Source: Rhynchobatus australiae
Taxonomy: Eukaryota
NCBI GenBank assembly: GCA_034780895.1
Contig: JAUZTB010000072.1
Span: 13,539,816-13,603,815 of the forward strand
Direction: 5' to 3'
Length of the DNA stretch: 64,000 bases
Shown piece after piece: positions 1 through 64,000 of this stretch. Numbering within the stretch: position 1 is the stretch's first letter; the number at the start of each line of letters is the position of its first letter. The position numbers were made by a program, and so were the translations under genes. The notes under the pieces were generated by a model that made no database searches, was not told the origin of the DNA, and saw only the letters and a list, made by a program, of their open reading frames with translations.

Positions 1-1439
1 CCAAAAGCAGAATTTAGGAAACGAATGCTATTTTCCTGTACCTAATTCACTACCACACATACTGGGGCAAAACAAGGTATAAACATCTCTACACGTATAC
101 ATCTTCTGGTCTGCATTACATACTGACGCAACAACAATTGATTTTCTCTTTTCATATAGGTGGTTTTTTTATTCCATTCCAGTGGAGAGAGTTTTGTGTG
201 CTCTGCTTTTTGCTAATGTTTCCTTCCTGTATTTGTTCCAACTCTTCCGTCAGACAGATTGTTGATCGTGTGAAGTCCAATTGGCAGGCACCTCCGACAG
301 AGTTCATTCTGGTTTTCTCTTTCACAGTAAAACTTCATCAGCAAATAACCTCGCCTATATTTGACTCAGCATAAGTATTTGCTGAATCTAATGCATTTCC
401 AGAAAAAAAATATTTAATATGAACTGTAGGATTGAATGCTAAGTGGTGACCTGAACCATCATATCCAGTTTTAACTTCTCGCATGCAGCATTTATCCAAC
501 ACCTGAGGTGGAATGGGAAAAGGGAAAAAATAAAATAGGGTTCCAATTCCTTACTGTATTTCAAAACCCCCAATGAAGTATAAAAGTGGACATTCAATAG
601 ATGAAGCTTTTAAGCCAAAAAATTATTCCAAAGCATTTAAGAGGCATAATCAGACAGAAAATGAGATAGTCCTTTAGTGAGGTACAATTCAAAGCTATAG
701 CACAGATGCAGGGAGAGAAACTGGGCAGTGATTAAAAAAATGCTTCTACTTTTATAAAATGGTGTTGTCAGAACAGAGTATTACAAAGGAAGCAGAGTCA
801 GTGGACAGTTAGCTTAGTCAAAGAGAATAGACAGGGAAAAGGATGGAATCCATGGGAAATATCCACAATTTCTAGAGGGAACAATGAAAACAATGGATGT
901 GGTCTTCCAAACGTTTAACTAGTGCAGTAAATGACTTGAGATGGAAGAACAAACCTAGATGTTGCCAGCATACACGTTAACTCTGATTCCACATCTTCAG
1001 ACAATATTGCCATGGACATAATGTAATTACAAAATAAGGGACCATGCATAGACCTCAAGGAGGCTGAGTAGTGACGTTATGGCAGCAAAGTAAGCCTTTG
1101 GCAGGTATGCCATGGACTTAATTTTAGATGTACAAGTGAAGGCAATGCAACTGAGTTGGGCAACAGAGGAGAGACATTAAAGGAAAGTGGTATTGATGTA
1201 CCTACCCTATCAGATTGTCTGTTCATATTTGGTTAAGAAAAAGATTGCCGGGACAGCTGATTTTTGGATAGAGGGTATTAAATGGAAAGCCATAAAAACT
1301 CAATAATGAAACTAAGACTATAGTCAGAATGTAGTGACACCAACGAAAAAGTGAACAGTTACATGAAATTGAAATCAAACCAGATGGTTCACTTCATCTT
1401 CCTGGGCAATAAAGAACTTACAGATTCTGACGCAAGTGA

Positions 1440-1830
1440 GGAGGAAGTGTCCAAGTGGTTTGGAGGCAAGTGTGCTCTTTTCACTCGACGCTCAGCTTGC
1501 TTGCTCCTGACAAAGATAATCTCACAGCTGTTCTGAATGCAATTTTGAGCAATCATAGACCCACGAGTTGGAGTGGATATTACACTTTTTCCTAGGAAGC
1601 TTTGAAAACATCCTTGGAGAACTTTCTTTGTTCACCTGGTAATCTCTTGCCAAGCCAAAGTAAATAGTATTTTGAAATTCGGTATGCAAATGACTTTTGG
1701 AAAACAACAATGTAACTAGGACATTGTTGCCAAGGATGTTGTTCTGGAAGAGGCTGACAACTGTGGCTCACTTTCCTCACCAATGCACTTGGAGGATTTT
1801 GTCAGGCTCACCTATACTGCATCCAATCCA
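1440..1830 (-). mobile_element. Degenerate RTE-clade LINE fragment (ORF C-terminus)
   Basis: Frameshifted translation GKRLPGEQRKFSKDVFKAS/KKCNIHSNSW resembles the RTE motif GKRxxGGQRKRFKDxLKxSLKKCNI. Confidence 0.6.
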
Positions 1831-4800
1831 GAAGAGAGATGTTTATTGGTATCACACATAACAGCATAAGAAATAGGATTAGGTCATTCAGCCCTCACTG
1901 ATGCGTCACCATTTAAGAACAGGGCTGATCTTTCACCTCAGCATCACTTTGATGCACTTAATATCCAAAGACCTGTTAACCTCCAGTTTGAATATNNNNN
2001 NNNNNNNNNNNNNNNNNNNNNNNNNNNNNNNNNNNNNNNNNNNNNNNNNNNNNNNNNNNNNNNNNNNNNNNNNNNNNNNNNNNNNNNNNNNNNNNNNNNN
2101 NNNNNNNNNNNNNNNNNNNNNNNNNNNNNNNNNNNNNNNNNNNNNNNNNNNNNNNNNNNNNNNNNNNNNNNNNNNNNNNNNNNNNNNNNNNNNNNNNNNN
2201 NNNNNNNNNNNNNNNNNNNNNNNNNNNNNNNNNNNNNNNNNNNNNNNNNNNNNNNNNNNNNNNNNNNNNNNNNNNNNNNNNTCCTTGCATAATAGGAGCA
2301 AAACAAAAAATTTCATGTCATTTAAGTCAGTGATAATAAATCCGTTTCTGAAAACGGCTCTATTCTTGTATTCAAATCCCTTTGAAATAAATGCCAACAT
2401 ATTTGTCTTCCTAATTGTTTGTACCACCTGCTTGTTAACTCTAATTTTTGTGCATGGAGTACAACAGGACAGGTGCAGAATGGTTTCTTGGATCAGTGGT
2501 AAGAGAATGGAACTGATCTGAGAGTTGGCATAGGAGGTTATTCAGCCCATCAAGTTTATGTCATAAGGAAATATGAGAATGACACTCAGGTCTCTCTGAA
2601 TGTTACAAGGGGATTTTGCAACTCATTCCCTCAATATTCCCGAATAATTGTGCATAAAAATCAAACCATATTATATTTTTCCTGATTCTAATCACCCAGA
2701 AACACTGCACAGGCAAGCTGGTTAGAACCCTGTAATTAACTGAACGGCACTATAAGCCGATAATGAGGACGGCATGAGGGGTCAGAATGCACCAGACATT
2801 AAACATCTCAGTACCTGGCAGTACATTTGATAAAAACCAAAGTGAACTAGAAAAACTGTTACTGCATGTTTAGCAGCAATGATAGCCATACCACGAGTGG
2901 CTATTAGTCCTGGAAGCACATGCTGTGATTTCACTCGTTGGGGTGGTGAACCAGTTTTGGATTTTACCGATTACTACCACCCTCAAATTATATCACCAGT
3001 GGTATTTTATAAGTCATACTTAATAATTGTGTTCATACAAATCAAGTAATATTATGCAGCAATTTTTCCTCATCATTCTAGTCATCTAGAAATAGTAGTC
3101 TGGCCAAGTAAGTGGCCTGCACCCAAAGCCAAAAGTGAGGACAGGATGGGTGAATATTAGGTTTTAAGAGATGCTTATCACAATAACGTGTTAGCATCTT
3201 AAAGTTTATCTGGGCTTAGGTTTATAGCAGACCATGACACCACTCTTCCAACATTGACAATCATGAATCAAGGCAGTGATTGACATTCAGTTCCAGCACC
3301 ATACGAATTCTAATTGGTATTTCCAAAGATACTCATACTGGCTTCCCAAAATTTGAACAAAAAACATCTGAATTTATTGGAACCCATGCTGTGAAATTGT
3401 GGTAAGAAACATCTTTTGATAAACAAAGTACATTATTATAATGTATTTCAACTATTGTAAAATGATTCCATTAACAGAATTTTTGTTTCATTGGAAACTT
3501 TATCTCCCAAGGCCTGGGAGGATCAAATGCCACACAAGCAGCTCAGTTACAAGGTCAACAATTCATCTGCAATGGAGTGGAATTTTCTCTCAGTTTTCTC
3601 CATTTTGCCTCTTACAACATATTCCAGGCAGGTCTTGCACCTACCACTTTTCAGAATTTAAGCTCATCTAAAACCCTGCTGCCTGAGCCCCAACTCCTGT
3701 CGACCTGCTCATTTATCACTTCTGTATTCAATGACCTACATTTGGCTCCCATTCAAATAACTCGGCAAATTTTAAATCCGTTTGTGAGCTTGCTGCTCTC
3801 TAGCTTTAAAATACTGAGATAATTCCTCCAATCAGTTCTATTACAAACCAATTTTAATCACTGCACCACTTACTGTCCTAGGCTCCATTGGTCTGGAATT
3901 CCTTTTCTAATCCTTTCCAGCTGTGTACCTCTCCATCCTATTTTAAAATGTCCCTTTGAATCATCCTCTTTAATCAAGCTTTTGATACTTGAATTAATGT
4001 CACCAAATTTTTACCACTTGCACTAACATGTCATTAAATTTTAGCAGGTAATGCCCATGTGCCAAGGGACAATTTGTTACATTAAACGCAAGCAGATCGA
4101 ATTCAAAGCACAGCTCCTGCGCTTGTGCAAAGTTGTTTACACTTGTTATCTATTTGTTAAATGAACAGTTAACTATGCACATAGCAGCAAAAATCACTCC
4201 CTGAATATGCATCATGCACAATATTGAAAATCCATTTTCTGCAATAGCATCACCCTGCTCGACAATTTGAAACACCTCCCCCAAACAGTACATTTCCTAA
4301 CAGGATGCAGGTTATCTCCTTGGTTCACTGTTTTAAAAATATAAAGTCAGGTTCTATTATACTTTTTCAGGTCAGAAACATACAACGAACTCAATTGGCT
4401 CAGAGCCCAACATGATTGAAAACCTAGTAACCACTCCCTCCTTGCAGTGTCTCTCTAAAACCTTTCATTGTACCTTCCTTGAACCAAATCACCCACTTCT
4501 CCCAACTTAACTAGTATCACCTTCATTCCTCGTTCCAGTGAAATATCAATTGAGATTTTGGCAGCATAATTTTTTGCTTTACAAGCATTCAGTGACTTTA
4601 ATAAAAGGCACAGAAGTTAAACAGGACCCTACCCCTGCAGCTTCTTGCCCAATTTAACTCCAAACTGCCTTTAATTCATTTTTGAATGTTATTACCCAGA
4701 TAAAACAGGCCCATACTTCAGATGCATCAAGAAAAAGGCAGGCAACCTTTGTTTGAAAAGGTTGATCAAAGATACTCTCAACTACCAATTCCCAACACAG

Positions 4801-5559
4801 TCTGTACATTGTTACATGGTACTAGACAAATTCATGATCTCAATGTTGGCCTTCAATGTAGCTTAAAATTATCTATTTAATCTCATTTGTGATAAAGAGT
4901 TCAACAAAAATAGTTCACATTTTTGCAGTAAATCATTGTTATTCATTTGGACCTTGAATAAACAAAAGCATTCCCAAGGCTCCAAGTGGGACCAATTAGA
5001 TGTGCGTACAATTCCAGACACTAGAATTTCACTTAAATGATCTATGACTGATGTCTATATCAAATGATGAGTCAATTTTTGACATATCACATTTTTTTTA
5101 ATATCAGCTCCAGGATCAAACACAGAATTCACTACAAGTTACATTTAAAAGTCAAGAAATTATACCCTTATGGTTGTCTATAGTGTTGTCACTTTGTCAA
5201 TAATTAAATCAAACAACAGATACATTTACTACTAAAGCTATTACGTTAAAAATGATAAGCAAAAAATTAAAACAGAAAATGTTTTAAAAAATACTCAGCG
5301 GGTCAAGCATCGTGTGAGTGTGTGTGGGGGGGGGGGATGTGGAAGAGTTAGCATTTCAGATTGATACCCTTTGATTGAAAAACGTCAGTTAGGGTATCTG
5401 CAGCATCTGCAGTTTTGCTTTCCAAATGCAAAAGAAAATACTTCCTCATTCTGAACAGACCATCCCCTCGCAGTTCACAACAGCATCTTGCGACTTCCTC
5501 CCTCCTATCTTTCCTGCCATCCCTTCTAAACCACTGGACTGCCAGAATCACCTCACTCC

Positions 5560-6370
5560 AACACACTCCCCTCCTGCCAGCGGCCAAACTCTTCCCAGGG
5601 CGCAGCTCCTGCAATCTGAAGCGGGGACCTCGGCTGCACCGCGACTTGTGGCCGAGCTGTCACTGCCTTCTGTCGCACGGCCCGCCGACCCTACCTGTAG
5701 CCTCGGTTCGTGGTTCTCGGCGGTATTCTGTACACGTGAACCTCCGGCTTCACACACAGGACCGACTCGTAGTCGCTCTCCGCCATCTTACTGCCCACCG
5801 ACTACCGATGGATCCAATTCCGACGCACCCAACGATCAGAAGGCATCATGGGATATTGGAGGAGGAGCCTTGGGGCGGGCCCCGCGGCATCACGGGATAT
5901 TGAAGGACATGGAGGGAGGGGATGCCGCCATCCACAGAAGGTCTCCGCGTCATCACTTTACATCTGGGCAGACGTCACCATCACGGGGATTGTGGTGCAG
6001 GCACCGCCCATTGAAGTCCCCGCGTCGTAGCGCAGGAGATGTTAACGGGAGCGCGGTGCGGCATCACGGGATAGCGGAGGACCGCCAGCTGATGGCGGCC
6101 TTTTCTGTGAGGGGTGCTCCGGAAGATAGAAATTATGAGGGCTGGAGAATATTGTCGTGGTGGAACTCGACAAGATGGGACAACTGCAGGTAGCGAAAGA
6201 GGTCGTAGCTAGGGACGAGGTAGGTTGATGAAGAGGTTTGTGGGGCTGCCAGTCAGACCACAACGTCCAACAGGACGGTGCAGGAGAACGGCGACATCGC
6301 CATCTCCTCGCTGCAAAACACAAGGACGGAAAAAACAGTGGACCCTCTCGCCTTTGGCTATCGCTCCCTT
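5560..6370. promoter_or_regulatory. CpG island / NECAP2 promoter with four ZNF143(SBS)-like motifs, a GC box, a CRE-like site and a YY1-like motif over the ATG
   Basis: CpG-dense against an AT-rich background; (GG)CATCA(T/C)GGG repeats at 5842, 5886, 5979 and 6060; GGGGCGGG ~5872; GACGTCA 5971; AAGATGGCG on the minus strand at the start codon. Confidence 0.75.
5695..5786 (-). CDS. NECAP2: NECAP2 (adaptin ear-binding coat-associated protein 2) coding exon 1; later exons not identified (left of window or in a gap)
   Basis: Minus strand reads [30 protein letters not shown](R), the NECAP N-terminal PHear-domain start; 92 nt ending at donor AG|GTAGGG; in a CpG island. NECAP2 rather than NECAP1 is favoured by the VHVYRIPPR motif and adjacency to SZRD1 as in human. 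Confidence 0.92.
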
Positions 6371-8459
6371 ATTCCTCAAAATCATGGCTGTAGTTCTATT
6401 TCATACCCAATTCCCACTTACATTCTCGTAAGATCCAGCAATCTATTTTGCGTGAGCCTCCCAGGTAGACAATTCCAAAGGTGGCCTCCCCTTTGTTCTA
6501 AGAGTAAAACAAAGTTTCAGACCCACACAAACCATGAGGCTGCGTGAAAGTGACTGGTTCTGGAAGCTAATCTTCCTTTGTTGAAGGTGAAATTTGTCAA
6601 TGATCTGAAAGTCGGCAGATAGTGTTCGAGAAGAATCAAACTTACCTAATAATTTTTTGCACCAGCTATTCCAACTGAGATGGCCTTATGCGGTGCAGAT
6701 CTTAAGCATGTTGTTTTTGTGGATATGTTTCATTTTAATGAACTTGACAAAAATGTCCTCGGGATGATCCGTCTCTGGCAATGAGAGTACCATTATTGAG
6801 TGAGGTCGTATAGTTCACATATCATCGCACTAGAGTAGTGAAATTTGAAGTAGTCGTGTTTGAACTTATCCACGTTTTATTTTACTACATTATCTTAAAT
6901 GTTTGGACAAACATTTCGACAAGTTTTGACAAAGTTTTATCAAAACTTGCATAATTAATTGATAAAACTAAATAAACTATTGCTAATAACTGTCTTTCAA
7001 ATGGAAGTTCAAAATGCATCATTACTCCTAATGTAGGGTCTCAAGCCAAAATGTCAACCATCCCTTTGCCTCCAAAGATTCTGTCTGACCCATTGAGTAC
7101 CCCCTGCGATTTGTTTTTTTTGTCCCAGCACCTGCAGTGTCATGTCTTCTTCTGGTTCTGCCTTTCTTAAATCAGAAGGTCCTGCTTTGCTTCATTCAGT
7201 TACAAAATTAGTAATTAAATTTGTCATGCTCATTTTAATAATTATTTTTGTCCTCTTCCATTAGAAATTTGCTGCCTCTTGGCCATCACCAAAAGCTTTA
7301 TGCAGAAGCAAAAACAATGTGTTCTGACTGCCACAGTTGCACAATTGCTTTTGCTGCTGCTTTTTCTGTGTTCATTTGGTTCTTTCTACCTGTGGGAAGT
7401 GTCTCAAAAATCTCAGGACATACTGGCCTGATGGTACTATTTTCTTGCATAGAATAAGTAACATGCAGTCCTTGCCATCAGGAGCTCTTGGAGTTATGAA
7501 ATTCAGGGGCATCTTCACAGTCATCATCAAAATATTCATTGGCCATCTTTCTGATGTTTAGGCTTTTGTTTGTTGGCAGAGGCCTTTTATTTGCAAACTT
7601 TTCACTATGGAAGTAGTCAGCCTTGTATCAAATTATAATATGGGCCTGTCCTAATTGTTTACTTTGGTCAAAATTCTTCAGATGGTGATTCTATCACAAA
7701 TTTTGTTTCCCTCCAAAGNNNNTTTTGATTTTACTGATTTCTCTTACAACTTCGCCTTAAACAAAAGTCTGAGAAAAGTGGGCCCATGTAGGAGCTGACA
7801 GCTATTATCCATTTTCCTTTTAAAGACATGCAGAATTAGTACCCTTTGGTAGGCATTTATAACAATGTTCAGTGCCAAAAATGTTTTTAATATGCATAAG
7901 AAAATGATTCAATTAATAAATATTAATTTATGTTTATCCATCACCACATCATAGACCACAAACTCCCATGTTCTCTGCAAATTTAGACCGTCTCCAGCAG
8001 ACAGGACACTAACAGTTGTCTTTTAATGATCCAAATATCAGAATTATGGTTTCTCTGAAATAAAGTGCAACAATCATGTTTAGGTTCCAAGCATGAAGTA
8101 TGGTCATATGGCAAATTCTTGAATGCTTTACAATAGAAATTTCTCTCTCTTGGGGGTAGTATTTTCTTTCAAGAATCAGATGGCTCTCTTTTGCTTAATG
8201 TAAGACTGTACTGTATGTCTCTAATTCCAGTTGTCTTCCCACCCCCTTTTCCTTCAGAGCAATTCCTTTGCTGGGTGGTTTTAAACTATGAAATTTCTCT
8301 TATATGCCACCCATCTTCAACCAAGCTTTTAGCCACCTTCCAAATATCACCTTTATCATCCTACACTACCCTTAAATTAATTTAGTTCAACCATCTTGAG
8401 TATTCTCAGCAATAAGGCAGATTTATATTATGCAATTCAGGTAACTTACAATACAGAGA

Positions 8460-8635
8460 CACAGACTACAGATGGAATCTGGAGCAAAACAAAAGCAAAC
8501 TGCTGGAGGAACTCAGTAAGTCAAGTAGGTTCTGTGGAGGCAAAGGAAGAGTCACGATCCAAAACATCAACCATCTCTTTGCCTCCACAGATCCTGCCTA
8601 ACCTGCCAAGTTCCTCCAGCAGTTTGTTGTTTTAC
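8460..8635. repeat. Palindromic (head-to-head) Penelope-terminus-like MITE
   Basis: AAACTGCTGGAGGAACTCAG...CTGTGGAGGCAAAG followed by its inverted copy CTTTGCCTCCACAG...AGTTCCTCCAGCAGTTTG. Confidence 0.7.
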
Positions 8636-11600
8636 AACTGTTATAATACATCGTGCATCAACCCAGCTAGCATGGTTGCTTAACCAATAAATTTCAAATT
8701 TCTAAACCTCTTCAATTCCTTAACACTTGCATGTAAGTTTTTGGTCACCTGTCCTAACCTTCGACAGGGTGTAATATTTTGTTTGATACTTTACACGTTG
8801 AAGATTCTTGGGATTTTAATATAATTCCAAAGACATATGGGTAGGTTAACATGGGTTTAAAATGGGTAGCGCAAACTCATTGGGCCAGAAGGGCCTGTTG
8901 CCACGCTGTAAATAAAATTTTTAAAAATTTATATAAATGCAAGCTATTGCTGTCTTCCTGTACTAATGTTTGAGATAAATAGGAGACAAATTCAGATAAA
9001 AAACAGGCATGGAAATTATAGGAGACATTTGAAATGAGTCAACTTTTCATGCACTTTTAAAGACTTTTCATAGGAAACTTCCAAAGTGGTTTAAATGGAA
9101 AAATATAACAAAACTATTTTTCCTTGTTCAGATGGATCAGACCCAATAAAAATTGGAGCTACAATAGATGTGAAGAATTCAAACCACAGCAGTAAATAAG
9201 ACTTTCATTGAATGTCTAGTGAGTTATGCATTCCTATATTTTTACTGTCCTATTNNNNNNNNNNNNNNNNNNNNNNNNNNNNNNNNNNNNNNNNNNNNNN
9301 NNNNNNNNNNNNNNNNNNNNNNNNNNNNNNNNNNNNNNNNNNNNNNNNNNNNNNCACAAAAATATCCTGCAATTAAAAAAGAGCCCTATTCACTGTCAGA
9401 AGATCACCCCAAATCAAACAGAGGACACCAGTGACAAGACCAAGCTGTTGAGACTAAACTTATAAAATTTTACTCAAAATATAGTTAACTTTGCCAGTCA
9501 GTTATAAACAGAAGTTGTACAGATCATATTTAGCAATCACAGACCAGAACTTTCCTTTTGCTGAATGCTGTAAGAAAATGCTGCTTTAAAAGGAGTCCAG
9601 ATGACATTACAGGATAAAATATAATTAAAAGGAAAGCAGTAGCAAAAGCATCTATTTTAGATAAAGATGTTTTACAGGCAATTAAACAGTATTTGCACAT
9701 CTTTCCCAGCCTTCCTGCAAATAAACATCTATAATAAATTCAACCGAAAAACAGCCGTGAACACTGAATCCCACAAATATTACAATGTGTACATTGTCAG
9801 TAAATAATGACAAAATACAGTGATAGACATCATGCCTGCTGATCAACACAAAATAATTCCATTTAGATTGTGTGACAGGCATCCAGCAGTTGTTTACATC
9901 ACTAACAAAATGGCACAGGAACGCACCATTTCCACAGTGCAACAGCATGCGAGAACCTGATAGACACATTCACCAAATCAGCATTTTGCTTAAAGGGGCT
10001 GTTTCTTAATAAATATTCCTAGAAGCTTTGTTTGGTGACACTACAGCCATTCTGATTAAGTGCCTCACAAAATGTTTACAGATCTTTTTCAGATGCTACC
10101 TGATCAACCATATAATTCTGTTTCAATCAAACTTGTATATCTTGAACTCCAGTCACAAATGAGCAGTGAATCCCATCCATACAATAGTCACACAGTTTAT
10201 CCAACCAGATGATGCCCTTTCAGAATTCACAAACTACTGTCCAATTAAAATAAAACTAGCAGATTGTGAAAGTTCAGTAAATCTGAAAATCAAGTCTCAA
10301 GTTTTGCAACATACAAATATCTTCTCCAATTATGACAATCTCTACCAGGGAAACAATGATTTGACAAATCATAGTAAAACCATCCATCTCTACCAAGATA
10401 CTAAATCCTTTAAGAGAAGAACATGCTATTTGATGGACAGTGGCTTTTTTTGCATAATGTGCAAATGCCACATGTGGATCAATTGAAAGCTGAAGACATA
10501 CTGAATTTTGCCTACATTTACAACCAAGATTAGGCATGATAACCAAACCAAAAATCAACTTAAGGAAAGCCTGGCAAGGGCAAGTTCAAGACAAGTCCTT
10601 TTCTTAGAAACAACAGCAGAATTGACTTGGAAACCTGGGTAGGGTTTTAGAGAAGGATGTATTTTGTTAAAGTTATGAGAAAAGGAACTAATCAATAGCC
10701 ATAAAGCAGCATATTCTCAAAATAACCATTATACAAGTTTATAAACAAGGATAGATACCACTTTTGAACCCTTCAGGTTTGACATACATCATTGGTCCTT
10801 TCACCGGCCCAATCACTCAGCTTTTAAGAACCTCTGCAGGGAATCCATTGTTTAAAAGAGACTGGTTTAGATAATTAAAAATTTCAAATTAAAATCGGAC
10901 ATTTGATTGCACAAAAACAATTGTATAAACCTAACGAAAGTGTACAATGATGCTGCTTTGTGTAAAAAAACCTTGAATCAGTGGTCTAGGCTCATGTATC
11001 AGTCTAATTTGTAAATGTTTATCTCCTTCCCATTTCTCCTGTCCCGCCTCTCACCTGCAGTTCAGTTTTTAGATACAAATGCAATGTCTGCAACACCAAT
11101 GATATTCTAGGTTTACTTGATTGGCATCAGGCTTACTGCCAAGTATTTCCATTTATCTGACAGACTACATACAAGTGGCATGTCATCCTTCAGATAAAAC
11201 AATATGATCTGAATAAGAACTCATCATTTCAGAAGCTTGGATATTAGGCTGATTTCTTGTCTTTTTCTTCTTTGAGGCAAGATATACTGACACACTAATG
11301 GAATTCAAGAGTATATTACTATTGCTTAGTAACTGAAACCATTAATCACATTCAGCACAATGAAGCTACCATCTACAGGACCCGCTGGTACAATGACAAG
11401 TGGATGATTCTACAAATCTAGATTTAACAATCATCTTGATTTGTTTATTCAAGATAAGCAAATTTGATGTTCTTTCAAGCCATTTTGATTTGCATTTAGA
11501 CCATAGCTATTTGGGACAATACTGTCCAAATTCCAGTCTGTTGCATTCTCTATGGGATTTAAAAAGACTACCTACAATTGTTAAAGCATGACTTCTCATA

Positions 11601-14600
11601 ATTAAATTCTTCAAGTGACCACTTAGTTGCACTATCCCAATGCTTCAAACTAGGTGGCTTATTGCAATAGCAAAATGGAGTTTGGGGGGNNNNNNNNNNN
11701 NNNNNNNNNNNNNNNNNNNNNNNNNNNNNNNNNNNNNNNNNNNNNNNNNNNNNNNNNNNNNNNNNNNNNNNNNNNNNNNNNNNNNNNNNNNNNNNNNNNN
11801 NNNNNNNNNNNNNNNNNNNNNNNNNNNNNNNNNNNNNNNNNNNNNNNNNNNNNNNNNNNNNNNNNNNNNNNNNNNNNNNNNNNNNNNNNNNNNNNNNNNN
11901 NNNNNNNNNNNNNNNNNNNNNNNNNNNNNNNNNNNNNNNNNNNNNNNNNNNNNNNNNNNNNNNNNNNNNNNNNNNNNNNNNNNNNNNNNNNNNNNNNNNN
12001 NNNNNNNNNNNNNNNNNNNNNNNNNNNNNNNNNNNNNNNNNNNNNNNNNNNNNNNNNNNNNNNNNNNNNNNNNNNNNNNNNNNNNNNNNNNNNNNNNNNN
12101 NNNNNNNNNNNNNNNNNNNNNNNNNNAAAAGGATGCTGGAAGTCTAAAATTAAACACTGAAAATGTTGGGAACACTCAAGTCAGGCAGCATCTGTGGAAA
12201 GAGAAAGTTAACATTTCTCTTTCCACAATAAGAAATGTTAACTGTTTCTTTTGAATTGAAGCAGAACTGTGGTCTGTTCCAAAACCAAGTTTCACTCTAT
12301 TCAGATACAAATTATGAAATTAAATATAAACAACCTACAAGTACAAATTGGAAGGTCCATTTTCACTTAGTTTGTCAAATTACTTGACAACTTGTCTGTT
12401 TCCTAGGAAATAAACCACAAAGAAATAACCCCCTTAACAAGATGCTAGAGCAAATCCAAGTCACACATAATGCAGGTATAAATATTTGGCTGAGCGAGAG
12501 CCCAGATCAACTTGGTAATTAAAGTACATTTAAAGTACCCTATGGTTTCCGTGGGGGAAAAAAAAAGCATGAAATTTGATCTCCGAAAGTTTAGGAAAAC
12601 CCAGTAATTTGACATCATATAGAATTTAGCTTATTTGGTCACGAAAGTAGCCCTGATTACGATAATCTTTAAAAAAAAGCTGCAAAATTTAAAACATGGA
12701 TCCACACACCCTTGTCTGTCAACCAGCAGCTGATCTCTCACATTATGAGATGTACCTCTGTTACTTTTGACTTATGAATTAGCCCAATGTTTTAAGTGTG
12801 TTATGTGAGCAAGGTTAAATAAACATAAGAGGCGAGAGTTTAACTGCAAATGGAACTTCCTCCTCACACCACATTAACAATACAGCTCACTGTACACAAG
12901 TATTAACTCTCATCACTTTATAATTACTCTTATTTTCACCCACAAATATTTTACTGGATATCTGGGAATATTGTTAACATTTCTCTATATTGTTCAGTTC
13001 ACTGACCTTTAACAAGATCCCCTTTCCAATGAGGTATTCCTACTGAAAGAATTCTGGAAGGCCCTGCAAGAACAAGTTTTGTGCCAACAATTCCAAACAT
13101 AACAGGGGCCTGATTTCAGTAACACAGCCTGGGACAGTGAAGGGGAGGGCTAGGTTTTAACCAGTTGGAGAGGAAGTGGAATGTTACTTTAGAAACTCTG
13201 AACCAGAGACATGAACATTTTTTTTACAAGACAAGGCAATCCTTATGTAGATGCACTCGAAAGGTTCATTTAGGACTTGCTCCATTCTTTGCCAAAAACC
13301 TTGTGGATCTCATTATCATTGCCTGCGTGTTACATCTTCAGAAATCTCACTTGGTTTTTATGCCAGCCCATTTCCCTAATCCATCTTTTAATCTGTGCCA
13401 CAAACAGTTCTAGATCTAGGTCTGACCTAAAGATGACCTTTCGCCATTATGTCAGCAATTGTGGAGGGTTGCATCCGGACTTTGTTAGATCAGATTCAAT
13501 CTGTGGTCTTGTTATGCTGGTGTATGTAGTGTGCAATGTTCTTTCAGCCCATTTTTGATTCTTCTAACCCAAACAAACTGAACATGGCATCCTCCAGAGT
13601 CCTTTCACAACCAGATTTCACTGTCACTTTATTTTGCCCTTACAATAACAGTGTTTGCAAACAAACTTCTCCTCAATTAATGACCTCAAAGACAATAAGA
13701 TCCCACAAATATCATTATTTCACACTGCATTTCACACCAGTGCCAGCTTTCTGAAGTAATCTAGGATACATGCACGTCACTGTACAGCTTTCTTTTTGGT
13801 TTACCATCAAACATATGGGCTTTGAAATCAATAACTGCAAGAAACAAAACCAGAGTTTGATTTTAAAAACCTGATTACATTTCCTGGTTAGAATTATAAA
13901 AATAATAGTTGCTTGACTGATCCTGTGCTTAAAAACACATTTGCACCTCTTCATAGGAATGCAAATCTCCTGTCCAGTACTTACCTTAAACAGTCTGTTT
14001 TGAAAACTTCATCCTAGAAACAGTTCCGTGGGCATTACCTTGACTAAGGACACCTGTACTGAACAATGAACACCAGGCTACCTGACTAGGTGGTGGCAGG
14101 AAACAATATTAGCAGGAATACAATTCATTCCTTGCCCATTTCTAATGATTACTGAACATCCAAATAAGGAAAATAAACCCTTATCAAATGTTTCCTCCCT
14201 ACTGTGGGTACACTCAGGCCATTGTAGAGTTGAAATTACATTAAAAGAATGACCTTTTTGGTTTGAATACCACATCATAGAGTTCATTAACCCACAGAAC
14301 CAGTGGGATGTCAGCTACTTTATCATTTACAAAATGAGTGTCAGGCAATCATTTCAGTCAGGCCAGTTTCATGAACACCAGAGATCAGAATCAGTCAGTC
14401 CACTGATGTACCAATTTGCATGGAAACACCTCACCAATTTACAAACAAATCTGGGAAGAAGTTACACAAGGAAAAAAATACTTAGCTTGAGATTTAACAA
14501 ATGCCCAGGTTTAACTGAATATTGCCCATTATAAAAATTTTAAAATAGCTTTAGGGCCTGAAATCTTGCTGTTTTTAAACCACGACTATTAGTAACATTT

Positions 14601-15183
14601 GAAGCCTATTCAATCTCAGTCCAAATCAACTGAGCTGAGCTAGGCGCCTCAGTCAGATAATCTGATGACTGTTAAAATGCAAGGCTGGCTGTGCTAGCAG
14701 CTGTTTAGGAGTGAGGCAGCTAATTCTTTTTCCAAGCACTGGTTGAAATGTACCAAAATTCATTAACCTCATCCCCAACCCCCACAAAAAGCAGTTTTTT
14801 TTGTTCGCAGGCAGACATACACAGAATGTACACATACAAATACATACACGTGCGCACATGCGCAAACACAAGACAGATGGCTGCATCAGCTCGCATGCGA
14901 GCCACAAAAAGAAACAAAAAACACACGTGCCCTTTTAACATTAGATGGATCTAGAAACAGTTTTCTAGAAATTGTAGAAAATAAAGGCAATGCCTTGAAA
15001 AAATATTAAGAGTATGTACTAGTGATGGGCCATAACTGCAACACCTTGCTTTGGTGTCATACAGCAGGTTGCAGATGCACACAACCACTAGAAAGGAGAC
15101 AAAGTACCAAACCCTCAGGTTCCACTAATTGGCCTCAAAACCTTCCAACTTTCCCAAGGAACATTTAATTTGACTGAAACCAT

Positions 15184-15189
15184 TTTATT
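15184..15189 (-). terminator. Candidate SZRD1 polyadenylation signal (AATAAA), ~1.26 kb past the stop
   Basis: TTTATT on the plus strand, with TTTAAT (ATTAAA) nearby at ~15166; further candidates at 13628 and 11444. Confidence 0.35.
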
Positions 15190-16264
15190 TCCCTTTAAAA
15201 TTTTCATTTATTTCTGTCCTTCTCTCTTCTTCCTCTTCATAAAACTGGGGAGGCTGTCAGATAGAACACCTCTGAAAACCTGCCCAGTTTCTGACAATAT
15301 GACTGCTCTGCACAGAACCATAATGGGAGCAGCATTAACTATAAGCATGGCCTTTGCCAAAACATCCTCTTAAAAAAGAGATTTTCTACTACTGCAAGTT
15401 ATACCTATCCTGCAGGTTATATCAAAAACCAACACGCACAAAGCATGGCTGGTGAATTTGAGCATAAGGCAGTGCTGGAATAAGATCACATGACTACAAC
15501 GTTATGCAGTTAACACCTTAAGTGCTACCCTAATGGGCCATATTTTAATCTCACCATCATAAGAGTTTTTGATTTAAAACTAAATCCTGGAATTGAGATG
15601 CTGCAGTTAACCACTTTCAGATGTGAGATATAGTAACATTCATGGCCACTATTAGAGCCGCTCTCTTTTCTCACTCCCCCCCCTCTGCGACCAGTTTTCC
15701 GTTAACCAACGGACTTGTGCTCCTACTATTGAGGGAGGACAAGAATCTGACAGGAATTGGCTGCGCACCAGGCCACCGACACAGCAGTTGTGTTCCATAG
15801 TGCATCTCATGGTTGCTGTGCCAAACAGCCCAAGCCTGTTGTCCACAATCCTTTCGTGGATCATCTTATGTTCTTGNNNNNNNNNNNNNNNNNNNNNNNN
15901 NNNNNNNNNNNNNNNNNNNNNNNNNNNNNNNATAATTTTAAAATGGATGCATTTGATGGATTTTTGACATACATTGCTTCGCAAGGTAATTAGCCTTGTG
16001 CAACTATCCTGCAGTAATGGATTAGATGAAAAGAAACCAAAACAATCCTGTGAAGTGTATGATGAGAGAAAACAGCACCCATCACTAATACATAGTCAAA
16101 TTCTTTCCTGAAATTAAAAGATAAACTATTGAACATTCTTAAACAGTATTATTGCTGGAGCAAATTTCTGATTAGAAATGGCACACAATATATTCTTGGC
16201 CAGTCTGATTGCAAGAAACCTCCCCTTCATGGTTTCCTTGGAGAGCTCACAGCAGTGTGCCAAC

Positions 16265-16338
16265 CACAGTGGGCGGAGCAGGGGTCACAGTGCGCAAGGA
16301 GAAAGGTCACAGTGGGCGGAGCAAGGGGGATCACAGTG
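16265..16338 (-). promoter_or_regulatory. Cluster of four miR-128/miR-27 seed-match sites in the SZRD1 3'UTR
   Basis: Plus-strand CACAGTG at 16265 and TCACAGTG at 16285, 16307 and 16331 = mRNA CACUGUG(A), 110-180 nt past the stop. Confidence 0.75.
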
Positions 16339-16446
16339 CAAGAAAAGCAGATCAGGTCCTCTGCTTGAGTCCGTTTTCTCTGTCCAACACTGCACGCTCA
16401 GTCATGGAGAGTTCTGTTTTATAAAGTGCGCTCTCTGGCGCACGTT

Positions 16447-16549
16447 TTATCTGCGTTGTTTGAAGCCTTGTGTACCATCAGGACCCAGGGGTTGTCGAAT
16501 TACACTGCTCTGTTGCCTGTTCTCCTCCAGTTGGGTGATCCTGGTTGGC
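16447..16549 (-). CDS. SZRD1: SZRD1 coding exon 4 (SUZ-C, stop)
   Basis: Acceptor [47 protein letters not shown]. Confidence 0.95.
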
Positions 16550-19500
16550 CTGAAAAACAAAAGGTTTAACATCAGAAAGAGACAGGAGATAATGTCAGGT
16601 TATGATTGTTGTTTTTAAACTATCTACTGCTATAACTAAGAAAAGTAGGTTCATTGGTCAATTTAAATGAAGAGTCAGGTTCAGTAATAGTTTTGATCCC
16701 AAACGGGTTGTGTGATGCACACTGATAGGTTCTTGAATACTTTCAAGATGCTTTATTAACACATGGATATTTCACCAAGTGCATCATAACAGCAGCACAT
16801 TATGGAATGCCCAGCCTGGACTCCACCTAACATCCATCACATTTAAATAGCATGAATACTAACTTCATAATTCAACCATAACTGTACATGAGTCATCATA
16901 TTCTTGCTTCCTTGCAAGGGTCTACTTGCATGAGGGTTTCTATATCAAACCATGAAAGATTTTTAAAGAAAATGCCTACTTTGAGCACAATATGCAATGA
17001 TAGATGAGACAACATTGGAGGGAAGGGAATCTGGTTGAACATTAACACAGCAATGATGTCAGCACAACCTGTCTTCTTCACAAGCCTCAAGCTTCAACTC
17101 CCTTTGGAATCAGCTGGAAAATTAGGCAGATCAATGACAAATGATAACGCTGTAGGGAGTGTTGATGAACATAGAGACCTTGGGGTGCAAGTCCACAGAT
17201 CCCTGAAAATGGCAGCACAGCTGGATAAGGTGAAGGCACCACAGACTGCAAAAGCTGGGCTGACACGTTACAGCTTTATAAAACATTAGTTAGGCCACAC
17301 CTGGACTATTGTGTGCAGGTCTAGTCACTGTACTCTAGGAAGTATACAACTGGAGTAGAGAGGGTGCAGAGGATAATCACCAGGATGTCGCCTGAATTGG
17401 AGCATTATGGTTGTAGGAAGAGACTGGATAAGCTGGGTTTGTTTCTCCTGAAATGGAGGCAGAAGCATGACTTTATAGGAGCTACAGAAAATTATACAGG
17501 GATAGACAGCAATCTTTTTCCTGTGGTGGGAGTGTCAAAGACAAGAGAGTATAGGTTTAAGATGAGGTAGGATGTTTAGAGGGGATTTGAGGGGGAATTT
17601 TTTCCCTCCGTCACAGGTGGTTGGAGTCTGGAATGCATTGCCTGAAGAGGAGGTGCAGTCAGATAGTCTAATTTAAGCATCTAGATAAGTACTTGAATCA
17701 GCAAGGCATAGAAGGTTACAGACCTAACGTTGGAAAAATGGGATTAGTGTAGGTACGGTGGGCAGCATGGACATAGTGGGCCAGAAGAACACATTTCTGT
17801 GCTGTATGATTACAACTCCATGACAATTGCTTTGGCACACACCTGAAGGACAGGTTGCAAAATAGTTTGTTCACCACATCAAATTTAGCCAATGTTTTTG
17901 AAAACTGTACAAATCACTGCTGGGCAAAGGATTAACTCATCAACTACCATAATGAAAAGCTTTCTTCATTCTTTAGACAGCNNNNNNNNNNNNNNNNNNN
18001 NNNNNNNNNNNNNNNNNNNNNNNNNNNNNNNNNNNNNNNNNNNNNNNNNNNNNNNNNNNNNNNNNNNNNNNNNNNNNNNNNTAATGAAAAGCTTTCTTCA
18101 TTCTTTAGACAGCATCCCCAACATAAAGGAGCTTTATCCAGTGGTACACACAGAATATCTTACAGCAGCCTGCCTAGCTCCTATTTACAGATACATTCCG
18201 TGACCAAACAGAACAGTTAATATTGGAAAATGCATTAACTACTTCATTTGCCCAGTTCTCATTTGCAAATAATACATTATGTTCATGTCTCAAAAGGAAC
18301 AAAAATAACTTTAAAACTTGAAATGTGGCGATGGTAACCTTACTAGCACATCTATTCACTATTTCAACATAGAAAGATTATTTGAGGCTGTAATTTGCCA
18401 GAAAAAAAAAATTACAGCAAGGACACTTCACATTCCTCCTCGTGCCCCCCCTCCACCTCCCAAATCTACATCTTTAAACCCCATTTTGAGATTCTCTTCA
18501 TCAGTAAATGGCAAAGGTTAGACTATTCTTAAATTATACAATAGGTTGTTTAAAATAATAAATCTTTCCTTGGGCATCCTTCTATACTTTCTCCCTATCC
18601 CCAACCACATACGGCAATGAAGAGGAACAAGCTATTTTGTTTCAAAATCACTGATGTAGAATACTTTCTATAAATTGTAATCTCAATTCCCCCAAGCTAT
18701 TGGGTTCCACTAATCATTAGGAAGATTAGTTCCCCACCTTAGCATTTTGAAAAATGGAACAGATGATATCATCGCTTTCAGATTATGTCATTTATGTACA
18801 CTATGTCCATGTTATCTGCTGACTTAATGTCTGTAGACACATGTACTCATAAGGTCAACCATGTATTACTGGTGTGTTGGTAAACATCACCCAGTCCTCC
18901 AAAGCCTTCTCATATGGGGCCCAGTAAAATTTATTTGCTATCAGATGGATTGTATTTGATGTTGCGCTGGCAAAGAGTGAAATGTCAATGGGCCAAACAT
19001 CAAATGTGTGTGACCAGAGCCAGGGTCGGGAACATAGGCAGAGGAAAGTGGATAGATTTGTAAGCTGGAGCCAGGGTCCGGAGTGTTTGGTTCAATTTAT
19101 TTTAACAAACTGAAAAATAAGCTGCATTATACACAGAAGTTTTTACATCCACAGGGGATGTATGTCGTTGCAGCCATCTTCACTTTTTTGTTACTGGGGG
19201 AAAGTCTGTGCACTATCCTTCAAATAACAAGGACTTACTGTATATTGAACCACCAGCCAGGAATTACTCCCTGAATTCAGAAGAGCTATCTGAAGGAGAA
19301 CCGCACCAACTGGTTATTTGACTTCAAAGAACACAAATTTAATTTGATTCTCATTCATTGTCCATATACGTACATGTTCCAGCAGAAGTCAATATGTGGG
19401 ATTAAGCTTCATAGATCATCTGGTGACACCAGTCACTTACAGGTTCAGGACTGATTGTCTGTTCTTCAATTAGCCAATATTGTTATGCTCCAAAAACATT

Positions 19501-22500
19501 TCTACTCAAGAGCTTTATTAAGAAACATGGCTAGCCTTACCACCCATCCATCAGTAGATCTTGCCAACTAACTGACTATAAACAGGCTTTCTCCCCCTTC
19601 CTTCTTGCTTATTTTTGGCATTGGAAATTATTCCCAATGATCCTCTAGTAAACCTGTTAAGACCAATTCCTTCCCGAGGGTGAATAGACACACAATATGC
19701 TCAGACCAAAAGATAATAATAAAAGTACAAAATTTTGGGGGAATTCTGAAACAAGATATTGAACAAACTGATGCCTCTACTCAATACAGCAAATATCTTC
19801 AATACTTGGCTCATCGATATAAAGACACAGCTCCTCCTGGTCTTGTGGAAATTGCAGACTTCTGCAGAAAGAGCAAGTGGTGGCTGACAGGTCATGTGAG
19901 TGGGTAGTTTGGAGGTGGTCTGCTCATTCTGCCACTTAGAGAGTTTCTCTGTGTAGTCTTTATGAATGGCCTTGAATGTCATCCCGAATACTCCTCCTCC
20001 AGTATTAAACAGTAATGGGAGAGAGATTCCCCAGAGTCAGTGGGGATGTTGTGAGCAACTTCTTGAACCTTCTGACTTCCTCGTAATTTCTAGAACAACT
20101 GTTTCAGGAGTCGGGTGCCAAGCAAACAAATAATGTGGCCTGCCCAACATAACCAACTCTGTAACTATGACCTCAACACTGGGGGTATTGGCCCAGGAGA
20201 GAACAATAACAATGGTTTGCTAATCCTCCCTGTGATTTTGCCAAAACAGCATTGGTGGTATCTTTCCAGTGCCCTAAGATGACTGCTGCAAGTACTCCAG
20301 GTCTCAGAAACCTGTTATAGGAGTTGTAAATTTGTAAAGAGAACCCTCTTCACTGCAGGCCTCATCTCAGGTAATCACTTGCATGAGATAAAATTGAAGA
20401 ATTATGAATACCATAATGAAAATCAAGCTCAATTTGAGAATCAGTTACTACAAGATCATAAACACAGAACTTTGTGGAGTTTAAAACAAAAATCACATGC
20501 TGAAGGGAGCTCCAAATGCCTTGTGTTTACCTGTCAGGGTTGGCTTTATCCTCCTCTTCAGGACTCGCACTCCCAAGGATCCTTTTTCGTGCCTCTGCAT
20601 ATTCAGCTTCTCTCTGAGCCAGTGATTTGACTTGTGGCAGAGGCCGTGTAGCAGAGTGTGGTGTATTTACCACCCCATTACTTGTCGGTCTCTTCAGAAT
20701 GCGGATTGGTGGGGTGCAGGGTGTTGGGTGGAGGTCATCCTGTATGACGATGGGAACTTTAGGCGCCTGTTTCGATTTCCTGTTTAAATATGAAGAACAT
20801 TTAGATTTATCACATCCATTCAAATACTTTATAAAATGCTAAAGAGAATATAGCAGAACTGAATGTAACAGAACCACAGGCTTGAGCTATGCTGAGAAAT
20901 AAAGGCCACGGTAACACAGGAAATGTGTGATGTAAAAAACTGGTTGATACCACCAGCAGCCTATGTACTCATCCTTTTTAAAAGGCTAGGAGGATAATAG
21001 AGGGCAAAAGGTAAAAAAAAACAAAATCATTTCCATTGGCTCAGTTGGGTCAATAGTTAACAAAAGCACGGATGAGAGTTTCAGAATCAGATAAGCTGAG
21101 GCACAGATTCAGAAGGTCCCCATTCTGTGTCAAGCCTCCCAATTTGTATCCACATTCCAAAATCCAAGAGAACTGCATGGACCATCTCCAACCTCATTCC
21201 AGATATTCCATTCATGAATATTGACAAAATACAAATCCATCTATCCAGTTCTATACAACTTCAATAGCTTGTGTATCACAATATCCCACATGTACATATA
21301 TTCCAACTCTAACATGACAAAACTTCAAGGCTTTTTGCAAGAGATTAGAAATAAACAATACAAGGACTATCTAAAAAGAAAATTAGATTTAGGGGGAAAT
21401 CATCAGGCCATGGCAACTGAAATCATCCAGCCATTATCTGATGGAAGAGCAAATAAATTGCTAACGATCAAGGTATTAGAAATGAGGGGTGTAAATTCAC
21501 AAGGGTCATAGGCTGTCAAGGATGGGAGAGAGAGCAAACTGGGTCATGGACCGATTAAGGACGAGGGTGCAACGTGTCAATGAGCACAGGTGCAATGGAT
21601 AAAAGGGACTTGGTTTGAGTTGGGACAAGATTTTGGGCAAATTCAGAAAGTAGAAATGGAGGCTGGCTAAAAACAATTTTATTTAACAGGGACATAGAAG
21701 AGTTTTAGAATCAAATAAGCAGAGGCTGAGGTAAAACAGCAACATTAAAAAGATGGTAATATGCAGTCTTAATGAAAACCTTGTTACATCTACTCTAAAG
21801 CTCATCTTGGGGTCATTTGATACTAAACTTGTAATCTGGTTCAATTTGAGAAAGTGTCCAGGAAATCAAGTTTACTATAATGATGAAGGATGATGACTTG
21901 AGTTACTACCTCAAGTTAGAAGAAATTTCTGTTCACCCAGAGTTGACAATTTGAAAATAATTGGAAGAGTTAGTTGAGATGCTGACAAGCAGAGCAGTTA
22001 TTATTTAATTTCAGCTTTTGGGCATTTATACATTTTGTAATGACTTCATCTGTCATTTATAACAATAGATTCCTGTCCCCATGTCCAGAAGGTAGTCCAC
22101 TGTCCAGTAGAAAATAAGTAATATTAGTAAATAAGGTACAGTAACATGATGTGAACACAAATCTGAGGATACTGTTGATCCGATGATTGAGAGAGAGATT
22201 TGGATTTGGCTGCCAGATTGTTTGGTGGAAGTGGAAGGATGAGTGGAAAGGTTTGTTTAGATGAAGGGTCTTGACCTGAAATGTCAACTGTCCATTTCCC
22301 TCCATAGGTGCTGCCTAAGCTGCCGAGTTCCTCCAGCACTTTGTGTGTTCACATCATGTTACTCTATCTTATTTACTAATATATTATTTTCTATTGGACA
22401 GTGGACTACCTTCTGGACATAGGGGCAGGAATCTATTGTTATTAGACCATTCTCCACACAGAGGCTCGATTTCCAACAAGTGCAATTAAAGGATAATGAT

Positions 22501-25500
22501 CAGCTCTCAGCACATTTTTTGATTTTGGGTTTTTTTTGAACAAATTCCAGTTTTTAAACCACTGACATTCCCAGTTGAGTACAGCCCTAATATTAGAACC
22601 ACTTCCTTTTTCCAATCATCATGACTCATAGTATTGATAATGTTTCACATAATGCTTGAAAGGGACCCTTCCTCCATAAATAATACTCAAGATGCATGCA
22701 TCATTACCTTTCCAATTCACTGAAAATATTTTTTCCAAGCTAATTTATACGCGCTGATGGTTACCAATACATAATGAGCTGTTCCCATATACATTCCTTA
22801 CACCTAAACATGCAATCTGTTCTCAGTAGGCAAGAAATTTCTTCCAGTGCACTCTTTCGTTGCCTGAGCAAAAGTGTTTAAAGTCTCAAACACCACACAG
22901 AGCTACAAGGAAGGTGGTCTACAAGGAAGCAATAATCCCTGCTCACCTTTAAACTTTAGAGACATTCCCTATTGCAGACATTTCAGAGAACTGAAGCACT
23001 ACAAAGTGGTCTAGCAAAATCCTCCAAATCCACTGACAAGTGAACCAACAACAGCATCCTCTCCCAGGTCAACATCCCCAGGACAGGCTCCAATTACACT
23101 CCACTAGCTCTGATGCACAAGACTCCCAAAATAGCTATGCTATTCTGATTCAAGAATGTTTCCAAAGCTTCCTTGAAAATATCCACACCACATGACCACT
23201 CATTCAGAATGGCAGAGGGCCTCACATCTTTCATCAGCAGTATGCAGAAAAATGGGAAATGAGTACCATCTCCCATTCAATCTACCTGCTTGCCTGATCA
23301 AGTACTTTCAGCTCCAGCATTGTCAGCAAATCTCACTTTGGTTTCATCAGCTACATCAGAACCCGGGAGACTTCAGTGGAAACAAGTCATCCTCAACCCC
23401 AAGGGGCTGCCTAAGAAGATGACTGCAGAAGCTGGCCCAGATTATGCAAGAACTCTGTTTTCTACTCTGCAGAGAACTCTTCACATCAGAAAAGCAGGTC
23501 TGACACCAATGCGGCAGTAGCAAAATATTTACTCAGAGTCCATGCAAGTCTTCAAATCCTAGAAGGTGCAGCATAAACTCATGCCAGATACAACACTGTC
23601 ACAAAATGGGCAAATTGATACTTGCCTCATTGTCAAGATGGGTGTGGCCAAAGACTATTTGTGAGGAATTTTATTTTCCCTCCCTACCCACTGACCTTTA
23701 TTCGTGGAAGAGCATGCATCAGCATAATTCAGACGAAGCAACAACTTGCATCCAATTTACATAAAACAATACAAAAAAATCCAGTGGAAGTTCCCAATTT
23801 ACTAAAAAGAATTTCCATCTGATTTTTCCCTTACCGCCTCCTCTCTTGCACATAGTAAGAAGGGCTGGGGTTTACCACCAAATCCTGGCAACTATTCTTT
23901 AGCTTTGAGGTTCTAAAATTTCAACAACAAAATCCATTGCACCCAAGTCCAATCGAATCATCACTGTCAGTCCAGACATTTCAACAGAAGTGATAAAGAG
24001 GTACGGCAATACCCAAGGCCTACACAGAATTGGATCATCAACAGCCTCTCATAACAACTCTCTGGTGCAAACAATCAGCTCATTCATCCCTAATGTATCT
24101 GGAAAATGCAAGTCCAAGCAGATGGGCTCCACCTGCAGCAGGTCTGCTTAGCAGATCAGGTTCAAGACAATCCCATCCTATAAAGAATAATCAGCATGGA
24201 TTTCAGAGGAGAACATCATGTTCAACCAGATGGACTGAAGTTTTTTTTAAAAAAAACTAAAAGAGGCGATGAGATAATGCTTCATCTGAACGCCATGCCC
24301 ACATTCGATGCACCTCAGGATCAATAATCCAATATGTGGCCACTGGCAAGAATATTTACTCTCATCTGCCAACCAGCAACAATTCTTATGGAAACTCAAC
24401 TTGCAGGAATTGCAAGTGGATACCCAAGTCTGAAAACCCCATCTGGAAACCAGTACTCAAAAATAATTGCCTTGCCAAAATGTTTCCCTTCAACAAATCT
24501 GCTGCTCTCCTTTCTGGCAAATATCAACACTTCGGCTCTATTGGGTTTATGAACAGTGATGAGAAGAACGAACAGGCTATGTCACTGAAGACCAGCATAG
24601 CAAGTCAGATTTTACCCACTGTGTATTCCATGTAATTTCCAGCAATCAGCAAACTTTAATTTTTCAATTCTCCCCACGCGGAGAAAGAATAAAGGAGGCA
24701 AATCAAAAGTTTACAATATTGATAAAAATGAAAAAGCAAAGCCAAAATGAATTTACATCCTAAATCACTTTACAGCCAAAGTACTTTTAAATAGTCAAGT
24801 TATAATTCAAGAAATATGGATGCCAATTGTGAACAGCACATTTGCACAAAATACAATGTAATATGACCTATAATTAATATTACAAAAGCAAAGATAAACA
24901 TTGGTCAGGACACCAAGGAGAACAACTCTTCTTCGAAAGTAGTGTGTTAGAATTGTTTCCTGTTCACTCAAGGGCAGGGGTTCTCACCTTAATATTTCAT
25001 CCAAACAAAAACCTGTACCTTCAACACAGCAGCAGTTCATCATTGCTGCACTGGTGCATCAACCAAGATTTTTATGCTTAGGTCTCTAGAACAGTACTTG
25101 AACTTACAGCCTTCCCACTCAGATGATAATGCTATCAAATGAACCATGATTCACACCCAAAGATTATTAAATTAATGAACAGCAATGGCAAAACATTCTA
25201 AGAGGAGCAGTTTTACTGAAAAACAAATTATCAGAGCAACCCTCAGTGAGACAGCAGAGGCAAAAAGCTTTACATTTTTGGGGAAAACTATGTTAGATAA
25301 GCTTTAAAAAGCAGAAGAGATTGTTTGTACCAGCTAAGAATAAGTGACTGGGGCAGAAGCTGGTACTTTTATTAGTTTTACAGAATGAGGCAATTACCAC
25401 TCAAACCATCAGAGGGAGCCAATAAATAATTATTAGCAATTTTTCAGAAATAGTTCTTACTTTTCCTTCTGCTGGATCTTTAGTTTTGCTTCTAGCCGTC

Positions 25501-28500
25501 GGTCAATTTCCTGCAAGAAAGGAATCACATGCAAGTATGAACACGGGTGCTTGATAGAACAATAACGAGTTGAACAACCAGGTCCAAACAGATGGACACA
25601 AAAGCCCATTCAAAATTAAAATTAGGATTTGCTGCATTTGAAAATACATTAAACGGTCCAGCAAGTAAGATGCGAAAACAGAGTCAAGGAAATAGGAATA
25701 GGAAATTGTGAGTTTAAGCTGCCAATCGTTGTAATCAAAATTGACACAGCCTACATCCAAGGTGGGGTATATACGTGACAGTTTGATAGAAGCATTTTGA
25801 TTTACACTCATTTTAAGGTAGAAAATGAGAGGTATTGGGCCAGCAATAACACTGCTTTGATTATTTGCTTCTTGGATTGTTAAAATACTGTAGACCTCCT
25901 GAATGTTACAGGAAATCTTTACCAGTTTTCTCTGCAGGTGTATGCAACTTCACATGGGACTAATTGTAATCATGAATGGAGCTTATGGAGAAGGTGTAAT
26001 CAGACTCCGAAGGTCCTCACTTTACTCAGTTTCAGTTTAAGTCAGGCCCTCACACTTGGGCTTCAGTCCAACAGCAACTCTGGAATTGGTATAATTGTTC
26101 CCTTAAATCAACCATTCCCAGACATGACAAAGACCAGGTGGTCACTAGTTTCAGCATACTGATGTTTACCTAAAAAAATGCTTTTCTAAACTTCTGCATT
26201 AACTTTTTACAAAATAATTCATTGATACGTCAACCACCCATCAGACTAGAGCTGCTGCATTACACATCAGTTATTCAAGCACTGAGCAGGGTGGAGGTTT
26301 GAAGAGTCATTCTGGGTCTTTGCTTGGTCAATATCCACATGTACATTTTTAAAATATTTATGTGGGGTATAGAGGAAAAACTAAACATTACTAAACCTCA
26401 GGTACTGGATCCAAACAGAAACTAGTCATTTCTCACTCACCTGTTATTAATTAGTCTCTCCTGATAATAAACAAACATCACTTAAAATCTTTTCAATACA
26501 TTATTTTGTAATTTTTTTTTACTACACTTCATTCATTGGTTTGAATACAGTTCCATCAGAATGGTTTCTAGGATGAGGAACTATAGAGAAGGCTGAGGAG
26601 ACATCTTAAAGTATATAAAACGATGGGGGGCTCTGGACAGAGTTGATGATGGAAGGTGGCTCCAATTGGTGGAGTTGAGAATTAGAGCTCACAGCTACAA
26701 AAATAAGGGGAAAGCCTTTTTTCCCCTTTAAACAGCAAGTAGTCTGGAATCAGGAATGCTCTACCAGCAGACGTGATGGAGGCAGGTTCCATTGTGGCAG
26801 AATTGGATGCACGTATGGCAAAAAGTTTAAGGCTGAAGAGAAGCAGCCATCTGGTGAAATTAGCAAGTTACTCTGTAAATGACAGCACAGACCCAGTGGG
26901 CAAAATGGCCTCATGCTATAAGCATTGCATAATTCTGTATGTCCCCTATGGCACGCCCATCTCTCACCCTCCCCCCCCCCCCCCCAAATGACTACATGGC
27001 AAGTTTATCTGATTTATTTCTACAATTTATCCCACTGGTTTTAAGCTCTGCCACATCTTTCACACCAAATTACTTTTCATGTAACATGCAGCTCCCAAGG
27101 CAAATTCCAAACATTGTACATTCGATACACTTCTGAACTTGAGCAGATAATGCAGCAGATACTGCAGTACAGCAACAGAGGAAGCTGCTTTGTTGGAGAT
27201 TCAGTTCTTTCAGATGAAGCATTAAACCAAGGCCACATCTCACGGGTTTGACGGTTATTTAATATCCCATGGCACTAACTGGAGCAGGAAAGTTCTGGTA
27301 TTTTGTTTAACATTATGAAACATCACCAAAATAAATCAATTAGCCATTCAGTCAATTGCATTTGCAGGATTTTACTGCCTTCAACAAGTCACTGCACTTG
27401 AGAAAAGTAATTGTTTATAAAGCATGCCAAGTCTTTCAATTCAATAAAATATGTCCCTTTGTATCCGGAAATAAAATATTTCTTCTTTAACAATTCTTTT
27501 ACATGGCTGGACAGGATAACAGAAAAACTGTGGCCAAGTGGTTGAGTTATTTCTTTCTCTTTTTTTTATTGCAACATTTCAATTCTATTTTTATGGAAAC
27601 CATTATGTTCAGTGCCCCTTGAAAATTCAATATCCATGAGGAAATGAGGAATGTTTAGTAATGAAAAGGCAAAACTGTAGTCACTGGAACTCAAAACAAA
27701 ATGCTGGAATCACTGACAAAGTCAACATCATCTCTGGAAAGAACAGATGACGCATAGGTGTGAATGTCTGAAACTTTAAATTGCCACATTTACTTATTAG
27801 TCCACTAAATATTTTCAATTTTATTATATGTGTTTTATAACCAGCTAGCACCTTCCTCAGACATTGTTGCTTTGAAACCTGGATAGGGCAAGAAAACACC
27901 ATTTGTCGATCTGTCCACCCCTTCCCAAGAACCCCAATAGGACTATTGCAAATACAGAAATAAGGCTATAACTGGATGCCTTACAAACATGAGGAAAAAT
28001 ATATAATTTTTTTTACTTTCAGCCCATTGGATTGCCCACCAGAAAATCATGATGCCACAATGCTTGCACTATGGTTATCGCTTTTAAAATTCAAATGGAG
28101 CAGTCTCAAGAGTGCACTTAATCTGTTTTATTGATTTCAAAGCTGGTAACTTTGTTGAGATGAAGTTGTGTAGGTTGCGGGGAGATCACTGAAGGTGAGC
28201 ACACACTACCATTTACACCAAACTGTGCAACTGGGTGCCATGATTACTGAAGACCTGTGAGCTCAGTAGTCACATCTTAGCCGAACCCTTCTGAATGTGC
28301 TTTATCTGTGAAATTTCTCTTGAATGACCCAGCGCCTTGAATAATCGGTGTGACAGGATATGTTATAACATACTGTCATACTCAATATATTCTCTTTTAG
28401 AGACTCAGAATCCTGGAATTTATTTTCTTGCCTTTATATGCAAGCTGCCTCACATGCTTTTGTCATTCACTCAAGCTCTTCAGTTTAGAAGGTACACTGC

Positions 28501-29849
28501 TGCTGGCAGTATTAAACAGATCTACTGCAATATCTTCTGCACATGAACAATGACACATCTAATGGAGGGCACTGTACTACAAAACAATTCTACCTGTCCT
28601 TGAAAGTACAACACACCAAGGATGAGTTCAAAATTCTCAAATAATTGAAATCACTACTCTGAATACTATGTTCTCTCTATCTTGATTTTAAGTTCTGTGC
28701 AACTCCTCAGCCATAAAATATCAAACTTTTCTATATGCCACTGGATCAGAGTGGTCACAATTTAAAATTTAAAGCGGTTATTTTTTTCAATTTAGCTGCC
28801 TTTCTACCAGCTTGGAAATATTGCTTTTTCTCATTTTAATGTAAATGTGTCAGTTAATACTTAAACCCTTTTCCACTGCTGGTAATTGCTAAGAACAACT
28901 GCACTGGAAAATTTTAAAGGTTGTAAACTATGCAACTCATTTTTGTTTACAAAAGGTAGCAATGTCAAAATAGATAATTCCATAAGATCCATTTCTAAAT
29001 CATCACAAACATTGCTGTTTTTGTGCAACTTGCATTGAAAGTTGAATCATTGCCTACTCCTTCTGAGGAAGTTAAAGGTACTGTTTATCTACTTCCCATT
29101 GAAAAAACAGAATTCTCATTTGAGTTAAAAAAAACTTTTAATCATTACATAACACGTTGCATGGAAAAGGTTCATTTATTTCAGAATCCTAGCAAGTGTC
29201 GATTTCCTATCAATTGAATTCCACAGGTCTCTCAGTGTCAAAATACCCAAAACCATTGCTGTCCAATAGCATTACTATACCATAATTTGATTTGAGATGT
29301 TCGGCTTTCTATTTCACATATCGTAATTGGGAAAAATGCATTACCATTATCCTCTTATCCCCAAGTAGAAGTGGGGGGAAATCTATCTGCCCACAGCTGG
29401 GAGCTGGCAGCAAAGTGCGCGCCTCCAACTGCAGTGGATACATTACCTCCATCGGTCTGGAATCCGCATCACTCGCTTCCAATGCCTTTTCTGGGCATGT
29501 TACGGTATTTAGTCTCCCTCCCATTACCAACACTCGCCCTCTGTTGAGAAGGTGGCGACTTCCAGCTTTTTCGGCCTGGGTCCAGGCCCTGCCTGTCCTC
29601 AGTGCTGTACCCTCCCACACACGCCGCTGCCCCCACACTTGTGGCCGACACTCACCGAGACCCTTTAACTGTTGCACACACACTGCTCCTGCCCAACTCC
29701 CCAGCCTTGAGAATCCCACTTAACCGCCTCAGCAGGCTAAGAGTCCCCAAGTGTGGGGAAGCCGCGGTCTCTCCACGGGTTCATGCCGTGCTCCTTACCC
29801 CACTGTCGGCTGCTTCCTCCCAATTATCCGCGATTTCCTCATCTTCCAT
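16447..29849 (-). CDS. SZRD1: SZRD1 (SUZ RNA-binding domain containing 1), complete CDS join(29849..29799, 25510..25461, 20779..20531, 16549..16447), 150 aa
   Basis: Exons 51+50+249+103 = 453 nt, in frame, all GT-AG; protein [33 protein letters not shown]...IRILKRP...[21 protein letters not shown] (SUZ)...[18 protein letters not shown] (SUZ-C). Confidence 0.97.
17110..17820 (+). mobile_element. CR1 LINE 3' fragment
   Basis: [50 protein letters not shown], and a CR1-type tail CTGTGCTGTATGA. Confidence 0.85.
20531..20779 (-). CDS. SZRD1: SZRD1 coding exon 3 (SUZ domain)
   Basis: Within ORF 20527..20823; [15 protein letters not shown]...EEEDKANPD(R); AG/GT boundaries keep the phase. Confidence 0.96.
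22059..22442. repeat. ~100-bp inverted repeat (22059-22159 / 22344-22442) enclosing a Penelope-terminus fragment
   Basis: Arms reverse-complement at roughly 90% identity by eye. Confidence 0.9.
24760..25150 (-). mobile_element. tRNA-derived Deu-SINE-like element (SacSINE1-like)
   Basis: tRNA-like head on the minus strand near 25150; body resembles copies at 49730-50070(-), 51350-51710(+) and 56740-56990(-). Confidence 0.55.
25461..25510 (-). CDS. SZRD1: SZRD1 coding exon 2
   Basis: Acceptor [26 protein letters not shown](K), donor GTAAGA. Confidence 0.95.
26560..26940 (+). mobile_element. Old CR1 3' fragment
   Basis: AGAAGGCTGAGGAGACATCTT...GTGATGGAGGCAGGTTCCATT...GTGGGCAAAATGGCCT CR1-type motifs. 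Confidence 0.6.
29799..29849 (-). CDS. SZRD1: SZRD1 coding exon 1
   Basis: ATG at 29849, [17 protein letters not shown], donor G|GTAAGG. Confidence 0.95.
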
Positions 29850-29990
29850 TTTAGCTGCTCAGCTCACTCGCCCCCCGGGCCGCACAGCGCACGCGCAAAA
29901 TCCTCTGCGCGCAGCCGCACACCACGGTCGGCCAGAGATGCGCAGCCTCAGAAGACAGCACCAAGGTGCCCGGGGCGGCAGCAGTGTAGC

Positions 29991-30142
29991 CGCATGCGCA
30001 GTGCCGCCGGTGAGGGTGGGTTGTGCCGTCTGGGGAGGGGAGAAGGGTGTCCCGGCTCAGGCGCATGCGCGGTGCCGTCAGCGAGGGCGGGTTGCGTCGT
30101 GCGGGGAGGGAAGAAGGGTGTCCCGGCTCAGGCGCATGCGCG
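29991..30142. repeat. 71-bp tandem duplication (~2.1 copies), each unit starting with an NRF1 palindrome
   Basis: Units 29991-30061 and 30062-30132 share CGCATGCGC...GGGGAGGG(G/A)AGAAGGGTGTCCCGGCTCAGG. Confidence 0.9.
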
Positions 30143-30179
30143 CTGGCGGCGGTGGGAAGCCCCGGCCATAGCAATCGAT

Positions 30180-30321
30180 CCGTGAGTGATAAGATGGCGG
30201 CGGCAGGGCCCAGCTAGCCCGAAGCAGCAGCACGGCGAGCGCCACCGACCTCGATAGCAGGCCCAAAAAGAGGGCGGGGAAACCGAGCCGGGACCCAGCA
30301 ACGGCCCGTAGGGAAAGAAAG
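30180..30321 (+). other. ZBTB17: Putative non-coding first exon of ZBTB17, containing a 7-codon uORF (MAAAGPS*)
   Basis: YY1-type AAGATGGCGGC near the likely start; strong donor AAG|GTGAGG; the first coding exon opens with an acceptor 2 nt before its ATG, so an upstream exon is expected; 5' boundary approximate. Confidence 0.6.
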
Positions 30322-31149
30322 GTGAGGGTTAGGTTGTATTGGGGGGTGGGGTAGGCAGCGCGCCTTAGAGGCGGACTGGAGGAGACGGCACTATGAGGCG
30401 AAAGGACGGGAGGCCGCGACGGTGCCTCCCGCCGCCATCATTGGGACGAGGCAGGGTCCGCCAGGCGCGCTCAAACAATGCGTGGATCAATAGATACAGA
30501 GGGGGTTAATAGAGCGCAGAGACACCAATACACTGATCAATTGATAGATGTGGGGGAGGCAGAGGCGCAGCAACCGGCGGGACGTTGGGTCAGCTCTGCA
30601 GTCGCCATGGAGTTATTGGCGCAGATGGGCAGTGACAGCGAGAAGCAGAGGAAGGAGGGGGCGAGGAATCGTGAGGCATGTTAAGGAGAGAGACGGAGTG
30701 TCAATAAGCAGGGAGGTGCTTGGATGGAGTTCAGGCAACAGGGTGGGGCGAGCCAGAGGCAGGGAGGGTCTGGGGAGAGCCGGCTGCAGGGAGGCGAAGT
30801 GCTGGGGCAGGGAGGCCGCCAGTCCTCCGGGGAACAGGAAAACAAATCGACGCGAGGGACCAGAGAGCAGTAAGAAATAACAGAGTGACAGGCAGTTCGG
30901 AGGGAAACCAATGCACCTGGGCAGAGAGGAGGAGGAGAGGCAAAGCAGGCAAATGTGCTCCTCTGTCGAGATGCTGCTTTCTGCCAGTCTGGACTGTGGT
31001 TCGTGGAATGTGTTTCCTACTGAAGAAAATTTGGTGCAGCCCTCAATTATTATTAATTCTGCATTATGAGCCACGAAAGTAATTGAGAAAATATATTCTT
31101 AACAGCTTAGAAACTTGATACAAACTGCTTAAAAACAGCACCATCTGGC

Positions 31150-31565
31150 TTAAACACAGGACAGACATTAAAAATAGAAGCAATATCGGGTGGTCTTTAT
31201 TGAAACACATAAAATTAGGCGGATCATTGACGAGGTCGGTTCTGAGCTCTACAATGGCCCCTTGTGAAGGAATCTATAATTTGGGGGCATAATGGATCGC
31301 CTTTTTTAAGACAGAAATGAGGAAGAATCTCTTGGAGGATAAAGAAACTTGGAAATTCTCTGTTCCAGTGTGCAATGGAGACTGGACTATTGAATATATT
31401 TACAGATGAGTTTGGCCGATTTTTGGTCTATTTGAGGAGTCAAGGATCATGGGGAACAAGTAGAAAAATGGGATGAGGCCAAGATCAGCCCTGATGTCAG
31501 TGAATGGAATAGCAGGCTCAAATGTCCCTGTGGTCTACACCTGCTACTTTTGAGTTCTTATGTAG
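31150..31565 (+). mobile_element. CR1 3' fragment
   Basis: TTATTGAAACACATAAAATT...GAAATGAGGAAGAAT...GAATGGAATAGCAGGCTCAAAT...CTACACCTGCT. Confidence 0.6.
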
Positions 31566-33086
31566 GCCATACAACCCCTTGAGACTTTCCTGCTATTTAA
31601 TAATTCATGGCAGTTCTTGTGCCTTGGGTCCAGTTTCCTGCTGTATCCTCTGATCCCCTGTATCAAAAATCTTATCATCTTAGCCTTGAAATTATTAACT
31701 AAGAATCCACAGCAATCTGAAGTGGAGAATTACATCCATCTGCATAAAAAGAAATTTTTCCCCATTGCAGTCCTAATACGCCGCTAGTGAATATTATGAA
31801 AGGTTTCCACAAAGACGTGCAGCTGTTCCCTCATTACATAAGGGATATGCCCACATCCTGGTTACTGTTTAACATATTTGAGATTCCCACTGCAGGGAAA
31901 AAGGTCAGAATGGCATTTTAAGGCACCCAAAACCATCTCTCATTGATTAGGCTGTTGTTTTAGATGAGCAGATTAAAAAAAATCCTCTTGGGCAGATAGG
32001 GCAGGCAACAGCAGAATGTGTTGAGGTTAGATAGCCAGTTGGTGAGATTCGAACTGCTAAATGCACAGTTTCAGTCCCTTCAAAAAAAAATGATAGGTCG
32101 GGGCAGGAGTTTGCAATATGGCCTTTGGAGTGCATGTTGTCACAACATATCTATGAAAAGAGACATAATACCATTAGAAATATTTGGAACAGAAACACCA
32201 TTATATCTTTGTAATGCCATACAAGAAATGAATGAAGACCACATGGTAATGGGAAACTTTGCCTTCTCCTACAAGAGATTCAGCTTAAGTCTGATTTCCA
32301 TCTAACCTTGCATCGAATCTTATAGCTGCCACATATATCCGTGATTAAAAACATAATTATTCCTTTCCAGCTTCTTCATAGAGATCACTTGTTTGGAAAT
32401 CTTTTGAAAGTCTATAGTTACAAATAAATCTGCCATATTATAGATTTAGCTCAGTTCACTAATGCTCTTAGCACCAGAGGCAAGAAAATTGTGGATGCTG
32501 AGACGAGTGGGCATTGCAGCGGGTCACGCAGCCGATCATGGGCTTCAGGGCCTTGTGTTAATCGTGGGTAGCAGGCAGTGATTCAGCTGTAGTTTCCCAT
32601 CACAGATTTCAGTTATACCTGAGGCCCTAGACCCAGGTTGGACTGAGTGGCTATTGCACATTTTTGGAGAATGAAAACATGTGACCCAGCAGTCAGATCT
32701 GAGACCAGGTTCACAGGAGGGAGGGGTTGGTCAGGATAGACAGCCATAGGCTGGCTTGGTCAGGGGTGGGGTTGTAAAGCTTGGTTTGGTCGGGTGAATG
32801 CTGGTGGCAGAGAGAGGGATTATTTTCTAAACCCCCAATGTTCAAAAATCTTATCATCTTGGACTTGAATATGTTAATTAAGAATACTCAGCCATCTAAA
32901 GTTATGAATTATCAAGATCTGCATAGAAGGAACAGAGCCATTGATTGGGAGGGGTGAGAGGGTGATTGGAGCCCTCACTGGAAGCNNNNNNNNNNNNNNN
33001 NNNNNNNNNNNNNNNNNNNNNNNNNNNNNNNNNNNNNNNNNNNNNNNNNNNNNNNNNNNNNNNNNNNNNNNNNNNNNNNNNNNNNG

Positions 33087-33345
33087 CCCAATGGGAGGGG
33101 GGAGAAGAGAGAATGTCCGGGTGGGTGGGGTCTTTGATTATGTTGGCTGATTTACTGAGGCAGCAAGAAGTGTAGACAGTCCAAGGAGGGGAGGTTGGTG
33201 TCCACGTGGTGCTGAGCTGTGTCCACAACTCTCTGCAGTTTCTCGTGGTCCTGGGCAGAGCAGTTGCCGTACCGAGCTGTGGTACATCCAGATAGGATGC
33301 TCTCTGTGGTGCATTGATTAAAGTTGGTGAAGGTCAAAGGGGACA
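33087..33345 (-). mobile_element. Rex1/Babar-like LINE fragment
   Basis: CTTESILSGCTTARYGNCSAQDHEKLQRVVDTAQH matches the Rex1/Babar post-RT motif. Confidence 0.8.
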
Positions 33346-33349
33346 TCCT

Positions 33350-33990
33350 AGTGACAATGAAGGGCTGGCAATCTATTTTGAAGTCAGGGTGCTGTGTGAC
33401 ATGGAAGGAAACCTGCAGGTGATGGAGTTCATGGATTTGGAAGGTGCTGTCAGAGTAGCCTGGGTGAGTAACTTCAGTGAATTGTGTCGATGGTGCAGAC
33501 TGCAGTCATGTGTGCCGGTGGTGGAGGGGGGGGGGGTGGGGAGGGAATGGATGGGGTACCTACTGAGTGGGCTGCTCTGTCCTGGATGGTGCTGAGCTTC
33601 GTGAGTGTTGTTGTCTCTGTGCTCAACCAGGCAAGTGGGGAGTGTTCCATCACACTCCTGACTTGTAACTTGTTGATGATGGGAAGGGGTTGGAGTGTCA
33701 GGGGGTAAGTCACTAACCACAGGATCCCCAGCCTCTGAGCTGCTCTTGTAGCCACGGTGTTGATGTGGCTGGTCCAATGGAGTTTCTGCTCAGTGCTGAC
33801 CTCCAGGATGTTGATGGTGGGTTTTCAGTGGCAGCACCATTGAATATCCAGGTTGATGCTTGGACTCGCCTTTGTTTGAAGTGGTCAGTGTCACTTCTGT
33901 CGCACTTGCCATATCCGCCCGTATCTGAATGTTGTCTTGGTGTTGCTGTGTGCGGGCATGGGCAGCTTCACTCGACGAGGAGGTGCCTGT
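33350..33990 (-). mobile_element. CR1/L2-superclade LINE fragment (post-RT region)
   Basis: ATRAAQRLGIL...QVRSVMEHSPLAW...TLTKLSTIQDRAA; 3' end of the same family at ~60880-61110(-). Confidence 0.75.
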
Positions 33991-34012
33991 AGGATTGAGC
34001 AATGTGCAGTTG

Positions 34013-34145
34013 TGGGCAGCACAGTACTGGTAGAGCTGCTGCCCCACAGCTCCAGGGACCTGAGTTCAATCCTGACCTCTGGGGCTCACAGTGTGACTCG
34101 TGTTGGGCTGAAGGGCCAGTTTCCGCGCTGTATCACTCTATCTCT
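34013..34145 (+). mobile_element. Internally deleted HE1/V-SINE-like element
   Basis: tRNA-like head TGGTAGAGCTGCTGCCCCACAGCTCCAGGGACCTGAGTTCAATCC joined directly to a GGGCTGAAGGGCC tail. Confidence 0.65.
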
Positions 34146-34168
34146 TTGACCTTTTTGCCGGCGTGTAA

Positions 34169-34315
<147 letters not shown>

Positions 34316-34574
34316 TGAGGGGGGCCCATTCTGGGGTACTCGCCCCTGATCATTTTGCGGTGGTTCTGTCACTAATGGGCACAGTGAGAATGTGAATAAA
34401 ATTCAGGGTCATTACCTGGTTAAAATAGCTGTGGGTTTGTCAGTAAAAAGCCAGGGACTTGTGGGAGGAACGTTCCGTGTCCTCTTTAAAGTACCGTGCT
34501 GGAGAGTGGAGTTCTTGCTGCACAGCTACATCACACCAGCTAACTCAACGCCTTCAGCTCAGCGAAGGAGGAAT

Positions 34575-35360
34575 CCGATTTATTATCACTGACTTGTATG
34601 ACGTGAAATGTGTTGTTTTGCGGCAGCAGTACAGTGCAAAGACATAAAATTACTATAAATTACAAAAATAAGTAAATAGTGCAAAAAAGGAATAACGAGG
34701 TGGTGTTCATGAGTTCATGAACCGTTCAGAAATCAGATGGTGGAGGGGAAGAAGCTGTTCCTGAATCGTTGAGTGTGGGTCTTCAGGCTCCTGTACCTCC
34801 TCCCCGGTGGTAGTAATGAGAAGAGGGCATGTCCTGGATGGTGAGGGTCCTTAATTAAGAAAGGGTGCTAATGTCTAGGAAGAAGTTTGGAGAAAGTTTA
34901 CTGGACTGATACTTTGGGAGGTGCGTGATGAGGGAAGATTGGACAGGGTTAAGGTTTTGTCCACTGGAGTTTAGAACAATGAGAGGGGAACTTGATTGAA
35001 ACACATAAGGCCCTAAGGAGTCTTGACAGAGTGGATGTAGTGAGACTTTCCTCATGTGGGAGTTTGGAACAAGGAGTCAGTGTTTTGAAATAAAGGGGTC
35101 ACCTTTTTGAGAAGGAGATGAGGTGAAACTTTCTCTCTCAGAAGGTGAGTCTTTGGAACTTCCTTCCTCAGAGGAAGAGGGAAGCAGAGCCTTTGAATAT
35201 GTTTTCGGCAGAGGTAGATCAATTCCTGATAAGCATGGGGATGAATGGGTGAGTATACACTGAGCTGAGGTTACAATCACATTGACCTTGACCTGATGAA
35301 ATGGCAAAGCAAGCTTGAAGGGCCAAATGGCCTGTTCCTGTCCTAATACATATGTCTGTA
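34575..35360. mobile_element. Rex/L2-type 3' end (-) followed by a CR1 3' fragment (+)
   Basis: GAAGAAGCTGTTCCTGAA...CTCCTGTACCTCCTCCC; then CACTGGAGTTTAGAACAATGAGAGGGGA...GAAGGGCCAAATGGCCT. Confidence 0.65.
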
Positions 35361-36619
35361 TGTTCATGTGTTTGTGTATCCAAAAGTCCAAGGCACCATG
35401 TTGGGTGAATGGAGCCCTGTCTGATATCATAACCCACAGTCTGAGAAATCTAACGGATAATCACAGTGTGTTAGTCCCACCACTGTATAAGTTGCACCAG
35501 TTTATATGTCACAGCATACCTCCTTTGTTCCCGGTTTTTGTCCCTTCCAAAAAACATCCCAGAACATCGCCTTATACACTGTATTTTAAGGTACCTGCCT
35601 TCCACTCACAGCAACATTGCTCAAATTGTTATATCTGCCTGGTTTAAGCCTCGAGATGTGAATAAAGAATACCCTGATTTGGTGCTGAGGTCAACTGCAA
35701 ACCCCTTTAACCACCATGCTGGTTTCCTTCACGTGGCCTGGCTTTTGAATACCTTGTTGACAAGCCTGGTGGTAAATAGAGGGCCCGTTTTTTAAGTCTC
35801 CACTCCNNNNNNNNNNGCCTTTTGTTGAAACTGAGTTGTGATCTACCAGTTAAGCAGGAATTTGATTTTAAATCCTCATCCTTATTTTCAAATTCCCTGT
35901 TATTTTGCCTCTGCCTATCTCCTAATGCCCTGTAATCTCCTGAGATCTCTGTGCTCCTTCCTTCCCGGCCTCTACACTACCCCTGAATTAATTTATCCAT
36001 CCCTGGTGATTGGACCTTCATCTGCCGAGATCCTAAACTCTGGAAATCCCTCCTTATTCCATACACCTTTTCTCACCTTTTTTCAAACTTTCCTTAAAAC
36101 CAACCAACCCAACCTCCCAGACCAAGTAAAAGCTCTGCTTTTATTCTTGTTTTGGATTTCCAGCACCCGCCATTTCTTTTGGACCAAGTCCTCAGTCATC
36201 TGCCTTAAGATCTCCTTCTGAGATTTGGTCTTAAATTTGGTTTTGATGATAGCCCTTGCTTTGCAATGCTATATAAATGCTAGTTGTGTTGTTGTAGGTT
36301 TGAATCTCAATATGTTCCACGTCAAGGAGTCCTGCCTGCCACTCACCATTACAACTCTACAGTGGGCCTCCATGGGGAGACTCAACCATGGTTCCGCTCC
36401 CGGGACTATTCTGGCTGGGGTACTGGAAGATGCTTGTGAATGGATATTGAGTAGGAGGGGTATTGGCTTTGGCTATAATGCCCTGACCTACTTCCAGTTT
36501 TGTAGCTGGTCCACGTCAACTGCCTAAACTCGTTCGCTTGGGGTGAGGTTAGAGGCTTCGTCCGGTAGAGATAACAGCCTGTAGGGAATAACTGAAAAAA
36601 CAGTTAACTGGAAAAGCCA

Positions 36620-37245
36620 GTTCGTCACGTAAACCAGCCTCCCCTCCATGGACTCTGTCTACACTTCCCGCTTCCTTAGGAGAGCAGCCAGTATAATCAG
36701 AGACCCCTCTCACCCCGGACATTCTCTCTTCTCCCATTGGGCAGAAGATACAACAGCTTGCAAATAAGTACCACCAGGCTAAAGGACAGCTTCCATGCCT
36801 CTGTTACAAGACTCTTGACCGGACTTCTTGTATGGTAAAGATGAACTCTTGATCTCTCAGTCTACCTCATCATGAATCTTGCACCTTATTTGCCTTCCTG
36901 CACTGCACTTTCTCTGTAACTGTAAGACTATATTCTGTATTCTGTTATTTGTTTTTCCTTTTTGTTCGACCTCAATCTACTTATGTATGGAATGATCTAT
37001 CTGGATGGCACACAAAGCAAAGCTTTTCACTGTATCTTGGTACATGTGACAATAATAAACCAATTGCCAATTACCAGACCAATGTCAGGCAAAAGATTCT
37101 TAGACAGGTACATGGATAGAAAGGGTTTAGAAGGATATGGGCCAAACGCGGGGCAAATGCGACTAGGTTAGATGGGCATCTGGGTCGGCATGGTCCAGTT
37201 GGGCTGAGAGCCCATTTCCATGCTGTATGACTCTATGACTCAAAA
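36620..37245 (+). mobile_element. Rex1/Babar-like 3' end followed by a CR1 tail
   Basis: CCTCCCCTCCATGGACTCTGTCTACACTTCCCGC...TTTTCACTGTATCTTGGTACATGTGACAATAATAAACC; then GCTGTATGACTCTATGACTC. Confidence 0.75.
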
Positions 37246-38199
37246 GGAATGCAGCCCTGTCCTCAGCCTCCCATACCATTCCAACAGAAGTATGGGGGAA
37301 ACATCACCTTATCTTCTGACTGGACCCATTGTAGCCTTCCAGACTCAACATTCAATTCAATAATGTCAGATAATCAGCCACTCCTCTGTTTCTTTCTGGT
37401 TTCTGTTTCTTTCTCTCCCTTCTTCAGATATTTAAGATTTCATCTCCTCCTCTTTGTTTTGTGTCCAGATACACCAGCACCCTTTGCCAGCCAACACCAC
37501 ACCAGGTGTGCCATTTAATCTGTCCTGCTCTCCATTTTATCAGAGACCTTCCCTTTAGCTCGCTAATGCCCCCAACTTTCTCTGCAACTTAAAACATTGT
37601 TTTCAGTTCTAATGGAAGCATCAACTCTTTTTCTCTCTCCACTCGAGGCCTGACCCGCTGAGTACTTCCAGTGTGTATGGTTAATTTCTTTTAAAGCAGA
37701 GCAAGTCTGGAATTTGGGAATTCTGTGCAGTGGGATGGGGCAGAAGTTTCAATGAGGCTTGGGCAAGTGTACCTGGGGTGGGTCGGGAGGGAGGCGGCTC
37801 TTGTTTACATGACGTGCGGCAAGGTTAGGAAGGGCTGTTATTTTTTTATTTTAGCTGTTATACTTTTGCCAGGAGCAAAACGGTCCATTAATTACTGAGC
37901 TTTGAACGTTGTGCTTGTTACTTCCTGAAGCATGTGTCTGATTGACGTGTGTGTTGGATGGAGCCCAGCTGGTGCTCTGCCAGCGCTGCTCTGGAGCCTG
38001 ATGTTATGGTGTTTCACTGCCCATTGCGCTCCGCGGCAGATGGCACGCGCAGCTGTGCGCCAGTTGTTCGAGAGAATGTGTTAGGGGTAGGTGGGGAGGG
38101 CACCCGGAATGTCCGCCAGCTCTTCTCCGACTCACTGCACGCCCCTTGCAGGCTTCTGAAGCCCAGATATCCCTTCCCACCTGACACTGGTGAACACTG

Positions 38200-38620
38200 A
38201 ATGAACATTGAATTCTCCCACTTTAAGTAATCCCCACACCCCTTCCCCACACACACACACCCACCAAGCTTCTTCTCTTCTCCCCCTTCCTAACCGCTCT
38301 CTCTTTTTTCTACCCCTTTTTCTTTTCCTTTCTCTCCTTCCCTTTGACCTACCCCCGGTGGATCTGCTCTCCCCTCCTCCCCCACACCTGCCTATCACTA
38401 TCTCTTACCTGCATCTACCTCTCACCACCCTGTGCCCACCCCGCCTCCCCTCTTTTGCCCACCTATCACTGCTCTGCTTTTCCCTCCCATATATTGGGCT
38501 TCCCCTTCTCCTACCTTCAGTCCTGAAGCAGGGTCCTGACCTGAAATGATGACCGCCTGTTTTTCTCCAGAGATGCTGCCCGGCCTGCTGAGTTCCTCCA
38601 GCATCATCGTGTTTTTCATC
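38200..38620 (+). mobile_element. Penelope-like element 3' end (MNIEFSHFK*, pyrimidine tract, decayed hammerhead)
   Basis: ATGAACATTGAATTCTCCCACTTTAAGTAA; terminal GATGCTGCC...CCTGCTGAGTTCCTCCAGCA motif shared with other copies. Confidence 0.7.
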
Positions 38621-38763
38621 TATGCCTTTTCTATGTTATATGGAGCAACTACACCCAATAGTCATGATGATCATACAGTTCAGGATCTTATGCCGTACAA
38701 TAGGACCTTGTGATTTCAGCTGATCTGTTTTCTTGTGCTCTCCCCTCCTCCTTTACCACAGGG

Positions 38764-57385
<18,622 letters not shown>

Positions 57386-57490
57386 GGGATCGATGCAGGG
57401 ACCAGACACACTGTGCAAGTCATGTCATGTAGCAGAAATACTCTATTCCATCAACCATCCTGAATACTGCAATTCAAACACAACGTGCTC

Positions 57491-57496
57491 AATAAA
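57491..57496 (+). terminator. Candidate ZBTB17 polyadenylation signal AATAAA
   Basis: First AATAAA, ~105 nt past the stop; another at 58071. Confidence 0.55.
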
Positions 57497-60400
57497 GAAT
57501 AGGAAGCTGCAAGACTGACTCCATGACTACAGTGTAACATGTTATCGACTGTATACGTGCTCTACAATCAAACCACATTGTAAAACTAGATCCAACATGG
57601 ACAGCAACACCAAAAGTTCAGAGCCGGAGGACGATGAGAAAACGCAGTTAGGATGATTAAAGATTGCTGCACGACTATCAGGGATCGGCCTGTTACAATG
57701 GTCTCTGATCTGTTTTCTCCTTATTGAATGCACTAGGTCCAGAACTGTTAGGGCTGGAGGGAGAGGAAGGGGTGGAAACGAGCTTTCACAATCTCAAGGG
57801 ACTGAACCCTTAACTGTCTGGATTAGAAGCCAACATTATGCACTCCACAGGATCATTCTGATGTATTATTGTTAGTACTTAGGAGTGATTAAGCTATTAT
57901 ATCTCCTCTGAGTGAGGGCCAGTTACCATCAGACTGGCAGTCACGTCTTTGCTGCACAGTTTGTGCACTGGCTGGCTCAGACAGAGGAGCTGTCTAGGCA
58001 GGACAGACAAGACCTTGTACGTATGTCTGACGGTACGTTGTTCCATGCTGTGCCCATCATGCAGTCCAGTAATAAAGAACACATGTTGGGCACCAAGCTT
58101 CAATTCCCAGTTGCTGAAGGGCTCAATGGCAGAAAGATCCTCCTAAGGCACTTCATTGATCTGAATTCAGCAGGATTTATTTATGTAAGGCAGATGCTAT
58201 CCACAGGTAATAAAGTGGAAGCTGCTTCTATAGTGTTTCAGTATTTGTTATCTCGTAATTCTTAAGTTCTGTAACTTAATGGGATTTCATCTTCAAAGCA
58301 AGACCTTTTGTCACTTGGAGTCAGGGATCCGTTTTAGGATTTGATGTTGACACAGCATGGTATTGGCTTCCACAGGGCCATTAAGTTGAAGGGAGAAAAC
58401 TAGGTGTTGACTGAATGAGCACCTGCTGTTGAGTCACTGAAACAGGCATCGATTTTGTTACAATCTGCGTCAACATTTTGGTCAGTTAGTAGAGTATATT
58501 TTTAGAGGAAAATACAAAATGCATGTCGTTTTAAGAGAACATCTCTCCTAAGCCTCATGACTTTTTTCCAGATGGACTGAAGTTCTTTTTCTCCAGTTGT
58601 GGAGAATCCTTGCACAATACCAGCACATGAGTTGTCGGGCCTTTGCAGGGTTTCTGCACTCATCTTGGTTTTGGATCTTTGCTTCAATTTCAAAGGGTCA
58701 TTTTGAGCAATATGTAGTGATATCTCTGTAGTTCCATGAACTGAAATTGATGGAGGCTGTGATTCATTTGTCAGTTACAACTGTGCTGACCATAGGCAGG
58801 TGGGGTAGGAATTTGAGAGATCTAAGGTCTTTTATTTCTCTCCACAACCATTTATGTCCAAGTTGATGAGACTCTGTACACCGTGCAGGCAATATATCCC
58901 CATTCTCAAGGCCCAATGCCTTTGTAAAGACTCTCTTAGGAGCTACAACAGAATAGAAATAATGCCTGAATTTAAGAAATACTCAAGGAAACTGCAAGAC
59001 AGGTTGAATGAGACAACTCTGCTGTCTACCAAAGGAGACTGCAGGCTGCTATAGCTTTAGTTAAACCTCTGTCTGCAGGTCAAGGTTCATTCAGTCCTCT
59101 CCTGTGAAAGCCAATACTTGCTGGCTCTCCTCATCAGCTGGTCCCTGGCAGATAACAGTCACCAGATACTTCCACAGAGCCTTGCTCCTTTGAGTATTTC
59201 CTTGCTAATCTAAGAAAGGTGTGAATTTTCACAGTATTCTTGTGATTGTATCCTTTTGTCTCTAGTAACTAGAATAGGGGACAGATTGTTGGATGTTGGT
59301 GGATATACTGCTTGCATGATTCCTATAAAACCCCCCAAAAGAATCGGACATCTGGTAATCTCTCCAATTCCCTTCAGTGTTCTGCATGCCCCATCCCAGT
59401 TGTGGTGACCGTTGGTATCCACAGTCAGTTTGAAGAATGACAAGTACTGACTTAAGAAGAGTATTCCCTTCTTTTCTCTACTTCTCCTGAGATTTTCTTA
59501 TTGGACTTGCATCTCTGTTAATAACTTTTAGAAGTTTGGACCAATTCCAAAGATTTAGATAAACCGATACTGTTCTGTTTTGTGGATGAGCTTTACCTTT
59601 CTCCTGTGCTCAGACACAGTTCTCAGACAATCTTTTCTCATGTTATTCTGAATGGTTTTCTGCAGTTTCAACTTCAATTATCTCAAAATAATTTCCTTCC
59701 TCTAGTAGAATCTGGGGGGAGTCCATGGGAATATGGGGAGAATGAAATGGGATAAGACTAAGTATGTGCTTGATGGTCAACGCAGACTTGCTGGAGCGAA
59801 GGATCTGCATCTGTGCTGTACACTCTGATCTGTAAGGCACAGTCTGCTGGAAGTAGATTGAATAACATTTTCAAAATGGTGCTATATGCTCTATGTACTG
59901 GGTTGAAAACTAATGGGAAAGGATAGGGAATTTTATAGTTCTTTCAGAAATCCAGCTTGGGACAATAGCTTAATACTCTGCTATACTGTAATGTTCCTTG
60001 TAAGTTAACTTCTGCCAATCAAATTATCTATATAACCACATGGCAGTGCTATTAGAATGGAAAGAGAAACACATTTTGCCTGAACATTTTAAACTAGGAG
60101 ATTTGAATTAGTTGCATGAGTTACTCGATATAGACCATGGAGGATAAATTAATTCATGTATTCTACCTTTGAAAGTAAACAATGTCTCATCACTTCAATA
60201 ATAGGGAAAAATATGCAAGTAACTAAAATGTGGATTTAATTCTGCCTGTTTTGAAATCGGCCTACAATTGATGTGGAACATAGGGTATGTCCCAGCTGTG
60301 GAACATGTCTCATTCAAAGTCATACAGGTCAACACAATGACTAATCAGTTTTCTTTGTGCGTGGTTAGTGTAGTTGCCTGTACTGCCTCTTTGTTGCCAC

Positions 60401-61399
60401 TAGTAGATGATATAAGACAGGAATTGAAAACATTCTCAGCTGGTAAACATCACATGCTTCTGAGCTGACTCACAATTAAAAGAATGAAATACTGAGGAGT
60501 TTTACCCTGTTTGACACCAAGACTTTTAACTTCAAATGCTATTTATACAAATACCTCAGGAGTATTAGAAATGCCTTACTAAATTTACATTCATCTCAGA
60601 AGCGTGAGAACTTTTCGGCCTTTGATCTGAGACTGAAAGCATTGATTCTGTGAGTTCTCTTTCTATAGTGGATAGACTTTCAATACAAACCAATATCTCT
60701 GGTTCTGGGAAATTTTTCTTGACTTTGGGCTTATTCATCTCAAGAATTTATTGCCAAATTCATTGTTGCAAAGCTCTCAGGACAGTGCTATTGTGAGTGC
60801 AATTCTCGTATTGCATGGCAGAACCAGAGTGCATCAACATATACAAGAGAGTGATTTTTTTTATTTATATTGTATATATAAATTCATTCAAGGGATTTGG
60901 GCTTTGCAGGCTGAGCCAGCATTCGATTGCCTGTCCCAAGTTGCCCTTGAGAAGGTGCTGGTGACCTGCCTTCTTGAACCACTGACGTCTTTCAAGGTGT
61001 GGATATACTCACAATGCTATTAGGGAAGAGAGTGACCCAGTGACGGTGAAGGAACGGTAAGAGTGGCGTTAGACTTGGAGGGCAACTTCCAGGTGATGGT
61101 ATTCCACCACCACCTGGAGGCAAATTGATAGCAAAAGATGAAGATTCTGATGAACAACCTCGAATGGGAAACGCTGGATATTTTATCTGGTGGCGTGCTA
61201 TATTTTTGCCTCAGGGCTAGTGACTGATCAGCCTCCGATGGTTATATAACCTGACCCACATTGGGTTAAAACTCAAATCCTAGGTTTGCCGCACCTGGCT
61301 AATGTACACTGATGGCAGATGTTAAATCTGCCTCTAGTGCCTTTTTCCAAACACTTCCAAAATGAAAGTCAGGTCCTAGTTTTTCTCTTTTTCCTAGGA

Positions 61400-63200
61400 T
61401 GTATTAACAAGCAGATTCCTTGTGGTTTTATGAAAGGAAAAGTTCTTTAAAGGATGTAACAAATAGGATGGATAAAGGAGAAGTAGGTGTAGTGTATTTG
61501 GATTCCTAGAAGGTATTAGATAAGGTACAACAAGCAAGTTCAAACAAGATAAATGTGCACATAGTTACAGGTAATATTGGCAATGGATAGGAACTGGTGA
61601 ACTAACAGTTGGGAAAATGGGTAATTTTCAAATTGGCAATCAGTAACTAATGGGATGCCACATTAATCCATAATGAAGCTTCAACTAGTTGCAATTTATA
61701 TTAACGACTTGGATGAAGGGACTGAGTATACTGTAGTCTAATTTGATGACAATACCAAGAAAGGTGAGTTAGCCAGATGTGAGTAGAACACAAAGAGACT
61801 GCAATAGGATGTATATAGGTTGCTGGTGGGCAAGAATTTGGCAGATGAGTATAATGTGGGAAAGTGTGAGGTTAACTACCTTGGAAGGAATAATGAAAAA
61901 GAAAATTATTATTTAAATGGAGAGGCAACAGAATGCTGCAGTAGAAAGGGATCTGGACATCTCAGTACATGAAACACAAAGTTGGCAACAAGTACAGCAA
62001 GGAGCAGGAAGACTAATGAATTGTTGGCCTTTATTGCAAATGGTACAGAGTACAAAGGTAGGGAAGACAAGTAATTCTGCAGATGCTGGATGTATCTGAA
62101 GCAATATACAAAAAGTGCTGGAGGAACTCAGCAGGAAGGGCAGCACCTATGGAGAGAAATAAACAGTCGACATTTTGGGCCGAGACCCTTCTTCAGGACT
62201 GGAAAGGAAGAGGGCAGAAGCCGGAATAAGAAGGTGGGGGGAGGGGGAGGAGCACACCCAGGCAGGGGACAGGNNNNNNNNNNNNNNNNNNNNNNNNNNN
62301 NNNNNNNNNNNNNNNNNNNNNNNNNNNNNNNNNNNNNNNNNNNNNNNNNNNNNNNNNNNNNNNNNNNNNNNNNNNNNNNNNNNNNNNNNNNNNNNNNNNN
62401 NNNNNNNNNNNNNNNNNNNNNNNNNNNNNNNNNNNNNNNNNNNNNNNNNNNNNNNNNNNNNNNNNNNNNNNNNNNNNNNNNNNNNNNNNNNNNNNNNNNN
62501 NNNNNNNNNNNNNNNNNNNNNNNAAGGCAGAATATGAGGTGTTGTTCCTCCAACCTGTGTCTGGCCTCAACGTGGCAGTAGAGGAGGCCATGGATAGACA
62601 TGTCAGTATGGGGGTGGGATGTGGAATTGAAGTGGGTGGCCCCTGGGAGGTCTTGGCTGGTGGACAGAGCTAATGAAATCTTGATGCAACTTTACAGATA
62701 TTTGGTGAAACATCAACTGGAGGACTGTAGACAATTTTAGTCTCCATATTTAAACAATGCTGTACTTGTATTGAAGGCAGTGATTTCTGGGATGAAGGGG
62801 TTGACAGTTAAAAGGAGATTGTGTGGGTTGGGCCCAGCGTCATTAGCATTTAGAAGAATGAGAGGTAATCTTATTGGAACAAGATTCTGAGGGGGATTAA
62901 TAGGATGGATGGATGCTGAGAGGATGTTTTCCCTAATGGGGTTATCTATAGCAGACAAAATTCAGTTGGAGATGAGGAGGAATTTTTTCTCTGAGGATTA
63001 TGAATCTTTGACATTCTCTGCACCAGATTACTGTGGAGGTGGAGCCATTGAATGTATTCAAGATGGTGATCGACAAACATTGAACCACAGGAGAAACTGG
63101 GAATATGGGAGGAAATGGGAAAATGGTTAGGGCCAAGTTTAGATCAGCCATAATCAGATTGACTGTTCGAGCAGGCTCACTGGGGTGCTTTGCCGACTCC
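61400..63200 (+). mobile_element. CR1 LINE (RT to 3' end) interrupted by a Penelope-like insertion
   Basis: GTGTATTTGGATTCCTAGAAGG, ATATTAACGACTTGGATGAAGG, ERDLDISVHETQ; resumes after ~62670 (TTTAGAAGAATGAGAGGTAATCTTATTG). Confidence 0.8.
62075..62665 (-). mobile_element. Penelope-like element (GIY-YIG C-terminus and terminal repeat) nested in CR1
   Basis: MSIHGLLYCHVEARHRLEEQHLIFCL resembles the PLE endonuclease C-terminus; terminal motif with hammerhead at 62164-62201. Confidence 0.8.
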
Positions 63201-64000
63201 TGCTCCTGTTCTCATGAGGAATTTTTCTCCATGAATCTTGACAATGACCTACAGAAAGCTGTGGAGTTTGAGCAACTGAATATATCAAGGCTGAGATCAG
63301 CTGGTTTTTGGATGATAGGGAAGTCAAGGATTATATGTGGAGTTGAAACCAAGATCAGTTCAGCCATCTTATCAAATGGTGGAGCAGATTTGAGTAACCA
63401 TGTGATCTCCTCAGCTCCAATTTTTTATGTTTATGCTTTTGTGGATTATGTAGAAAGTCTTTGATTACTTGATCATGTTTCTATCTGGAGATACCCAAAT
63501 TACCACTAAATCCAACCACTTACTGTCCAACTGTCTGTTCAGCAATGTAGTGTGTGTAACCTCAAACCAAACCACAGACCCACTGCTCAGGAGACCAATT
63601 TGTTGAGAGACCAACCAGTGCAATTCTCACAACTTGGTAGAGATCAAGACAATGGATTCAGTGTTACTGCCTTTTTACTATGTTAACATAGAGTTTTAAA
63701 AGATTAGTATAAATTGATTTATTTACATTTAAGACAACAGTGCTTGTTCCTCTGAGCTACAGGAAAACTTCTAACTCATCAATCTGTTTGCTATACTAAT
63801 AGATTTGCTAAATCCTGAGCATTAAGCTGATATAATGCTTTATATTATTCATTTGTAATTTTAAAAAAATGTTTCCTCCAACTCTTCCCACCCATGACTC
63901 ATGGGTGAAATGTTGTATGCTCCAGATCAGGAAGTTCATCAGGTCAATGCCTTAGCTGAGTCAGGATTGGATAATTGCTGCAATTGGTTTTAATGCTTCA

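What the first reader, a model, noticed from the sequence alone, without database searches (positions are those of the whole stretch)
16265..16338. Phased array of four miR-128 (and miR-27) sites in the SZRD1 3'UTR
Seen: the mRNA strand has three CACUGUGA 8mers (16285, 16307, 16331) and one CACUGUG 7mer (16265), spaced 20-24 nt apart, 110-180 nt past the stop, partly from a ~43-nt duplication. Known: CACUGUGA is the miR-128-3p 8mer and contains the miR-27 site ACUGUGA; Szrd1 is a reported miR-128 target in mouse neurons; sites this close can act cooperatively. Inference: the miR-128-SZRD1 link may date to the jawed-vertebrate ancestor, and the site array may have been built or extended by tandem duplication.
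Basis: partly seen in the sequence, partly recalled or inferred. Interest (0 to 1): 0.7.

Follow-up and report, generated by a model that had tools for sequence, protein, structure and literature searches.

The report
Ancient miR-128 site block in SZRD1
The untranslated tail of the SZRD1 gene in this shark-or-ray genome carries four evenly spaced matches to the brain microRNA miR-128, and the same four sit at the same places in a bird-type copy of the gene, so a control link already known from mammals likely dates back to early jawed vertebrates, although repression in the fish is predicted and not tested.

Summary
Observation confirmed: three miR-128 8mers and one 7mer-m8, 109-182 nt past the stop of an elasmobranch SZRD1, spaced 24/22/21 nt. 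Spacing alone proves little: the triple pattern matches 54 times in this genome, mostly in minisatellites. The decisive result is orthology. A bird-type SZRD1 locus has four 8mers at UTR 109/134/156/179 (here 109/133/155/176), with 31 of 32 site bases identical against 9 of 36 fourfold-degenerate coding positions. Two teleost copies keep two sites each. The genome has two mir-128 hairpins. RNA reads of a close relative cover sites 3-4 on the sense strand. Flanking bases favour miR-128 over miR-27. The link is known: SZRD1 is the first row of a human TargetScan list, predicted as conserved to frog, and its mouse UTR represses a reporter. New here: the four-site block predates the cartilaginous/bony split, so any duplication is ancient, not lineage-specific. 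Repression and cooperativity in this fish are untested; deep conservation rests on one tetrapod locus. The scan's notes held no SZRD1 finding. New member of a known kind.

The parts
16331..16338 (-). Site 1, miR-128-3p 8mer (UTR nt 109); its 5' flank extends it into 7mer-m8 sites for miR-148/152 and miR-130/301
   Evidence: identical in bird-type locus L003 (8 of 8); mammalian frameshifted isoforms end in register with it
16307..16314 (-). Site 2, miR-128-3p 8mer (UTR nt 133)
   Evidence: 8 of 8 identical in L003
16285..16292 (-). Site 3, miR-128-3p 8mer (UTR nt 155)
   Evidence: 8 of 8 identical in L003; covered by sense RNA reads of a close relative with no difference listed
16265..16271 (-). 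Site 4, miR-128-3p 7mer-m8 (UTR nt 176); an 8mer in L003
   Evidence: 7 of 8 identical in L003; covered by sense RNA reads
16315..16330 (-). Linker 1, C-rich pyrimidine tract, unusually well conserved
   Evidence: 14 of 16 columns identical to L003; 0 of 5000 composition shuffles reach the score
16293..16306 (-). Linker 2
   Evidence: 8 of 14 identical to L003; shuffle p 0.017
16272..16284 (-). Linker 3, similar to linker 1 (trace of an old two-site duplication)
   Evidence: 10 of 15 identical to L003 (shuffle p 0.13); to linker 1 of the same UTR p 0.003 here but p 0.17 in L003
16339..16376 (-). Conserved block upstream of site 1 (UTR nt 71-108); part of it can pair with linker 1 and close a hairpin round site 1 (predicted, weak in this species)
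   Evidence: 26 of 38 identical to L003; fold z -3.5 in L003, -0.7 here
16447..16549 (-). SZRD1 last coding exon part (SUZ-C motif) with stop TAA at 16449-16447
20531..20779 (-). SZRD1 coding exon 3 (SUZ domain)
   Evidence: 90-94% identical to shark and ray SZRD1 proteins
25461..25510 (-). SZRD1 coding exon 2
   Evidence: matches residues 18-33 of elasmobranch SZRD1
29799..29849 (-). SZRD1 coding exon 1 (ATG at 29849)
   Evidence: the four exons add up to 150 codons plus stop, the length of elasmobranch SZRD1
15935..16301 (-). 3' UTR segment shown transcribed in a close relative (sites 3-4 and 330 nt beyond)
   Evidence: 51 reads of run X22, depth 9-24 in all 29 bins, all pairs with first mate on +

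Best explanation
The stretch is a block of four miR-128 seed matches in the first 182 nt of the SZRD1 3' UTR that is conserved site by site between an elasmobranch and a bird-type gene, and it likely works as a multi-site brake on which miR-128-loaded Argonautes are predicted to bind side by side and lower SZRD1 output where miR-128 is abundant, chiefly in neurons. Shown: the sites, their place in the UTR, their spacing of one microRNA length, their conservation, mir-128 genes in the genome, transcription through sites 3-4 in a relative. From papers: repression of the mouse UTR by miR-128 in a reporter and high miR-128 in shark brain. Inferred: presence of all four sites in the last common ancestor of cartilaginous and bony vertebrates, origin by doubling of a two-site unit before that split, reduction to two sites in teleost copies, cooperative binding, and repression in this fish. 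Site 1 is also predicted to accept miR-148/152 and miR-130/301, which would give a weaker input in other tissues.
For: L003 (exon 3 is 100% identical over 77 aa to three bird proteins) has 8mers at UTR 109/134/156/179 against 109/133/155/176 here. Site columns 31 of 32 identical; fourfold-degenerate coding positions 9 of 36; UTR nt 1-70 35 of 75 (Fisher p 4e-10 and 2e-7). Teleost loci L004 and L005 have two sites each (14 and 67 of 10000 shuffles reach this), and only two overlapping 6-mers of the site occur at least twice in all four UTRs. Four mammalian isoforms (of 11 proteins with unusual ends among the 120 listed) read into the UTR and stop in register with site 1 (the stop codon's letters are inferred). 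Two mir-128 hairpins score 85.8 and 77.3 bits. The base pairing to miR-128 position 8 is kept in 8 of 8 sites of the two four-site UTRs. Spacing 21-25 nt lies in the 15-26 nt cooperative range of PMC3849160 (passages). Mouse UTR: 4 TargetScan sites, reporter repressed (PMC10605364). miR-128 is among the top 100 small RNAs of epaulette shark brain (PMC6048248).
Against: No repression, binding or cooperativity was measured for this UTR. Deep four-site conservation rests on one tetrapod locus; mammalian sites 2-4 were not seen as sequence. Of the three contig runs laid, two gave nothing and one gave a 56-nt piece outside the array, so there is no test across distant sharks, rays or chimaeras. The RNA run is from a very close relative and of unknown tissue; sites 1-2 were not covered by the lay. 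Szrd1 mRNA did not change in miR-128-2-overexpressing mouse lymphoid progenitors (PMC4951230). The mouse reporter passage mentions no seed mutants. Predicted accessibility of the seeds is average (24th-52nd percentile here). Teleost sites do not align by position or flank. Linker 1 and the upstream block are conserved beyond what seed pairing needs.
Confidence: 0.87

Rival explanations
1. The block is kept mainly for miR-27 (with miR-148/152 and miR-130/301 at site 1), as a broadly expressed brake, and miR-128 only shares the sites.
For: Four mir-27 loci pass the Rfam cut-off (one of the four did not give the usual mature sequence). Three of four sites here and four of four in L003 are miR-27 7mer-m8 sites; predicted duplexes at sites 2-4 here are 1-2 kcal/mol stronger for miR-27 than for miR-128. 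mir-148 and mir-130 genes are present and match site 1 in both species.
Against: The A that would make a miR-27 8mer follows 0 of 8 sites, whereas the miR-128 position-8 match is kept in 8 of 8 and its position-1 A in 7 of 8. The one substitution (site 4 here) breaks the miR-27 seed but leaves a miR-128 7mer-m8. Published tests are for miR-128.
Confidence: 0.06
2. The main constraint is an RNA structure or a protein-binding element (a hairpin from the upstream block and linker 1 round site 1, or C-rich tracts), and the seed matches are secondary.
For: Linker 1 is 14 of 16 and the upstream block 26 of 38 identical. In L003 the two pair in a 12-bp stem, z -3.5 for a window chosen after looking; the same pairing appears in the fold of UTR 70-135 here.
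Against: Here z is -0.7, and the fold of UTR 1-215 prefers another local hairpin. By eye the differences between the two species weaken the stem and are not compensatory; two sequences cannot show covariation. Sites are better conserved than linkers (31 of 32 against 32 of 45, p 0.005). Teleosts keep the seed matches and not the flanks.
Confidence: 0.05
3. It is a neutral, decayed minisatellite that happens to carry the seed match.
For: TRF calls it a tandem repeat; 54 matches to the triple pattern in the genome against 35 for the reversed control, most of them repeats.
Against: One-to-one conservation with a bird-type gene while synonymous positions are saturated; seeds kept better than linkers; the two teleost copies carry the sites in unrelated flanks.
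Confidence: 0.02

Closest known systems
miR-128-3p targeting of mammalian SZRD1 (C1orf144, D4Ertd22e). PMC10605364 (passages, section 3.3, Tables 2 and 5); PMC3936914 (section with Table 4); PMC3019150 (Table 5 passage); PMC5964322 (supplement rows); PMC12478519 (one passage citing the mouse neuron work)
   Same: Same gene, same microRNA, same seed, and the same number of sites as TargetScan gives for mouse (4, context score -0.98). SZRD1 is the first data row of the human TargetScan 7.1 list in PMC5964322; listed as a conserved target in nine tetrapods down to frog; down 1.62-fold on miR-128 overexpression in SH-SY5Y.
   Different: The papers seen stop at tetrapods and do not describe the array's spacing, its two-site repeat structure or its presence in cartilaginous fish. 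No test exists for a shark or ray UTR.
Deeply conserved 'neighborhood' and 'seed overlap' co-target sites (Kitai et al., PMC9650897, passages; supplements searched, no SZRD1 row) and cooperative-range clusters (Rinck et al., PMC3849160, passages)
   Same: Sites 15-26 nt apart; site 1 overlaps miR-128 with miR-148 and miR-130/301 seeds, the combination that paper describes; very deep conservation.
   Different: That survey ends at coelacanth and leaves out fish; this case reaches cartilaginous fish and has four same-microRNA sites in one 75-nt block.
ARPP21/R3HDM1-miR-128 host-gene circuit and miR-128 control of NMD factors (Rehfeld et al., PMC5964322; SUZ proteins and UPF1, PMC10470013; passages)
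   Same: miR-128 is made from introns of SUZ-domain genes and targets UPF1 and CASC3; SZRD1 is the fourth human SUZ protein, binds UPF1, and is both an ARPP21 iCLIP target and a predicted miR-128 target. One mir-128 copy here lies 36.5 kb downstream of a SUZ exon and an R3H exon on the same strand.
   Different: The passages read do not discuss SZRD1 as part of that circuit; the host of the second mir-128 copy here was not found.

Membership tests
Canonical multi-site miRNA target (miR-128-3p) | Perfect 8mer or 7mer-m8 seed match on the sense strand of a 3' UTR, clear of the stop codon | tested here: met
   three 8mers and one 7mer-m8 at UTR nt 109-182
Canonical multi-site miRNA target (miR-128-3p) | The microRNA with this seed is encoded in the genome | tested here: met
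   two RF00649 hairpins, 85.8 and 77.3 bits
Canonical multi-site miRNA target (miR-128-3p) | The sites are in the mRNA | tested here: inconclusive
   sense reads of a close relative cover sites 3-4 and beyond; sites 1-2 lie between these and the stop and are inferred; no RNA of this species, tissue unknown
Canonical multi-site miRNA target (miR-128-3p) | Seed matches conserved above background in orthologues | tested here: met
   31 of 32 site bases against 9 of 36 fourfold positions with L003; two sites in each of two teleost loci
Canonical multi-site miRNA target (miR-128-3p) | Seed-dependent repression of this UTR | not testable with these tools
   only the mouse orthologue has a reporter result in the papers read
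Cooperative-range site cluster | Sites 15-26 nt apart | tested here: met
   24/22/21 nt here, 25/22/23 nt in L003; range from PMC3849160
Cooperative-range site cluster | Repression greater than log-additive | not testable with these tools
   needs a mutant series
miR-27 target | Conserved miR-27 8mer or 7mer sites with signs of selection for miR-27 | tested here: inconclusive
   7mer-m8 in 7 of 8 sites, 8mer in 0 of 8
miRNA-degradation trigger or sponge site | Long conserved pairing to the microRNA 3' end | tested here: not met
   miR-128 duplexes -14 to -15 kcal/mol here with 3-5 scattered extra pairs; the longer pairing at L003 site 1 is not shared
Neutral minisatellite | Lineage-specific, whole unit homogenised, no selection on a sub-motif | tested here: not met
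   orthologous in a bird-type gene; seeds better kept than linkers

The most novel reading that the evidence does not exclude
Since early jawed vertebrates, miR-128, made from introns of the SUZ-protein genes ARPP21 and R3HDM1, has used a four-Argonaute cooperative switch to shut down the remaining small SUZ protein SZRD1 as neurons mature. This would be a microRNA-driven swap of SUZ proteins on UPF1 that retunes nonsense-mediated decay together with miR-128's known repression of UPF1 and CASC3, with a hairpin round site 1 setting which of four microRNA families gets access.
Probability: 0.18. Interest if true: 0.65.

Novelty: new member of a known kind. Interest (0 to 1): 0.38.

Why it matters
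It dates a specific microRNA-target pair, site by site, to before the split of cartilaginous and bony vertebrates (about 450 million years, recalled), deeper than the published surveys seen here reach. A natural block of four sites one microRNA length apart, kept with its spacing, is a ready substrate for testing whether Argonaute cooperativity matters in a real gene. It also points at SZRD1, a little-studied UPF1 partner, as a long-standing dose-controlled output of miR-128 in neurons. The link itself is not new.

Tried and rejected
No RNA holder was listed for this species. Contig runs X3 and X17 laid nothing and X19 only a 56-nt piece away from the array: no information on more distant elasmobranchs. 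A first family search used a wrong recalled accession (MIR167) and means nothing. No SZRD1 loci in viral or prokaryote collections; L006 is a distant SUZ protein without the array and was dropped (1 of 4 loci). Fish proteins with odd C-termini (27 printed of 120 listed) gave no read-through over the sites; a search with the mammalian read-through tail found only the 3 already known. No further miR-128 or miR-27 7mer or 8mer site in the next 3.7 kb downstream (15876-12130). Extended 3' pairing (degradation trigger, sponge) rejected. A conserved hairpin is not supported by folding energy in this species. Rfam finds nothing in the window. PMC4337614 is listed with six mentions of Szrd1 but the text served had none, and the primary mouse-neuron paper (PMC3932786) is not held, so that claim rests on a review passage. 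PMC8666723 is retracted and was not used (listing only). bioRxiv supplements were closed; TargetScan's own alignments could not be seen and probably show the tetrapod sites.

Full report
Observation. The minus strand carries CACTGTGA at 16331-16338, 16307-16314 and 16285-16292 and CACTGTG at 16265-16271. The gene upstream on that strand is SZRD1: coding exons 29849-29799, 25510-25461, 20779-20531 and 16549-16447 add up to 150 codons and a stop, the last exon is a SUZ-C motif, and exon 3 is 90-94% identical to six shark and ray proteins and at most 80% to the tetrapod ones listed. The sites start at UTR nt 109, 133, 155 and 176. Shuffles never give this (0 of 20000), but the same triple pattern matches 54 times in the genome, at about 28 places by my count, against 35 for the reversed control, and most matches look like minisatellites. 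Phasing alone therefore could not decide the matter.

The microRNA. A 17-base stretch of miR-128, taken from a primer in PMC4951230 (passage), occurs twice in the genome, and both places are mir-128 hairpins. One lies 36.5 kb downstream of a SUZ exon and an R3H exon on the same strand, as expected for an ARPP21 or R3HDM1 host; exons beyond the hairpin were not checked and no host was found for the second copy. The identical mature sequence is among the 100 most abundant small RNAs in epaulette shark brain (PMC6048248, section with Table 2). mir-27, mir-148 and mir-130 genes are present too.

Transcription. Raw RNA reads of a close relative (run X22, about 18% of the run read, 51 reads) cover 15935-16301 at depth 9-24 in 29 of 29 bins, all pairs with the first mate on the plus strand, which in most stranded libraries means minus-strand RNA. 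No difference is listed between 16033 and 16301. The transcript thus runs through sites 3 and 4 and at least 330 nt further; sites 1 and 2 lie between this and the stop and are inferred to be included. The tissue is unknown. The three contig runs laid gave nothing over the array.

Conservation. A scan of metagenome contigs with an alignment of 10 SZRD1 proteins returned 4 loci; three are vertebrate SZRD1 genes with their last exon and one is a distant SUZ protein. L003 matches three bird proteins at 100% over exon 3 and has four 8mers at UTR 109, 134, 156 and 179. In a global alignment the site columns are 8/8, 8/8, 8/8 and 7/8 identical, the linkers 14/16, 8/14 and 10/15, the 38 columns before site 1 26/38, UTR 1-70 35/75 and the columns after the array 16/32; fourfold-degenerate coding positions are identical at 9 of 36, which is chance level. 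Fisher tests give p 4e-10 for sites against fourfold positions and 0.005 for sites against linkers; columns of one gapped alignment are not independent, so these are guides. L003 degrades into poly-G after about UTR nt 215. The two teleost loci have two sites each, at UTR 237/265 and 287/321 (the last a 7mer-A1), in unrelated flanks; 14 and 67 of 10000 shuffles reach that count, and only two overlapping 6-mers of the site occur at least twice in all four UTRs. Four mammalian database isoforms (human, macaque, mouse lemur, elephant shrew) run out of frame into the UTR; their last residues line up with the translation of L003 just before site 1 and their stop falls on the site's last three bases. 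This supports site 1 in mammals indirectly, at about UTR nt 120. With cartilaginous fish as the outgroup to birds and teleosts, four sites is the likely ancestral state and two a teleost reduction or turnover.

Which microRNA. The base that pairs with miR-128 position 8 is kept in 8 of 8 sites of the two four-site UTRs and the position-1 A in 7 of 8. The A that would make a miR-27 8mer follows none of the 8, and the single substitution breaks the miR-27 seed while leaving a miR-128 7mer-m8. Predicted duplex energies are slightly better for miR-27 at sites 2-4, so it may share the sites. Site 1 is also a 7mer-m8 for miR-148/152 and for miR-130/301 in both species, with seeds read from this genome's hairpins, the overlap described in PMC9650897 (passages). 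There is no shared long 3' pairing, so this is no degradation trigger.

Duplication. Linker 1 resembles linker 3 here (p 0.003) and linker 3 here resembles linker 1 of L003 (p 0.001), but within L003 the likeness is not significant (p 0.17), and linker 2 resembles neither. Sites 1 and 3 share one kind of 5' flank and sites 2 and 4 another in both species. This fits doubling of a two-site unit before the two lineages split. It does not fit recent building in this lineage.

Unexplained. Linker 1 and the block before site 1 are better conserved than seed pairing requires. In L003 they pair into a 12-bp stem round site 1 (z -3.5, window chosen after looking); here the same pairing appears in a short window but with z -0.7, and a longer window folds otherwise. 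Predicted seed accessibility is average.

Mechanism. Most likely, miR-128-loaded Argonautes occupy up to four adjacent sites and repress SZRD1 mRNA by the ordinary route (deadenylation and translational repression, established knowledge). The 21-25 nt spacing is in the 15-26 nt range linked to cooperative repression (PMC3849160, passages). Cooperativity and repression in this fish are inferred.

What is known. Mouse Szrd1 has 4 TargetScan sites (context score -0.98) and its UTR nt 36-925 represses a reporter under miR-128 (PMC10605364). C1orf144 is listed as a conserved target in nine tetrapods including frog (PMC3936914), falls 1.62-fold on overexpression (PMC3019150), is the first data row of a human TargetScan 7.1 list and an ARPP21 iCLIP target (PMC5964322 supplements; that the list is ranked by score is my inference), and is named as a neuronal target in a review (PMC12478519). 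Against: no mRNA change in mouse lymphoid progenitors overexpressing miR-128-2 (PMC4951230). SZRD1 binds UPF1 through its SUZ domain and maintains UPF3B (PMC10470013, passages); miR-128 comes from SUZ-domain hosts and targets UPF1 and CASC3 (PMC5964322). A preprint on ARPP21 aggregates mentions SZRD1 but not miR-128. I found no paper on the array in cartilaginous fish or on SZRD1 as part of the host-gene circuit in searches (szrd1 + evolution + shark: 0 papers); the library lacks most subscription papers. PMC10899074 and PMC10059597 were seen as passages and add only the seed sequence and a reference.

Verdict. Real, conserved, and of a known kind. The new part is the age and the site-by-site persistence of a four-site, one-microRNA-length array. 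Interest 0.38; the bolder reading of a SUZ-protein swap on UPF1 gets probability 0.18.

Noticed in passing
window 29991-30142: A 71-nt unit present twice (87% alike) in the GC-rich promoter between SZRD1 and its head-to-head neighbour; each copy holds a GC-rich palindrome that resembles an NRF1 site (label recalled).
   Followed up: no
window 38704-55595 (+): The head-to-head neighbour of SZRD1 has BTB exons (38704-39048, 40733-41233) and several C2H2 zinc-finger exons: a ZBTB-type gene, not named here.
   Followed up: partly
window 16368-16376 (-) and L003 UTR nt 71-79: A 9-base block identical in both species about 30 nt before site 1; no function assigned.
   Followed up: partly
G000:C71:7371794-7371810 (L002): The second mir-128 copy differs by one base near the 3' end of the mature sequence and has no SUZ or R3H match on its contig; host gene unknown, possibly an assembly break.
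   Followed up: partly
L020:1501-1580: A fourth mir-27 family hit with a low score (54.6 bits) beside a mir-24; the usual mature sequence was not recovered from it. May be a diverged copy.
   Followed up: no
G000, 28 or so places listed: Many minisatellites in this genome carry repeated miR-128/miR-27 seed matches; any that are transcribed in brain could act as decoys, but none was checked.
   Followed up: no
proteins P0058, P0059, P0077, P0092: Mammalian SZRD1 isoforms that shift frame in the last exon and end at the first miR-128 site; probably annotation or minor splice products.
   Followed up: partly
window 13633 (-), also 15212, 15189 (-): Candidate poly(A) signals 2.8 kb and 1.2 kb past the stop; the true 3' end was not determined.
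   Followed up: no
window 47897-48023 and 48672-48794: Tandem repeats of 50 nt (100% alike, next to an assembly gap, possibly an artefact) and 34 nt within the zinc-finger gene.
   Followed up: no
window 5393-6193: A GC-richer stretch with long open frames and no Pfam match.
   Followed up: partly
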